DNA of 64,000 nt from Thermodesulfobacteriota bacterium (GCA_965203965.1 CBDBDR010000017.1:256001-320000); one strand, 5' to 3'; numbered from the stretch's first letter, positions 1 to 64,000 are shown. Program-made: numbers and translations. The notes: generated by a model not told the origin, from the letters alone.

Positions 1-143
1 AGCATGCAACGGCTACCTGTTGTAGAAACTGTATAGAGAAATGGCACGGAATGAAAAAGGGCAAAGAGTTGAATAGCAAGCAGAAAAGTTATATCTTGTC
101 AGTTATAAAGAGATGGTTGGAGGTTTACACCAGATATAGTTAA
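1..143 (+). CDS. DUF4186-family protein, 3' part (runs off window start)
   Basis: Frame from nt 3 reads HATATCCRNCIEKWHGMKKGKELNSKQKSYILSVIKRWLEVYTRYS* (TAA 141-143). HATATCCRxCxxKWH is the motif I recognise from DUF4186. Not in the ORF track. Confidence 0.75.
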   Translation, partial: HATATCCRNCIEKWHGMKKGKELNSKQKSYILSVIKRWLEVYTRYS

Positions 144-187
144 ATTAGTTATAATTTAAAACATATTACAATTTTGGGGTGCCAGTT

Positions 188-2350
188 ATGTCCGATAGTA
201 TTAAAAACAGTGATTCATTAGATAGGGTTGGAGAGAAATTACCCAATCTTGTTGCAAAAGAACTGAATGATTATCAGGAAGATATAAAAGAATACAAAGC
301 GGGGCAAATTGGTGAAGTAAAATTCCAAAAGATCAGACTTCAACTTGGCACTTATGCACAAAGGCAAGACGGGTTTCAGATGCAGAGGATCAAAATTCCT
401 TACGGTGGATTGACCTCTGATCAGTTAAGAAGGCTATCCGATGTTTCAGATAGATATGCTAATGGTTTTATGCACTTAACGACCCGTCAGGACGTGCAGC
501 TTTATTTTTTAGATCTGCAAAAGGTTCCCGACATGATGAGAGAGTTGGCTGATGTTGGTATTACAACTCGAGAAGCATGTGGAAACACGGTCAGGAACGT
601 AACTGCCTCACCTTTCACTGGGGTTTCACCAGATGAGACGTTTGACGTTACACCTTATGCCGAGGCTTTTAAGAATTTTATGCTTCGTAACCCGATCTGT
701 CAGAATATGGGGAGAAAATTTAAAGTTTGTTTTGAAAGCGACCCCAATGTGGATAATGCCGGAATAAGAATCCATGATTTAGGTTTTAGGGCAATGGTCA
801 GAGAAGTGGATGGAAAGAGGCAAAAGGGTTTTCAGTTGTATATCGGAGGTGGACTTGGCGCGTCGCCTTCACTGGGTCATTTATGGGGTGATTTTATTCC
901 AGTTGAAGAAATGATACCGTTGTCAGCCTCCATAATAAGAGTGTTTGACCGTTTCGGTGAAAGAAAGGTAAGGATGAAAGCCAGAATGAAGTTTTTAATT
1001 CGGAAGTTGGGCTTTGAAAAATTCAGAGAACTTGTAGAAGAGGAGAGAGGGAATTTAGAGATAGATACTTCATGGAACAGGTATTTAGTGAGTATTGATG
1101 ATCATGAAACTCCACCGGACAAAGAACATAATTTAGAATTCGGAACGACAGACATGGGGAATGACCCCAATTTTGCAGATTGGAAGGCTACAAACGTCTC
1201 TCCCGCGAGCATGGAAGGGTACTCAGTTGTAAATATAAGGATAAAACTGGGGGATGTTTTTTCTGATATGGGCAGGTTATTAGCTGACATATCTGATAAA
1301 TATGCAGATGGGAAATTGCGAGTAACAATAAATCAGAATCTTCTTATTAGATGGGTTCCAGACGAAGCAATTCCTTCATTATATGTTACTTTGAGAGATG
1401 TAGGGCTTGCTGATCCAGGGGCAGACTCTTTCCGTGATATAACTGCTTGCCCCGGTGCCGACACATGTCGTTTAGGCATTACATCTGCAAAAGGTCTTGC
1501 TACAAAACTGACTGATCTTATGAACAATGGACTCGGACAGTATAAGGAAACTTGTAAAGACTTGAAAATAAAAATATCAGGATGCCCTAATTCCTGTGCG
1601 CAGCACACTGCGGCGAGTATAGGTTTTCAGGGTGCTTCTATCACTAAGGACGGCAGGTCTATACCTGCAGAGATGCTTTTTGTTGGAGGAGGTTTTTATG
1701 GAGATAGCACAAGGCTTGCAATACCAATAGGAAAAGTTCCAACAAGAAATGCACCGAAACTGGTGGAGAGATTACTTGGGATGTATGAAAATGAGAAAGA
1801 GGATGGGGAGCATTTTGATCTTTATATGAGAAGATTAGGTCCCAAGGCAATTAAGGAAATTCTGAAGGAATATCTTGAAATTCCTTCTTATGAGGACAAT
1901 CCTGATTTTTACAGGGACTGGGGACATGAGGGAGAAAAGTTTGAATTGCAACAGGGTGTTAAAGGTGAGTGCGCTGGGGCAACAGTTGAAGAAAAAACCC
2001 CCACTTTTGCTGATTTTGAAAAGAGATTTGAACAAGCTCAAGCATTATTTGTTCATGGTGAATACGAGGCTTGTATTAGCGAGATTTATCTTGCATGCTC
2101 TGATAGTGCTCATGTGCCGCTATATGCGAAACTGGTTGATCCATTCACTCCCGAACAAACAATCTGGGAGTTTGAAAATATTATTGTAAGAACTGGTGAA
2201 GCTGACAAGAGGTGGATGAACGTCTCAAAAATTTTCAGCGATTATAGACAAGGTAAATACACGGCGGAGAATTCCATCAAATTTTTGGAAATTGCCAAAG
2301 AGTTCAGTGCAGAGTGCCAAAGAGTGCATGCTGAATTAGCAGGAAACTAA
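188..2350 (+). CDS. Ferredoxin-dependent nitrite/sulfite reductase hemoprotein (NirA/Sir type) with C-terminal extension
   Basis: HLTTRQDVQL and TREACGNTVRNV motifs; siroheme/4Fe-4S cysteines in ACPGADTC and ISGCPNSC. ATG at 188 (alternative GTG at 179). Confidence 0.9.
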   Translation: MSDSIKNSDSLDRVGEKLPNLVAKELNDYQEDIKEYKAGQIGEVKFQKIRLQLGTYAQRQDGFQMQRIKIPYGGLTSDQLRRLSDVSDRYANGFMHLTTRQDVQLYFLDLQKVPDMMRELADVGITTREACGNTVRNVTASPFTGVSPDETFDVTPYAEAFKNFMLRNPICQNMGRKFKVCFESDPNVDNAGIRIHDLGFRAMVREVDGKRQKGFQLYIGGGLGASPSLGHLWGDFIPVEEMIPLSASIIRVFDRFGERKVRMKARMKFLIRKLGFEKFRELVEEERGNLEIDTSWNRYLVSIDDHETPPDKEHNLEFGTTDMGNDPNFADWKATNVSPASMEGYSVVNIRIKLGDVFSDMGRLLADISDKYADGKLRVTINQNLLIRWVPDEAIPSLYVTLRDVGLADPGADSFRDITACPGADTCRLGITSAKGLATKLTDLMNNGLGQYKETCKDLKIKISGCPNSCAQHTAASIGFQGASITKDGRSIPAEMLFVGGGFYGDSTRLAIPIGKVPTRNAPKLVERLLGMYENEKEDGEHFDLYMRRLGPKAIKEILKEYLEIPSYEDNPDFYRDWGHEGEKFELQQGVKGECAGATVEEKTPTFADFEKRFEQAQALFVHGEYEACISEIYLACSDSAHVPLYAKLVDPFTPEQTIWEFENIIVRTGEADKRWMNVSKIFSDYRQGKYTAENSIKFLEIAKEFSAECQRVHAELAGN

Positions 2351-2366
2351 CTCTATTGGTGCAGAT

Positions 2367-2666
2367 TTATTTTTCAAAAAAATTTCTGAAAAATTTATAA
2401 ATTACGTCAATGAAGTTGGTAGCTTCATCTTCTTGTAAAGTTGCAAAGTCTTCTTTTTTTATTAGTTCCGATAGAACCTCTTTTGCTTCCTTGTAATGAT
2501 ATTCATGCACAAAGATCGGTTTGCTGTTAAACCCCTTGATTGCCGGACCAATATATAGCGAACCGAAATACTCGTTTCTGATATAGTAAGGTATGCTAAC
2601 TGAATCCAACAAACTTCTGATAACCGCGAGTTCTGATTCATCGTTTGGTGTGTATAGTTTCTTCAT
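2367..2666 (-). CDS. DUF2007 / putative signal-transducing small protein
   Basis: 99 aa with pattern ELAVIRSLLDSVSIPYYIRNE...IFVHE...EAKEVL typical of DUF2007. Confidence 0.6.
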   Translation of the reverse strand: MKKLYTPNDESELAVIRSLLDSVSIPYYIRNEYFGSLYIGPAIKGFNSKPIFVHEYHYKEAKEVLSELIKKEDFATLQEDEATNFIDVIYKFFRNFFEK

Positions 2667-2741
2667 TGCGTTTCTTTGAAAGATTCAATATGTTATTGCA
2701 GGTTTAGGTAATCCTTTCAGATCAATATGAAAATTGAATTG

Positions 2742-3182
2742 TCAGAGGCGGTAGCCACCTTTTATGTATTTTTCCAGCTCCCTGATCTGGAATTTCTGGT
2801 GTTTGATAATGTGTTTGACAACGTCACCTATTGAGATAATTCCGATGAGCTTTGCATCATCCATAACTGGCAAGTGCCTGATATGATTTTCAGACATGAG
2901 ATTCATACATTTATCAATTGAGTCGGTTGTAGCCACGGAAATAACATCTTTGGTCATCAAATCACTGACTTTGGTATCAATGGATGATTTACCCTTTAGA
3001 ATGATTTTCCGCGCATAATCCCTTTCTGAGAATATGCCCAGAACTTTGTCTTTCTCCATTACTAACAATGCACCTATATTGTTTTCTGCCAGTATTTTTA
3101 GACATTCGAACACGGTCATTTCAGGTGTAACAGATAAAATCTCTTTTTCTTTGACTTTTAGTATATCTATTACGTTATTCAT
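2742..3182 (-). CDS. CBS-pair domain protein
   Basis: NIGALLV, GIFSERDYARK, HIRHLPV and GIISIGDVVK motifs. Confidence 0.9.
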   Translation of the reverse strand: MNNVIDILKVKEKEILSVTPEMTVFECLKILAENNIGALLVMEKDKVLGIFSERDYARKIILKGKSSIDTKVSDLMTKDVISVATTDSIDKCMNLMSENHIRHLPVMDDAKLIGIISIGDVVKHIIKHQKFQIRELEKYIKGGYRL

Positions 3183-3408
3183 AAGTCTGATTTCCTCAAA
3201 ATGATTTTTCCTTTCTACGATTATACTTCAAAAATGCCTTATTAAACAAGTATGTACTATTTGTCGAAGTAACTTTATAATAGTTAGCGGGTAACTTTTT
3301 GCCTTTAATTTGTTATATTTACGTTGACACAACTTAAACAATAGGTTAACCAATATATCATGGGTTGGTAACAAAAACAGCCACACAATTTTTCAAGTAG
3401 TGTACACA

Positions 3409-4510
3409 ATGATTGAAGATCATAGGTCGGACGTAAGCCAGCTCCAAAGCAGAATAAAGTCAATTGGAGACTATCTTTGACCTCACTAATAAAAGTTTGA
3501 GGTTAAAAGAGATAGAGTCATTGGTAGGGAAACCTGATTTTTGGGATGATAAGAGTTCGGCGCAACTAATTTTAAGAGAACAGGCACGGATCAAAAACTC
3601 GGTGGATTCATGGAATGTTTTGCAATCGGAACTTGAAGAGGTAAAGACTTTGCTTGAACTTTGCAGTGAGTCCAATGATGAAGAGTTAAGTTCCGAAGCC
3701 GATGTGAAATACAATAAATTGCTCTCAAAGGTCGAGGAATTTGAGTTTAAGAAAATTCTTGGCGCACCTGACGACATAAGGAATGCAATTGTCTCGATAA
3801 ACTCAGGAGCAGGAGGAACTGAGGCACAAGACTGGGCAGATATGCTATTCAGAATGTATTTGAGGTATGCCGAAAGTAAAAATTATGCTACCAATGTTTT
3901 AGATATACAGGACGGAGATGAAGCAGGTGTCAAAAGTGTGACTTTCCTGTTAGAAGGGGATTATGCTTTTGGCTACTTAAAAGGTGAAAGTGGGGTTCAC
4001 AGGTTGGTGAGAATTTCACCTTTTGATTCCGGTAAGCGCCGTCACACATCCTTTGCCTCTGTGTTTGTGTCTCCTGAAGTTGATGATTCAATAGAAGTGG
4101 AAATTGAGGAAAAAGATTTGAGGGTTGACACTTTCAGGGCAAGCGGGAAGGGGGGACAGCACGTAAACAAAACTGATTCGGCCATCAGGATAACGCATAT
4201 TCCGACTGGTATAGTTGTTAGTTGTCAGAATGAGAGATCTCAGCATCAGAACAGGATTAACGCCATGAGAATACTGAAGGCGAGATTATATGAAGCTGAA
4301 AGGGAAAAGAAAAGAGAGTCAATTGAGAAGATGAACTCCAGTAAAATGGAAATAGGCTGGGGTAGTCAAATCAGGTCTTATATAATGCATCCATACAGAA
4401 TGGTAAAGGATCACAGGACAAATTTTGAACAAAGCAACGTGGAAGCCGTAATGAACGGTTCACTTGACGACCTAATAAAAAGTTATCTTTTGTATAATAG
4501 TGATAAGTGA
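3409..4510 (+). CDS. prfB: Peptide chain release factor 2, with programmed +1 frameshift
   Basis: ATG 3409 frame (MIEDHRSDVSQLQSRIKSIGDYL) ends at CTT TGA C (3475-3481). The +1 frame carries SPF (RISPFDS) and GGQ motifs. Confidence 0.97.
3466..3481 (+). promoter_or_regulatory. prfB +1 frameshift cassette (internal SD-like GGAG plus CTT-TGA-C)
   Basis: GGAGAC TAT CTT TGA C at codons 20-24. Confidence 0.92.
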
Positions 4511-4537
4511 GCAGATCAATCAAATTGGAGGTAAGCA

Positions 4538-5410
4538 TTGAAGATCGGTATCATAGGTAAAAGAGATACAAAAGAAGTTTATGACGTAGTAAGTGATCTT
4601 GTCAGGTGGTTTGAGGAAAAGGGAGTTCAATTCTGGGTGGACAGTGAGCTTGGCAAGAATATTAATGTTGATAGAGCATTGGAGCAGAATGAATTACCCA
4701 AAAAAGTTGATCTCATTGTTGTGTTTGGAGGGGATGGAACTTTTCTTAGTGTTTCTAATCAGGTAAGCAAGCATAATATTCCGATACTTGGATTTAACCT
4801 TGGAGGGCTTGGTTTTCTTACCGAATTTACCGTGAGTGAGGTTTTTCCGACAATGGAAAAAATCATAAGGGGTGATTATGAAATTGAAGAGCGGGGTATG
4901 GTGTCGGCATCAGTATATAAAGGAGGGGAAAAGTACGGCGAATACCAAATTCTGAATGATTTGGTCGTTCACAGTGGTGAACTCTCACAGATTATTGATC
5001 TTGCGATATTCATAGATGGCAAACGTGTTACGACTTTCAAGGCGGATGGAATTATTTTTGCCACTCCAACCGGTTCAACTGCTTATTCCCTGTCTGCTGG
5101 AGGTCCTATTGCATACCCAACGTTGCCGGTGATCTTGATCACGCCGATTTGTCCGCATATTTTGACAAACCGTCCTCTGGTAGTCTCAAATAATATGGAG
5201 ATTAAGGTCAAGGTGCTTACGGGTGATCAAAGTGTATCTCTAACACTGGATGGACAAAATACCGTAACCTTGGATTTGAAAGATGAAGTTGTGCTAACAA
5301 AATCCGAATCCAAAGTTAAGTTGGTTAAATCTCCTTTCAGAGATTATTTTTCAATACTAAAGACAAAACTTATGTGGGGTGAGAGGTATGGAACAATTAA
5401 TGAGCCATAG
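4538..5410 (+). CDS. nadK: NAD(+)/NADH kinase
   Basis: GGDGT, GGLGFL, ND and ADGIIFATPTGSTAYSLSAGGP motifs; GGAGGT RBS before a TTG start. Confidence 0.95.
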   Translation: MKIGIIGKRDTKEVYDVVSDLVRWFEEKGVQFWVDSELGKNINVDRALEQNELPKKVDLIVVFGGDGTFLSVSNQVSKHNIPILGFNLGGLGFLTEFTVSEVFPTMEKIIRGDYEIEERGMVSASVYKGGEKYGEYQILNDLVVHSGELSQIIDLAIFIDGKRVTTFKADGIIFATPTGSTAYSLSAGGPIAYPTLPVILITPICPHILTNRPLVVSNNMEIKVKVLTGDQSVSLTLDGQNTVTLDLKDEVVLTKSESKVKLVKSPFRDYFSILKTKLMWGERYGTINEP

Positions 5411-6314
5411 GAATAAAGAGAATTTGAAAGTTACAATTTCCCTCGCTCTCTTATTTATTTTTAATTTGTCTTGTTCAAAGACATCTGTCGCAGATGGTGT
5501 TGGCATAGGAGAAAATATGTCAAGGATCTGGGCGCTGGCTGATATTCAGCCGAGAAATTCAGTGCACAGAAATTCTTTTACACGGGCGATAAATGATATT
5601 AATGGCAAAGTGCCGGGTATAGATTTTGCTATTGTTGCAGGTGATATAGTGAACAGTCCTGACGCCGAGATATTTGATTGGTATATAGAGGAAAAAAGTA
5701 AATCCTATGTAGATACATGGTATGAAATTCTGGGAAACCATGACTTAAAAGTCGACAATGGAAAGTTGTTCAGGCAAAAATTACGGCAAGAAACTCATTA
5801 CAGCAAGTTGTATGGAAATTTGTTCTTTATATTTCTCTCCGATGAGATCATGGGAAAGCCAACAGAGATAAATGACAATACATTTAAATGGTGGAAAAAC
5901 CAGGTGATCAATAATCAAGACAAGATCATAACAGTGGTTACTCATGCACCGCTTGAAGGTAGCAAAATTCCATTTTCCACCTTGCGAGACAGACAGGTGA
6001 TTAGATCGGAGAGACTCGTAAAAGTTCTTAAAGAATATAAGGTTGATTTATGGCTGTCGGGTCATCTTCATTTGCCGCACGGATTTACGAATACGCTGAA
6101 CAAGGTAAAGAAGTTGAATAGCACTACATTCATTCACATTTCTTCAATTAGGCCAGAATTTTTCGGATTAAAGAATTCTCAGTCTCGGATACTGGATTTT
6201 TACTGTAACAAAAACAAGGTGGTGATTAGATCCAGAGATCATGACAGTGAAAAATGGAACAAAAATTTGGAAAGAGAGATAACGCTCTCAAAGAAAGTTA
6301 TCTGTGGTCCTTGA
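5400..6314 (+). CDS. Calcineurin-like metallophosphoesterase, probably exported or a lipoprotein
   Basis: ADIQ, AGDIV, GNHD, THAP and GHLH motifs; hydrophobic N-terminus ending NLSC. Start uncertain (5400 vs 5379). Confidence 0.8.
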   Translation: MSHRNKENLKVTISLALLFIFNLSCSKTSVADGVGIGENMSRIWALADIQPRNSVHRNSFTRAINDINGKVPGIDFAIVAGDIVNSPDAEIFDWYIEEKSKSYVDTWYEILGNHDLKVDNGKLFRQKLRQETHYSKLYGNLFFIFLSDEIMGKPTEINDNTFKWWKNQVINNQDKIITVVTHAPLEGSKIPFSTLRDRQVIRSERLVKVLKEYKVDLWLSGHLHLPHGFTNTLNKVKKLNSTTFIHISSIRPEFFGLKNSQSRILDFYCNKNKVVIRSRDHDSEKWNKNLEREITLSKKVICGP

Positions 6315-6331
6315 CCTAAGGGATTTCCATT

Positions 6332-8023
6332 TTAATTTTTAGCAAAATAATTGTAAAAATCATTCCTGAAGTAAGTAGATCCGTTTCTTTCTGCCCAAGC
6401 TGTAAAATAGACTATGTGAACCGGCATGGGACGCTTTAAATGAACTTCCTTGGGCTGTCCTGATTTGATTTCGGAGATTATAAGACTGGAGTCCCATTCA
6501 TCATCATTATTAAAAATGAATTCTGCCAGTTGTAGGGGTTTTTCAATCCGGATACATCCATGGCTTATTTTTCTGTCAGACTGGTCAAATAGCTCTTTAT
6601 CCGGTGTGTCATGTAGGTAAACATTGTGCTCATTGGGAAAAATAAACTTTATCCTGCCAAGAGGATTTGTTGGGCCGGGGATTTGTCTCAATCTGTAGTT
6701 GAAATTGTCGGGATCAACTTCTGACCAGTTTTGTGAATAGTTTTCCTGAACCGTCTCTGTTTTAAGCGATACAACTTCCAAATTTTCCTTTTCTATATAG
6801 TCCGGATCATTGCGAAGACTGGGTAGGGTCTCTTTTGCAAATATTTCGGGTGGGATGTTCCAATACGGGTTAATTACCATGAATTTTATATCTTTGCTTA
6901 TAATGGGTGTATTCCAATCGGAAGAACCGACTATGGTGCGCATTTCCAGAACAATTGCGTTATTCTCAACGCCGAAAAGTTTGAATGCTGGAATATTGAC
7001 CAAGACATATTTATTTCCAAAGCTCCTGGGCAATTTCCTCCAAATGTCCATGTTTGTTTTTATAGAGTTTATTTTTTTATCCACAGAGATATTCATCGCA
7101 GTAATGGTATCCTGACCGACGTCGCCATCCTCTTGGAGTCCGTGTCGTTTCTGAAATTTTTTTACGGCTGCTTCCAGAACAGTGTCAAAAACGGGGTTGT
7201 AAAGATATTGTTCTGTATCCAGATTGGAACGTAGTTTGAGGTCATCTGTGATGTGGAGCCTATGTTTGACATATATAACCCTGTCGTCATTCATGTCCAG
7301 CTTTAAAATTTCACCTGGAGGTACAGTCTGCCATCCACCGTTTTCCCGTATGTTTTCATATTTGGCGAGAGATTTTTTCAGTGCATGGTATAAATAGTTG
7401 TCAGGTAACAATACATTTACTGCACGATGAAAAATGTTTTCCTTTATTGCTTTGTTGATCAATGCGATGATGTCTATGTAGGATTCAATGTAGCTCTGCT
7501 CTATAAACTTGTTACTGAATTTGTATCTTCCGTATAACAAGTCGGAAAAATAGAAAATGCTGGAACTGGAGATTAGTAGATCAAGCTGTGATGCTCTGAG
7601 CTTTAAATTTTCTCCTTCAAGGTTTTTCAACTCGTTGATATTTCTTTCAATATCGTCCATGTAGTAGAAATTCGGATCCAGACCTTCCAATTTTGAATTC
7701 TCCAGAGTGTCTAAATAAGTAAGCAGGTGTTTTTTTGGTTTCATGTTTTTTTTAAGCCAGACAAACTTATATTTTCTTGCTTGATAGAGGTTGTTCAGTA
7801 ATGGGGACACTGGGTAAATTTCATTGCCAACGTTGATATAGTTTCTTGCAATAGCTTCTTTTAAGCTGTGTTGTACTCTCGATCGTATATTCATTCTCTG
7901 AAGAATTTTTGATTCAGTTTTTTCTTCTATAAGATTGGTTTCGGCTCTTGCATTACCTTTGTATTCTGCCGTGCAGAAAAAAAGCGATAAAGAGTATAGA
8001 GTTAAAAGAAGGTATTTTGTCAT
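6332..8023 (-). CDS. L,D-transpeptidase, YcbB/LdtD type with peptidoglycan-binding domain
   Basis: AVKKFQKRHGL..DG PG-binding motif, VNIPAF, NPYWNIP, PGPTNPLGRIKFIFPN, VYLHDTP, SHGCIR. Signal peptide from MTKYLLL (8023). Confidence 0.92.
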   Translation of the reverse strand: MTKYLLLTLYSLSLFFCTAEYKGNARAETNLIEEKTESKILQRMNIRSRVQHSLKEAIARNYINVGNEIYPVSPLLNNLYQARKYKFVWLKKNMKPKKHLLTYLDTLENSKLEGLDPNFYYMDDIERNINELKNLEGENLKLRASQLDLLISSSSIFYFSDLLYGRYKFSNKFIEQSYIESYIDIIALINKAIKENIFHRAVNVLLPDNYLYHALKKSLAKYENIRENGGWQTVPPGEILKLDMNDDRVIYVKHRLHITDDLKLRSNLDTEQYLYNPVFDTVLEAAVKKFQKRHGLQEDGDVGQDTITAMNISVDKKINSIKTNMDIWRKLPRSFGNKYVLVNIPAFKLFGVENNAIVLEMRTIVGSSDWNTPIISKDIKFMVINPYWNIPPEIFAKETLPSLRNDPDYIEKENLEVVSLKTETVQENYSQNWSEVDPDNFNYRLRQIPGPTNPLGRIKFIFPNEHNVYLHDTPDKELFDQSDRKISHGCIRIEKPLQLAEFIFNNDDEWDSSLIISEIKSGQPKEVHLKRPMPVHIVYFTAWAERNGSTYFRNDFYNYFAKN

Positions 8024-8115
8024 TGGTGTGTCTTTTGGTTTTTTGTGATAGTGAAAATACGTAATACCTGTTTTTTTACAAGTAAGTTTCAACGTTATTC
8101 ATACTGTCATTTGGA

Positions 8116-8853
8116 CTACGGCAGTATATCAAGTATTTGAACAAATTCAGATAGGGAAGCAATAGCGGGTGAACAAGAGATTTTTTGGTTGTGTGGATTT
8201 ATAAAAATACTGTCAATATTTGCGTTTTGAGCACCAATAATGTCACGCTCGTAGTCATTACCTACATAAACTGTTTCACAAACCGAAATATTCAGTTTGT
8301 TAATTGCGTATTCAAATGCTTTTGGGCTTGGTTTTCGCCATCCTATATTTTCCGATATAAATATTTGGTCAAAGTAATGCTTTATATTGTTTAGTTCCAG
8401 CAATTTAAGAGCCGTTACAGAACAATCAAAGTTGGAAAGTATAGAAAGCCTGTAATCCCTTTTTATAAGTCCATCAATTGTAGCTCTGTATTCTTCAGGG
8501 AATATCATAGAGTTTGAAAGTGATTCCATGTGGGAACCAGTAAACTCTTGCAAGATAAGTGGGTTATAATCACCAATTCCCATGTCAGCGAGCATAATCT
8601 CAAATCTTTTCCCGTTGGGATATTCTCTGTTATTATGATCTTTTAATTCCTGAAATTTTTTATAGCTGTTTGTAAAATGTCCATAAAACTCATCAAAGTT
8701 GTAGTTTTCAAAATACTTTCTGAACGTTTTAAATACATCTTTACCGGTTGAAAAGTGCTCTTTACCATTGAATTTGATTTTTGGAAGGAGACTTGGTTGG
8801 AAAAGTATCAATGTGTCAAAAAGGTCAAATATTACGTTGGAGTATCGTTTCAT
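8116..8853 (-). CDS. HAD-superfamily hydrolase
   Basis: IFDLFDTL, ILSN, WRKPSP and YVGNDYERDIIGA motifs. Confidence 0.88.
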   Translation of the reverse strand: MKRYSNVIFDLFDTLILFQPSLLPKIKFNGKEHFSTGKDVFKTFRKYFENYNFDEFYGHFTNSYKKFQELKDHNNREYPNGKRFEIMLADMGIGDYNPLILQEFTGSHMESLSNSMIFPEEYRATIDGLIKRDYRLSILSNFDCSVTALKLLELNNIKHYFDQIFISENIGWRKPSPKAFEYAINKLNISVCETVYVGNDYERDIIGAQNANIDSIFINPHNQKISCSPAIASLSEFVQILDILP

Positions 8854-8854
8854 T

Positions 8855-9235
8855 TCAACATGGTGAATTTGAGCGTTCAATTATGACCTCTATGATTTTA
8901 TCATGCAGTCCCAGCGGCTCGGTTATTTTACAATTCACACCTGGGAACTCACTGGAAACGGCGCTTACCATACCGGGTATATCAGTTTTTGAATGTCTCC
9001 CTGGTGCCAGAAAATACGGATGAACAATTATCTCACCTGCACCTGAATTGACGCAGGATCTAAAGGCTTCTTCGAGGGTAGGTGACGCGAGTTCCATGTG
9101 ACAGTATTCCACAACGTCAAACTTGGAATCAGGATGTTTTAATAGCTTTTCCTTAATTTTTAACAGCAACTCATTAGCTTCATCCACCTTGCTGCCGTGA
9201 TCAATTAGTATCAGTGCTCTTTTTTCTCGTAACAT
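8855..9235 (-). CDS. Short CbiX/SirB-type sirohydrochlorin chelatase
   Basis: IDHGS, HMELASP, HPYFLAPGRH..DIP and EPLGLH motifs. Confidence 0.88.
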   Translation of the reverse strand: MLREKRALILIDHGSKVDEANELLLKIKEKLLKHPDSKFDVVEYCHMELASPTLEEAFRSCVNSGAGEIIVHPYFLAPGRHSKTDIPGMVSAVSSEFPGVNCKITEPLGLHDKIIEVIIERSNSPC

Positions 9236-10408
9236 TTATTCTTGTTGAATGTTAATTCCAGAACTGCTAATTGCATTCAGTTTCAATGTTTCAAGCACAA
9301 TATCCGCACTTCTATAAAATTCATCCAGAACCAGATATTCATTAACTGTATGAAGTTCATACATGCCCGTTCCGAGATTTACGCATTCCAATCCTTTTTT
9401 GTTAAAATAGTTTGCATCACAGCCTCCACCTGTCGTATGATGCTCTATAGTGTAATTCAGATTTGAAACGGCTTTATCCACCAGTTGAGTGATCTCGGCT
9501 GATGAAGAAACATCCATTTTACGGTAAACGTGATTTATATCTATATCTACAACGGGTGTCTTTTTTGTTCCATTGATGCTAACGGAGTGTTGCTCCGCTG
9601 CCTGGTGAAAACAGTCACATATATGCTTAACCTCTCTGTCAAGTTTTTCATTATTATGGCTTCTTACTTCCCCTGTGACAGTTATCAAGTTTGGAACTAT
9701 ATTTGTAGCTGTGCCCCCCTGTATAATGCCAATATTTGCCGTTGTTTCATGGTCAATTCTGCCGATGTTCATATTTGATATTGCCTTGGACGCTATTTGT
9801 ATGGCGTTAATACCCTTTTCGGGACAGAGACCTGCATGAGCTTCAACTCCGTGTAACCTAATTGTCAGAATATCTGAAGAAGGACATTTAAGCACAAGTC
9901 TGTCCGGGGTGCTGCTGTCCAAAACAATCCCATGATGGGCATTCAAACCTGATACATCAAAGTATTTTGCTCCGAGTAATCCTATTTCTTCACAGATTGT
10001 GAATGCAATTTCTATATCACCGTGTGGTATGTTCTGTTCTTTGAGTGTTCTTATTATTTCAACTATTATTGAAACACCGCTTTTGTCATCTGCACCTAGT
10101 ATTGTTGTACCGTCGCTTTTCATTTTCCCGTTTTCTATCCACGGCTTTATACCTTCACCGGGGCTTACGGTATCCATGTGAGAAGAGAGAAAAAGAGCAG
10201 GAATTTCCTCTGAATTTCCCTTGACTTTCACTAAAAGGTTGCCGATATTTCCACCGACTTTACTTCCTGCATCGTCATATATGCACTCTGCACCAAGCTG
10301 CTCCATGTCTTCTTGAAGTTTTAACGCAACGAGTTTTTCTTTTTTGGACGGGCTGTCAATTTTGATGATCTCCATTAAATGTGCAGTCATTCTTGCCTTG
10401 TTGATCAT
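9236..10408 (-). CDS. M20 family metallopeptidase (peptidase T-like)
   Basis: SHMDTV, LGADDKSG, CEEIGLLG, GGGCDAN and ELHT motifs. Confidence 0.9.
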   Translation of the reverse strand: MINKARMTAHLMEIIKIDSPSKKEKLVALKLQEDMEQLGAECIYDDAGSKVGGNIGNLLVKVKGNSEEIPALFLSSHMDTVSPGEGIKPWIENGKMKSDGTTILGADDKSGVSIIVEIIRTLKEQNIPHGDIEIAFTICEEIGLLGAKYFDVSGLNAHHGIVLDSSTPDRLVLKCPSSDILTIRLHGVEAHAGLCPEKGINAIQIASKAISNMNIGRIDHETTANIGIIQGGTATNIVPNLITVTGEVRSHNNEKLDREVKHICDCFHQAAEQHSVSINGTKKTPVVDIDINHVYRKMDVSSSAEITQLVDKAVSNLNYTIEHHTTGGGCDANYFNKKGLECVNLGTGMYELHTVNEYLVLDEFYRSADIVLETLKLNAISSSGINIQQE

Positions 10409-10632
10409 GTTTCAATCTCCGTCGTTATTATACATGCTCTTACCGTGTGTTGAAGGCAATGTTGCTTAAACGAGGATTTTCTCCGTCCTTGGTTTTTTAT
10501 TACTTGAGTGTCATCTTAATTGTTTTAAGTTGGCAACACATTTATAATGTCCATCAGTTAAATAAAGATTTGCGGGTTTATGTTTACCCAAATCCACCAA
10601 AACATATAAAAGCTCAGGAGGAGATCTCAAAA

Positions 10633-12099
10633 GTGAACATTAAATTAAAGACGGATAACTATCTTGATAGTAACTGCGACGTGCTGATTTTTACGAAATT
10701 TGCCGATCAGCCGTTTTCTGATGAACTGAAAAAAATAGATAAGAAGTTGAACAACTCAATTTTACAAAAAGCCAAGGATGCAAAATTTAAAGGAGAAAAA
10801 GAGTCATTGCTGACAGTGGATACGGTTGGTATTCTGAAATCTAAAACTGTTTTCGTTCTTGGTTTGGGGTCAAGAAAAAAGTTTTCAATAAGTTCCTGCT
10901 ACAGATCATTTGCTTCTGCAGGGAGAAAGCTGTCTGCAAAAGACGTTAATATTAAGGTTGTATATGAGTTGCCGGGCAAAAAAAACATTTTATCATCTGC
11001 TATTGAAGGTCTTGTTCAAGGTAGTTATGAGTTCAATAAATATAAGACTGACAAGAAAGAGGTTGCAAGAAAGATTGAACTGTATTCGAAGACTTTAAAT
11101 TCCAAAGCCTTTGACAGGGAGAAAAAATTTGCTGTTGAAGTATCCGACGCGGTAAAACTTGCAAGGGACATTATCAATGAACCTCCAGTATATTTAACCC
11201 CTTCCAAGTTGGCAGAAATTTCAGCATCAGTAGCCCACGACGGAGACATTGAAGTAGAGATATTTGAAAGTGAGCATATACAGAAGATGGGAATGGGAGC
11301 ACTTTATGCCGTATCACGCGGAAGTGTGCAACCCCCCAAATTCATACGCTTAACTTATACCCCTTCTAAATTTTCAAAGACGCTGGCGGTTGTTGGGAAA
11401 GGAGTTACTTTTGATTCTGGTGGATTGTGTCTCAAGCCGGCTGATTCAATGCTTACAATGAAAATGGATATGTCCGGTGCCGCAGCGGTTGTCGGAGTAA
11501 TGAAAGCTGTTTCCAAATTAAAGCCTAAAGTTAAAGTGCATGGACTCATTCCCGCGACGGAAAATATGACTGGTGGAGACGCCTACAAACCCGATGACGT
11601 GATCTATGCCATGAACGGTAAATCAGTCGAGATTATAAATACGGATGCGGAAGGCAGGTTGGCTTTGGCAGACGCACTGAGCTATGCGGTTAAAGAATTA
11701 AAGGTGAATGAAATTATTGATCTTGCCACTTTAACCGGGGCATGTATTGTGGGGCTTGGCAGTTACACGGCAGGAGTTATGGGAAACGATCAAAGGTTGG
11801 TAGATGATATTTTAAGATCAGGGGAGATTGTGGGCGAAAAAATATGGCAGCTACCCCTTGATGAAGAGTTGAGAAAAGAGATTGAAAGCAAAATTGCAGA
11901 TATTAAAAATGTTGGAAGCAGATGGGGTGGAGCGATTACCGCGGCGATGTTTTTGGAACATTTTGTGTCCAAAAAACCTTGGATCCATATAGATATTGCC
12001 GGTCCTGCATACTTAAATGACGGGAACGAAGTTTATCCTCCCGGAGGAACGGGTTTTGGCGTGAGAGCCGTAACTAATTACATAGTGGATAAGGCATAA
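10633..12099 (+). CDS. pepA: Leucyl aminopeptidase (M17)
   Basis: VGKGVTFDSGG, MKMDMSGAA and NTDAEGRL motifs. Likely start is GTG 10633 after AGGAGGAG. Confidence 0.95.
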   Translation: MNIKLKTDNYLDSNCDVLIFTKFADQPFSDELKKIDKKLNNSILQKAKDAKFKGEKESLLTVDTVGILKSKTVFVLGLGSRKKFSISSCYRSFASAGRKLSAKDVNIKVVYELPGKKNILSSAIEGLVQGSYEFNKYKTDKKEVARKIELYSKTLNSKAFDREKKFAVEVSDAVKLARDIINEPPVYLTPSKLAEISASVAHDGDIEVEIFESEHIQKMGMGALYAVSRGSVQPPKFIRLTYTPSKFSKTLAVVGKGVTFDSGGLCLKPADSMLTMKMDMSGAAAVVGVMKAVSKLKPKVKVHGLIPATENMTGGDAYKPDDVIYAMNGKSVEIINTDAEGRLALADALSYAVKELKVNEIIDLATLTGACIVGLGSYTAGVMGNDQRLVDDILRSGEIVGEKIWQLPLDEELRKEIESKIADIKNVGSRWGGAITAAMFLEHFVSKKPWIHIDIAGPAYLNDGNEVYPPGGTGFGVRAVTNYIVDKA

Positions 12100-12160
12100 A
12101 CAACGGTTTCAATTGTTTTCAGAATGTAACTTGTAGCTATTATTAGCGGTAGATAGCTTT

Positions 12161-12832
12161 TTATTTTCTTATGGATTTAGAAGAATAGATACCTACCAAT
12201 CTTGCGACCATGAAAGCGATAAAGAGTTGTCCCGTGATCGCCTCTAAAACAGACATTATCCTCCCGATGGGCGTTATAGAAGTTATATCCCCATATCCCA
12301 ATGTTGTTAATGTTGTGTAGCTGAAATAGATCAATTCATTGGGTGTAAGGTGCTGATTGGTGTGTTCAACTGTAAAAATAGCCCCGGGAATTATCTCCTC
12401 AATGAGACCGTATATTGAAGCCCACAGGAGTCCAAGCAGGAGATAAATACAGACCGCACCGTATAAAGTGTTCTCTGTAATATCTTTTGATTTGATTATC
12501 ATATCAAACAGGATTAGGATTACGTAAAGAAAAAAGAAAAACCCCGCGAAAACGGATTTTGCCGTCATAAAAAACCATTCGGAAAAGAACCAAGGAAGAG
12601 CAAGAATTAGAAGCATTACTATTGCTTTTTTATTGGTGGAAGCGGCATAAACGCCTGCGATAATTACAAGTGTGCTGAGTGCGTTCAGTATTAAATGTGC
12701 ATATTGATAAGCCTCTAATAATGCTGATAGGGTCAGTAAAATCACCAATGAGCACATAAAGTTAAACATTTTATATTCCTTGACGGAAAGTAATATAAAT
12801 TTGTATATTCCTTTATTAGGGCGATTTTCCAT
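12161..12832 (-). CDS. Potassium channel family membrane protein
   Basis: YFSYTTLTTLGYGDIT pore motif and several transmembrane segments. Confidence 0.85.
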   Translation of the reverse strand: MENRPNKGIYKFILLSVKEYKMFNFMCSLVILLTLSALLEAYQYAHLILNALSTLVIIAGVYAASTNKKAIVMLLILALPWFFSEWFFMTAKSVFAGFFFFLYVILILFDMIIKSKDITENTLYGAVCIYLLLGLLWASIYGLIEEIIPGAIFTVEHTNQHLTPNELIYFSYTTLTTLGYGDITSITPIGRIMSVLEAITGQLFIAFMVARLVGIYSSKSIRK

Positions 12833-13047
12833 TATTTATTCCATAAAATTATCTTGCTTAGCCATAACTATATCAGGTTATATTCCGTTATGTGTTACTG
12901 ATCAGCTAACGAGGTATTTTTGACCTGGTTTAACACGGTTTGCAGGATTGGCATAGGTAATTACTATGTTAAGAAGGTGATTGTGAGAAAAAATTCATAA
13001 CTCCTTTATGTAATATTTAAGGCAAGTGGTAAAAAGTTGAGCAGAAA

Positions 13048-14070
13048 ATGCAGAAAGAATTAATGACGGGACTTATACTTGATGCGGTATCGCTGGAGGA
13101 TATAAAAAAATTAGCGATCAGGGCAGAAGATTCAAACTTTCATTCTATTTGGGCAACGGAACTGTATAGAACCTCTTTTCAGCAGTTGGCTGCCGCAGCA
13201 TCCGTAACAAGTAAAATAAAGCTCGGAACTGCTGTTGCACTGGCTTTTGCAAGAAGTCCCTTGACCACGGCGCTCACAACTCTTGATCTGGATGAGTTGT
13301 CCGGTGGCAGAGTTATACTTGGTCTTGGCGTGGGTGCTAAAAATACAAATGAAAAGTATCATGGGATCAAATATGGAAAGCCATTAAAGAGAATTAGAGA
13401 ATGTGCAGAGATAATTGAGCATTATATTTCATCTTCTCATCTTGATAAGGATCTTAAATACAGCGGGGAATATTACGATATTAACTCCAAAGGTTTTAAA
13501 AGGGTTTTCACGCCCATAAGGGACAAGATACCTTTTTACCTGGCAGGTATAGGAGACAACATGGCAAAATTATCAACTGAAATAGCAGATGGTTATTTAG
13601 GTCACGTTGTTTGCAATCGGAGCTACTTGAAAAACAAGGTCATGCCGGCGATCAATGAAGGTCTTAAAAAAGCAAATAAGCAAAGAAATGATTTTACGGT
13701 ATCTTCAATTATCACTTGTGCGGTTACAAACAAACGTGAGGAAGCCAGAAGGGCGGCAAAGGCAACCATAGGATTTTATGCAACGGTAAAAACTTATAGA
13801 CGACCTTTTGAGCTGGCAGGGTTTTCCGACCAGTTGGAAAAGATCAGAAATGCTTATTTTGATAGGGATATAAAAAGGATGATTGAGAGTGTTCCAGATG
13901 ATATGGTTGAAAAATTTGCAATAATTGGGGACGAGGATCACTGTAGAGAAAAAATAGAAAGTTACAGAAAAATAATAGACCTACCAATACTGAGCGTCCC
14001 ACATTACTTTATTGATTATGAAGACGTTAAGAAATATCAATATGAGTTACTTCGGGTTTTTGGGAATTGA
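13048..14070 (+). CDS. LLM-class (luciferase-like) flavin/F420-dependent oxidoreductase
   Basis: SIWATE, IKLGTAVALAFARSP, LDELSGGRVILGLG and EIADG motifs. Confidence 0.88.
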   Translation: MQKELMTGLILDAVSLEDIKKLAIRAEDSNFHSIWATELYRTSFQQLAAAASVTSKIKLGTAVALAFARSPLTTALTTLDLDELSGGRVILGLGVGAKNTNEKYHGIKYGKPLKRIRECAEIIEHYISSSHLDKDLKYSGEYYDINSKGFKRVFTPIRDKIPFYLAGIGDNMAKLSTEIADGYLGHVVCNRSYLKNKVMPAINEGLKKANKQRNDFTVSSIITCAVTNKREEARRAAKATIGFYATVKTYRRPFELAGFSDQLEKIRNAYFDRDIKRMIESVPDDMVEKFAIIGDEDHCREKIESYRKIIDLPILSVPHYFIDYEDVKKYQYELLRVFGN

Positions 14071-14143
14071 GTTTTAACGCGTATATTTCATTTTCGTAGC
14101 TCTTTTAACTTAGAGGTTGCCATTATGGATGCAAAAAGGCGCC

Positions 14144-15904
14144 CTATCTAACGCCCATCAATTTGTCAAAAAGTTGTTTTTCCTCTGGGTCTATGATCTG
14201 CATAATTATAGTAGCTTCACTTTCGCTTGGTTGTGATCCTGCCTTAGCATACTCGCCTGCAATTTCTACCAATGCCAATGCTTTGTAGGGATCAACTATT
14301 TTTTCAGCAATTGAGAGTGCTTGTATAAATTGTCCTGCCTCAGCATAATTGCCTGCAATTTCTACCAATTCCCAGACTTCGTAGGGATCAACTATTTTTT
14401 CAACAATTGAGAGTGCTTTTGACAGTGTCCTTTCCCTTTGCTCTCCTTTTTCATACATGGCTGCAATTCCTACTAATGCCCCGGCTTTGGAATAATCATC
14501 ATTTATATTTTCAACAATTGAGAGTGCTTTTGACAGTGTCCTTTCCCTTTGCTCTCCTTTTTCATACATGGCTGCAATTCTTGCCAATGCCCCGGCTTTG
14601 TATAAATAATGATTTATATTTTCAGCGATTGAGAGAGCTTTTGTAAATTGTCTTGCCTCAGCATACTTGTCTGCAATTCTTGCCAATGCCCCGGCTTTGT
14701 ATAAATAATGATTTATATTTTCAGCGATTGAGAGTGCTTTTGAAAGTTGTCCTGCCTCAGCATACTTGTCTGCAATTCTTGCCAATGCCCGGGCTTTTTT
14801 TGAATTATGATTTATATTTTCAGCAATTGAGAGTGCTTGTGACAGTATTTGTTCACTTTGCTCTCCTTTTGCATACTCGCCTGCAATGTCTGCCAATGCC
14901 CGGGCTTTGAAAAAATCATGATTTATATTTTCAGCGATTGAGAGAGCTTTTGTAAATTGTCCTGCCTTAGCATACTCGCCTGTAATTTTCTCTAATGCCC
15001 AGGCTTTGCTAGAATCATCATTTATATTTTCAGCAATTGAGAGAGCTTTTGTAAATTGTCCTGCCTTAGCATACTCGCCTGTAATTTTCTCTAATGCCCA
15101 GGCTTTTTTAGAATCATCGTTTATATTTTCAGCAGTTGAGAGAGCTTTTGTAAATTGTCCTGCTTTAGCATACTCGCCTGCAATGTTCTTCAATGCCTCG
15201 GCTTTGCGGAAATCATCATTTATATTTTCAGCAGTTGAGAGAGCTTTTGTAAATTGTCCTGCTTTAGCATACTTGCCTGCAATGTTCTTCAATGCCTCGG
15301 CTTTGGAATAATCATCATTTATATTTTCAGCAATTGAGAGTGCTTGTGACAGTATTTGTTCACTTTGCTCTCCTTTTGCATACTCGCCTGCAATGTCTGC
15401 CAATGCCCGGGCTTTGGAATAATCATGATTTATATTTTCAGCAATTGAAAGTGCTTTTGAAAGTTGTCCTGACCCAGCATACTTGACTGCAATTTCTGCC
15501 AATACAAAGGCTTTTTCTCCATCATGATTTATATTTTCAGCAAGAAACACAGCACATGACATCAAGTCTTGTTTACATTCAAGAAAATATTTAAAATAAC
15601 TTTCTACCTTCATAAATTCATTCAGCCTAAGACCTGATATTTCCATTTGGTTGGACGTTAGACCAACAGCAAGATTTGAAGAAGGATATTTTGATAATAT
15701 CGTCTCAATTTTCTGCTTCGCTTCTTTATACGAGGTATAAATTTTTGAATGATCATCAACTCCAATCATCTTCATAGTTTGGATTATCTGATTAGCCTCA
15801 ACATATAGCTGATTTGCTTTTTCATTTGGACTTTTTGAACAAGATAATAAGAACAACGCCACGCCTATGATAACAACAATTGTGTTTGAATATTGAACTC
15901 TCAT
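14144..15904 (-). CDS. Helical tandem-repeat (TPR/HEAT-like solenoid) lipoprotein, copy 1
   Basis: Signal peptide ending LLSC; 13 repeats of consensus AENINxxxxKAxALxxIAxxYAKAGQFTKALSI. ATG 15904 follows AAGGGAAG. Confidence 0.8.
   Translation of the reverse strand: MRVQYSNTIVVIIGVALFLLSCSKSPNEKANQLYVEANQIIQTMKMIGVDDHSKIYTSYKEAKQKIETILSKYPSSNLAVGLTSNQMEISGLRLNEFMKVESYFKYFLECKQDLMSCAVFLAENINHDGEKAFVLAEIAVKYAGSGQLSKALSIAENINHDYSKARALADIAGEYAKGEQSEQILSQALSIAENINDDYSKAEALKNIAGKYAKAGQFTKALSTAENINDDFRKAEALKNIAGEYAKAGQFTKALSTAENINDDSKKAWALEKITGEYAKAGQFTKALSIAENINDDSSKAWALEKITGEYAKAGQFTKALSIAENINHDFFKARALADIAGEYAKGEQSEQILSQALSIAENINHNSKKARALARIADKYAEAGQLSKALSIAENINHYLYKAGALARIADKYAEARQFTKALSIAENINHYLYKAGALARIAAMYEKGEQRERTLSKALSIVENINDDYSKAGALVGIAAMYEKGEQRERTLSKALSIVEKIVDPYEVWELVEIAGNYAEAGQFIQALSIAEKIVDPYKALALVEIAGEYAKAGSQPSESEATIIMQIIDPEEKQLFDKLMGVR
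14237..15541 (-). repeat. Intragenic tandem repeats of 96, 99 and 111 bp
   Basis: Recurrent TTTATATTTTCAGCA.TTGAGAGAGCTTTTGTAAATTGTCCTGC on the + strand. Confidence 0.95.
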
Positions 15905-16024
15905 ACTACTTCCCTTTTTCCTATACAATAAATAGCTAACAAATATACCTGACCTAAATGTCATTCAAGATACAAGCTATACCTTTCTTGACTACAAGTT
16001 CTTGATGAGACAAATTTAACTTCA

Positions 16025-16078
16025 ATGAAAATATTGATCTCAGGTTCCAGTGGATTGATAGGAAGAAGTTTAGTATGA
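16025..16078 (+). pseudogene. 5' stub of the TIGR01777-type gene (MKILISGSSGLIGRSLV*) at the duplication junction
   Basis: Identical to 18022-18071 up to 16074, then switches to a copy of the LLM gene 3' end (16074-16103). Confidence 0.85.
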
Positions 16079-16176
16079 ATTACTTCGGGTTTTTGGGAAT
16101 TGAGTTTTAACGCAGATATTTCAGCGTCGTAGCTCTTTCAACGCAGAGGTTGCCATTATGGATGCAAAAAGGCGCC

Positions 16177-17901
16177 CTATCTAACACCCATTAATTTGTC
16201 AAAAAGCTGTTTTGCCTCTGGGTCTATGATCTGCATAATTATAATAACGTCACTTTCGCTTGGTTGTGACTCTGCCTCAGCATATTTGACTGCAATTTCT
16301 ACCAATGCCTGAGTTTTGTAGAGATAACGATTTATATTTTCAGCAGTTGAGAGAGCTTTTGTAAATTGTCCTGCTTTAGCATACTCGCCTGCAATGTTCT
16401 TCAATGCCTCGGCTTTGCGGAAATCATCATTTATATTTTCAGCAGTTGAGAGAGTTTTTGTAAATTGTCCTGCCTTAGCATACTCGCCTGCAATGTTCTT
16501 CAATGCTAAGGCTTTGTAGCGACCATCGTTTATATTTTCAGCAGTTGAGAGAGCTTTTGTAAATTGTCCTGCCTTAGCATACTTGACTGCAATGTCTGCC
16601 AATGCCGAGGCTTTGCTAGAATCATCATTTATATTTTCAGCAATTGAGAGAGCTTTTGTAAATTGTCCTGCCTTAGCATACTCGCCTGTAATTTTCTCTA
16701 ATGCCCAGGCTTTTTTAGAATCATCGTTTATATTTTCAGCAGTTGAGAGAGCTTTTGTAAATTGTCCTGCTTTAGCATACTCGCCTGCAATGTTCTTCAA
16801 TGCCTCGGCTTTGCGGAAATCATCATTTATATTTTCAGCAGTTGAGAGAGCTTTTGTAAATTGTCCTGCTTTAGCATACTTGCCTGCAATGTTCTTCAAT
16901 GCCTCGGCTTTGCGGAAACCATCATTTATATTTTCAGCAATTGAGAGAGCTTTTGTAAATTGTCCTGACTCAGCATACTTGGCTGCAATTCTTTCCAATG
17001 CCCGGGCTTTGTCTAAATCATCATTTATATTTTCAGCAATTGAGAGAGCTTTTGTAAATTGTCCTGCTTTAGCATACTCGCCTGCAATGTATCCCAATGC
17101 CCAGGCTTTGTCGCGATGACTTATATTTTCAGCAGTTGAGAGAGCTTTTGTAAATTGTCCTGCCTTAGCATACTCGTCTGCAATGTTCTGCAATGCCTCG
17201 GCTTTGCGGAAACCATCATTTATATTTTCAGCGATTGAGAGAGCTTTTGTAAATTGTCCTGCTTTAGCATACTCGCCTGCAATGTTCTCTAATGCCCGGG
17301 CTTTGTCTAAATCATCATTTATATTTTCGGCAATTGAGAGAGCTTTTGACAGTATTTGTTCACTTTGCTCTCCTTTAGCATACTCGCCTGTAATTTTCTC
17401 TAATGCCCAGGCTTTTTTAGAATCATCGTTTATATTTTCAGCGATTGAGAGAGCTTTTGTAAATTGTCCTGCCTTAGCATACTCGTCTGCAATGTTCTTC
17501 AATGCCCAGGCTTTTTTAGAATCATCGTTTATATTTTCAGCAAGCAACGCAACACATGACATCAAGTCTTGTTTACATTCAAAAGAATATTTAAAATAAC
17601 TTTCTACCTCCATAAATTTGTTCAGTGTAAGACCTGATATTTTCATTTTGTTGGACGTCAGACCAACAGCAAGATCTGAAGAAGGATATTTTGATAATAT
17701 TGTCTCAATTTTCTGCTTCGCTTCTTTATACGATGTATAAACTTTTGAATGATCATCAACTCCAGTTGTCTTCATAGTTTGGATTATCTGATTAGCCTCA
17801 ACATATAGCTGATTTGCTTTTTCATTTGGATTTCTTGAACAAGATAATAAGCACAACACCACGCCGATGACAACAATTGTGTTTGAATATTGAACTCTCA
17901 T
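16177..17901 (-). CDS. Helical tandem-repeat (TPR/HEAT-like solenoid) lipoprotein, copy 2
   Basis: Paralogue of 14144-15904 with the same N-domain and C-cap; 13 repeats with different variable residues. Confidence 0.8.
   Translation of the reverse strand: MRVQYSNTIVVIGVVLCLLSCSRNPNEKANQLYVEANQIIQTMKTTGVDDHSKVYTSYKEAKQKIETILSKYPSSDLAVGLTSNKMKISGLTLNKFMEVESYFKYSFECKQDLMSCVALLAENINDDSKKAWALKNIADEYAKAGQFTKALSIAENINDDSKKAWALEKITGEYAKGEQSEQILSKALSIAENINDDLDKARALENIAGEYAKAGQFTKALSIAENINDGFRKAEALQNIADEYAKAGQFTKALSTAENISHRDKAWALGYIAGEYAKAGQFTKALSIAENINDDLDKARALERIAAKYAESGQFTKALSIAENINDGFRKAEALKNIAGKYAKAGQFTKALSTAENINDDFRKAEALKNIAGEYAKAGQFTKALSTAENINDDSKKAWALEKITGEYAKAGQFTKALSIAENINDDSSKASALADIAVKYAKAGQFTKALSTAENINDGRYKALALKNIAGEYAKAGQFTKTLSTAENINDDFRKAEALKNIAGEYAKAGQFTKALSTAENINRYLYKTQALVEIAVKYAEAESQPSESDVIIIMQIIDPEAKQLFDKLMGVR
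16270..17541 (-). repeat. Intragenic tandem repeats of 96, 99 and 111 bp
   Basis: Same repeat unit as 14237-15541. Confidence 0.95.
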
Positions 17902-18021
17902 ACTGCTTCCCTTTTTCCTATACAATAAATAGCTAACAAATATACCTGACCTAAATGTCATTCAAGATACAAGCTATACCTTTCTTGACTACAAGTTCTT
18001 GATGAGACAAATTTAACTTCA

Positions 18022-18915
18022 ATGAAAATATTGATCTCAGGTTCCAGTGGATTGATAGGAAGAAGTTTAGTTGGTTCTCTTATGAACGAAGGTCATAAGG
18101 TGATCAAGCTGGTAAGATCTGCTTCAAGGTCTGCTAAAGATGCAGTGTTTATAGATTATGAGAACAAAAGCTATGAGTTATCTGAGTTTGAGGGTTTTGA
18201 TGCAGTAATACATTTAGCTGGTGAGGGCATTGTTGGCAGATGGACAAAAAGAAAGAAAAAGGAGATCGTAAAAAGTAGAATAGATACTACAAGACTGCTT
18301 GTGGACATATTTAAAAAGGTTTCACAGCCGCCCAACCATTTCTTGTGTGCGTCGGCAATAGGAATATATGGACATACTAAATCCGTTATAGCTGATGAAG
18401 ATTCCAATCTGGGATCAGGGTTTCTTCCGAAACTTGCCAGGGATTGGGAAGAAGAGGCAGGTCGTGCAAGGGATTTTGGTGCTAGGGTCGTTAATTTAAG
18501 GATAGGTCTGGTGTTGGATAAAAAAGATGGTGCATTATCAAAGATGCTTACTCCTTTCAGGTTTGGATTGGGGGGCTGCATAGGCGACGGCAGTCAAAGT
18601 TGGAGTTGGATATCCATTGACGATATAGTTTCCTCCATCAGTTTCATTCTGGACAATGATCGTATTGAGGGTCCCATAAACCTTGTGTCTCCAAATCCGT
18701 GTACCAATAAACATTTCACAAAAGTATTGGCAAACATTCTTAACAGACCTGCTTTTTTTCATATACCTGCCAGTGTAATAAGGTTGGTATTTGGCGAAAT
18801 GGGTGAAGAGGTTTTGCTGGCTGGTGCAGAAGTAAGACCGGCAAAATTACTGGAAAATAATTACAAGTTTATAGATACAGATATTAAGGCAACTCTGATA
18901 AAATTAATAAATTGA
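18022..18915 (+). CDS. TIGR01777 / YfcH-like NAD-dependent epimerase family protein
   Basis: ISGSSGLIG, VIHLAGE, ASAIGIYG, WEEEA, RVVNLRIGLVL and SWISIDD motifs. Confidence 0.92.
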   Translation: MKILISGSSGLIGRSLVGSLMNEGHKVIKLVRSASRSAKDAVFIDYENKSYELSEFEGFDAVIHLAGEGIVGRWTKRKKKEIVKSRIDTTRLLVDIFKKVSQPPNHFLCASAIGIYGHTKSVIADEDSNLGSGFLPKLARDWEEEAGRARDFGARVVNLRIGLVLDKKDGALSKMLTPFRFGLGGCIGDGSQSWSWISIDDIVSSISFILDNDRIEGPINLVSPNPCTNKHFTKVLANILNRPAFFHIPASVIRLVFGEMGEEVLLAGAEVRPAKLLENNYKFIDTDIKATLIKLIN

Positions 18916-18918
18916 ATC

Positions 18919-19548
18919 ATGTCATTGAAGAACAAGCAGTATGAGCTTACGGAACTCAAAAGGGAAGACTTGGATCCAGACCCTTTTAAGCAATTTGATT
19001 TATGGTACAGCGAGTCTATACGGTCTGAAATAAAATATCCGAATGCTTTTGTGCTTTCTACTTCAACAATCAGCGGAACACCATCTTCCAGAGTTCTTTT
19101 GTATAAGGGTAGGAATGAAAGGGGATTTAGATTTTATACAAACGTGGGAAGTAAAAAGGGGCAGGATTTGAAAAATAATAAAAAAGCGTCAATGTGCTTC
19201 TGGTGGGATGAGATTGAAAAACAGGTCAGGATTGAAGGTGCTGTGGATAATTTAAGTGATGAGGAAAGTGATGATTATTTCCAGACCCGTCCGCGAGGAA
19301 GTCAGTTGGGTGCTTGGGCTTCGGATCAAAGCAACGTCATAGGTAGCAGGGAAGAGCTTGACAGGCTTTATAAGCATTATGAAAACGAGTTTGCAGGCAT
19401 TGATGTTCCAAGACCTGATCATTGGCGAGGTTACATTGTAATTCCAGAAGAATTTGAGTTCTGGCAGGGTAGAAAAGACAGGCTGCATGACAGGTTCAGG
19501 TATAGGCTAGAAAACCATGAATGGATCATTGAGAGGATAGCACCGTAG
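18919..19548 (+). CDS. pdxH: Pyridoxamine 5'-phosphate oxidase
   Basis: RVLLYK, FYTN..S.KG, QVRIEG, RPRGSQLGAWAS.QS and EFWQGRKDRLHDR motifs. Confidence 0.96.
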   Translation: MSLKNKQYELTELKREDLDPDPFKQFDLWYSESIRSEIKYPNAFVLSTSTISGTPSSRVLLYKGRNERGFRFYTNVGSKKGQDLKNNKKASMCFWWDEIEKQVRIEGAVDNLSDEESDDYFQTRPRGSQLGAWASDQSNVIGSREELDRLYKHYENEFAGIDVPRPDHWRGYIVIPEEFEFWQGRKDRLHDRFRYRLENHEWIIERIAP

Positions 19549-19619
19549 CTTAAAATTTTCATTTTCCGTATTAAAAGTTCTTAATTTGACTTGTCTCTAT
19601 TTTTAGAATACAACCCTCA

Positions 19620-19763
19620 TTGCTGATCAACTTTTTAGAGAACCCGCATTGTCGGGTCTCTGTGTAATAAAAGACCCTCGCGGGAAATAGACAGACCTTC
19701 TCTCTATTTAGTTGATTAGCAAGACCCGGCGCTCTGCGTTTCGGGAATACAACTAATAGGAGG
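19620..19763 (+). ncRNA. Candidate structured cis-regulatory leader RNA, family unassigned
   Basis: Several competing stems ending at an AGGAGG RBS; see finding. Confidence 0.4.
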
Positions 19764-19773
19764 ATAAGATAAA

Positions 19774-20367
19774 ATGAGAAGATCATTTCTATCTTTTTTC
19801 TTTGCCATATTTTTGGCAATAATTACTTTGGCAAATGCTGAAGGTGAAATTGTTTCAGAAGGTGGATTTTATATCTCCCCATTGGGTGGTGGAAGGTTTA
19901 TTCACCCTGATAATCCAGATTTGGATATTGATATTGGTTATTTGGTTGGCATCGGATTTGGTTACGATATGCAAGGGTTGCGTCCGGAATTTGAAGTTTC
20001 ATATTCCAACAACGGCGTGGACAGTGTTGAAGGCTTTGGCAATTTTGAAGACTATGACGTGAGTTTTTGGAGTTTTCTTGGAAAAGTGTATTATGACTTT
20101 GACCTTGGGAACAACTCCTTTACTCCATTCATAGGGGTTGCTTCAGGTTTCACTAGATCAAAAGAGAATATTAGTATAGATATAGATGGAGATAGAGTGT
20201 CAGTGAGTATTACTGACAATCTCTTTACATACGGTGGAATGGCAGGTTTTCGCGTGCCCCTGAGTGATACTGTCGACATAGGTGCGGAATACAATTTCCT
20301 TGTATATGATGTTGATGACCCTGATTTTTCAAGTGGAGCCGTATTGAGATTATATTTCAAATTATAG
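19774..20367 (+). CDS. Outer-membrane beta-barrel protein (8-stranded, opacity/OmpA-like membrane domain)
   Basis: Signal peptide, alternating aromatic strands (GFGYD, YYDFD, PFIGVASG, IGAEYNF), near-terminal LRLYF; strong RBS. Confidence 0.85.
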   Translation: MRRSFLSFFFAIFLAIITLANAEGEIVSEGGFYISPLGGGRFIHPDNPDLDIDIGYLVGIGFGYDMQGLRPEFEVSYSNNGVDSVEGFGNFEDYDVSFWSFLGKVYYDFDLGNNSFTPFIGVASGFTRSKENISIDIDGDRVSVSITDNLFTYGGMAGFRVPLSDTVDIGAEYNFLVYDVDDPDFSSGAVLRLYFKL

Positions 20368-20398
20368 AGCTATAAGATTTCTCATTCTTTCTTCATCC

Positions 20399-20434
20399 TA
20401 GACCTCTCAACGAAAGTTGAGGGGTCTATATTTT
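20399..20434. terminator. Rho-independent terminator between convergent genes
   Basis: TAGACCTCTCAAC-GAAA-GTTGAGGGGTCTA followed by TATTTT. Confidence 0.8.
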
Positions 20435-22517
20435 AATTCTCTGTTTGGTTTCGTGCAGTCTTAAACTGTTCAACTATCTCAGCAGACACTTGTGCCGGCA
20501 CTTCTTCGTAGTGGGAAAATTCCATTGTGAAATTACCTCTACCGCTTGTAATAGACCTTAACTCAGGTGCGTAAGTCATAACTTCCGACATCGGAACCAA
20601 AGCATCAATACGATGACCAACCAAAGAGGAGTCCAATCCGGACACTTTGCCTCTTCTGGCGTTTACATCGCCAATTACATCTCCCATGTTGTCCTCGGGG
20701 ACATATATGCTCATTTTCATAATTGGTTCCAGTAATATCGGATTGGCATTTTCCATTGCTTTTTTAAACCCCATTGAACCTGCTATCTGAAAAGCAATGT
20801 CAGAAGAGTCTACAGGATGGTGCTTGCCGTCAAATAAGGAAACTTTAATGTTTGTTACGGGGAAGCCTGCAAGAATACCTTGTTTCATTGCATCTTGCAC
20901 CCCTTTTTCAACTGAGGGGATAAAGTTTTTGGGTATTACTCCACCAACTATTTCATCTACAAATTCGTAGCTCTCTCCGTCTTTAAGAGGTTCTACTCGC
21001 AGTTTGGCAACACCGTATTGCCCTCTACCTCCGGTTTGCTTGACGTATTTGCCTTCTGCTTCAAATTTCCTTTTAATGGTTTCTCTATAAGGTACCTTGG
21101 GAGTTTTTAGATCAACGTTCACTCCGTACGAATTTCGGAGCTTTTCAACCGTTACTTCAACGTGCGTCTGTCCCGTGCCTGAAATAAGAAACTCGTTTGT
21201 TTCCAGCTCCTTATGAAATTTTATGGTAGGGTCTTCTTCCATTATTTTTGCGAGAGAGACCGTTAGTTTATCCTCATCATTCCTTGTTTGAGGTTCTATG
21301 GCAAAAGAAAGAACGGCTTGCGGCAAGTCAACTGGAGGGATTATGCACGGATGGTCAACGTCACTTAAAGTTGTGCCTGTATGTACGTCCTTAAGTTTGC
21401 TTAATCCAATTATATCACCTGCTTTTGCTTCGTTTATTTTGTGCTCGTTCTTTCCAACTAATTGTGAGATGTGAGATATTTTGATTTTGGAATTTGTAGA
21501 AGAGTTATACAGCGTTGAGTCAGCTTTGATGGTACCCGATACGACTTTTCCGATGCTTATTTTACCTGCAAAAGGATCGGAGATTGTTTTAAATATGTAA
21601 ACGGAAGAAGGACTTGTAGCATCTGGCGACCTTGTAATATTATTTCCATCGGAGTTCACACAATTTGTGTCTTCTCTTTCAGTTGGCGAAGGCAGTAGAT
21701 ATTTAATGTCTTGTAAAAGAGAGTATAAGCCTAGAAGTTTTTTTGAAGAACCCGTTAGAACGGGATAGATTGTTGATTCTTTTACACCTTTCTTATACAT
21801 ACTAATTATTGTGTCATGGTCAATTTCCTCGCCTTCCAGATATTTAACTAAGACTTTATCATCCTGTTCAGCTATGGTTTCAAGAACTTTATCATAGTAG
21901 CTGTTTGCTGTTTCAACCATATTTTCTGGAATTTTAAGAACGTCAAATTTATTTCCGCCTTTATACACAAAGGCTTTCATTTCAAAAAGATTTATAACCC
22001 CTCTGAAATCGTCTCCCAATCCCAAAGGTATTGTAATTGGCACTGTTTTGATATTGAGGCTTTTCTCGACATATTCCAAAGATTTCTCAAAGTTGGCATG
22101 CTCTTTATCCATGTTGTTCATAAATAAAATTCTCGGTATATCATTTTTAACTGCCATGCTCCAGAATCTATCAAGTTGTTCACCTGAATCTTCAACTCCA
22201 TTAACCAGAAAAATAGCTGCATCAGCCACTTTTATTGCACTATCTGCCTCAAATAGAAAATTTGAAAATCCGGGGGTGTCAATAATGTTTATCAGACATC
22301 CTTCATGTTCAAAATGGGCAACGTGGGAGGTTAGGGACATCTTCCTCTGTTTTTCTTCTTTTGCATGATCAAGAATTGAGCTATTGCTGTCCACTTTTCC
22401 CAGCACTTCCGTGGCACCACTAATGAAAAGCAATCCTTCTGATAGAGTGGTCTTTCCAACTCCGTGAGGACCTATTATAGCAATGTTGCGTATTTGCTCT
22501 GCGGCGATTTCTGACAT
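20433..22517 (-). CDS. Elongation factor G-like protein (EF-G2 paralogue)
   Basis: GPHGVGKT, DTPG, EEDPT, PKVPYRETI, KQTGGRGQYG, DSSDIAF, LLEPIM and GDVNARRG motifs, with a divergent G-domain. Confidence 0.9.
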   Translation of the reverse strand: MSEIAAEQIRNIAIIGPHGVGKTTLSEGLLFISGATEVLGKVDSNSSILDHAKEEKQRKMSLTSHVAHFEHEGCLINIIDTPGFSNFLFEADSAIKVADAAIFLVNGVEDSGEQLDRFWSMAVKNDIPRILFMNNMDKEHANFEKSLEYVEKSLNIKTVPITIPLGLGDDFRGVINLFEMKAFVYKGGNKFDVLKIPENMVETANSYYDKVLETIAEQDDKVLVKYLEGEEIDHDTIISMYKKGVKESTIYPVLTGSSKKLLGLYSLLQDIKYLLPSPTEREDTNCVNSDGNNITRSPDATSPSSVYIFKTISDPFAGKISIGKVVSGTIKADSTLYNSSTNSKIKISHISQLVGKNEHKINEAKAGDIIGLSKLKDVHTGTTLSDVDHPCIIPPVDLPQAVLSFAIEPQTRNDEDKLTVSLAKIMEEDPTIKFHKELETNEFLISGTGQTHVEVTVEKLRNSYGVNVDLKTPKVPYRETIKRKFEAEGKYVKQTGGRGQYGVAKLRVEPLKDGESYEFVDEIVGGVIPKNFIPSVEKGVQDAMKQGILAGFPVTNIKVSLFDGKHHPVDSSDIAFQIAGSMGFKKAMENANPILLEPIMKMSIYVPEDNMGDVIGDVNARRGKVSGLDSSLVGHRIDALVPMSEVMTYAPELRSITSGRGNFTMEFSHYEEVPAQVSAEIVEQFKTARNQTEN

Positions 22518-22690
22518 TTGTAACCCTGTTCTAAAGAGACCTTGCTCTTATTATAGAATTTGGAGGTGTCTGTTGTAAAGCTATTTTTTAAAATTTTGGT
22601 TAAAGCTAAGTTGTAATAGCTTTAACCAAAGTCTAAAGAACAGTACTATTTAAATCTGGAGCAGTGCGATATAAATCTGGCGATCAAAGA

Positions 22691-23575
22691 TTATTTCCCA
22701 AGTACCGTATCCAGATTTATGAGGGGTACTCCTTCGGCTCCAGAAAATCTTGGCAATACTCCATCCCATTTCTCAGCTATTCTGAGTTGGATAAGTTCGG
22801 GGTTGTTTTTAAGTGCTTTTGCCTCTCTGCTGATTGCATCTGCCCGTGCTTTTGAGCCAACTTCAATCTCATAAGCCTCTGCGTCTGCGGCGAGTTTTCT
22901 TTCTGCAGCTCCAGCCTCAGCCTGAGTTACTCTTCTGGTTTTTTCATTTTTTGCTTGTAGGGCTTCCTGTTCTGCTCTTACTTTCAACTCAATTGCCTTG
23001 TTGAATTCATCAGAAAAATCAAAATCAGTAATGGCAACATTTGCAATTCTCAGGGAGTTAGTAACTCCTTTTTCTTCGAGGGTTATGTTAATAAAGTTGT
23101 TAATAGCTTCCTGGATTTGCAGTTTTACCTCTGCCCTTTTGGTTACAAGTTGTTCTGCTGTATATTGTGCAGTAATAGCTTTAACGGATTCCTGAATTGC
23201 AGGTTCAATAAGCGTTGCTGATACTATATCACGGGTGCCTATTTTCTGGAATGTTAAAGGAGCAATTTCACCCACTAATGAGTATTGAACAGTAACCTGA
23301 GTGCTGACAGTTTGCAGGTCTTTTGATGCAGCTCGGGCTTTTGCATTTGCTTTTGTGAGCCTTACATCTATTTGTTCAACTTTATCAATAAATGGTTTTC
23401 TAAAATGAAATCCTTCCGGCAATGGTTCAAGTTGCACGGCTCCAAGTGTTCTGATTACACCCACGTGACCGCTTTCAACGATGACAAATGCGCTTGAGAT
23501 CATAAAAAACAGTACAATAATGATCATTGGGTATTTAAAGCTAAAACTTGAAAAAAGATTGTTTACCTTGCTCAT
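22691..23575 (-). CDS. Prohibitin/SPFH (band 7) family membrane protein
   Basis: N-terminal TM, AASKDLQTV, YTAEQLVTKR and FDFSDEFNKAIE. GGAGG RBS before ATG 23575. Confidence 0.9.
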   Translation of the reverse strand: MSKVNNLFSSFSFKYPMIIIVLFFMISSAFVIVESGHVGVIRTLGAVQLEPLPEGFHFRKPFIDKVEQIDVRLTKANAKARAASKDLQTVSTQVTVQYSLVGEIAPLTFQKIGTRDIVSATLIEPAIQESVKAITAQYTAEQLVTKRAEVKLQIQEAINNFINITLEEKGVTNSLRIANVAITDFDFSDEFNKAIELKVRAEQEALQAKNEKTRRVTQAEAGAAERKLAADAEAYEIEVGSKARADAISREAKALKNNPELIQLRIAEKWDGVLPRFSGAEGVPLINLDTVLGK

Positions 23576-23698
23576 AACTACCTCCAATTTGCTGAATATT
23601 TAGTAAAACTCAACTGACACTGACAGTAAGAACTTAAAACCATCCAACTTTTGCTGTGTTATATTTTTATGTAAATTATTAGTTTTATTTTTTCAAAG

Positions 23699-25708
23699 TC
23701 AATTTACAGCTATTACTTTCAAGCTAAGTCTTTTCCTCAAAGGATTAACTTTTTCAACGCTCAATGTAACTTCATCGTATTCTTTCAGATTTTTTATTGA
23801 ATTATTTACGACAGGCATTTCTCTAAAAAAATCAGGTAGGTAAACAGATAGGTTTGTCTCATTTGCATAGCTGACAATTCCCTTAATACTTTGCCCAATA
23901 TTGTTTTCTAAATACTTGTATAGCCAGTATCTCTGCCTGTTTTTCTGGAGAGGTCTTCTTTCTCTGAAACTTTCTGTTACGGTCGTTATTATTTCAGAAA
24001 GTTCCTTGTCATCGTAAGTCCACTCATTACCTTCCAATATGCCTATGATTTGTCGCTGGACAACCAGATCAAAATATCTTCTTATGGGTGAAGTAACTTG
24101 CACGTATGAGTCAAGTCCGAGTGACCTATGGGGTCCGGGATTGGTGCTAGTAATAGATGGTCTCAAATATTTGACGACTTTTATGGAATACAGAGGGTCA
24201 TTTTCAGATAGCTGTTTTCCCTCCTGTGGTATCTCTTTATGCTGAACCCTGAATATTGAAGGCACTTTATGCTCTTTTATGAATTTGGCTGCCAGTTTGT
24301 TGGTAAGGATCATAAGCTCGGTGATAATAACATGGGGTAGGGAGTTCATGTAGTTTTTATAAGTGTTTACATTGCCTTTTTTGTCAATTATGAGCTTGAG
24401 TTCAGGTAGATGTAGAATAAAGGCTCCCTTAATGAGTCTTTTTTTCCTGAGAGAGATTGCTATGTTGGCGAGTTCTCTACCTTCTTTTTCTTTAAGAAGC
24501 TCATTTGCCACCTCCATGTATGAAAGATTTTTTGAGATTGAAATTACTGATTGTATAAACCTGTATTTTTTTATTTCATAAGTTTGCTTATCAAATTCCA
24601 GTATAAGAGAAAGTGCCAGTTTTGGCTCTTCTGCAAAAAGGCTGAATTTTTTTCTTATCAGATCCTGTGGGAATATATCAATGTGTTTATCGGGTATATA
24701 GACTGTTTCGCCTTTGGTGCATGCCTCAATATCCAGACTTGAGCCTTTTTTTATGTAATGGGCAACATTGCAAATGTGAATACCAAGCTCAATTATCTCT
24801 TTTTTTATCTCAATGGATATTGCGTCGTCAATATCTTCGGTATTTTCATCATCAATTGTAAATATTTCTTTGGACGTTAGATCAACGAGATCGTCTTTTT
24901 CCAAAGATGTAGACATTATATTCTCGGCTTCATCTAAAGATATTTTTGAGAACTTACCAATTTCTTCCAGTTTTTTCAGATCAGGATTTGCATCGGCATC
25001 CCATTCACCTAACTTGATCATAAGCTCGGTCGCGTCTTCAATTGTGCTTATTCCAAGTTGATGAACAAACGATCTCGCTTCCCTGTTTTTCTTATTACCA
25101 CGGTGTTTTGTAAGAACGTAATGACTTATGAGTTCGTTAAAGTAAGTTTTGTCAAACTCTGGTTTTTTTATGGATTCAATATCATTATCTTTGATAAAAT
25201 TTTTAAAATATTTCACCACCGCTGATGTTTCTTCCTTTTTTCTTTTCTCTTTTTCAATCTCCCACAACTTGTTGTTTACTTCCGACTCTGCAGAAGGAAA
25301 GTATGAGTCCTCAATCTTTTTGAAATAGATCTTGTCTTTATTCACAGCCCAGTAAATTTTCAGTTTTTCATTGTCGTCAACAATCCCATTGCCATAATAA
25401 ATCTCAATGAGATCATTAAATGATATTTTTTCCACCGATCCGACGACGCGTTTCCATAAAACTTCCAGATCAACTTCATTGCTGATTTCATTAAGTTTAT
25501 TCCTGTAACCTCTAAGTGTGGATTTTCTATCGGAATTTATAATTATTGAGGTTTTCAGTTTAATTTGGTCGAGGTTTATACTGATTTCTCTTCCATCTTC
25601 CGATAGCACAACCATATTGTCGTCATTGGCTGAGCATACTAAACCAAGCACCGGTTTGTTTTTTTTGGCAAATACAACTAATTCGTTGGATAAGTAAGTA
25701 ACGTTCAT
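23699..25708 (-). CDS. RNB-domain exoribonuclease (RNase II/R family)
   Basis: TIDDENTEDIDDAIS, ELMIL.N and HRSLGLDSYVQVTSPIRRYFDL motifs; C-terminal S1-like region. Confidence 0.9.
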   Translation of the reverse strand: MNVTYLSNELVVFAKKNKPVLGLVCSANDDNMVVLSEDGREISINLDQIKLKTSIIINSDRKSTLRGYRNKLNEISNEVDLEVLWKRVVGSVEKISFNDLIEIYYGNGIVDDNEKLKIYWAVNKDKIYFKKIEDSYFPSAESEVNNKLWEIEKEKRKKEETSAVVKYFKNFIKDNDIESIKKPEFDKTYFNELISHYVLTKHRGNKKNREARSFVHQLGISTIEDATELMIKLGEWDADANPDLKKLEEIGKFSKISLDEAENIMSTSLEKDDLVDLTSKEIFTIDDENTEDIDDAISIEIKKEIIELGIHICNVAHYIKKGSSLDIEACTKGETVYIPDKHIDIFPQDLIRKKFSLFAEEPKLALSLILEFDKQTYEIKKYRFIQSVISISKNLSYMEVANELLKEKEGRELANIAISLRKKRLIKGAFILHLPELKLIIDKKGNVNTYKNYMNSLPHVIITELMILTNKLAAKFIKEHKVPSIFRVQHKEIPQEGKQLSENDPLYSIKVVKYLRPSITSTNPGPHRSLGLDSYVQVTSPIRRYFDLVVQRQIIGILEGNEWTYDDKELSEIITTVTESFRERRPLQKNRQRYWLYKYLENNIGQSIKGIVSYANETNLSVYLPDFFREMPVVNNSIKNLKEYDEVTLSVEKVNPLRKRLSLKVIAVN

Positions 25709-25711
25709 TAG

Positions 25712-27337
<1,626 letters not shown>

Positions 27338-27357
27338 TCAGGATTTTTGAATTATAT

Positions 27358-27969
27358 TTAATACTGAGTTTCTTTCAATATTGGCTGTGAATTCAGATAA
27401 TTTGCCAGCTTTTTAGCGGCTATTGATCTGTGACTTATTTTATTTTTATCCGCAGGATCAAGTTCTGCCATGGTTTTTTGCATTTCTGGCAGGTAAAAAA
27501 TTGGATCGTAACCAAAGCCATTATTTCCTCTTTTCTCATCTATGATGACCCCTTCACAACTTCCTTCAAACAATTTGGTTGTGCCGCTGGGATTTACAAA
27601 CGCAATCACGCATACAAATTTAGCTTGCCTGTTTTTTATTGCCTTGATATTCTTCAGCAACTTGTTCACATTTTCATCATCTGTGCTGTTATTACCGGCG
27701 TATCTTGCTGAATAAATACCCGGTTCTCCGTTCAGAGCTTTGACGACCAATCCCGAGTCATCGGCGATGGTTATTTTGTTAAAAAAAGCTGAAATTATCT
27801 CAGCTTTTTTTAGTGCATTTTCTTCAAACGTACTCCCGTTTTCAATTATTTTGGGTGCTTGGTCAAAATCCAACAGAGATTTAAAGCTGAAGTAATTGCC
27901 AAGTAACTCTGAAAATTCAGCGAGCTTTCCCCTGTTTTTAGTTGCTATTATTATTTCTTTTGACTCCAT
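27358..27969 (-). CDS. rdgB: Non-canonical purine NTP pyrophosphatase (RdgB/HAM1)
   Basis: ATKNRGK, ADDSGL, PGIYSARY, GFGYDPIF and KNKISHR motifs. Confidence 0.95.
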   Translation of the reverse strand: MESKEIIIATKNRGKLAEFSELLGNYFSFKSLLDFDQAPKIIENGSTFEENALKKAEIISAFFNKITIADDSGLVVKALNGEPGIYSARYAGNNSTDDENVNKLLKNIKAIKNRQAKFVCVIAFVNPSGTTKLFEGSCEGVIIDEKRGNNGFGYDPIFYLPEMQKTMAELDPADKNKISHRSIAAKKLANYLNSQPILKETQY

Positions 27970-28117
27970 GATCCGTGTTTACAACTCACAAGGTATCAAA
28001 ATTGTTTCAGATAACTGTATGGTTCAATCAATATCTTTATCTTTAATTATATTATCTGCATTTTGATGTTTTTTATGTATGCTAATGCCATTCGTAGAAA
28101 ATAAGGAGGATGGCTTG

Positions 28118-30763
28118 ATGGTAATGCATTGTAAAAAACTTTTGTTTATTGTATTTAACTTTTTTGTATTTGTCCCGATAGTTTTTGCTCAGAATACAGA
28201 TAACTCTGAAAATCAAATATTCAGCTTTGACCCTTTGGTGATAACGGGAAGTAGAACCATTACTGATGATTCAACTTCTCCCGTACCGGTTGACCGCATA
28301 GAAAAGGATGAACTTCTCAAAACTGGACATAATGAACTTGGCAGGGCAATACAAACGTTGATCCCTTCTTTTAATTTTTCAAGTTCCACAATAAGTGATG
28401 GAACAGACTCCGTTCGTCCTGCGACTTTGAGAGGGATGGGGCCTGACCAAGTGCTTCTGTTGATAAATGGAAAACGTCGACATGGTAGTGCACTTATACA
28501 CGTAAATACTTCAGTTGGGCGTGGTACAGCGGGCTATGACATAAACTCCATACCCATAAGTGCAATTGATCGTGTGGAAGTATTAAGAGATGGAGCTTCT
28601 GCTTTGTATGGCTCCGATGCAATAGCTGGTGTCATCAATATAATTTTAAAAACTGACTATGAGGGAGCAGTTTATACTTCTTATGGAGAAACTTATGAGG
28701 GAGATGGTGCTCAATTTATAACCAGATTGAACAAAGGGTTCAGTATTGGTGGGGATGGGGTGCTTCACCTTGCAGCAGAGTTTCGTGATAGGCAGAGAAC
28801 CAACCGTGCTGGGTTGTCAGGAACAATACAATATCCAGACTCTACAAGTTTCCCTCTGGATGATAATGATGACAATAACTTTGACCCAGTTTTGAATACC
28901 AATCTCATTAATGAGGGATTTAGACCGGGGACAATCGTTCTGTTGAATGATCCAGACGGTAAAGAAGCGAGTTTTAACCGCCGTAATTTCCGCATTGGGG
29001 ATGCTGATGCAGAGTATGTAAGCGGTGTGTATAACTTTGAAAAACCGATCAGTATTGGCTCAGGTGCAAATATATATTCATTTGGTTCTATTTCACGGAA
29101 GGAAAGCACAAGTGGAGGTTTTTACAGAAGAGCAAACGATGCCCGGAATCCGGGGGCAAGCTATCCGGATGGATTTCTTCCTCTGATTGAAACTACGGTA
29201 TGGGATTTTTCACTGAATATGGGTGTAGATTATGAATTTGATAGTGGTCTCAAAGTTGATCTTGGAGTTACACATGGAGGAAATACCTTTAACTTCGGTG
29301 TGAAAAACTCCCATAATGCCTCATGGGTCTATCGTAAACTCAATCCCGATACCGATTTCACGTTTGGAACCGCCGCGTTTAGAACTGGTACAGATCCTTT
29401 CTCAGAAACGGATTTTTCTGGCTCAATTCCAACCTCCGCAGACTCGGGGGAACTCGCATTATATCTCACCACAGTAAATCTGGATTTTGTAATGCCTATA
29501 CAGGATTGGCTTAAACTGGCTTGGGGAGGAGAGTACAAAAGGGACAACTACAAGATAGAAGCAGGGGATCCTTATTCTTATGAGGATTATGATGGAATTA
29601 CAGAAAGTGGGGCTCCAGGAGGGATACAGGTTTTTCCAGGATTTCAACCTGAAAACGAAGTAGATGAATCAAGACATGCTTTTGCTCTTTACACTGAAGC
29701 AAGTGTAACTCCTTATGAATCATTACTGATAAGTCCTGCCGTGCGTTACGAAAGATACAGTGATTTTGGTAACAGTTTGAATGGCAAGATAGCGGCAAAG
29801 TTAGACGCTTTTGAAATTATTACTTTCAGAGGTTCACTAAGCAGTGGGTTCAGGGCACCTTCAATGCAGCAGCTTTACTTCAACAACGTAAGCACTCAAT
29901 TTCTTCCCGTGGGTAACGATCAGGTTCCTTTTGAGGTTGGAACTTTCAGAAACGACAGTGAAATAGCCAATGCAATTGGGATCCCTGATCTTGATGAAGA
30001 AACTTCTGTAAACTGGAGCGGTGGTTTTTTATTTAAACCCTTTTCTAATTTCTCCATTACCACGGATTTTTACTACATAACCGTAGATAATAGAATTATC
30101 CTAAGCGGTCCATTGGAGCCGGGTAATGAGGCTCTTTCACAAACCGCGAGAGAGTTTTTTATTGCTAGAGGCATTGGAAGAGCTCAGTTTTTTATGAACG
30201 CGGCTGATACAAGGACAAAAGGTGTGGATATAATTTCCGCTTGGCAAGTCCCGTTTGTTTCCAAAGGGTCATTGAAACTCAAATTTGCTGGGACAATATC
30301 AGACACAAAGATCACTTCAGTGAACCTCCCAGTTGGACTTCCCGATTCGCTTTACACTGATCGGGATCGTTCCATTTTGGAAGAGTGGCAACCAGATAGT
30401 AAATTCACACTTTCAGGTAACTACGATATTAATAGATTTTCATTTTGGTTAGCATTTCATCGTTATGGTGAATACAGAATAACAAATGGGGGTAGACAAC
30501 AGACTTACGGTGCTAAATATCTGACCGATGCACAAATGAGCATTGATCTCGGAAGGTTAGGAGCAATAAAATTCGGAGCTAATAACCTATTTGACGTGAC
30601 GCCTGATAGGAACGAGATAACTATTTCAAACAGAGGCACTATAATAGACCCAGAAGGTAACGTAATTGTGGATTCACCCGGTGTTTTCACTTACTCAAGA
30701 GGGTCTGCTCCATTTGGATTTAACGGTGGATTTTATTATGTCGCTTTTGAGAGAAGTCTGTAA
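28118..30763 (+). CDS. TonB-dependent receptor
   Basis: LVITGSR TonB-box region, plug LRGMGPDQVLLLINGKR and RVEVLRDGASALYGSDAIAGVINII, barrel ending GFNGGFYY. AAGGAGG RBS before ATG 28118. Confidence 0.95.
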   Translation: MVMHCKKLLFIVFNFFVFVPIVFAQNTDNSENQIFSFDPLVITGSRTITDDSTSPVPVDRIEKDELLKTGHNELGRAIQTLIPSFNFSSSTISDGTDSVRPATLRGMGPDQVLLLINGKRRHGSALIHVNTSVGRGTAGYDINSIPISAIDRVEVLRDGASALYGSDAIAGVINIILKTDYEGAVYTSYGETYEGDGAQFITRLNKGFSIGGDGVLHLAAEFRDRQRTNRAGLSGTIQYPDSTSFPLDDNDDNNFDPVLNTNLINEGFRPGTIVLLNDPDGKEASFNRRNFRIGDADAEYVSGVYNFEKPISIGSGANIYSFGSISRKESTSGGFYRRANDARNPGASYPDGFLPLIETTVWDFSLNMGVDYEFDSGLKVDLGVTHGGNTFNFGVKNSHNASWVYRKLNPDTDFTFGTAAFRTGTDPFSETDFSGSIPTSADSGELALYLTTVNLDFVMPIQDWLKLAWGGEYKRDNYKIEAGDPYSYEDYDGITESGAPGGIQVFPGFQPENEVDESRHAFALYTEASVTPYESLLISPAVRYERYSDFGNSLNGKIAAKLDAFEIITFRGSLSSGFRAPSMQQLYFNNVSTQFLPVGNDQVPFEVGTFRNDSEIANAIGIPDLDEETSVNWSGGFLFKPFSNFSITTDFYYITVDNRIILSGPLEPGNEALSQTAREFFIARGIGRAQFFMNAADTRTKGVDIISAWQVPFVSKGSLKLKFAGTISDTKITSVNLPVGLPDSLYTDRDRSILEEWQPDSKFTLSGNYDINRFSFWLAFHRYGEYRITNGGRQQTYGAKYLTDAQMSIDLGRLGAIKFGANNLFDVTPDRNEITISNRGTIIDPEGNVIVDSPGVFTYSRGSAPFGFNGGFYYVAFERSL

Positions 30764-30840
30764 AGGCAGGTAAGGTTTACGGGTCAAAATCCGCACCGTA
30801 TTTCAGCCTCCACTCAAATTATTTGTTTAGGGTTATAATA

Positions 30841-30880
30841 AAAAGGACACACGAGCTAATTGTGTGTCCTTTTAGTTTTT
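30841..30880. terminator. Rho-independent terminator, probably bidirectional
   Basis: AAAAGGACACAC-9 nt-GTGTGTCCTTTT followed by AGTTTTT. Confidence 0.85.
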
Positions 30881-31006
30881 CCTGTGGGTGGGTAAAAAAG
30901 TGCGGTGGTGAGGGTGGGTCGGTAAGAATCATATCTGCATAATTATCTGAAAACCGTAAAATCTTTATTCTTCCTTGCGAAATTGCGTTCTGATTTCTTT
31001 AACATT

Positions 31007-31654
31007 TTATGCTTTTTCAATTTTTTTGTCGGTTCTCAAGTCAAGGAAATACCAATCATTTATCTTCTCCCATTCAAATTGATAAGAGTTATGTAAAGTC
31101 ACTCTAATATTTTCTCGCCCTTTGCTGTCATACCAAAATTCTTTCCCTTTTTCAGTTATAAATCCATCGTGTGTAGCGAAAACAGTCCCAACACCTTTTT
31201 TTGATTGTTTGATATATGGTGTACTATTAGTAATCATATAAAATCTTCCAAGTTTAAATTGTCCTTTGGTAATAACCAATTCAAGGGCTTCAATATCAAC
31301 GTAAGCATCAATTCTTCCATGGTCTTGCGCCCCTTGTTTTGCTGTCTTAAATTTTAATTCAATAGCGCATTTTATTTGGTCAACGAATTCGCAAGAAATG
31401 TCAATGTACTTTGATTTTCCTTTTATGTTGTCACATTTAGTTTCCAAATCCACTTTGAAAAGGTCTTTTTCAGCGATTGAGTATAGATTTCCAACGTTTC
31501 TTATTATTTGGGCGAAATGATGTTGAAAAGGTGCTTCTTTACTGATTTCGTGTCTGCTGTGAATAAACTGAGATTTAAAGATTTTCCACGACAAGTCTAA
31601 AACTTCATTTAGTCGTTTTGGATATTCAAATTCTATAATCTCTTCTTCTTTCAT
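31007..31654 (-). CDS. Hypothetical protein, putative PD-(D/E)xK nuclease fold
   Basis: E..FQ helix, YIDI, AIELKF and D..AL motif order typical of restriction-endonuclease-like folds. AT-rich. Confidence 0.55.
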   Translation of the reverse strand: MKEEEIIEFEYPKRLNEVLDLSWKIFKSQFIHSRHEISKEAPFQHHFAQIIRNVGNLYSIAEKDLFKVDLETKCDNIKGKSKYIDISCEFVDQIKCAIELKFKTAKQGAQDHGRIDAYVDIEALELVITKGQFKLGRFYMITNSTPYIKQSKKGVGTVFATHDGFITEKGKEFWYDSKGRENIRVTLHNSYQFEWEKINDWYFLDLRTDKKIEKA

Positions 31655-32149
31655 TTTTTACGGCTTGTGCTATCCCCTTCACTAACAGGGACAATATGGG
31701 AGGCATCAATTAATTTAAGTTGCGAGTCACATTATAACGGAATAACTAAAATGGCACAATGGGATAAAAAACTGAAAACTGACTGACCGAGAATTTAAGT
31801 AATCTAATCAATTTTTACCTTTTTTCTGCCATAACTTTCCCTAATTATTATACTTTTTATTTTTGCAGTTTTTGACGCTTATTGCATCTAATTTCTGAAC
31901 TTGCGGACATTTTAACAAAAAAATCAATGTTAAAATGTTAAAGGGGAGTTAGGAACTCGTTAAGTATCAACACTATCGCTGTTTTCGGTCATTTTTTGTA
32001 AGTGGGAAAATAATCGTTTGTTAAACACCGTTTAAATCCCGTTTAATCCCCATTTAAACTGTCAATAATTCCGCCAAAAGACCTCTCTAATCCGCGTTTC
32101 TCTGGGGTTTATACTGGAACTTATTTGCTCTTTGCGAGTGGGGTGGAAG

Positions 32150-32189
32150 GGAAGGGAAAAGGAAAACCCTGCCAATTTTGAGCAGGGTT
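32150..32189 (-). terminator. Terminator downstream of ssrA
   Basis: On the minus strand AACCCTGC-9 nt-GCAGGGTT followed by TTCCTTTT. Confidence 0.75.
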
Positions 32190-32218
32190 CTAAAGTGGTT
32201 GCTACCGAAAGTAGCTTT

Positions 32219-32571
32219 TGGTGGAGGCGCTGGGAATCGAACCCAGGTCCGCTAAAGAGCCTCACTTAGCTTCTACATGCTTATCCTGCTTATTAAATTT
32301 CACAAGGCAAATACCAACAGGCGGGTCTAGCCTTGCAATCCCGGTTTTAATCTCGCTGCTTTACCAACCGAGCAAAGTAAATCAGCCAGCCCGTTTTTAT
32401 TACGCCTCATCAAGAACCACGGGCATGATCCCTGAGAGACGTCACAGCATTATTTATGCTGCGAGTGCATTAATTGGTTCGGCACTTATTGTGCGCAATC
32501 AGTTTTACGAGTTAATCAGCTCGACATGCAGCTTAAGTTGTCTCGTTTACCGTCGAAGCCAATACGCCCCC
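32219..32571 (-). ncRNA. ssrA: tmRNA; tag reading frame 32483-32454 encodes (A)AEPINALAA*
   Basis: 5' GGGGGCGTATTGGCTTCGAC and 3' CCTGGGTTCGATTCCCAGCGCCTCCACCA; tag ends ALAA; lies directly after smpB. Confidence 0.97.
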
Positions 32572-32582
32572 TTGTCAAAGAT

Positions 32583-33032
32583 CTATTTTCTACCTATTTT
32601 TATTGCTTTTTCCATATCTCGCTTTGCTTCTTTTCTTTTTATGTCTTCGCGTTTGTCATGCTTTTTTTTGCCTTTTGCCAACCCTATCTCTAATTTTGCT
32701 CTTCCGTTGGTAAAATATATTTTTGTAGGTATTAAAGTATAACCACGAGTATTTACTTTTCCTATCAGCTTGTTTATCTCCCTTCTGTGTAAAAGGAGTT
32801 TTCTCTCCCTTTTTGTATCATGGTTAAAGATATTAGCGCCGAGGTAAGGTGCAATATAGCTGTTTAATAAAAACACCTCGCCTTTGCGTACCAAACCAAA
32901 ACTCTCTTTTATGCTCGCACTTCCATTACGAAGAGATTTAACTTCTGACCCTTTTAGAGCCAATCCTGCTTCAAATTTCTCTTCAAATATGTAATCCCTA
33001 TGTGCAGTGGGATGTTTGCTGACTATTTTCAT
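32583..33032 (-). CDS. smpB: SsrA-binding protein
   Basis: EAGLALKGSEVKSLR, RKLLLHRREI and GLAKGKKKHDKRE motifs. Confidence 0.98.
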   Translation of the reverse strand: MKIVSKHPTAHRDYIFEEKFEAGLALKGSEVKSLRNGSASIKESFGLVRKGEVFLLNSYIAPYLGANIFNHDTKRERKLLLHRREINKLIGKVNTRGYTLIPTKIYFTNGRAKLEIGLAKGKKKHDKREDIKRKEAKRDMEKAIKIGRK

Positions 33033-33134
33033 CTTGTTAATATAATACCAATGCTTAATTAAACCAGCAGTTCAGTGTGTTCGTATTGGATTAACGGAAT
33101 TATGGGAAAGGATATTGTTAATTCTGATCTTAAT

Positions 33135-33179
33135 AAAAACTTGTCACCATTGCCTGTATGGGACAAACAATGGTGACAA
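33135..33179 (-). terminator. Terminator downstream of the porin gene
   Basis: 12-bp stem TTGTCACCATTG / CAATGGTGACAA, followed on the minus strand by GTTTTT. Confidence 0.7.
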
Positions 33180-33211
33180 TAAATATTTTAAAACTCTAAT
33201 ACTTCATTCAG

Positions 33212-34480
33212 CTATAAGATGTTAATATCAAAGTCATATCGTAAGCCGAGACTGAAAGTATTGGAAGTATCTGCATCTTCCATTTCAAAGTCAGTCAATA
33301 CCCATTCTGCAAAGACTTTAGTGCTTGGATGCAGTTGCTTGATCAAAGTCAAATTGACGCCTTGTCGACCTTGGTTTCTATCGTCATCGTGCATAAAATA
33401 GCCCGCAATAGTCGTAACCCCGCTGTTGCCAAGATCTAGGGAAGTTACCACGTCCAAAGTATAAGGGTTTAACTCTTCTCCGTTAGACTCAACGGATTCA
33501 TCAATATATTGATAAGTGGCGGCGATATAGAGAGCTTCTGTCACGTTAAAACTACCACCAATACCATAGAAATCCCTCTTATCTATATCATCGAGACCTT
33601 CAAGATTTTGCCTCAAGTAGGATATACCAAGATAGGCAGGTCCGTAACGGTAGCTTATCCCTACGCTGACTGCGTCTACATTGTCGGGAGCAGTGCTTAC
33701 GCCGCTATTAGTGCGGAAAACCCTATCTTCGCCGGAACCAGTTTCCAACTCCCCGTTTACCTGCATACCAGCATCTATACTGAAACCCATGAAACTGTGT
33801 GCGTATCTTACTAAGTTATCGGTACGGAAAGGACCTTCATTGTCATAGCCAAAAGGACTTGCTCGGTGGTAGTAAATGTCGGTTACCTCGGCAATGAGGT
33901 TATAGTATGGATCCCATTGCTTACCGATGGCAACAAGCCCGAACTGGTTGCTTTTCAAGCCCACATAAGCCTGCCTCGCATCACCAAAATCACCGTTGGC
34001 TTCAATGTCAACATCCCATTCTCCTTTTATCACAGCCGTCAAGTCCTCGCTTATCTTGGTACTGGCAGATATACCGACTCGGGACAGTGCATCAGTAATA
34101 TCAAGGGATGAATCATTGTCGTTTTTGTAGGTCAGTCTGGGCCAAAACCTACCATAGATGGAGACGTCAACATTATCTTTCATTTTGGACATCATGGTGT
34201 CTTCTTCCATCATGGTGTCCATAGTGTCCTCTTCCATCATTTCCTGTTCCTGAGCATCCTTTTGCTTCTGCATCATTGTCGGTTCCATTTTTTCCACGAT
34301 CTGCTGAAGCCTTATTCTTTCCTCTTGCTCTTTTTTCAGTGCCTCTTCAAGTCTCATAATGCGGTCTTCTAACTTATTCATAGGGCTAGAGGATCCTGCA
34401 TTGGCAAAACTCGGAAGCAACACTCCACAAATGACAACTCCAAGGAGAATTGTCAAAGTCTTATTGATATGGTTACTCAT
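33212..34480 (-). CDS. Gram-negative porin with N-terminal coiled coil and Met-rich linker
   Basis: VSIYGR, SRVGI, RQAYVGLKS..FG.V..GKQ and C-terminal GLRYDF; GGAGG RBS. Confidence 0.88.
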   Translation of the reverse strand: MSNHINKTLTILLGVVICGVLLPSFANAGSSSPMNKLEDRIMRLEEALKKEQEERIRLQQIVEKMEPTMMQKQKDAQEQEMMEEDTMDTMMEEDTMMSKMKDNVDVSIYGRFWPRLTYKNDNDSSLDITDALSRVGISASTKISEDLTAVIKGEWDVDIEANGDFGDARQAYVGLKSNQFGLVAIGKQWDPYYNLIAEVTDIYYHRASPFGYDNEGPFRTDNLVRYAHSFMGFSIDAGMQVNGELETGSGEDRVFRTNSGVSTAPDNVDAVSVGISYRYGPAYLGISYLRQNLEGLDDIDKRDFYGIGGSFNVTEALYIAATYQYIDESVESNGEELNPYTLDVVTSLDLGNSGVTTIAGYFMHDDDRNQGRQGVNLTLIKQLHPSTKVFAEWVLTDFEMEDADTSNTFSLGLRYDFDINIL

Positions 34481-34678
34481 AGCTAACCTCCTTATTATTT
34501 TTGAAATTGATTTATTAAAACTGCATTAAATTAATATTAAAATACTTTTGACCCGATATTTCAAGTTATTTATTTTTTCACGCGAAATTAATGCAAGTTA
34601 ATTTGTTCATTGTGTCTCTTTGTGCGTTGGCAAATTTCATTGAAACTGAAGGTGATCTTGTATAACATAGTTTCTCAT

Positions 34679-35763
34679 ATGTTTAGAAAATCCAGACGGA
34701 TCTCAATTGGAGGGGTGGATGTAGGAGGAGGAGCCGCGGTGTCAGTTCAATCAATGACAATAACTGATACGCGGGACGTTGAAGCTACTGTTGGTGAAAT
34801 AAAAAGACTTGAAAATGCAGGTTGTGATATAGTGCGCGTTGCCGTTCCGGATATGGATGCATGTAAGGCAATAGGGAAGATAAAAAAGCAGATAAAAATA
34901 CCCATAATATCAGATATACATTTTGATTATCGTCTTGCACTTGAAGCCGTCAGGCAGGGTGTTGATGGCATGAGGATCAACCCTGGCAACATAGGTGCCA
35001 AATATAAAATAAAAGCCGTAGTGGATGCAGTAAAAGAAAGAGACATTCCTATCAGGATTGGTGTTAATTCCGGTTCACTTGAAAAAGATATACTCAAAAA
35101 GCACGGAAATCCTACGGCAGAGGCTTTGGTGGAAAGTGCTATCAGGCATGTTCATATTCTGGAAGATTTTGATTTTTACGACATTAAAATATCGGTCAAG
35201 TCAACCGATGTAAAAAAAATGATAAAGGCATACAGGCTGCTTGCAGAAAAGACCGAATATCCTCTTCACCTTGGGGTAACTGAAGCCGGAACACCAAAAA
35301 TGGGAGTTGTAAAGTCATCAATTGGTATAGGAAGCCTTTTGGCAGATGGGATAGGTGATACGATCAGAGTTTCATTGACCGGCGACCCGGTTAACGAGGT
35401 GATAACTGGGATAAACGTCCTTAGATCTCTTGGAATGAGGAACAACGGTATTGAGCTTATATCATGTCCTGGTTGTGGTAGGCTGGAGATTGATCTTATA
35501 AAATTGGTCAATGACGTTGAGGAAAGAGTGGGTGGGATTGAACTGCCCAGACCTGTTAAGGTGGCAATCCTTGGCTGCGTGGTGAATGGTCCTGGTGAGG
35601 CATCAGAAGCTGACATAGGAATAGCGGGAGGTAAGGGTAAAGGTATGCTTTACAAAGATGGAAAACTTATACGTTCTTTTAAGGAAGAGGATATTGTGGA
35701 TGAACTTGTTAAGGAGATAGAGATTTTCGCTGACTGCCCCTCAACGATTTCTGCCGAACATCA

Positions 35764-35785
<22 letters not shown>
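34679..35785 (+). CDS. ispG: 4-hydroxy-3-methylbut-2-en-1-yl diphosphate synthase
   Basis: VQSMT, DIHFD, RINPGNIG, RIGVNSGSL, PLHLGVTEAG, CPGCGR and GCVVNGPGE motifs. Confidence 0.97.
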
Positions 35786-35840
<55 letters not shown>

Positions 35841-35854
35841 CCAGGTAACTGAGT

Positions 35855-35882
35855 AGTGTATTAAAACCTGAATACATGTCAA
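35855..35882 (-). promoter_or_regulatory. Sigma70-type promoter for tRNA-fMet
   Basis: TTGACA-16 nt-TACACT on the minus strand, 14 nt upstream of the tRNA. Confidence 0.65.
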
Positions 35883-35900
35883 GTTGTGCTCTAAAACATC

Positions 35901-37712
35901 TCAATTTATTTGTGATAATTCCACGGTTTCTTGAACCATGTCCTTTAGAAGATCCAACCCCCCTTGCCAGAAATTGGGATCGTTGATGTTTACCCCTACC
36001 TTTTTAATAAGAAGTTCAGGTGGTTCACTGCCACCAGCGGATAGCATGTCAAGGTATTTGGGAACAAATGATCTTCCATCTTGCAGATATTTCTGATAAA
36101 GTGCCAGAACAAGCAGTTCACCGAATGAATAGGCATAGCAGTAAAAAGGGGAATGAATAAAATGCGGTATATACATCCACCAGATTTTGTAGTTTTCCGT
36201 TAGCTCAACCGATTTGCCAAACATAGTTTTGTTCACTTCCATCCAAAGCTCATTGATTCTTTCTTTCACAAGTTCGCCTTCTTTGCGTCTGGCTGTGTGG
36301 AGAGCATGCTCAAACTTGGTCATAACCACCTGTCTGAAAACCGTGGCGAAAGCGTCTTCAAGTTTTCCACACATAAGAGCCAGTTTTGCTTCCCTGTTTT
36401 TCTCGTTTTTTATTAGCTTGTCAAAGACAAGCATTTCCGCAAAGACACTGGCAGTTTCCGCTGTGGTAAGTGGAGTATTTGCCTGTAAATGCCCCTGTTT
36501 TTTTGAGAGGTATTGATGAATGCCGTGTCCCAATTCATGGGCTACCGTCATAACGTCTCTCATTTTTCCAGAGTAATTAACAAGCACATAAGGGTGAGCA
36601 CTGGGGACGGTGCCATGGCTGAATGCCCCGCCTCTTTTGCCTTCTCTAAGCTCTGCGTCTATCCAGTTTTTATCAAAGAACATTGTGGCTATTTTTGCCA
36701 TCTTTACCGAGAAATCACCGAACGCCTCCAAGATGATTCTTTTTGCCTCATCATAATTTACCGTTTTGTCCCCTGATAATACCGGTGCATATCTGTCATA
36801 ATCATACATTTTTCCCAGCTTGAGAACTGTTTTCTTCAGCTTGTAGTATTTTTCAACAATGTTGTAGTTTTTTACGCATGATTCGAGCAAAGTGGTTACA
36901 GTTTGTTCATCAATCTCATTGTCGAGATTTCTGTGTGACATTGCATGGGGGTATGCTCGTAAACGGTCGTTGATTGAGTGATCATTTACAATTGTGTTAA
37001 ATATGTAGGTTATAACGTGAGAATTCTGGTCAAGCCCTTTTGTAAGACTCACAGAAGCGGCTTTTCTTACTTTTCTATCTGGGTCATAAAGGAGTGAGAG
37101 GATCTCTGTTTCCGTTAGATTTTGAATTTTACCCTTTAACTTGATTTGAAATTTGATGTTATTTATTAATTCATCAAACAGCCTGATAAACGCCCTTGAA
37201 CCCGTGTTGGCTTTTTCAGCAAGAATTTTTTCCTCTGCTTCAGAAAGTGTGTGGGGTTTATATTTTCTCTGGTGCTTCAAGATATGGGCATAGTCTGAAA
37301 GTTGATTGTCTTTCAGCAGTTTGTTTGCAGTTTTGTCTGAAAGCTCAACCCATTCAAGCTCAAAAAAGATCAGCGTTTTTCTTATCTCAGTAGTTTTTTC
37401 CTGAATTGATTGCAAAAAAGCACCATACTCAGGGTTTCTGGTATCGCCGGCAAAGAGCAAATAGGCAAAGGACAGCAGTTTATCAATGGATTCCGATATT
37501 GTTTCCAGTTCTTTGACTGCTTTTAACAACTTAGAACTGTTTAGTTTGTCGGATCTTATTTTATTCCTGTATTTTTTCTCAAAACGTTGAGCGTCTTGAC
37601 GTGTTTTACCTATATCACGTTCTATGTTTTTGTCGTCTAATCCTTTATAAAGGTCATTTAAGTTCCACCTTACACCTTCGGCTCCAGTTCGGTTCTTTTC
37701 TGCTCTACTCAT
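35901..37712 (-). CDS. pepF: Oligoendopeptidase F (M3B)
   Basis: WNLNDLY, GKRGGAF, HELGH, AETASVF.E and PFYCYAYSFG motifs. Confidence 0.92.
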   Translation of the reverse strand: MSRAEKNRTGAEGVRWNLNDLYKGLDDKNIERDIGKTRQDAQRFEKKYRNKIRSDKLNSSKLLKAVKELETISESIDKLLSFAYLLFAGDTRNPEYGAFLQSIQEKTTEIRKTLIFFELEWVELSDKTANKLLKDNQLSDYAHILKHQRKYKPHTLSEAEEKILAEKANTGSRAFIRLFDELINNIKFQIKLKGKIQNLTETEILSLLYDPDRKVRKAASVSLTKGLDQNSHVITYIFNTIVNDHSINDRLRAYPHAMSHRNLDNEIDEQTVTTLLESCVKNYNIVEKYYKLKKTVLKLGKMYDYDRYAPVLSGDKTVNYDEAKRIILEAFGDFSVKMAKIATMFFDKNWIDAELREGKRGGAFSHGTVPSAHPYVLVNYSGKMRDVMTVAHELGHGIHQYLSKKQGHLQANTPLTTAETASVFAEMLVFDKLIKNEKNREAKLALMCGKLEDAFATVFRQVVMTKFEHALHTARRKEGELVKERINELWMEVNKTMFGKSVELTENYKIWWMYIPHFIHSPFYCYAYSFGELLVLALYQKYLQDGRSFVPKYLDMLSAGGSEPPELLIKKVGVNINDPNFWQGGLDLLKDMVQETVELSQIN

Positions 37713-37721
37713 TGTCCTCTC

Positions 37722-38189
37722 TTATCCTTTCTGGTTGTTTTCCAGTTTCTGAAGTTCTCTTCTTACAATCTGGTTTATTAATTTACCGTCCGCTTTTCCC
37801 TTGAGATGTGGCATAACTAGTTTCATAACGGTTCCCAAGTCCTTGATTCCACCGACATCACTTCCCGCGATGATCTCCAGAACTTTACCGGTGATTTCAT
37901 TTTCAGAAAACTGCTCAGGCATATATTTCATCAATATATCCATTTCTTGCTTTTCTATGTCCGCAGCGTCTTTACGGTCTACTTTGATATATTCTTCTGC
38001 AGCCTCTCTTCTTTTTTTGATCTCGCTTGATACCACTTGGATAACCTGTTTGTCGTCCAGTTTATTCTTGTTTTCAATCTCCTTATTTTTTATGGATGCC
38101 TGAAGCATTCTTAGAACGTTAAGCTCAAGTGATCTCTTCTCACGTAGGGCGGATTTTAAATCTTCTGGTATTTGATCTCTTAATCCCAT
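37722..38189 (-). CDS. GatB/YqeY domain protein
   Basis: IKKRREAAEEY, E..IL..YMPEQ and GKADGK motifs. Confidence 0.9.
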   Translation of the reverse strand: MGLRDQIPEDLKSALREKRSLELNVLRMLQASIKNKEIENKNKLDDKQVIQVVSSEIKKRREAAEEYIKVDRKDAADIEKQEMDILMKYMPEQFSENEITGKVLEIIAGSDVGGIKDLGTVMKLVMPHLKGKADGKLINQIVRRELQKLENNQKG

Positions 38190-38190
38190 A

Positions 38191-38721
38191 TTACTCTCCT
38201 TTGACGCTCAACTCATATATCCCATTCAGATTTCTACCCCATCCATTGTAGTCCATTCCATAACCAACAAGGAACCCCCCATCAACATCAAATACTTTGT
38301 AGTCTGCTGATATGCCAATTTCACGTCTTTCTTTTTTATCAATTAAGGTGCACGTTTTCAAACTTTTGGGTTTATGTCTGCCAAGGTATTTCTTTAAGTA
38401 AGCGAGCGATTTTCCAGTGTCAATAATGTCTTCCACTATTATCACTGCTCTTTCAGAAATATCAGTTGATAGATCATTGATGAGTGAAATCTCTCTTGCC
38501 GTCCTGCCTTTCGGGTAGCTTGAAATTTTAATGAAATCAATTTCATGGTTTATTTTGATGCTTCTTGCCAGATCAGATAGAAACATGCAACTACCGTTCA
38601 AAACCCCTATCAAGATAGGATCCAGATTTCTATAATCTTTGGATATTATAGTTCCGAGTTGTCTTACTTTTTCGTTAATCTGGCTTGCGCTGAATATAGG
38701 TTTCAATGAGGCTTTATTCAT
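38191..38721 (-). CDS. hpt: Hypoxanthine phosphoribosyltransferase
   Basis: GVLNGS, IIVEDIIDTG and FLVGYGMDY motifs. Confidence 0.93.
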   Translation of the reverse strand: MNKASLKPIFSASQINEKVRQLGTIISKDYRNLDPILIGVLNGSCMFLSDLARSIKINHEIDFIKISSYPKGRTAREISLINDLSTDISERAVIIVEDIIDTGKSLAYLKKYLGRHKPKSLKTCTLIDKKERREIGISADYKVFDVDGGFLVGYGMDYNGWGRNLNGIYELSVKGE

Positions 38722-38739
38722 AGGTTATAGGAAAACTTG

Positions 38740-39138
38740 TCAGAATTTAAAATTCGGTATCAATTCAAGAATTGAATCTCTTAAAAAATTTCGTGAATAT
38801 ACATTGGGGTCAACTACCCGGTCATTCCATACTAATATATCAAGATCTATGGTTCTCGGTCTATTTTTTATTGTTGTTTTTTTTCTCCCAAGTTTTATCT
38901 CAATATCCTTTAAAATTTTATCAATACCGGTTTCATCGTGTTCAGTCTCTATAAGAAAAGCCCCATTCAGGAAATCATCCTGATTTTCGTATCCGATAGG
39001 TTTTGTGAAAATAAATTTTGAAGAATTTAAAATCTTTAACTTCAAAGAGACTTTCTCCATCGCGAGCTTGATATTGTCTTTGGGGTTAATGTTTGAACCT
39101 GCCCCGATAACTGCGGTGTTTGTTTTAACTCTGCTCAA
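38740..39138 (-). CDS. folK: 2-amino-4-hydroxy-6-hydroxymethyldihydropteridine diphosphokinase
   Basis: GAGSNI, QDDFLNG, IE..LGR and PRTIDLDIL motifs. Confidence 0.93.
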   Translation of the reverse strand: MSRVKTNTAVIGAGSNINPKDNIKLAMEKVSLKLKILNSSKFIFTKPIGYENQDDFLNGAFLIETEHDETGIDKILKDIEIKLGRKKTTIKNRPRTIDLDILVWNDRVVDPNVYSRNFLRDSILELIPNFKF

Positions 39139-39475
39139 TTGTGTGTGTTACTGAAACGGAATCTGCAAATCTTAAAGCACCCGGCTTGTCAACTCTGACT
39201 ATTGCTTTTTTTATTTTTTTATCTTCCATTATAATGCTGCCAATAGAGACGACCATTTTTTCCAGAAGATTAAAACTTTCTTTTTCCACATAGTTTATGA
39301 TTTTTTTGTTTAGGGATTTATAGTCAACAGTATCCTCAATCCTGTCATTTTTTCCTGCCATTGTACCATCAAACTCCAATTCAATATTAATGTTTACGTC
39401 CTGTTTTTTCTCTTTTTCCCAGTCAAACACTCCTATAATTGTTCTCAGCTTTAAATTTTCTATCTTTATTATCAT
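39125..39475 (-). CDS. Dihydroneopterin aldolase / triphosphate epimerase (FolB/FolX family)
   Basis: RTIIGVFDWE, TVDY, FNLLE and VDKPGALRFADSVSV motifs. Confidence 0.88.
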   Translation of the reverse strand: MIIKIENLKLRTIIGVFDWEKEKKQDVNINIELEFDGTMAGKNDRIEDTVDYKSLNKKIINYVEKESFNLLEKMVVSIGSIIMEDKKIKKAIVRVDKPGALRFADSVSVTHTIEQS

Positions 39476-39477
39476 TT

Positions 39478-40188
39478 TTACAAGTGTTGACCACCATCTA
39501 TAAACATGGTTTCCCCAGTGATGAACTCGTTGGTTATTAAATACCTGACGGCTTGGTTAATATAGCTTGTATTGCCAACTTTTTTCAAGGGTGTTTTCAA
39601 GGCAATTTTCTTGAGTTTTTTCATATCATCTCCTTGTGCAGGCATTATGGGACCGGGACAAATGGCATTTACCCTGATTTTTGGAGCAAGCTCTTTAGCA
39701 AGCATTAGTGTGAGTTGATGAAGTAGTTTTTTACTCAGATTGTAAACAAAGTGTGCATTGTGGACCTTGGAAATTCTTGAATCAAGCATATTTATGATCA
39801 TTCCACTTGAGATGTTTTTTGCAAAATTCTGGGAAAGAAAAAAAGGGGATTTGAAATTTATATTGAAGTCAGCGTCAAAGCTTTTCTCAGTCACATCGGC
39901 AAACCTTATTTCTCTAAATATTGAAGCGTTGTTAATAAGGATTTTAAGGCCGGGGAATTTTGTTATTACTTTACTTATTAAAGCTGAACTTGCAGAGGGG
40001 TCAGACAGATCAGCCTTGAAAATTTCACATTTAACGCCGAGTTTTTGAATATCTAATTTTGTTCTATCTGCTTCCTCACTTGACAAATTATAATGAATTG
40101 CCACGTCATACCCCATACCGGCGAGCTCCATTGAGAGTGATCTTCCTATTCTTATAGATCCACCTGTTATAAGTGCTGCATTTGCCAT
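39478..40188 (-). CDS. Pteridine reductase-like SDR (FolM/PTR1 type)
   Basis: TGGSIRIG, AIHYN, LINNAS.F, Y..SK and RVNAICPG motifs; clustered with fol genes. Confidence 0.85.
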   Translation of the reverse strand: MANAALITGGSIRIGRSLSMELAGMGYDVAIHYNLSSEEADRTKLDIQKLGVKCEIFKADLSDPSASSALISKVITKFPGLKILINNASIFREIRFADVTEKSFDADFNINFKSPFFLSQNFAKNISSGMIINMLDSRISKVHNAHFVYNLSKKLLHQLTLMLAKELAPKIRVNAICPGPIMPAQGDDMKKLKKIALKTPLKKVGNTSYINQAVRYLITNEFITGETMFIDGGQHL

Positions 40189-40394
40189 TTTTTATTGTTA
40201 CAGTTTTTCCTTATCTCGTATTATACTAATGAAGAGCAAATCTTTGTTTTTACCAAAAGTCGTTTTACTTCCTGTATTAAAAGTATTAGTTTATCTGATA
40301 ATTTTCTGGCCAGAAAATATTTGACTTACTTGATAGATTGTTTATGTTCAATGGTCAAATTAATATTTACAGAGATTGTTGAAGGGGGTTATTC

Positions 40395-41414
40395 ATGAGA
40401 GCAATAACTTTATTATTTATGGCTGTTATTTTTCCTCTACTTGTGAACACGGTTCAAGGTGGAACACTTGAAAAGGTCAAGCAGCAGGGCAAGTTGGACT
40501 GCATTATTTCATCCGGATTGGCAGGGTTTTCCTCAACGGATGCAAAAGGCAACTGGCAGGGTTTTGACGTAGATTTTTGTAGAGCTGTTGCTGCTGCCGT
40601 TTTGGGTAGTGGTGACAAAGTAAAATTTATTCCTTCCACGAATGAGGAGCGTTTTACCAAGCTAAATTCCGGCGAAGGCGACATTTTGTTCCGTAACACC
40701 ACTGAAACGTTCAGTCGTGATACTGATCTGAAATTAACTTTTCTACCCGTTAATTACTACGATGGTCAGGGTTTTCTAATCCGCAAAGATCTTGGTGTGA
40801 AATCCGTAATGGAATTGGAGGGAGCTTCTATATGTATTCAGACGGGAACTACCACTGAATTGAATCTGGCTGATTATTTCCGTTCCAATAATATTAAATA
40901 TGAGCCGGTTAATACTAAAACCAATGAAGAAAGCATTAAGAATTATGAGAGTAAGAGGTGCGACGCATATACAACTGACACATCTGGATTGGCTGCTACG
41001 CGTGCGGTGCTGAAAAATCCTTCGGATCACATTATTCTTCCTGAGATAATTTCAAAAGAACCTCTTGCCGGTGCTGTGCGTCAAGGCGACGACCAGTGGG
41101 CAGATATAGGTAAGTGGGTTGTTAATGCAATAATAATTGCTGAAGAGTTGGGAATTAACTCAAAGAACGTATTAAAACATGCATCTGCACCGGGTAAAGA
41201 TCCAAAAATTAATCGTCTTTTGGGTACTGCAGGTAATATGGGTGCAAAACTTGGGCTTGATAAAGAATGGGCGGTTCGCGCAATTTCAGCCGTGGGTAAC
41301 TATGGTGAGATATTTGATTCAAATATTGGTTCCAAAACACCTATCAACTTAGAAAGGGGTTTAAATGCTCTCTGGAAAAACGGCGGGATATTGTATGCAG
41401 CCCCTATACGTTGA
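40395..41414 (+). CDS. aapJ: General L-amino acid ABC transporter substrate-binding protein
   Basis: GFDVDFCRAVAAA, YYDGQGF, GTTTELNLADYF, ISKEPL, VGNYGEIF and RGLNALW motifs. Confidence 0.92.
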   Translation: MRAITLLFMAVIFPLLVNTVQGGTLEKVKQQGKLDCIISSGLAGFSSTDAKGNWQGFDVDFCRAVAAAVLGSGDKVKFIPSTNEERFTKLNSGEGDILFRNTTETFSRDTDLKLTFLPVNYYDGQGFLIRKDLGVKSVMELEGASICIQTGTTTELNLADYFRSNNIKYEPVNTKTNEESIKNYESKRCDAYTTDTSGLAATRAVLKNPSDHIILPEIISKEPLAGAVRQGDDQWADIGKWVVNAIIIAEELGINSKNVLKHASAPGKDPKINRLLGTAGNMGAKLGLDKEWAVRAISAVGNYGEIFDSNIGSKTPINLERGLNALWKNGGILYAAPIR

Positions 41415-41445
41415 TCAGGTATTGCCTCGGTAAGATGTCCTAACA

Positions 41446-42651
41446 ATGGACAAAGGAACCGAAATTTCCAATCGAACTGGATCTTCACAAAGAATCCTGT
41501 CCCGGCTGTGGAATGATGAAGCATCCAGATCGGTTATAATCCAAATAATTGCGTTTGCACTGATATTCGGATTATTAATATACTTTATAAGAAATGTTGT
41601 TGTTAATCTTGAGGCAATAGGAAAGGGTTTCAGTTTTAACTATTTATGGGAACCTGCAGGTTATGATATAAATCAGCGCCTGATAGAATATACCTCTCAT
41701 TCCACTCACTTCCGGGCTATGGTAGTGGGGATACTCAATACGTTATTGGTGGCGATTAGTGGGATTATTTTGTCAACTATACTGGGTTTTTTCCTCGGTG
41801 TTTTGCGATTATCAAAAAACTGGCTGACAAGTAAATTAGCCTATGTTTATGTTGAATACGTCAGGAATGTTCCTGTGTTGCTCCATATATTTTTGGTATA
41901 TGGCATCATGGTTAATACACTGCCGGTGCCAAGAGAGGCACAAAGTCTGGGAGATATTGCTTTTCTGACTAATCGTGGTTTTTTTCTTCCAAAACCGCTT
42001 TTTGAACCTCTGTTCTGGGTGGTATCATTACTGTTTATTGCAGGTGTTGTTTTTGTTATATTGTTCCGCAGGCACGCACGTAAAATACAACATAAAACTG
42101 GAAAGCAATACCCGACTTTCTTAATATCAATGTTAGTGGTATTGGTCGTTCCGTTTGTGGCTTATTTTCTGACAGGTAGTCCAATCGCTTGGGATATACC
42201 AAAATTCAAGGGATTTAATTTTGCGGGGGGTATTGTGATCAGACCTGAATTCATTGCGCTTTGGCTTGCTCTGTCCTTATATACCGCGTCTTTCATTAGT
42301 GAGATTGTCAGGGCAGGAATTATAGCTATTGATCGTGGACAGACTGAGGCTTCTCTATCTCTTGGCATAAGTCGGAGCAAAACACTTGATTTGGTTATTA
42401 TACCCCAGGCACTCAGGGTGATCGTGCCGCCTCTTACTTCCCAGTATCTTAACATTACCAAAAATTCATCTCTTGCTGTTGCAATCGGTTATATGGATAT
42501 TGTTGCAACTATTGGTGGTATTTCACTGAATCAAACGGGCAGGGAAGTGGAGTGTATGCTTATTGTATTATCCTTATATCTGGTTTTATCCCTGTTAATA
42601 TCGTCGGCTATGAATATATACAACAAACGGATTAAATTGGTTGAACGTTAG
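41446..42651 (+). CDS. aapQ: General L-amino acid ABC transporter permease
   Basis: VGILNTLLVA, YVE..RNVP, GQTEA..SLG and YLNITKNSSLAVAIGY motifs. Confidence 0.92.
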   Translation: MDKGTEISNRTGSSQRILSRLWNDEASRSVIIQIIAFALIFGLLIYFIRNVVVNLEAIGKGFSFNYLWEPAGYDINQRLIEYTSHSTHFRAMVVGILNTLLVAISGIILSTILGFFLGVLRLSKNWLTSKLAYVYVEYVRNVPVLLHIFLVYGIMVNTLPVPREAQSLGDIAFLTNRGFFLPKPLFEPLFWVVSLLFIAGVVFVILFRRHARKIQHKTGKQYPTFLISMLVVLVVPFVAYFLTGSPIAWDIPKFKGFNFAGGIVIRPEFIALWLALSLYTASFISEIVRAGIIAIDRGQTEASLSLGISRSKTLDLVIIPQALRVIVPPLTSQYLNITKNSSLAVAIGYMDIVATIGGISLNQTGREVECMLIVLSLYLVLSLLISSAMNIYNKRIKLVER

Positions 42652-42663
42652 GAAGGTGCAGTC

Positions 42664-43773
42664 ATAAGTAAGCAAAACTATAAAATTGGAGAACACCCTG
42701 ATCTTCCACCACCACCTGGTGTGATAGGCCCCTACGCTTGGGTAAGGGAAAATCTTTTATCGTCTCCCGCTAATATAGTGATGACTATACTCACATGCTG
42801 GCTATTGTTTGAGATCATACCTCCTTTAATGAATTGGCTATTTCTTGATGCTGCCTATACGGGAGAGAGTCGAGATGAGTGTCGTGCCGTCGCCAGTGGG
42901 GCATGCTGGGCTTTTATCGGAGAGCGTCTTAGCCTGTTCACTTATGGTTTTTATCCTGTTGCTGAACGTTGGAGAGTTAATCTGTCCTTTATTCTGCTAA
43001 TAATTGCCATTGTCCCAATCCTGTATGACAAGGTGCCTTATCGTAAATATGGGTTTTATTTTGCAGCCGCTTTCCCTTTTATTGCCGGTTGGCTTTTAAT
43101 TGGAGGGTTCGGACTAACGCCAGTTGAAACCGATAGATTTGGTGGTTTTATGCTGACTTTGGTCATTGGTATTACTGGTATAGCATTTTCACTTCCGATT
43201 GGAATACTGCTTGCCCTTGGCCGCCGGTCCTCAATGAGAGTTATTCGTTTATCTTCAATTTGCTTTATAGAGTTCATTCGTGGGGTACCTCTGATTGCTT
43301 TACTGTTTGTGGCTTCAACAATGCTTAACTATTTTCTTCCCCCGGGACTGACTTTTGATCTCTTGCTACGGGTGTTGATCATGGTTACGTTGTTCGCGTC
43401 GGCTTATATGGCTGAAGTTGTTCGGGGCGGATTGCAGGCAATACCCAAAGGGCAATCTGAAGCGGCAGACGCACTGGGTCTCAAATACTGGTCTACTGAA
43501 CGATTGATAATTCTTCCGCAGGCATTGAAGATATCCATACCAGGTATAGTAAACACCTTTATCGGATTATATAAGGATACAACCCTGGTAATTATTATCG
43601 GTTTATTGGATCCACTGGGTATTGGCAGAGCATCTTTGGCAGATACAAAATGGACAGGGCTTTCCAGTGAAGTTTACTTATTTGTAGCTATATTCTTTTT
43701 TATTTCCTGTTTTGGTATGTCCAGATATTCATTATATCTAGAGAATAAGCTGAAAACTGACCACAAAAAGTAA
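42664..43773 (+). CDS. aapM: General L-amino acid ABC transporter permease; start codon uncertain (ATA 42664 vs GTG 42721)
   Basis: [24 protein letters not shown] and [21 protein letters not shown] motifs. Confidence 0.88.
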
Positions 43774-43787
43774 GGAGCGCATCTGTA

Positions 43788-44573
43788 ATGAAGAGGCAAA
43801 AAAAATCAATCCAAGAAAACATGAGTTCAAACTCGGAGAGTTACGCGATTGTAATTCAGGAAATGCACAAATGGTACGGTCAGTTTCACGTCTTAAAAAA
43901 TATTAATCTTAAAATTAGGCACGGCGAGAAGATCGTTGTATGCGGCCCATCTGGTTCGGGTAAATCAACTGTGATCAGATGTATTAACCGTCTTGAGGAG
44001 TATCAAAGGGGAAAGATAGTGGTTGATGGAATAGAATTGACCCGTGATCTGAAAAACATTGAGGTTATCCGGCGTGAAGTAGGGATGGTTTTTCAACATT
44101 TCAATCTGTTTCCGCACTTAACTGTTTTGGAAAACTGTACTCTTGCCCCCATCTGGGTTCGCAAAATGCCTCTTGTCAAGGCAAAAGAAATAGCAATGCA
44201 GTATTTGGAGAGAGTTAAAATACCGGAGCAGGCAAATAAATACCCCGGACAACTGTCCGGCGGTCAGCAACAACGAGTTGCAATTGCTAGAAGTCTCTGT
44301 ATGAATCCCCGCATCATGCTGTTTGATGAACCTACATCCGCCTTGGATCCTGAAATGATAAAAGAAGTGCTGGAGGTAATGATTCAGCTAGCTGGTGAAG
44401 GTATCACAATGATATGTGTAACCCATGAAATGGGATTTGCGAGAAAAGTTGCCGACCGTGTCATATTTATGGATGGTGGAGAAATAATTGAGGAAAATAA
44501 TCCTGAGGATTTTTTCCTCAATCCCCAGCATGAAAGAACCAAACTGTTTCTCAGCCAGATACTGAATCATTAG
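43788..44573 (+). CDS. aapP: Amino acid ABC transporter ATP-binding protein
   Basis: [28 protein letters not shown] and VTHEMGFA motifs. Confidence 0.93.
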
Positions 44574-44688
44574 TGCCGAAGCGTTGAAACTGTTTTTGCA
44601 ATAATTTCTATTTATGTGTATTGCCTATTCAAATTAAATTATTTATCATTTTTACCCTTTATTCTGCTTAAGGCAAACAAGGATTAAA

Positions 44689-46710
44689 ATGAGCACCCCG
44701 GACTTGGAAAGATCAGTTATCAGTTGTATAAGAGCATTGTCAATGGATGCGGTTCAAAAGGCAAATTCAGGTCATCCGGGCACACCTATGTCTCTTGCTC
44801 CCGTTGCATTCAAGTTGTGGGACAAGTTTATTGTGCATAATCCCGCAAATCCAGATTGGGCAAACAGGGATCGTTTTGTTTTATCAGCCGGTCATGCTTC
44901 AATGCTGCTTTACAGTATTTTGCATATATATGGTTATGGCGTGAACCTCCAAGATATAAAAAATTTCAGACAACTGCACAGCAGATGTGCAGGTCATCCT
45001 GAACTCGGGCTTATTCCCGGGATTGAAACTACAACTGGCCCGCTTGGTCAGGGTGCTTCTGTGTCAGTAGGTATGGCTATTGCAGAAAAGTGGCTCGCGA
45101 GCTACTTTAACAAACCCGATTATGAGATCATAAATTACCACGTATATTCCATACTCAGTGACGGGGATATTATGGAAGGTGTTACGTCCGAAGCTGCTTC
45201 TTTGGCGGGTCACCTTGGGCTTGGCAACGTTATCTGGATATATGACAACAACAATATCACGATTGAAGGTGATACAAAACTCGCTTTTTCAGAAGATGTT
45301 GAAAAGAGATTCCAATCATATAACTGGCACACACAACATGTTGATGATGCAAATGATCTACAAAAACTGGAAAGTACAATAAGTCTGGCTAGAAAAGAAA
45401 AAGAGCATCCATCAATTATTATAATTGATAGTCAGATCGCTTATGGAAGTCCGAATAAGCAAGGTAAGTGTGAATCCCACGGGGCGCCGCTGGGAGAGGA
45501 AGAGGTAAGACTAGCTAAAGAGTTTTACGGATTGGATCCTGATAAGGTTTTTTACGTTGCAGATGAAGTTAAACAGTATGGAAATGAGGTTGCCAATAAT
45601 GGTAGGGAATTGGAGCAACGTTGGAAAGATCTGTTTGATGAGTATTCAGGTAAATATCCAGAACTTGCCCATGAGTTTGAACTTGTTCAAAGAGGGGAGC
45701 TTCCTGAAAATTGGGACAGTGAATTACCAGTTTTTTCGCCTGATCAGAAAAACGTACCTACCAGAAAAGCTAATAACAAAGTCATGAACGCGGTAGGAAA
45801 ACGTGTGAAGTGGATGCTGGGAGGTGCTGCTGACGTTGGTTCTTCCACGAATACCTATCTGGATGGTACTAATAGCAATTCAAAAGACGAGCCCGGCGGA
45901 CGGAATTTTCACTTTGGTATCAGAGAGCACGCCATGGCAGCGATTGCAAACGGTATGGCACTCAGCAAACTTCGTCCTTATGCTTCAACGTACTTTATAT
46001 TTTCGGATTACTTAAAGCCGGCGCTGCGATTATCTGCACTAATGAATCTTCCCGTTATCTATATTTTTACCCATGACAGTATTGGACTGGGTGAGGATGG
46101 TCCAACTCACCAGCCTGTTGAGCATTTACCTTCATTGCGATCCACGCCTAACTTGGACGTTATCAGGCCTGCCGATCCTAATGAGCTCTCAGTCCTCTGG
46201 AAACACGCAATGATCACAAAGGATCATACAGTGGTTTTTGTTCTTACTCGTCAGGGTGTCCCCGTGATTGACAGACAAAAGTATTTGTCTGCCGAAGGTG
46301 CTTTGAAAGGGGGGTATGTAATAGCAGATTCAGACGGAGAGCCTGAAATAATTATTATTTCCACGGGTTCTGAGGTAAGTATTTGTCTCGGTGTCTATGA
46401 AAAACTGAAAGAAGAAGGGATAGGCTCCCGGGTGGTAAGTCTGCCTTGCTGGGATATTTTTGAAAGACAATCAAAACAATACAGAGAGAGCATATTACCT
46501 TCAAACATCACAAGGAGATTGTCTGTTGAAGCAGGCTCAACTTTTGGTTGGGAGCGATACGTTGGTTACAACGGCAAGGGAAGGGCTTTCGGCATTGACC
46601 GCTTTGGCGAATCCGCTCCCGGTGGTGATTTAATGAAGGAATTTGGCTTCACAGTTGATAACCTTTATAAGGAAGCAAGAAAGATAATTTCTGATGGGTC
46701 AAAAGACTAA
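44689..46710 (+). CDS. tkt: Transketolase
   Basis: SGHPG, RDRFVLSAGH, TTGPLGQG, GDIMEG, GIREHAM and THDSIGLGEDGPTHQ motifs. Confidence 0.97.
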   Translation: MSTPDLERSVISCIRALSMDAVQKANSGHPGTPMSLAPVAFKLWDKFIVHNPANPDWANRDRFVLSAGHASMLLYSILHIYGYGVNLQDIKNFRQLHSRCAGHPELGLIPGIETTTGPLGQGASVSVGMAIAEKWLASYFNKPDYEIINYHVYSILSDGDIMEGVTSEAASLAGHLGLGNVIWIYDNNNITIEGDTKLAFSEDVEKRFQSYNWHTQHVDDANDLQKLESTISLARKEKEHPSIIIIDSQIAYGSPNKQGKCESHGAPLGEEEVRLAKEFYGLDPDKVFYVADEVKQYGNEVANNGRELEQRWKDLFDEYSGKYPELAHEFELVQRGELPENWDSELPVFSPDQKNVPTRKANNKVMNAVGKRVKWMLGGAADVGSSTNTYLDGTNSNSKDEPGGRNFHFGIREHAMAAIANGMALSKLRPYASTYFIFSDYLKPALRLSALMNLPVIYIFTHDSIGLGEDGPTHQPVEHLPSLRSTPNLDVIRPADPNELSVLWKHAMITKDHTVVFVLTRQGVPVIDRQKYLSAEGALKGGYVIADSDGEPEIIIISTGSEVSICLGVYEKLKEEGIGSRVVSLPCWDIFERQSKQYRESILPSNITRRLSVEAGSTFGWERYVGYNGKGRAFGIDRFGESAPGGDLMKEFGFTVDNLYKEARKIISDGSKD

Positions 46711-48406
46711 TGCCTCTTTTTTACGTGATGGATATTGTGAGTATTTAACTATTCACAAAGATCCATTTAACGACAAGTTGTCTGATCCATTTACACTGGA
46801 ACTGTCCAAGGGTATATGGTCAAAAAGCTACAAATTGTGGCAAGATAAGCCGGATGAGATTTCTAACAGGCTTGGGTGGTTAGAACTTCCAGATTTTATG
46901 ACTTCCGTCACGGATTCTATTGACGAGTTTTCCCACCAAATAGTAAGTAGTGGTTTTACTGATGTTCTTGTTATTGGTATGGGAGGGTCAAGTCTTGCAT
47001 CTGAATTTTTTGAAAAGACTTTTTCATTGGAAAGAAAACTATCTCTTACTGTAGTTGACACAACTGATCCAGAGGCAATAAGAGCTTTTGTAGGCTCTGT
47101 CAATCCTGAAAAAACCTTGATCGTTGTTTCTACAAAATCAGGGACGACGGCGGAGACAATTTCTTTAATGAGATATTTCTACCGTAAATTCTGTGAAAAA
47201 CTGGGTGAAGATAGAGCAGGTGATAATTTTGTTGCAATTACTGACCCCGGATCAGGTTTGGAAAAGATCGCAAAAATGTTGGATTTTAGAAGAATATTTC
47301 TTGGACTTCCTGATGTGGGAGGACGTTTTTCTGCACTTTCTCCTTTTGGTCTTGTTCCTGCTTCATTGATAGGTATGAACGTGAAAAAATTGCTGAAAGC
47401 AGCAAAGGGATGTGCCGAATTAACTAAATTAAATGATATAAATAAAAACTTTCCTCTTAGACTTGGTTTGCTGATGGGATATTTTGTGGAACAAAAAATA
47501 GATAAGATGACTATTGTTGCTTCAAAGAACGCTAGATATTTTGCCTACTGGGTGGAGCAACTTGTGGCTGAGAGCATCGGCAAAGAAGGGATTGGGATAT
47601 TGCCAGTAATACAAGAAAGTATTTACGATAACGTGGAATACGGTGAGGACAGATTTTTCGTATTTTTGAAAATGAAAGGGGATGAAGATCTGCAAACAGA
47701 AGTGGAGTTGGCTTTAGACAAGAATATTCCAACTGTTTGCATGGAGATAGACGGCTTGTATGGTTTTGGCGATCAGCTTTTTGGTTGGGAGTTTGCAACG
47801 GCAGTATGTGGCGCAGCATTAAAAATAAATCCATTTGACCAACCTGACGTTGAATACTCAAAAAAACATGCAAGAAATTTTGTAAATGAATACTTAAAGA
47901 GCAAATCCATGCCTGAATTGGATCCTTTGTTTGAATACGATTGTCTCCGTTTTTTCTGCAACTCCAGTTTCAGAGATGTTAAAGGTTTTAGAGAATGGCT
48001 TTTTCAAAAAGCCAGCAAGGGTAAATACGTTGCAATTCAGGCATTTCTTACACCTTCGGATGAGAATGAAAAGATACTAAAAGATATGGTGGAGAATCTG
48101 TCTGCTAAACTCAGAGTTCCAGTAACTTTTGGTTTTGGTCCTAGGTATCTTCACTCAACTGGTCAGATGCATAAAGGTGACAGTGGAAATGGTGTTTTTA
48201 TCCAACTTGTATCAAAGTCTATAAATGACGTTCCTATTCCTGATGATCCGTTTTCCGATAAGTCATCACTTGGTTTTGGGGTTTTAAAAAATGCTCAATC
48301 CCTTGGAGATTATCTTGCTTTGAAAGACAAAGGACGAGACATTGCAAGGATAGATCTTGGTGACCATACGAGAGAAGGTTTAACAATACTTACAGGATTT
48401 ATATAA
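46694..48406 (+). CDS. pgi: Glucose-6-phosphate isomerase (PGI domain of the Tal-Pgi type, no transaldolase domain)
   Basis: GMGGSSL, STKSGTT.ET, VGGRFSALS.FGLVP, EQLVAES.GK, NPFDQPDVE and GPRYLHSTGQ.HKG motifs. Confidence 0.88.
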   Translation: MGQKTNASFLRDGYCEYLTIHKDPFNDKLSDPFTLELSKGIWSKSYKLWQDKPDEISNRLGWLELPDFMTSVTDSIDEFSHQIVSSGFTDVLVIGMGGSSLASEFFEKTFSLERKLSLTVVDTTDPEAIRAFVGSVNPEKTLIVVSTKSGTTAETISLMRYFYRKFCEKLGEDRAGDNFVAITDPGSGLEKIAKMLDFRRIFLGLPDVGGRFSALSPFGLVPASLIGMNVKKLLKAAKGCAELTKLNDINKNFPLRLGLLMGYFVEQKIDKMTIVASKNARYFAYWVEQLVAESIGKEGIGILPVIQESIYDNVEYGEDRFFVFLKMKGDEDLQTEVELALDKNIPTVCMEIDGLYGFGDQLFGWEFATAVCGAALKINPFDQPDVEYSKKHARNFVNEYLKSKSMPELDPLFEYDCLRFFCNSSFRDVKGFREWLFQKASKGKYVAIQAFLTPSDENEKILKDMVENLSAKLRVPVTFGFGPRYLHSTGQMHKGDSGNGVFIQLVSKSINDVPIPDDPFSDKSSLGFGVLKNAQSLGDYLALKDKGRDIARIDLGDHTREGLTILTGFI

Positions 48407-48459
48407 AGTCCTTTCAACTAAATTGATAGCAGTTTCACACTCAAGTAAGCTAACCTTTC

Positions 48460-49161
48460 ATGTTGCGAAACGGCTTTGCAGAGATTAAGAGGAGAGCGGC
48501 AAATTTTGCGGTTGACTTTATAAAATCAGGAATGGTTGTAGGACTTGGCACGGGTAGCACTGCGCAGTGCGTGATCATGGAGATAGCCGAAAGGTTAGAT
48601 CGGAAAGAGTTACACAGTCTCATTTTTATTCCAAGCTCGCTCAAAACAGCAAACTTTGCTTCCGATTTGGGTATTGAGTTGTCTGGTATTGATAAGGTTC
48701 AGAGAATTGACATAAATATAGATGGTGCTGATGAAGTTGATGCAAGTGGCAACTTGATCAAAGGTGGGGGCGGTGCTCTTCTCAGGGAAAAAATCATTGC
48801 ACAGAGCAGTAGGAGGAACGTTATTGTTGTTGATCAAAGTAAGATATCTACTGAATTGGGTGAAAATTGGCATCTGCCGGTTGAGGTTCTGCCATTTGGA
48901 TATCGCTTAGAGATCTCATACATTGCTTCTCTGGGGGCAAAGCCTGAGATTAGAAAATGTGTTGAAGGGAAAAATTTTAAAACCGATCAAGGGAATTATA
49001 TACTTGACTGTGACTTCGGTTTAATATCTGATCCACAGTGGCTTTCATCTAAATTAGAACAGAGGGCAGGTATTATAGAGCATGGGTTATTTGTTCAAAC
49101 CACAAATGACCTGATTATTGGAAGACCTGATTCAGTTGAGCACAGGCATATTACTGGATAG
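48460..49161 (+). CDS. rpiA: Ribose-5-phosphate isomerase A
   Basis: GLGTGST, IDGADEVD, IKGGGGALLREK and TDQGNYILD motifs. Confidence 0.96.
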   Translation: MLRNGFAEIKRRAANFAVDFIKSGMVVGLGTGSTAQCVIMEIAERLDRKELHSLIFIPSSLKTANFASDLGIELSGIDKVQRIDINIDGADEVDASGNLIKGGGGALLREKIIAQSSRRNVIVVDQSKISTELGENWHLPVEVLPFGYRLEISYIASLGAKPEIRKCVEGKNFKTDQGNYILDCDFGLISDPQWLSSKLEQRAGIIEHGLFVQTTNDLIIGRPDSVEHRHITG

Positions 49162-49920
49162 ATGGAAATTTCAGGGATTATCGGGGTTGTAGTACTTTTT
49201 TTTACAGGCATTTTTGCTGCTTTCTTGAACGTTACGGCTGGTGGTGGTTCAAGTATTACCTTGCCCGTATTGATCTTTCTTGGTGTGGATCCAGTAATGG
49301 CTAATGGCACAAACCGTCTGGCTATAATGCTTCAAAATGCCTCTGCTTCTGCTTCTTTCAGAAATGAAAAAATTTACCAGAGTAAATACACTCTTATCTA
49401 TGCCTTGCTAACTATCCCGGGGTCTATACTTGGTTCAATATATGCAACTGGGATTAGCAACGAGGCTTTTAAGAATGCGCTAGGTATAGTCCTAATAGGT
49501 GTTATGATCACAGTTATTCTGCCAAGGTCTAAGCAGGTTATTGAGGGAGTTTCTCTCAGAAATAGGTTTTCTTGGCTTATATATCCCGGGTTTTTTATTC
49601 TTGGATTTTACGGGGGATTTATACAGGTTGGCATTGGTTTTATGATAATTGCTCTTATCCAACACACACTCCAAATTGATATGTTAAAAACCAATATGCA
49701 CAAGACGTTTACAATTATGGTAATTAACATCCCAGCTTTGATAATATTTATTGCTACTGGCAATATGAACTGGGTTTTTGGAGTTGCACTTGCCATAGGT
49801 ACTATGACAGGAGCATGGTGGGCGGCAAAGATTTCTGTGAGAAAAGGGGATGGGTTCATAAGATACTTTTTTGCACTTGGGTTAGTTGCGATATCAATGA
49901 GGCTTTTCGGGTTGATCTAG
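49162..49920 (+). CDS. TauE/SafE (TSUP) family transporter
   Basis: AGGGS.ITLP.L, ANGTNR and GFYGGFIQ.G.G motifs; about 8 TM segments. Confidence 0.9.
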   Translation: MEISGIIGVVVLFFTGIFAAFLNVTAGGGSSITLPVLIFLGVDPVMANGTNRLAIMLQNASASASFRNEKIYQSKYTLIYALLTIPGSILGSIYATGISNEAFKNALGIVLIGVMITVILPRSKQVIEGVSLRNRFSWLIYPGFFILGFYGGFIQVGIGFMIIALIQHTLQIDMLKTNMHKTFTIMVINIPALIIFIATGNMNWVFGVALAIGTMTGAWWAAKISVRKGDGFIRYFFALGLVAISMRLFGLI

Positions 49921-51977
49921 CCGTCCGTAGCTGAAGAAACTTTCCAAACCTCCTTCTGGTAATTGTTAAGGTTGTAGTATATTCCCCTGTTTTCCAAAAG
50001 TTCATGGTGAGTTCCTGTTTCCACTATACTGCCCTTGTGAATTACTATTATCCTGTCGGCATGGCGAACATTTGATAGCCTGTGAGCTATTATGAGGCGG
50101 GCTTTTTCATCCTGACTTCTTATAGATTTCTGTATGTTCTTTTCAATTTTAGCATCTATGTTTGAGGTTGCTTCATCCATGATCAGGAGAGTTGATTTCT
50201 TGTTCAGAGCCTTTATAAAGGACACCACCTGAATTTCACCAGATGATAGCGTGCTTTTTTGGGTACTGATCTTTCTGTCTTCTCCTAAAAGGGATTTGAT
50301 TTTTTCATAGTCCAATGGCTCGTCTAAAATATCTTTGCCAAAAAGGAACAAGTCTTGAAAGATCGCTGTTATGCTTGCCCTCAGAAAATTGTTGTCAACA
50401 TCGTTTATGTTTACACCGTTAAAGAGAATCTCACCTCTTTGCACTTTATAGAATTTGAGAATCAAGTTCACCACTGTTGTCTTTCCCGACCCTGTAAGTC
50501 CGACCAGTGCCACCGTATCTCCGGGACATATCTTAAAAGACACGTCTTTCAACGTCCAATCCCTGTCGTTATAGGAAAACCACACTTTCCTGAATTCTAT
50601 TATTGTGGAAGAATAGGAGGGTTTTTTATTGCCACTTTTTTCGATCGGTTCATGGATCAGGTCATAGAGGTTTTCCGATGCAGCTACGGCAGATTGGAAG
50701 ATATTGTATCGCTCGGATAGCTGTTGTATGGGGTTGAACAACATTCTGACGTAATACAGGAAGGCTATGAGCCCGCCTATAGTGAGGTCGTGATTTATCA
50801 CGCCGCGTCCTCCTTGCCAGAGTATCAATCCTACTCCGAGTATGCTGACGTATTCAATGAATGGTCTGAACATTGCATAAGTCCAGAGTTGTGACATATT
50901 TGCCGAGTAATTTTCTCTGTTTATGCTGTTAAATCTCTTAAAATTTTCATACTCTTTGTTGTATAGCTTTATAAGGGTTATTCCCTGAATGCTTTCCTGC
51001 ACAAATGAATTGAGCTTCCCTATTGTAATGCGTATATTCCTGAACGCGGTTTTCAATCTCATCCTAAACAGCGCCGCTGCAAAAACGAGAAACAGAGTGA
51101 GGCAAAGTATTATCAGAGTCAACTTTGCATTCATTGTAAACATGATTGAAATAATTCCTATAATGACCAGAATGTCCTTGATAAACTGAACAAGCACGGA
51201 GGTATACATTTCATTGATAGCATTTACGTCGTTTGTTACCCTTGTGGTTATTCTTCCCACGGGGTTTTTGTCAAAAAAAGACTGAGGAAGCCGAAGGATG
51301 TAGGAGAATGCATTGTGTCTTATACTGTGCATTATCTTGTGTCCCGAATAAAACAAGGAATAGGTAAATGCTGAAGTAAAGATAAATACACCGAGCAATC
51401 CCAGAGAGATAAAAACAAAGTATTTTACAAGAAATTTGTAATTGTTAGAGCGTAAAAACTGTATCTCGTTCCGTTCCAATAATTCAAGATCATTGAGTTT
51501 GGCGTAGTATATCGTCCGTTCGGCTTTGTAAAATACGTTCTCGTTGCGGTTAAAAATGTCCAGAAATTGAGTTCTTTCTCTATTATCTATTCCAGATATA
51601 TTGAAGACCATATATCTCGCATCAGTTATTGAGCCACTTTTTTCAAGGTTTGTACTATCCACCCGGTCAATTCTGGAGATATTAACAAGGTAGCTGCCGT
51701 CTTCCAACCTTATAACCTGTTCGGGATATTTGTTGATAAGTTGATCTGTATTTTTTATGCTTCCATCTGATCTGACCCAAGTGGGGTATATATAATTATC
51801 AACGGCATATTTAGTCAGATAAGGGATTGACACTTCCAACGCTGCCGTAAGTATCATAAGAAGCAAGGAAAGTATGAAAAGTGGTCTGTGAGGTTTCACA
51901 TAGCTTAGAAGCCATTTTATGATCTTGAGGTCGTATGTCCTTGTTCTCTTTTTCTCTTCAGATTGAAATGTGCTCAT
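49917..51977 (-). CDS. Heterodimeric ABC exporter subunit (MdlB-like), TMD plus NBD
   Basis: FFDKNPVGRITTRVTND, GLTGSGKTT, MDEATS and IAHRLS motifs; degenerate signature LSSGE. Confidence 0.9.
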   Translation of the reverse strand: MSTFQSEEKKRTRTYDLKIIKWLLSYVKPHRPLFILSLLLMILTAALEVSIPYLTKYAVDNYIYPTWVRSDGSIKNTDQLINKYPEQVIRLEDGSYLVNISRIDRVDSTNLEKSGSITDARYMVFNISGIDNRERTQFLDIFNRNENVFYKAERTIYYAKLNDLELLERNEIQFLRSNNYKFLVKYFVFISLGLLGVFIFTSAFTYSLFYSGHKIMHSIRHNAFSYILRLPQSFFDKNPVGRITTRVTNDVNAINEMYTSVLVQFIKDILVIIGIISIMFTMNAKLTLIILCLTLFLVFAAALFRMRLKTAFRNIRITIGKLNSFVQESIQGITLIKLYNKEYENFKRFNSINRENYSANMSQLWTYAMFRPFIEYVSILGVGLILWQGGRGVINHDLTIGGLIAFLYYVRMLFNPIQQLSERYNIFQSAVAASENLYDLIHEPIEKSGNKKPSYSSTIIEFRKVWFSYNDRDWTLKDVSFKICPGDTVALVGLTGSGKTTVVNLILKFYKVQRGEILFNGVNINDVDNNFLRASITAIFQDLFLFGKDILDEPLDYEKIKSLLGEDRKISTQKSTLSSGEIQVVSFIKALNKKSTLLIMDEATSNIDAKIEKNIQKSIRSQDEKARLIIAHRLSNVRHADRIIVIHKGSIVETGTHHELLENRGIYYNLNNYQKEVWKVSSATDG

Positions 51978-51992
51978 TGAATTAGGCTATTA

Positions 51993-53720
51993 CTATACTG
52001 TCTGTATTTTATAGGTGCTTGAGTATATGCCGTCGGTTTTCATAAGCTCTTCATGGTTTCCGATCTCAACTACATTGCCGTTCTCAAAAACTGCGATTTT
52101 GTCAAAACTGCTTATTCTGGACGATATCCTGCTTGAGATAACAATAAGGGTATTCCCTTTCATTATTTTGATAATGTTCTGCAAAACTAGGCTCTCTGTT
52201 TGCATATCAAGAGATGAGAGCACGTCGTCAAGTATGAGGACTTTTGGTTTCAAGAGTATCGCCCGGGCAATTGCTATTCTCTGCCTCTGTCCCCCTGAAA
52301 GACTAAGTCCTCTTTCACCTACAACTGTGTTAAATCCTTCCGGAAATTCAATGATCTCGTTATAAATTGCTGCCATACTTGTTGCCTCTTCTATCTCCTG
52401 CTCGGTGATGTTCGGGTTCATAAATGTAATATTATTTTTTATTGAGCCGCTGAAGATAGTTGTGTTCTGTGGCACACACACTACTGATCTATTTATTATT
52501 TCTCTCGGTATTCTTGTTATATCTACCTCATCAATGAATATATGATTTTCCTCAGTGTCATAGACCTTCATCAACAGGTTTATAAGTGTTGTCTTTCCCG
52601 ACCCGGTTCTCCCTGTAATTGCAAATGATGACCCACTTGGTATTTCAAAATTTATTTTGTTTAAAGCGGGTTGGCTTCTCTCGTTGTAAATAAACTCCAG
52701 ATTATTGAACCTGATATTTCCATTTAGTGGCTGCTCGTATGCGTTTTTTATGTTCTCCTTTTTCGGTTGAACTTCAAATATTGCATTTAGCCTGTTTATA
52801 GAAGCATTCCCTCTTTTAATTATGTCCACAGACCACCCCATTGCCATCATAGGCCAGACTAGCATGGAGATGTAGAACAGCATAGCCGCGAATTTTCCAA
52901 GTGAGATTTCCAGATTGATCGTGCTGATACCTCCCACTAAAATGAATATTGCTGCTGAACTTCCCGCCATGAAAGTTATCAGAGGTTGATAGACCCCCCA
53001 GATCCTCACAAGATTTATATTCCTGTCCAAATAGTCAATGCTTGCTTTTTCAAAGTCTTTAAGCTCAGGTTTTTCCCTGTTGAATGCTTTTACAACTTTT
53101 ATCCCAGATATTGATTGTCTTGCACTTTCAGTAAGTTCAGAAAATGAATCCTGAGTTTTTTGAAACCTTTTTTCAATCTGGTTTCCGAACTTATACATGA
53201 AAAACCCGAGTAAAGGGAAAGGAATAAATGCGTAGAGAGTTAGCTCTGGTGAAACGAAAAGCATTGCTATGAATATAAAGCAGAAGAGAAAAATTCCATC
53301 GTATGCAACAAGTACACCCAAACCACATGAGAATTTCAGAGTTTCAATGTCACTGACGGTATGTGCCATCAGATCCCCGACTTTACGGGAAGAGAAGAAA
53401 TCAAAATTCAGACTTTGTATATGTTTGAAGAAATCGTTTCTGAGAGAATTTTCTATTTTTCTTGCTGATCCCATTATGAAATATCTCCAGCCAAGTCTGA
53501 AAACCGCCATGAAAAATCCCAGTCCGAGTATGTAGAGGCTATATCTTGTTATAAGGGCAGTATCCAGTTGATCCGGCTCTGTAAGGGTGTCAATTATCCA
53601 CTGGATGATCTTTGGAACGGCAAGCTGGGCAATATCAACAAGAGACAGGCATACAACACCAGCCAGAAAAGAGTATTTGTATTGAAATAGAAGGGATTTG
53701 ATACTTTTTTTCTTGAACAA
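51993..53720 (-). CDS. Heterodimeric ABC exporter subunit (MdlA-like), TMD plus NBD
   Basis: GDLMAH..SD, GRTGSGKTT and LSGGQRQR motifs; degenerate Walker B (ILDD) and H-loop (ISSR). TTG start. Confidence 0.9.
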   Translation of the reverse strand: MFKKKSIKSLLFQYKYSFLAGVVCLSLVDIAQLAVPKIIQWIIDTLTEPDQLDTALITRYSLYILGLGFFMAVFRLGWRYFIMGSARKIENSLRNDFFKHIQSLNFDFFSSRKVGDLMAHTVSDIETLKFSCGLGVLVAYDGIFLFCFIFIAMLFVSPELTLYAFIPFPLLGFFMYKFGNQIEKRFQKTQDSFSELTESARQSISGIKVVKAFNREKPELKDFEKASIDYLDRNINLVRIWGVYQPLITFMAGSSAAIFILVGGISTINLEISLGKFAAMLFYISMLVWPMMAMGWSVDIIKRGNASINRLNAIFEVQPKKENIKNAYEQPLNGNIRFNNLEFIYNERSQPALNKINFEIPSGSSFAITGRTGSGKTTLINLLMKVYDTEENHIFIDEVDITRIPREIINRSVVCVPQNTTIFSGSIKNNITFMNPNITEQEIEEATSMAAIYNEIIEFPEGFNTVVGERGLSLSGGQRQRIAIARAILLKPKVLILDDVLSSLDMQTESLVLQNIIKIMKGNTLIVISSRISSRISSFDKIAVFENGNVVEIGNHEELMKTDGIYSSTYKIQTV

Positions 53721-53880
53721 AAAAAACGACCTTTGGAAATCGGGATTTTGAACTTTGTCAGGGTATAATATACCCGTGTAATTGTTAATTGATTTGCTAC
53801 GATGTTAAATGGTAATAAATATAATGTTGCAGAAAATGTAAAAACAAAGAAATCCTTCTCTGCTTTCAACTAAAAATTTA

Positions 53881-53909
53881 TTGAAAATGATCAGTAAATC
53901 TGGTATTAT
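53881..53909 (+). promoter_or_regulatory. Sigma70-type promoter for gltA
   Basis: TTGAAA-17 nt-TATTAT with an extended -10 TG. Confidence 0.55.
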
Positions 53910-53972
53910 CCATAAGCAGTTTTAGTTAGATATTATTAAAACCTATTCGTAACCACTCCAAGGAGGTTTTTT

Positions 53973-55265
53973 ATGGAAAAGAAAAAGGACACACTTACTA
54001 TAACAGACAATAGAAACGGTAAGGTTTACGAAATTCCAATAGAAAATGAAACTATTAGGGCAACGGACCTGAGGCAGATCAAACTGAAAGACGAAGATTT
54101 TGGAATGATGAGCTACGACCCTGCTTTTGGTAACACGGCATCTTGTAAAAGCAAAGTTACTTTCATTGATGGTGAAAAAGGTATCTTACGCTACAGGGGC
54201 TATTCAATTGATGAGCTTGCTAAAAAAAGTTCTTTTCTTGAGGTTTCATACTTACTGCTTTATGGGGAGCTACCTACAAAAAAGCAGCTTGATGGTTTTA
54301 CGCATGACATAATCCATCACACATACCTACATGAAAATATTAAAAAGTTAGTTGATAGTTTCAGATATGATGCGCACCCGATGGGAATGCTCATGGGCAC
54401 TGTTGCCGCACTTTCAACTTTCTATCCTGAAGCAAAAAATATTTTTGACACTGAAAACAATGAACTTCAGATAAAACGGTTGATAGCAAAACTGCCAACC
54501 ATCGCAGCGTTTTCCTACAGGCATATAATGGGACTCCCTTACATATACCCTGATAACGATCTCAGCTATACCGGGAATTTTCTCAATATGATGTTTAGAA
54601 TGGCAGAGTTGAAATATGAACCAAACAAAGCTATTGAGAAAGCCATTGACGTTTTATTTATACTCCATGCAGATCATGAACAAAATTGCAGTGCAAGCGC
54701 AATGAGAAGTGTGGGAAGTTCTCAACCCGATCCCTATACGTCAACCGCATCCGCTATAGGTGCTTTATACGGCCCATTGCATGGTGGTGCGAATGAAGCC
54801 GTTCTTCAAATGCTTCAGGAAATAGGATCAAAGGACAAGATCCCCGAATATATTGAACGGGCTAAACGCGGTGAATTTAGACTTATGGGTTTTGGTCACA
54901 GGGTTTATAAAGCCTATGATCCAAGAGCCAAGATAATAAAAGATGCAGCACACGAGGTATTTGAAGAGACGGGGAAAAACCCTCTTCTTGAAATTGCACT
55001 TGAGCTTGAAAGAATAGCTCTTGAAGATGACTACTTCGTAAAACGCCGCTTATATCCAAATGTAGATTTCTATTCTGGGTTGATATATCAGAGTATGGGC
55101 CTGCCAACAAGCATGTTTACAGTGCTTTTTGCGATTGGAAGAACTCCCGGTTGGCTTGCACAATGGAAGGAGATGTTAGAAGACCCAGAAACAAGGATTG
55201 CAAGACCGCGGCAGGTTTATCTCGGATATGATCTAAGAGATTATTCACCAAAATCCAAAAGATAG
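53973..55265 (+). CDS. gltA: Citrate synthase
   Basis: GILRYRGY, LHADHEQN, GPLHGGANE, LMGFGHRVYK, YPNVDFYSG and RPRQ motifs; AAGGAGG RBS. Confidence 0.97.
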   Translation: MEKKKDTLTITDNRNGKVYEIPIENETIRATDLRQIKLKDEDFGMMSYDPAFGNTASCKSKVTFIDGEKGILRYRGYSIDELAKKSSFLEVSYLLLYGELPTKKQLDGFTHDIIHHTYLHENIKKLVDSFRYDAHPMGMLMGTVAALSTFYPEAKNIFDTENNELQIKRLIAKLPTIAAFSYRHIMGLPYIYPDNDLSYTGNFLNMMFRMAELKYEPNKAIEKAIDVLFILHADHEQNCSASAMRSVGSSQPDPYTSTASAIGALYGPLHGGANEAVLQMLQEIGSKDKIPEYIERAKRGEFRLMGFGHRVYKAYDPRAKIIKDAAHEVFEETGKNPLLEIALELERIALEDDYFVKRRLYPNVDFYSGLIYQSMGLPTSMFTVLFAIGRTPGWLAQWKEMLEDPETRIARPRQVYLGYDLRDYSPKSKR

Positions 55266-55281
55266 AAAAGACAGTTTTAAT

Positions 55282-55320
55282 AAAGATAAGCAGGGTTTTG
55301 TTGATCCCCTGCTTATCTTT
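55282..55320. terminator. Rho-independent terminator after gltA
   Basis: 14-bp stem AAAGATAAGCAGGG / CCCTGCTTATCTTT. Confidence 0.85.
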
Positions 55321-55345
55321 GGGGATTTATATATGAAAATCTCAT

Positions 55346-55531
55346 TCAGGTGCCAGAATCTTTTACGACATTCATGGGTGAAAGTGCAACCCTGACCAGT
55401 TCACCGGGTGTAGGTACTGATCCATCCGGGTTTCGAATCATGACAATCTCTTCCTTTTCCACCTTTAACGGTTGATAACTATGTGACTTGACCCGAACAG
55501 TCGGACGGTCATCAAGGTTTCGCTGTGTCAT
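55346..55531 (-). CDS. Small hypothetical protein (61 aa) at the island end
   Basis: AAAGGAG RBS; MTQRNLDDRPTVRVKSHSYQP...TPGELVRVALSP; co-oriented 17 nt after the R-M gene. Confidence 0.65.
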   Translation of the reverse strand: MTQRNLDDRPTVRVKSHSYQPLKVEKEEIVMIRNPDGSVPTPGELVRVALSPMNVVKDSGT

Positions 55532-55547
55532 GTCTCATCTCCTTTCG

Positions 55548-58500
55548 TTAAACATCATTTTCCGCAGTATTTAGCGTCATCGTGATTGTCTTCATGATTT
55601 GGTCAGTCTCGGACAGGATTTTGAGGATGCTTTGATAATGCTTCACATCCTCGAAGCTGAGAACGCGACCTTTGCGGTATTTGAGCCATTTCTGGGCGGG
55701 CTGATAGCCGCCAATGTAGAAATCCCATGATACGGCGGGCGCGTCGGCAAAATACTGGCTGTCATTGATCCAGACGCAGCCATCCTCGAAACGGAACTTG
55801 CCCACCTCGTTGTCACCGTCGCCCGTGAACGGGTAGGGGGTCGCACCGATTGAGGCAGGTTCCATCAGGTGGAGCTTGCGTAACTCCGCGCCCTTGGCGG
55901 ACACGTCCCAGAATTCGTCTGGGGTGGTCGGCCACGGGATGCGGGGGAAGTCGATTTTCAGGAACTCGGCATAGGTATCGCGATAAGCGGGACAATGCAG
56001 CACGCCATAGATGTAATCGAACACCTGCATCTCGTCGGGTTTGCCATCTTCGGGATGATCAGCCAGTTTTTGAATCTTCTTGTAAAGCTTTGGATCGAAA
56101 TTCACCCGCTGAGTCTGATCGAGATCTTGTTCGTCGGGGTAGAGGTAGAGGGGGGCAAAGATTGATCCAGTTGTTGCCTCTCCGCACTTCACATCTGATA
56201 CATACGTTGAGCAGTAGAAATGATTAACGCCCTTTTTGTTGCTTCGCGCTGTGATGAGTGAAATATTTGGATGTAACATATGTTTAGAAACATCCATTCT
56301 AGGCCATGAAACCAACGCAGGATGCAGAGCGACTTTCCTGTTATCAAAAGGCCGAAACGCATAGGGAACGATATAATCAAGGATGTTTCCACATGGAATG
56401 CGCTGTCTCTCTGCATCAAGCTTCCAATCTCTAGTGTCCCCCGCTGGAAATTTTTTGGAAGTCTGGGAAAAGAATTTCCTGCGAATAGTTTCTGTCGAGA
56501 TGCTTTCGTCGCAAATTTCTGAAATTCTCTCCTGAATTTCTGCGTTGCTTTCTCCCACGGCAACAGGGTCACGAGATGTTTGTATCCCCGTAGTATTCAA
56601 AGGGAAAATCTCTACAATTGAGAAACCATTTTGATATGCAGGAGGAGCACTTACCCCTTTCCCGTTGAAGGTGAAATATGGCTCCGACGGATTCAATTTT
56701 TCTGATGAAATGCTGATGCGGTTAAGTGACTGAAGACGCTCATATTTAAGTTCACAACTTCCCCAAAGTTCAGAGAATGTGACTTCAGAGTTTCTGATCT
56801 GAGGTTGAGGCTTCTTCTTGATTGCTATGACTATCGAAACACCCTGTTGGATATCGAATACGTTTTCATCCTTGATGCCATTTGGCGAAATTTCACCATG
56901 TTTGGAATTTCCATGTAAATCAACGACATGAATTTTGTCGAACGTCTGCATAAGGTGCCATCTCATTCCTCGAAAAGTCGGGTTGTCGAGGTAGCCATGG
57001 TTGGTGATGAAGCCAAGAATGCCTTCGCCGTTCTTTGCGATCAGGCTCTCCGACAGGCGGATGAACTTGACGTAGTCATCATGCAAGGAGTGCTTTCGCT
57101 CTCCAAAGTGTTTGCCATCAACGTATTTGTAGTCCTCGATCAGATTGCTGATCCAATCGCCCATGTTCTGCGAAATCCCAGAGTATGGTGGATTCCCGAT
57201 CACGCACATGATGGGCATGTCGCGCTTGATTGTGTTCGCGCCCTTGGCCTCGCGGGATAGCCATTGCGTGAAAGGCAGGGTTTGGTTGGCAGGCTCGCCT
57301 TCCTCAAGGCTGTTGGTCAGATAGACTGACAGGCGCGGTGGGTTTCCCGTGGGCTTATAACCTAGCTCGGTCAGGATCATGTCGAGTTTCATATGGCACA
57401 TGGCATAGGACGCCATGAGAAGCTCGAAGCCGTGCAGGCGGGGAATCAGATCGTCCTCGATGTATTTCGACCACATCGCGGGTGCGATGTCCTGAATCTT
57501 GGGTGCGATTTGCTTGATCACCTCGGCCAAAAACGTGCCTGTTCCTGTGGCAGGATCGAGGATTTGAACGCGGTGAACATCCTTCTTGATCGCGACGGGT
57601 TTGCCCTTCCTGTCGGTCTTGCCTGTGTCCCAGTCGATGGTCACTTTCGACGTGTCAGCCAGTCCATCGGGCAGGCTGAATTCCGTCTGCAAGACCTCGT
57701 CCACGGCGCGCACGATGAAATTCACAACGGGTTCGGGTGTGTACCAAACCCCTCGTGCCTTGCGTTTATCGGGGTTATAGGCAGCGAGGAATGTCTCGTA
57801 GAAATGAAGGAAGGGATCGTTCCGGCCCGTCAGCTTACCAAACCCCTCCATCAGCTTTGCCACATCACAGGCTTGGAACACGCGCGCAAGATCATCGATG
57901 ATCCACGCGATGCGGTCGTCGAGATCATAACCAGCTATGTAGCTGAATAGCGAGCGCAGAAACGGGTTGGACTTGGGTAGCAGCTCCAATGCCTCCTGGC
58001 GGCTGAATGTGTCCAGACTGGTGTCGTGGAGCCGAGCTGCAAACATCCCATAGGCGATAGTTTCAGCATAAATGTCGGCGAAATCTTCTGCCTCGATGTT
58101 GTGGATCAGGTTTTCCCTGAACGCCTCATATTGTCCTACAAGTTCTTCTGCATCGTCAGCCAGGGTATTTTGCAGCACATCCTTGATCAGAATGGCTTTA
58201 CCTGCCATTCGTTCGGCCAGTTCACGGGGGCTGGTGATCGTTTGGGGCCTCTGGGCAACAAAATCCCGCAGTAGATTTTCGAGTGTCGTGTATTGATCCG
58301 GCTTCGGTTGAATGCCCGGAGTGAGGTCGGCGATGCGTACCGAGGCGGTCAGTTCGCCGTCACGGTAAAAATCCCAATCAAGGCAGTTGGTATAGATCAG
58401 ATTGGGTAGTGCAGCGCGGTAGCGTTCCTGTTGTGCCTTGTTGCTGCCTTTGAGGCCACGAATTCCAACGGGAATATCTTTGGCCTCAACGTGGCCGATC

Positions 58501-58688
58501 ACAATATCACCCTGCGACACGATAAAATCAGGCGCACCACATTCGATCTTTTTGGGTTCGTTCAGGGCTGTCACATCATCCGAAATCGAGGACAACAGAT
58601 TTTGCAAGGTGGCGCGGTATGAGTGTTCCGTTGCATTGCCCGTATTATAAATGCTGGTGACTTCTACCAGATACCCTTGAATATTCAA
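55548..58688 (-). CDS. Single-chain restriction-modification enzyme (Type IIG / Type ISP-like, no helicase)
   Basis: N-terminal PDF...VEAK nuclease motif, GVWYTP, ILDPATGTGTFL (motif I), IGNPPY (motif IV), C-terminal DFPRIP...IGGYQPAQKWLK specificity region. TTG 58688 overlaps the upstream TGA. Confidence 0.9.
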   Translation of the reverse strand: MNIQGYLVEVTSIYNTGNATEHSYRATLQNLLSSISDDVTALNEPKKIECGAPDFIVSQGDIVIGHVEAKDIPVGIRGLKGSNKAQQERYRAALPNLIYTNCLDWDFYRDGELTASVRIADLTPGIQPKPDQYTTLENLLRDFVAQRPQTITSPRELAERMAGKAILIKDVLQNTLADDAEELVGQYEAFRENLIHNIEAEDFADIYAETIAYGMFAARLHDTSLDTFSRQEALELLPKSNPFLRSLFSYIAGYDLDDRIAWIIDDLARVFQACDVAKLMEGFGKLTGRNDPFLHFYETFLAAYNPDKRKARGVWYTPEPVVNFIVRAVDEVLQTEFSLPDGLADTSKVTIDWDTGKTDRKGKPVAIKKDVHRVQILDPATGTGTFLAEVIKQIAPKIQDIAPAMWSKYIEDDLIPRLHGFELLMASYAMCHMKLDMILTELGYKPTGNPPRLSVYLTNSLEEGEPANQTLPFTQWLSREAKGANTIKRDMPIMCVIGNPPYSGISQNMGDWISNLIEDYKYVDGKHFGERKHSLHDDYVKFIRLSESLIAKNGEGILGFITNHGYLDNPTFRGMRWHLMQTFDKIHVVDLHGNSKHGEISPNGIKDENVFDIQQGVSIVIAIKKKPQPQIRNSEVTFSELWGSCELKYERLQSLNRISISSEKLNPSEPYFTFNGKGVSAPPAYQNGFSIVEIFPLNTTGIQTSRDPVAVGESNAEIQERISEICDESISTETIRRKFFSQTSKKFPAGDTRDWKLDAERQRIPCGNILDYIVPYAFRPFDNRKVALHPALVSWPRMDVSKHMLHPNISLITARSNKKGVNHFYCSTYVSDVKCGEATTGSIFAPLYLYPDEQDLDQTQRVNFDPKLYKKIQKLADHPEDGKPDEMQVFDYIYGVLHCPAYRDTYAEFLKIDFPRIPWPTTPDEFWDVSAKGAELRKLHLMEPASIGATPYPFTGDGDNEVGKFRFEDGCVWINDSQYFADAPAVSWDFYIGGYQPAQKWLKYRKGRVLSFEDVKHYQSILKILSETDQIMKTITMTLNTAENDV

Positions 58689-59521
58689 TGCCTGCAAAAT
58701 CGCGCCCCGCTGCGTTTGTTGCCATCTGTGAACGGATGATCCTTGACGATAAAGTACAGAAGATGCGCTGCCTTTTCTTCCAAACTTGGATAAACGTCTT
58801 TTCTAAAAGCGGATTGAAACACACCGCCGACGATACCCGTCACACTCCCGCTTTCTCGCTCCTGCCCGAAAATTTCCGTAGCTTCTTTTTTTCTCACGAA
58901 TTCTTTTTTTAACACCACCAAAGCCGCTTTGAGATTTTCCGCCGTAAATGTTATCTGCTTCCTACTTGCCGCCGATTTTGGTAAACTGCCTTTATCATAA
59001 GCGTCTAGTGAAAACCAAGTACCCGCAAAAATACTGACAAGCTCCAAAATGTCCTTTGCTTTGACTTCATCGCTTGCGGGCAGCAAATCTCGTACGTTGG
59101 ACACTGCTTGCATAAATTTTTTGTAGTTCTTCCCGGCGCGCTTTTTGTTGATCGAGTAGCCAAGGAGCAAGTGTTGTTTGAGTGTTTGGGTCGCCCAGAT
59201 ACGGAATTGCGTGGCTTGTTTAGAATTTACACGGTAGCCCGCAGAGAGTATAGCGTCTAAATTGTAATATTCTATTTGACGAGTTACTTGCCTCTTCCCT
59301 TCTTTTTGAACTGTTTCCAAAACGGAAACGGTTGATTTTCTGTTGAGTTCACCTGTCCGATAAATGTTTTTCAAATGCTTTGATATAGCAGGCCTCTGGA
59401 CGTCAAATAAATCGGCGATTTGTTGTAAAGTCCCCCAGATTGTATCCTTTTCAATATCCCCGCGAAACGCTATTTCTCCGTTTTCGGTTTGATACAAAAC
59501 AATGTTCGGCTTAGTTTTCAT
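58685..59521 (-). pseudogene. RhuM-Fic/Doc fusion protein, C-terminally truncated
   Basis: RhuM motifs (ISKHLKNIY..GEL, YYNLDAILS.GYRVNSKQATQFRIWA) and Fic motif HPFTDGNKRSG, after which it ends abruptly in ARFCRH*. Confidence 0.75.
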
Positions 59522-59777
59522 GCTCAACCCCGCTCAAATTCTTCAAAATTCGCTTATTTAATTCCGCTTCTTCCTTGATCTGTTCCTCAAACTCATCTTT
59601 TATATCTTCTTCTCTAAATATATCCCTAAAACTCGCACCCTCTGCACTACTACCTATGGGTGATGTAAATACTTTGTTCTTATTAAACGGAGGATCTAAG
59701 TCAATACAGTCAGAGTTTATTCCTTCTAATACTTCAAGATTGTCATGACAGAATATAGTTCTATTACTTACATTCAT
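59511..59777 (-). pseudogene. Chimeric remnant: N-terminus of a beta-class DNA methyltransferase joined to a Type I HsdM-like C-terminal tail
   Basis: IFCHDNLEVL...CIDLDPPFN, then EFEEQIKEEAELNKRILKNL; only 88 aa, no AdoMet-binding motif. Confidence 0.65.
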
Positions 59778-59841
59778 CTAATAATTTCAGTAATTTGGTT
59801 CATCATTCTCACCGCACTATTGTATATAATTCCTTGTTTTT

Positions 59842-60192
59842 TTAAGTGCTTGAAAACTGTTTGCTTATAATACTGTTGTAGTAAAAGTCAATTGTATGCT
59901 CTATTGATTTCAAGAACAGATCAATGATTTCTTTCTGACCTTCTTCTGATTTTATAAAGTTTGATACGTCTGTTTCTTTTTTTAGTCTGAGATTCAGAAC
60001 TTCGGAGAATGATTCTGTAATGGTTTGCCGATCATCTTCAAGCATTGTTTCTATCAATGCCTGATCTTGGACGTCATATTTTTTGTTTGCAATTGCAGTT
60101 GAGAGGTTGTCTATAAATTCAGGAACTACCAGTTTAGGATGGCTTTCTTTTACAATGGACTCAAAGGTTTTTATGAGGTCTTGAGAGTACAT
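59842..60192 (-). CDS. Hypothetical acidic helical protein
   Basis: 116-aa ORF with host-like codon usage, co-oriented after the M42 peptidase; no recognised motif. Confidence 0.65.
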   Translation of the reverse strand: MYSQDLIKTFESIVKESHPKLVVPEFIDNLSTAIANKKYDVQDQALIETMLEDDRQTITESFSEVLNLRLKKETDVSNFIKSEEGQKEIIDLFLKSIEHTIDFYYNSIISKQFSST

Positions 60193-60234
60193 ATTATTGA
60201 ATTTCTTATTCTATAATTCAGTCTATAAAGAACT

Positions 60235-61260
60235 TCAGTTTTTAAAGCCGTCAATATTTTCCAGAAGAGCAGTGATAAGTTTGATCGTGTTTTTTATATC
60301 TTCTTTGTATGCAATGGAACTTGGGCTATGCAAATATCTGGTGGGTACTGATATTACTGCGGCACGGCTTCCCTTTCCTGTTACCTGCATTGCGGTGGCG
60401 TTCGTTCCACCTGCCTTTTTGACCGTGATCTGGGTTGGTATATCTTTCTTTTCTGCAAGTTCATTTATATCAAAAGAAAATTTTCTATCTGCCACCAAAT
60501 ACCTATCGGACAGCCTTATTTCGGGTCCTTTACCAACATTTGCAAGAGATTTGTCTGCAGGTATACCCGGGACGTCCATTGCCACGGTGCCTTCCAGAGC
60601 AACAACAAAATCAGGTTCAACAACAGGGGTTATAAGCCTTGCCCCTCTTAATCCCGTTTCTTCCTGAACCGTTGCCGTAACAAAAAGATCACATTTTATA
60701 TTAGGGTTTTTACTCAATGCTTCAATTATGATGAACAAGCCCATTCTATCATCCAATGCCTTTGAAATTACCGCGTCTTCAGTTTCTGTGAACTTGGTGT
60801 CAAATGATGCAAAATCTCCAACTTTGACCAAACTCTTAACTTTTTCAGCCGATAATCCAACGTCAACCACGCAGTCCTCAATTTCCGGAACTTCTTTGTT
60901 ATTGCTGCCTTTGCTTACGTGGGGAGGAATAGCTGCTACCATACCGACAAGCTGGGTTTTACCCCACACTACTAACCTTTGAGCGTAATAAACCCGTGGA
61001 TCTATGCCACCGAGAGGGGTCAATCTTATAAAACCGTTGTCATCTATATGGTGAACCATAAATCCGACTTCATCCGTATGAGCGTCAAGGACGACCCTGG
61101 GACCCTGTCCTTTTATATGTGCAATGATATTTCCCATTGCATCCTTGGAAATATCTTTTGTGAACTTTTTCAATTCATCAGTAACAACGTCACTTATGAG
61201 GTCTTCTCCGCCTGGCATGCCCGGGGTGTTGCATAATATTTTCAACAACTCTATGTTCAT
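60235..61260 (-). CDS. M42 family metallo-aminopeptidase
   Basis: DAHTDEVG, LGGID, KALDDR, VQEETGLRGA and PTRYLHS motifs. Confidence 0.93.
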   Translation of the reverse strand: MNIELLKILCNTPGMPGGEDLISDVVTDELKKFTKDISKDAMGNIIAHIKGQGPRVVLDAHTDEVGFMVHHIDDNGFIRLTPLGGIDPRVYYAQRLVVWGKTQLVGMVAAIPPHVSKGSNNKEVPEIEDCVVDVGLSAEKVKSLVKVGDFASFDTKFTETEDAVISKALDDRMGLFIIIEALSKNPNIKCDLFVTATVQEETGLRGARLITPVVEPDFVVALEGTVAMDVPGIPADKSLANVGKGPEIRLSDRYLVADRKFSFDINELAEKKDIPTQITVKKAGGTNATAMQVTGKGSRAAVISVPTRYLHSPSSIAYKEDIKNTIKLITALLENIDGFKN

Positions 61261-61341
61261 AGTTTTTTGATTATAGTCTAAAACCCATTATTTTCCAGAT
61301 TTTAATTGATTTGATGGGCTGAAAATTCTAATATTTACATT

Positions 61342-62700
61342 ATGGATGAGAAACTATATCCCGCTAACAATCCTCCCCTGTTTGTCCAGCCAGAGTCTAC
61401 CAAACCCCTTGCCGAAAGACTGAGGCCACAAAGACTGGAAGACGTCGTTGGTCAAGATCATTTATTGGGAGAACAAGGGATGATAAAAAAGATGATAGAA
61501 GCAGGTGCACTTCAACCCATGATTTTCTGGGGCCCTCCAGGGACTGGCAAAACGACCCTTGCCCAGATCATAGCAGATAAGATCAATGCCATTGTATACT
61601 CTATAAATGCAATATCCTCAGGTGTTAAAGACCTACGGGAAGTAATTGAAAAGGCAAAAGAGTCTATACTGACGGGTAAAAAAACAGTTTTATTTGTGGA
61701 TGAAATTCACAGGTTCAACAAAGCACAGCAGTCAGCTCTTTTGAAAAGCGTGGAAGATGGAACGGTTGTGCTTATCGGTACCACCACTGAAAACCCTTCT
61801 TTTGAAGTTATTGCTCCTCTTTTGTCACGGTCTCAGGTCTACACTTTAAATTCACTCAATGAAGATGACCTGAATGAAATTTTGAGACGTGCTTTGGAAA
61901 ACATCCCAACCCTTGATACAAAGAACAAAGGTTCTCATCTAAAAATTAATATAGATAACAAAGCCAGAAGTGAGTTGATCAGGTTGGCAGGTGGGGATGC
62001 GAGAGTTATGCTTAACGCTCTGGAAACTGCAATTCATACCACTTCTCCCGTTAATAATGGAATAACAATAGATATAAACACGGTAAAGCAAGCATACCAG
62101 ACCAGCAGATACAGGTATGATCAATCTGGGGAAGATCATTACAACACCATTTCAGCTTTTATCAAGAGTGTGAGGGGCAGTGATCCCGATGCTTCAGTTT
62201 ACTATCTGGCAAAGATGATAGAAGCAGGTGAAGATGTTAAGTTCATTGCAAGGAGACTTATAATACTTGCTTCGGAAGATATAGGGAACGCGGAGCCTTA
62301 TGCACTTACTCTGTCAACAAGTTGCTTTACAGCTGTAAATTACGTTGGTTTACCGGAAGCGGGGTTGATACTTGCACAGACTGCAACCTATCTTGCAAGT
62401 TGTCCAAAGAGCAATGCCTCTTACTTAGCACTTGGTAAAGCAGTTGAAGATGTTAGGTCAAAGCCAAATCTTGAAGTGCCAATGCATTTGAGAAATGCAC
62501 CGACAAAACTTATGAAGGAACTTGGATACGGTAAAAACTACAAATATTCACATAACTATGATGAGCATTTTGTAGATCAGGACTTTCTGCCTAAAGGATT
62601 GAGGGATAAAATATATTACAAACCAAATGAAATAGGGCGTGAAGTCTCGCTCAAAAAATACCTTGAAACCAAGTGGAAAAAGAGGCAAAAAAAGGATTAA
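61342..62700 (+). CDS. rarA: Replication-associated recombination protein A
   Basis: [48 protein letters not shown] and [10 protein letters not shown] motifs. Confidence 0.96.
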
Positions 62701-63080
62701 TCTTTTCTTTCTATCAATTCCACCTTGTAACCATCTGGGTCTTCAAAGAACGCAATAACGGTGTTTCCGTGCTTCATTGGGCCAGGAGGTCTTGTCAGCC
62801 TACCACCGAGTTTTTCTATTTTTTCGCAAGCCAGATATATATCTTCAACCCCAAAAGCTATGTGTCCATAGCCATTACCCAGATCATATTTGGAAGTATC
62901 CCAGTTATGTGTCAACTCTAAAAATGGTTCAGTATCGTCCCCGTAACCCAGAAATGCGAGGCTGAATTTTCCATCGGGATACTGTGTAGTCCTATGATGT
63001 TTGAGTCCCAATGATTCCGTGTAGAATTTTATTGATCTTTCAAGATCACCGACCCGTATCATTGTATGAAGGTATTTCAT
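62697..63080 (-). CDS. gloA: Lactoylglutathione lyase (glyoxalase I)
   Basis: LHTMIRV.DL, LELTHNW, GYGHIA and [10 protein letters not shown] motifs. Confidence 0.95.
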
Positions 63081-63154
63081 TTTTAGGCTCCTACTCTAAA
63101 GTTTGGGGGTTATATACCTACTTACCCGAACTGATATAACTACTTATACTATGA

Positions 63155-63334
63155 TTAAGTTTTATCTTTTGTTGGTTTGTAGTTTATATTGGGGATTGTT
63201 TTATCAGTAGGTTGTAAGTCATTTTGAGGTAGATTTCTCTTTTGAGTATCCGTTTTCTTTTTAGCGAATGTAGCATCTACGACTTCTTCCATAGTTGCTC
63301 TTATCGGTGGTATGATTTTTTGTTTTCTACCCAT
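63155..63334 (-). CDS. Small hypothetical protein (59 aa), below the ORF-track cutoff
   Basis: MGRKQKIIPPIRATMEEVVDATFAKKKTDTQKRNLPQ...KDKT*; stops about 12 nt from an end-like motif. Confidence 0.5.
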   Translation of the reverse strand: MGRKQKIIPPIRATMEEVVDATFAKKKTDTQKRNLPQNDLQPTDKTIPNINYKPTKDKT

Positions 63335-63456
63335 TTTTGATATTTACCTGTTTTAACGTCTTTACCTACTTTGCACTAACGTTTATTATACCTACTGATT
63401 TATACACTTATGTATTAAGAGCTAAGAAATACGTATTTTATAACAAATAAAGTTAC

Positions 63457-63744
63457 TTATACTGACATTAGTATAGTTGGAATTAATATTACTCTCGCTA
63501 TCCATTTTATGGTGTTAATACCACCATATAACTTATTTAACTTTTTTGTATCTTTCCTTACTTTTTTCATATCCTTTCTTACTTCACCTATATCTTCTCT
63601 CATATCATTTCTTAATTCGGTGAATTGAGTATTCATCAAGTTAATGATATCTGTATTTGTAGGTATATCTTGCATAAAAACTAAACTCCTTTCTAATGTA
63701 GTTTTTTTCTCACTGGTAATATCATATTCACCATCCATATTCAC
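63457..63744 (-). CDS. Small coiled-coil protein with C-terminal hydrophobic anchor
   Basis: Heptads ELRNDMR/EVRKDMK/KVRKDTK followed by WIARVILIPTILMSV. Start uncertain. Confidence 0.55.
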   Translation of the reverse strand: MNMDGEYDITSEKKTTLERSLVFMQDIPTNTDIINLMNTQFTELRNDMREDIGEVRKDMKKVRKDTKKLNKLYGGINTIKWIARVILIPTILMSV

Positions 63745-63905
63745 ATTTATACATTAGTTTTTAGCAAGAATTTAGCAACCCTGACTTTGGGACTTCCTAG
63801 TAAGTGGGTATGAATGAATTTCACCTCACACTTTTACCCATTGTTAGGGTTGCTACTTTTTTTACTGTGATTGTTTAATATATAAGTAAATCATAAAAAA
63901 CTACT

Positions 63906-64000
63906 ATGAAAGTCAGAGAAATAATAAAATTAATAAAAGATGATGGGTGGTATCTAGATAAACACAAAGCAACAAGTCATAGGCAATTCAAACATCCATC
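63906..64000 (+). CDS. hicA: HicA-family toxin, 5' part (runs off window end)
   Basis: MKVREIIKLIKDDGWYLDKHKATSHRQFKHP: L...GW and SH..FKHP pattern of HicA. Not in the ORF track. Confidence 0.85.
   Translation, partial: MKVREIIKLIKDDGWYLDKHKATSHRQFKHP

What the first reader, a model, noticed from the sequence alone, without database searches (positions are those of the whole stretch)
14144..17901. Paired lipoproteins forming a natural repeat-protein library with a hypervariable helix face
Seen: each paralogue has 13 repeats with a near-invariant scaffold AENIN-xxxx-KA-x-AL-xx-IA-xx-YAKAGQFTKALSI. Variation concentrates at repeat positions 6-9, 12, 15-16 and 19-20, for example DDSK/W/EK/GE, DGFR/E/QN/DE, HYLY/G/AR/DK, DDLD/R/EN/GE and DGRY/L/KN/GE. 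Positions 8/9, 12, 15/16 and 19/20 follow i+3/i+4 spacing, so they lie on one helix face, and they include many W, Y, F, R, D and E residues. The same sub-blocks recur in new combinations: DYS occurs with KAR, KAE and KAG; KAWAL with KN, EK and GY; the 37-aa linker attaches to different heads. Known: this is how engineered alphaRep/DARPin binders and lamprey VLRs concentrate diversity. Inference: a membrane-anchored recognition system diversified by recombination within and between repeats, possibly for host, phage or competitor interaction.
Basis: partly seen in the sequence, partly recalled or inferred. Interest (0 to 1): 0.78.

Follow-up and report, generated by a model that had tools for sequence, protein, structure and literature searches.

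The report
Paired TPR-like repeat lipoproteins, sponge bacterium
Two neighbouring genes of a sponge-associated bacterium encode lipid-anchored proteins built from 13 near-identical TPR-like helical repeats that differ mainly on one helix face, a striking but essentially ordinary example of a repeat protein with a variable binding groove.

Summary
Two tandem minus-strand genes (14144-15904 and 16177-17901) encode lipoproteins. Each has a lipobox Cys, a ~100-aa helical N-domain, 13 repeats of 33/37 aa, and a conserved C-tail. Repeat variation sits at columns 7-9, 12, 15-16 and 19-20, on one face of a 17-residue helix.

The repeats are TPR-like: Pfam TPR_12 scores above its cut-off, the closest solved sequence is a designed consensus TPR, and the AF2 model has pLDDT 90.8. 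The variable columns align with TPR positions 31-33, 2, 5, 6, 9 and 10, largely the known hypervariable ligand-binding face.

Units recombine (PHI p<=0.0015), and some are nucleotide-identical within and between the paralogues. Evidence for positive selection is mixed: one test was positive and two were not significant.

The pair is a 3.95-kb insertion between genes that are adjacent in four relatives. The N-domain family was found in 0 of 100 other genomes of the order. The locus occurs in sponge metagenome runs.

No diversification machinery was found: no DGR link and no silent cassettes. The covered parts are identical in two other studies. One related fragment (P0095) carries different variable residues.

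Verdict: a new member of a known kind, a TPR-class repeat protein of a sponge-associated bacterium. "Natural library" overstates it.

The parts
14071..18021 (.). 3.95-kb lineage-specific insertion holding both genes, between the LLM-class oxidoreductase gene (13048-14070, +) and the yfcH-type gene (18022-18915, +)
   Evidence: In G001, G003, G002 and G005 the orthologues of the two flanking genes are adjacent, with gaps of 43, 44, 21 and 84 nt.
14144..15904 (-). Gene A: TPR-like repeat lipoprotein. The ORF extends to 15964; the likely start is the second ATG at 15904.
   Evidence: Pfam TPR_12 scores 48.7 bits against a cut-off of 30.1.
16177..17901 (-). Gene B: paralogous TPR-like repeat lipoprotein. 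The ORF extends to 17961; the likely start is 17901.
   Evidence: Pfam TPR_12 scores 77.9 bits. A and B are 71% identical overall.
15839..15904 (-). Signal peptide and lipobox (LLSC) of A. The Cys is ORF residue 42.
   Evidence: Read from the sequence. A Cys directly before the N-domain is visible in 25 of 27 metagenome homologues.
17839..17901 (-). Signal peptide and lipobox (LLSC) of B. The Cys is ORF residue 41.
15542..15838 (-). N-terminal helical domain of A, the family-defining part, with no Pfam model
17542..17838 (-). N-terminal helical domain of B (P0094)
   Evidence: phmmer found 175 cluster representatives at E<=1e-3, nearly all listed matches starting within ~100 residues of the N-terminus, most at about residues 22-120. 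The AF2 model has pLDDT 87 and is helical. The best structural matches, at Z 7.3, are non-specific helical bundles.
14237..15541 (-). Repeat array of A (13 units of 33/37/32 aa)
16273..17541 (-). Repeat array of B (13 units)
   Evidence: In the AF2 model each unit is a 17-residue helix plus a 9-residue helix.
14144..14236 (-). Conserved C-terminal tail of A (SQPSESE...IIMQIIDPE...)
   Evidence: 90% nucleotide identity to B's tail. Similar tails occur in homologues P0003, P0006 and P0011.
16177..16272 (-). Conserved C-terminal tail of B
14137..14156 (-). Terminator-like hairpin plus T-run at the 3' end of A
16170..16189 (-). Terminator-like hairpin plus T-run at the 3' end of B
15965..16024 (-). 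60 nt upstream of ORF A, identical to the 60 nt upstream of ORF B (17962-18021). This shows that the whole gene with its flanks was duplicated.

Best explanation
These are two tandemly duplicated genes for TPR-like alpha-solenoid lipoproteins. They were acquired as a small accessory insertion by a bacterium that lives in marine sponges. After Sec export and lipidation at the lipobox Cys, each protein consists of four parts. First comes a ~100-residue helical N-domain that defines a small, unannotated lipoprotein family. Then come 13 repeats of 33/37 residues, each a long helix A plus a short helix B, followed by a short conserved tail. The arrays grew and are kept similar by unequal crossing-over and gene conversion between units and between the two genes (shown). 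The units differ mainly at eight positions on the exposed face of helix A. These positions align with the ligand-contacting concave face of canonical TPRs, so the array presents a continuous groove with a different set of side chains in every repeat (structure shown; the concave assignment is inferred from sequence register). The most likely function is static binding of an extended protein or peptide ligand (inferred). The most likely setting is the cell envelope or surface of a sponge symbiont, in the manner of the TPR-class 'eukaryotic-like proteins' that alter phagocytosis by sponge cells (inferred from habitat and literature). Divergence at the groove positions is at least neutral and probably driven by selection for different contacts. 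It is not produced by a dedicated diversification mechanism.
For: TPR-like nature: Pfam TPR_12 is above its cut-off in both proteins and in 31 of the 34 proteins of alignment A1. The closest solved sequence is the designed consensus TPR 7obi (E 3e-10), with register col11=TPR1. The AF2 model has pLDDT 90.8, pTM 0.79 and regular helix pairs. Foldseek hits are designed PPR, LGN and APC TPR solenoids. Lipoprotein: LLSC lipobox, and a Cys before the N-domain in 25 of 27 metagenome homologues. Variable face: mean entropy of the a-priori TPR concave columns is 1.62 against 0.62 bits (permutation p 0.0023), and the helical moment has p 0.003. TPR positions 2, 5, 9, 12, 13, 33 and 34 are the published hypervariable concave face, and 2, 5, 6, 9, 12 and 13 contact ligands (PMC1261162, passages read). 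Other surface columns (2, 3, 5, 36) are as variable as the groove across the family (3.3-3.5 bits over 395 units of 79 homologues) but nearly invariant here, so variation within these arrays is selective for the groove. Substitution rates: variable columns have pN 0.45 and pS 0.34; scaffold columns have pN 0.08 and pS 0.19. In a neutral simulation matched for pS, the top-8 pN reached the observed value in 2 of 1000 runs. Recombination and duplication: some units are identical at nucleotide level within and between the genes; PHI p 0.0 to 0.0015; 55.6% of 703 site pairs are incompatible; the N-terminal regions are 93% identical at nucleotide level and the 60-nt upstream segments are identical. 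Insertion; the N-domain profile was found in 0 of 100 other genomes of the order. Habitat: eight runs (X1-X8, studies P1 and P2: four labelled sponge metagenome, four 'organism A') hold 61-81% of the sampled words; of the four runs laid, X1, X2 and X9 are DNA-type runs and give >=99% contigs. TPR-class ELPs from sponge symbionts change phagocytosis (PMC13747020, passages read).
Against: No ligand, localisation or host effect is known for this family. The N-domain has no Pfam match and only non-specific helical-bundle structural matches (Z<=7.3). Genomic neighbours in the window are housekeeping genes. The excess of non-synonymous change is not robust. The tree-free count is 41N:8S against 24N:10S (Fisher p 0.18). 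The ratio form of the simulation test gives 137 of 1000. With pS raised to 0.28, 255 of 1000 simulations reach the observed pN. I had no model coordinates, so 'concave face' rests on the HMMER register to a consensus TPR and on the literature, not on measured accessibility. Helix B is only 9 residues and the period is 33, so the groove geometry may differ from canonical TPRs. Periplasmic TPR lipoproteins with purely envelope functions are common (recalled: NlpI, BamD, LpoA, PilF), so a host-facing role is not required.
Confidence: 0.6

Rival explanations
1. Envelope housekeeping scaffold. The proteins are periplasm-facing outer-membrane lipoproteins that act as adaptors for envelope proteins, in the manner of NlpI, BamD, LpoA or pilotins. 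Differences between repeats only reflect that each repeat touches a different part of a fixed bacterial partner. There is no role in host, phage or competitor recognition.
For: Lipobox with Ser at +2 (the sorting rule is recalled from E. coli). TPR lipoproteins of the envelope are a well-known class (recalled). In one homologue locus a FlgO/CsgG-like lipoprotein gene lies directly upstream (L027). The covered parts are identical in samples from different studies.
Against: The genes are a lineage-specific insertion, not found in 100 other genomes of the order. Homologues often sit beside mobile or defence genes rather than envelope operons. Repeat number in the family ranges from 1 to at least 12 by the unit HMM. 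Such range is unusual for a fixed stoichiometric partner.
Confidence: 0.22
2. Neutral relaxation. The eight variable columns are simply the least constrained surface positions of young, concertedly evolving repeats. No selection for diversity and no special binding role is needed.
For: The tree-free N:S contrast is not significant (p 0.18). The ratio test gives 137 of 1000. The same columns are also the most variable across the whole family (Spearman 0.58).
Against: Other family-variable surface columns (2, 3, 5, 36) are almost invariant here, with pN 0-0.14. pN of the variable columns (0.45) is more than twice the scaffold pS (0.19). Only 2 of 1000 fully neutral simulations at matched pS reach the observed top-8 pN. 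Many variable codons differ at 2-3 nucleotides while neighbouring codons are identical.
Confidence: 0.12
3. One reading: an actively diversifying, recombination-driven recognition repertoire (a natural 'library' comparable to VLR or engineered alphaRep/DARPin libraries). It would generate new specificities within populations.
For: Mosaic units and a significant PHI test. Identical units are shared between the paralogues. P0095 from another data set has a B-like N-domain, an A1-like first unit and a novel second unit. One X1 contig joins 15407 to 16818, and clustered alternative letters occur at 15356-15362 and 16596-16603 in X1.
Against: There are only two genes and no silent donor cassettes; repeat DNA matches nowhere else in the 1.99-Mb genome apart from one 31-nt weak hit. 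No recombinase, invertase or DGR lies at the locus. In X2 all 49 contigs are >=99% alike with no listed changes. In X9 (year 2010, another study) all 4 contigs are >=99% alike, and its pieces 15210-15693 and 17456-18071 show 0 differences. The X1 variants lie in contigs of which 94 of 154 fit two places, so they may be cross-mapped units, and the joint has only 22 letters on its short side.
Confidence: 0.06

Closest known systems
Canonical and consensus TPR proteins (Pfam TPR_12/TPR_1; designed CTPR, PDB 7obi and 3kd7; LGN/GPSM2)
   Same: Helix-turn-helix repeats forming a solenoid. Signature hydrophobic and small residues are in register (L14=W4, I17=L7, A18=G8, Y21=Y11, the Ala of FTKALS=A20). 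Hypervariation falls on helix A positions equivalent to TPR 2, 5, 6 and 9.
   Different: The period is 33 (or 37), not 34, with one position (TPR 27) missing. Helix A is 17 residues and helix B only 9 in the model. TPR positions 12, 13 and 34 are conserved here, whereas 10, 31 and 32 vary. The Pro at TPR 32 is not conserved.
TPR-class eukaryotic-like proteins (ELPs) of sponge symbionts, e.g. ELP5 (PMC13747020 and works cited there)
   Same: A TPR repeat protein encoded by a bacterium present in sponge metagenomes. It is an accessory, apparently horizontally acquired gene.
   Different: I did not compare sequences with ELP5, which is not available to the tools. No phagocytosis assay exists for this protein. 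This one is a lipoprotein with a family-specific N-domain.
Envelope TPR lipoproteins (NlpI, BamD, LpoA, PilF/PilW; recalled, not tested)
   Same: A lipobox-anchored all-helical TPR scaffold in a Gram-negative bacterium.
   Different: Those have few, diverged repeats and are conserved core genes. NCBIfam gave no match above cut-off to any of them. Here there are 13 near-identical repeats in an accessory insertion.
Designed PPR proteins (PDB 5i9f, 6een), the top Foldseek hits
   Same: Long arrays of near-identical helical hairpins forming a superhelix (E about 1e-6, TM 0.29-0.50).
   Different: PPRs are RNA-binding organellar proteins with a two-residue code. The Pfam PPR match here covers only 13 of 31 profile positions, and the protein is exported and lipidated.
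Engineered alphaRep/DARPin libraries and lamprey VLRs
   Same: A conserved scaffold with variation concentrated on one surface.
   Different: Those are libraries of very many variants made by randomisation or by somatic assembly from donor cassettes. Here there are 26 fixed units in two genes and no donor cassettes. No HEAT, ankyrin or LRR family matched.

Membership tests
TPR superfamily (Pfam TPR_12 and clan) | Profile match above the curated cut-off | tested here: met
   TPR_12 scores 48.7 bits (A) and 77.9 bits (B) against a cut-off of 30.1. For B, TPR_30 and TPR_1 are also above cut-off. 31 of the 34 proteins of alignment A1 match TPR_12.
TPR superfamily (Pfam TPR_12 and clan) | 34-residue repeat made of two antiparallel helices of similar length | tested here: inconclusive
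   The period is 33, 37 or 32 aa. The model shows helix pairs of 17 and 9 residues. The fold class is the same but the geometry is a variant.
TPR superfamily (Pfam TPR_12 and clan) | Signature residues at positions 4, 7, 8, 11, 20, 24, 27 and 32 | tested here: inconclusive
   The register from the HMMER alignment to 7obi gives L, I, A, Y and A at positions 4, 7, 8, 11 and 20 (met). Position 27 is deleted, position 32 is hypervariable rather than Pro, and position 24 is Ala.
Bacterial lipoprotein | N-terminal signal peptide ending in a lipobox with an invariant Cys | tested here: met
   The N-terminus reads MRVQYSNTIVVI(I)GV.L.LLSC. 25 of 27 homologue ORFs show a Cys directly before the N-domain, one lacks it (L030) and one was not visible in the printed part (L017). 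No dedicated predictor was available, and the lipobox pattern is recalled.
Sponge-symbiont eukaryotic-like protein (TPR class) | TPR protein encoded by a sponge-associated microbe | tested here: met
   Eight runs (X1-X8, studies P1 and P2) hold 61-81% of the sampled words: four are labelled sponge metagenome and four 'organism A'. Contigs from X1, X2 and X9 are >=99% alike.
Sponge-symbiont eukaryotic-like protein (TPR class) | Alters uptake or digestion by host or amoebal phagocytes | not testable with these tools
   This needs the assays of PMC13747020.
Diversity-generating retroelement target | Nearby reverse transcriptase with a template repeat homologous to the variable region | tested here: not met
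   RVT_1 matches lie only on contig C1. Repeat DNA has no copy outside the two genes. The variable codons show no adenine-specific pattern.
Sel1-like, HEAT or ankyrin repeats | Profile match | tested here: not met
   None of these families appears among the Pfam matches at E<=1.
PPR | 35-residue repeat matched over its length | tested here: inconclusive
   The whole-protein score for B is 30.3 bits against a cut-off of 25, but no single stretch passes and the best covers profile positions 10-22 of 31. Structural hits to designed PPRs have TM 0.29-0.50.

The most novel reading that the evidence does not exclude
The arrays act as a modular reader of an extended polymer, in the manner of TALE, PPR or PUF proteins and designed repeat-peptide binders. 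Each near-identical 33-residue unit would use its 6-8 groove residues to recognise one element of a repetitive host or microbial surface polymer (a peptide repeat or a glycan). Reshuffling of units between the two paralogues and between strains would then re-programme specificity in a sponge symbiont.
Probability: 0.08. Interest if true: 0.75.

Novelty: new member of a known kind. Interest (0 to 1): 0.33.

Why it matters
If the groove-facing residues do set ligand specificity, this pair would be a compact, naturally "consensus-designed" TPR scaffold from a sponge symbiont. It could be used to ask what such symbiont repeat proteins bind in the host. The unannotated N-domain lipoprotein family (175 clusters at 50% identity) would also gain a first functional handle. 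As it stands, the finding is a clean textbook-style illustration of three things in one accessory gene pair: concerted evolution of repeats, a variable TPR binding face and tandem gene duplication. It is not a new kind of system.

Tried and rejected
DGR or targeted mutagenesis: rejected.

Silent cassettes elsewhere in the genome: none, apart from one 31-nt weak match.

Close relatives:
- The genome-contig scan gave one chance-level hit.
- The metagenome-contig scan with the A/B/P0095 alignment gave none.
- The exact proteins are absent from the 15-billion-protein collection.
- The 'near' search gave at most 40% identity.
- The 'shorter' search gave only P0095.

Phage or plasmid origin: the N-domain has no match in viral contigs or PLSDB plasmids.

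Fold of the N-domain: only tied helical-bundle matches at Z<=7.3 (MIT, Bro1 and Vta1-like), which is not informative.

ESM Atlas: unnamed or TPR clusters from Myxococcota, Verrucomicrobiota and Planctomycetota. The recognition score was below the reliable range.

Conserved gene neighbourhood in 10 longer metagenome loci: no shared neighbour was found.

Promoter scan: the hits inside the repeats are repeat artefacts.

Read laying:
- All four runs are short contigs that break in the arrays, so repeat number, order and population variation could not be measured.
- Uncovered bins prove nothing.
- RNA-library contigs (X10) lie on parts of both arrays, but this does not prove transcription.

Mapping of variable positions on 3D coordinates: not possible, because model coordinates are not exposed to the script machine.

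Earlier notes of this scan: none concern this locus.

Technical slips: one search was a script error of mine, repeated correctly.


Full report
WHAT IS THERE

Two ORFs lie head-to-tail on the minus strand: A at 14144..15964 (606 aa) and B at 16177..17961 (594 aa). Both begin with an identical 20-codon extension. A second ATG follows, and after it a typical signal peptide ending in LLSC. The likely products therefore start at 15904 and 17901 and are lipidated at Cys42 and Cys41 of the ORFs.

Each protein has four parts after the lipobox Cys:
- a ~100-residue N-domain;
- a short Cys-containing linker;
- 13 repeat units beginning AENI, mostly 33 aa, with five units of 37 aa and two of 32 aa across the pair;
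- a conserved tail (SQPSES...IIMQIIDPE...).

Tandem Repeats Finder sees the arrays as period 99 at 14572-15543 and 16272-17543.

The duplication covers whole genes with their flanks:
- the 60 nt upstream of the two ORFs are identical;
- the first 141 codons are 93% identical at nucleotide level;
- the tails are 90% identical;
- about 73 nt downstream are similar.

Each gene ends in a terminator-like hairpin.

Over the 26 units, entropy is 1.45-2.64 bits at columns 7, 8, 9, 12, 15, 16, 19 and 20. It is at most 1.1 bits in all other columns, and nine columns are invariant. The AF2 model of B was built on an alignment of 34 sequences and has pLDDT 90.8 and pTM 0.79. It gives a 17-residue helix (columns 7-23), a 3-residue turn, a 9-residue helix (columns 27-33 plus 1-2) and a 4-residue loop. 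Within the long helix the variation has a strong helical moment, 0.48 against 0.195 for shuffled columns (p 0.003). It therefore occupies one face, and the invariant K10, L14, I17 and Y21 occupy the other.

WHAT KIND OF REPEAT

Pfam TPR_12 is above its curated cut-off in both proteins (48.7 and 77.9 bits against 30.1). For B, TPR_30 and TPR_1 are above cut-off too. No Sel1, HEAT, ankyrin or LRR family appears. The closest solved sequence is the designed consensus TPR CTPR-rv4 (7obi, E 3e-10), followed by LGN and CTPR390.

The printed alignment fixes the register: column 11 = TPR position 1, L14 = W4, I17 = L7, A18 = G8, Y21 = Y11. The variable columns 12, 15, 16, 19 and 20 then equal TPR positions 2, 5, 6, 9 and 10, and columns 7-9 equal TPR positions 31-33.

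Magliery and Regan (PMC1261162; passages read) report two relevant facts. TPR positions 2, 5, 9, 12, 13, 33 and 34 are the most variable and lie on the concave face. Positions 2, 5, 6, 9, 12 and 13 contact ligands in HOP. Using those positions as an a-priori class, the mean entropy here is 1.62 bits against 0.62 for the rest (permutation p 0.0023). The overlap is partial: TPR 12, 13 and 34 are conserved here, while 10, 31 and 32 vary. Foldseek places the model among designed PPR, LGN, APC and OGT solenoids with low TM scores (0.17-0.31 by query length), as expected for long superhelices. I could not read the model coordinates. 'Concave' is therefore an inference from register, not a measurement.

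A FAMILY, AND WHAT IS SPECIAL IN THE WINDOW

The near-length search found 93 relatives, none above 40% identity. The best ones (P0003, P0006, P0007, P0019, P0022) share the full architecture: lipobox, N-domain with PNEKAN..LYVEA...SKYPSS, repeats, and a QPSE-type tail.

The N-domain alone (P0094) finds 175 cluster representatives among 1.84 billion at E<=1e-3, and 50 at <=1e-10. Nearly all of the 150 listed matches begin within about 100 residues of the N-terminus, most at about residues 22-120; three do not: P0141, P0191 and P0201. It has no Pfam model. It folds as a helical bundle (pLDDT 87) with only non-specific structural matches (best Z 7.3, tied rows).

In 28 metagenome loci, 27 ORFs carry the N-domain, and 25 of those show a Cys just before it. 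By my unit HMM they have 0 to 12 repeats, and none of the loci shows a second copy. Short full-length members with a single repeat exist (P0114, P0121, P0131).

I analysed 395 units from 79 homologues:
- The structural columns are conserved: K10 70%, L14 87%, I17 82%, A18 89%, Y21 85%, G25 83%.
- The groove columns are the most variable, at 3.2-4.0 bits.
- The outer-surface columns 2, 3, 5 and 36 are about as variable, at 3.3-3.5 bits.

In the window's arrays those outer columns are almost invariant. Mean identity between units is also unusually high: 0.63 for A and 0.77 for B, against a median of 0.35 (maximum 0.70) for 41 homologues. The window therefore holds a young, strongly homogenised version of a family-typical array, and the differences have been kept selectively on the helix-A face.

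HOW THE VARIATION AROSE

Units A4, B8 and B12 are identical at nucleotide level, as are A5 and B9. A2 and A7 differ by 2 of 111 nt. 55.6% of 703 informative site pairs are incompatible, and the PHI statistic is below all or nearly all permutations (p 0.0 at window 5, 0.0015 at window 10, 0.046 at window 15). Heads, middles and tails occur in different combinations. Unequal crossing-over and gene conversion within and between the two genes are therefore well supported.

Selection is less clear.
- Nei-Gojobori counts over all unit pairs give pN 0.45 and pS 0.34 at the eight variable columns, and pN 0.08 and pS 0.19 at scaffold columns.
- To correct for having picked the most variable columns, I simulated fully neutral codon evolution on a UPGMA tree of the units. 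At matched pS (0.20), the eight most variable columns reached the observed pN (0.439) in 2 of 1000 runs.
- The ratio pN(top 8)/pS was reached in 137 of 1000 runs. With pS raised to 0.28, the pN was reached in 255 of 1000.
- A tree-free lower-bound count (41 non-synonymous and 8 synonymous states against 24 and 10) is not significant (Fisher p 0.18).

My reading is that the groove columns evolve at least neutrally and probably faster, while the rest of the surface is held constant. This is suggestive of diversifying selection, not proof.

NO DEDICATED DIVERSIFIER

The repeat DNA matches only the two genes in the 1.99-Mb genome, apart from one 31-nt weak hit. Reverse-transcriptase matches lie only on contig C1. 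The variable codons show no adenine-specific pattern. The neighbours in the window are housekeeping genes: pepA, an ion channel, an LLM-class oxidoreductase, yfcH, pdxH, an OMP and EF-G.

ORIGIN AND HABITAT

In four relatives (G001, G003, G002, G005) the LLM oxidoreductase and yfcH genes are adjacent, with gaps of 21-84 nt. The 3.95 kb between them in the window is thus an insertion. The N-domain profile matched 0 of 100 other genomes of the order, 80 of them at least 90% complete. With protein B as query, 40 relatives gave only three weak TPR matches at 26-29% identity.

In longer metagenome loci the family gene often lies next to mobile or defence genes:
- Rep3 + ParA + integrase (L023);
- primase + AAA_25 + HicB-like (L015, L013);
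- rve (L020);
- DDE transposase (L030);
- a restriction-modification set (L032);
- integrase (L033).

No match was found in viral contigs or PLSDB plasmids.

Public runs that hold the locus include:
- sponge metagenomes (X1 and X6-X8, one study);
- runs labelled 'organism A' (X2-X5, another study);
- a 2010 metagenome (X9);
- marine metatranscriptomes at small shares (X10-X13).

When laid, X2 gave 49 of 49 contigs at >=99% with no listed change. X9 gave 4 of 4 at >=99%, including pieces 15210-15693 and 17456-18071 with no differences. X10 (an RNA library) gave 26 of 29 at >=99%, lying on parts of both arrays. X1 gave 131 of 154 at >=99%, plus two small clusters of alternative letters and one weak joint; 94 of its contigs fit two places, so cross-mapping between units is likely. 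All of these are short contigs that break in the arrays. They therefore show presence, and sequence identity only in the parts they cover, and they do not settle the array structure. The best holder may be the source sample.

The only close relative among proteins is P0095, a 224-aa fragment on a 6.6-kb ENA contig. Its N-domain is 95% identical to B's. Its three units are, in order, an A1-like unit (5 differences), a 37-aa unit matching none in the window (10-11 differences, mostly at variable columns), and an A3/B7-like unit (2 differences from B7). Arrays therefore do differ between related lineages, mainly at the groove positions and by mosaicism.

FUNCTION

Nothing is known for this family. 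TPR and ankyrin 'eukaryotic-like proteins' are a recognised hallmark of sponge symbionts. A TPR-class ELP, expressed alone in Synechococcus or E. coli, impairs completion of phagocytosis by sponge cells or amoebae (PMC13747020, passages read; search listing).

Taken together, the evidence is habitat, accessory status and an exported TPR array with a selectively variable groove. On that basis the best-supported mechanism is static binding of an extended protein ligand, most plausibly at the host interface. An envelope-scaffold role is the main alternative. The mature proteins are mildly acidic (pI 5.6 and 6.4). Of the 207 variable-position residues, 48% are charged and 14% aromatic. This fits protein binding rather than nucleic-acid binding.

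COMPARISON AND NOVELTY

By profile, sequence register and predicted fold these are members of the TPR superfamily. They have a variant geometry: a 33-residue period with a long helix A and a short helix B. The combination of a conserved scaffold and a hypervariable concave face is published behaviour of TPRs. Tandem near-identical repeats with recombination are ordinary repeat-protein evolution.

What is new is modest. The lipoprotein family is unannotated, and the pair is an unusually clean, young example from a sponge-associated genome. The literature searches found general TPR and ELP work. They turned up nothing on this family, though they were not designed to be exhaustive.

This is a new member of a known kind, of moderate-to-low interest.

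Noticed in passing
window 55548-59527 (minus strand): A stretch of higher G+C (0.43-0.49 against about 0.38 elsewhere) encodes a 1049-aa protein with a Type ISP restriction-modification C-terminal specificity domain and a RhuM-family protein. It is probably a foreign defence island.
   Followed up: no
L013-L040 (metagenome loci), e.g. L023:92-10399, L015:206-5711, L032:710-4675: Homologues of the lipoprotein family often sit beside plasmid, mobile or defence genes: Rep3 + ParA + integrase, primase + AAA_25 + HicB-like, transposases, and a Bsp6I/Vsr/C5-methylase set. This suggests the family travels as accessory cargo. No viral or PLSDB match was found.
   Followed up: partly
L027:4988-5908 and L027:5920-6318 (also L029): In this locus a FlgO/CsgG-like lipoprotein gene lies 12 nt upstream of the family gene, which may be a functional partner in some lineages.
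   Followed up: no
G000 contig C1: 14340-15092, 1079-1330, 28490-28798 (L010-L012): One full and two partial reverse-transcriptase (RVT_1) ORFs lie within 30 kb on another contig of the same genome. The type (group II intron, retron or DGR) was not determined. There is no sequence link to the repeat arrays.
   Followed up: partly
window 15964-15905 and 17961-17902 (minus strand): Both ORFs carry an identical in-frame 20-codon extension (MTFRSGIFVSYLLYRKKGSS) upstream of the signal-peptide Met. It is probably untranslated leader duplicated with the gene, but its perfect conservation (1 nt difference in 60) is notable.
   Followed up: no
window 15640-15664 and 17641-17665 region (linker ECKQDLMSC): Two Cys residues 7 apart (mature positions 89 and 96) sit in the linker between the N-domain and the first repeat in both paralogues. 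Only the second is common in homologues. They may form a periplasmic disulfide.
   Followed up: no
P0114, P0121, P0131 (homologues): Some family members are complete with a single repeat between the N-domain and the C-tail (170-180 aa), so repeat number in the family spans 1 to at least 13.
   Followed up: no
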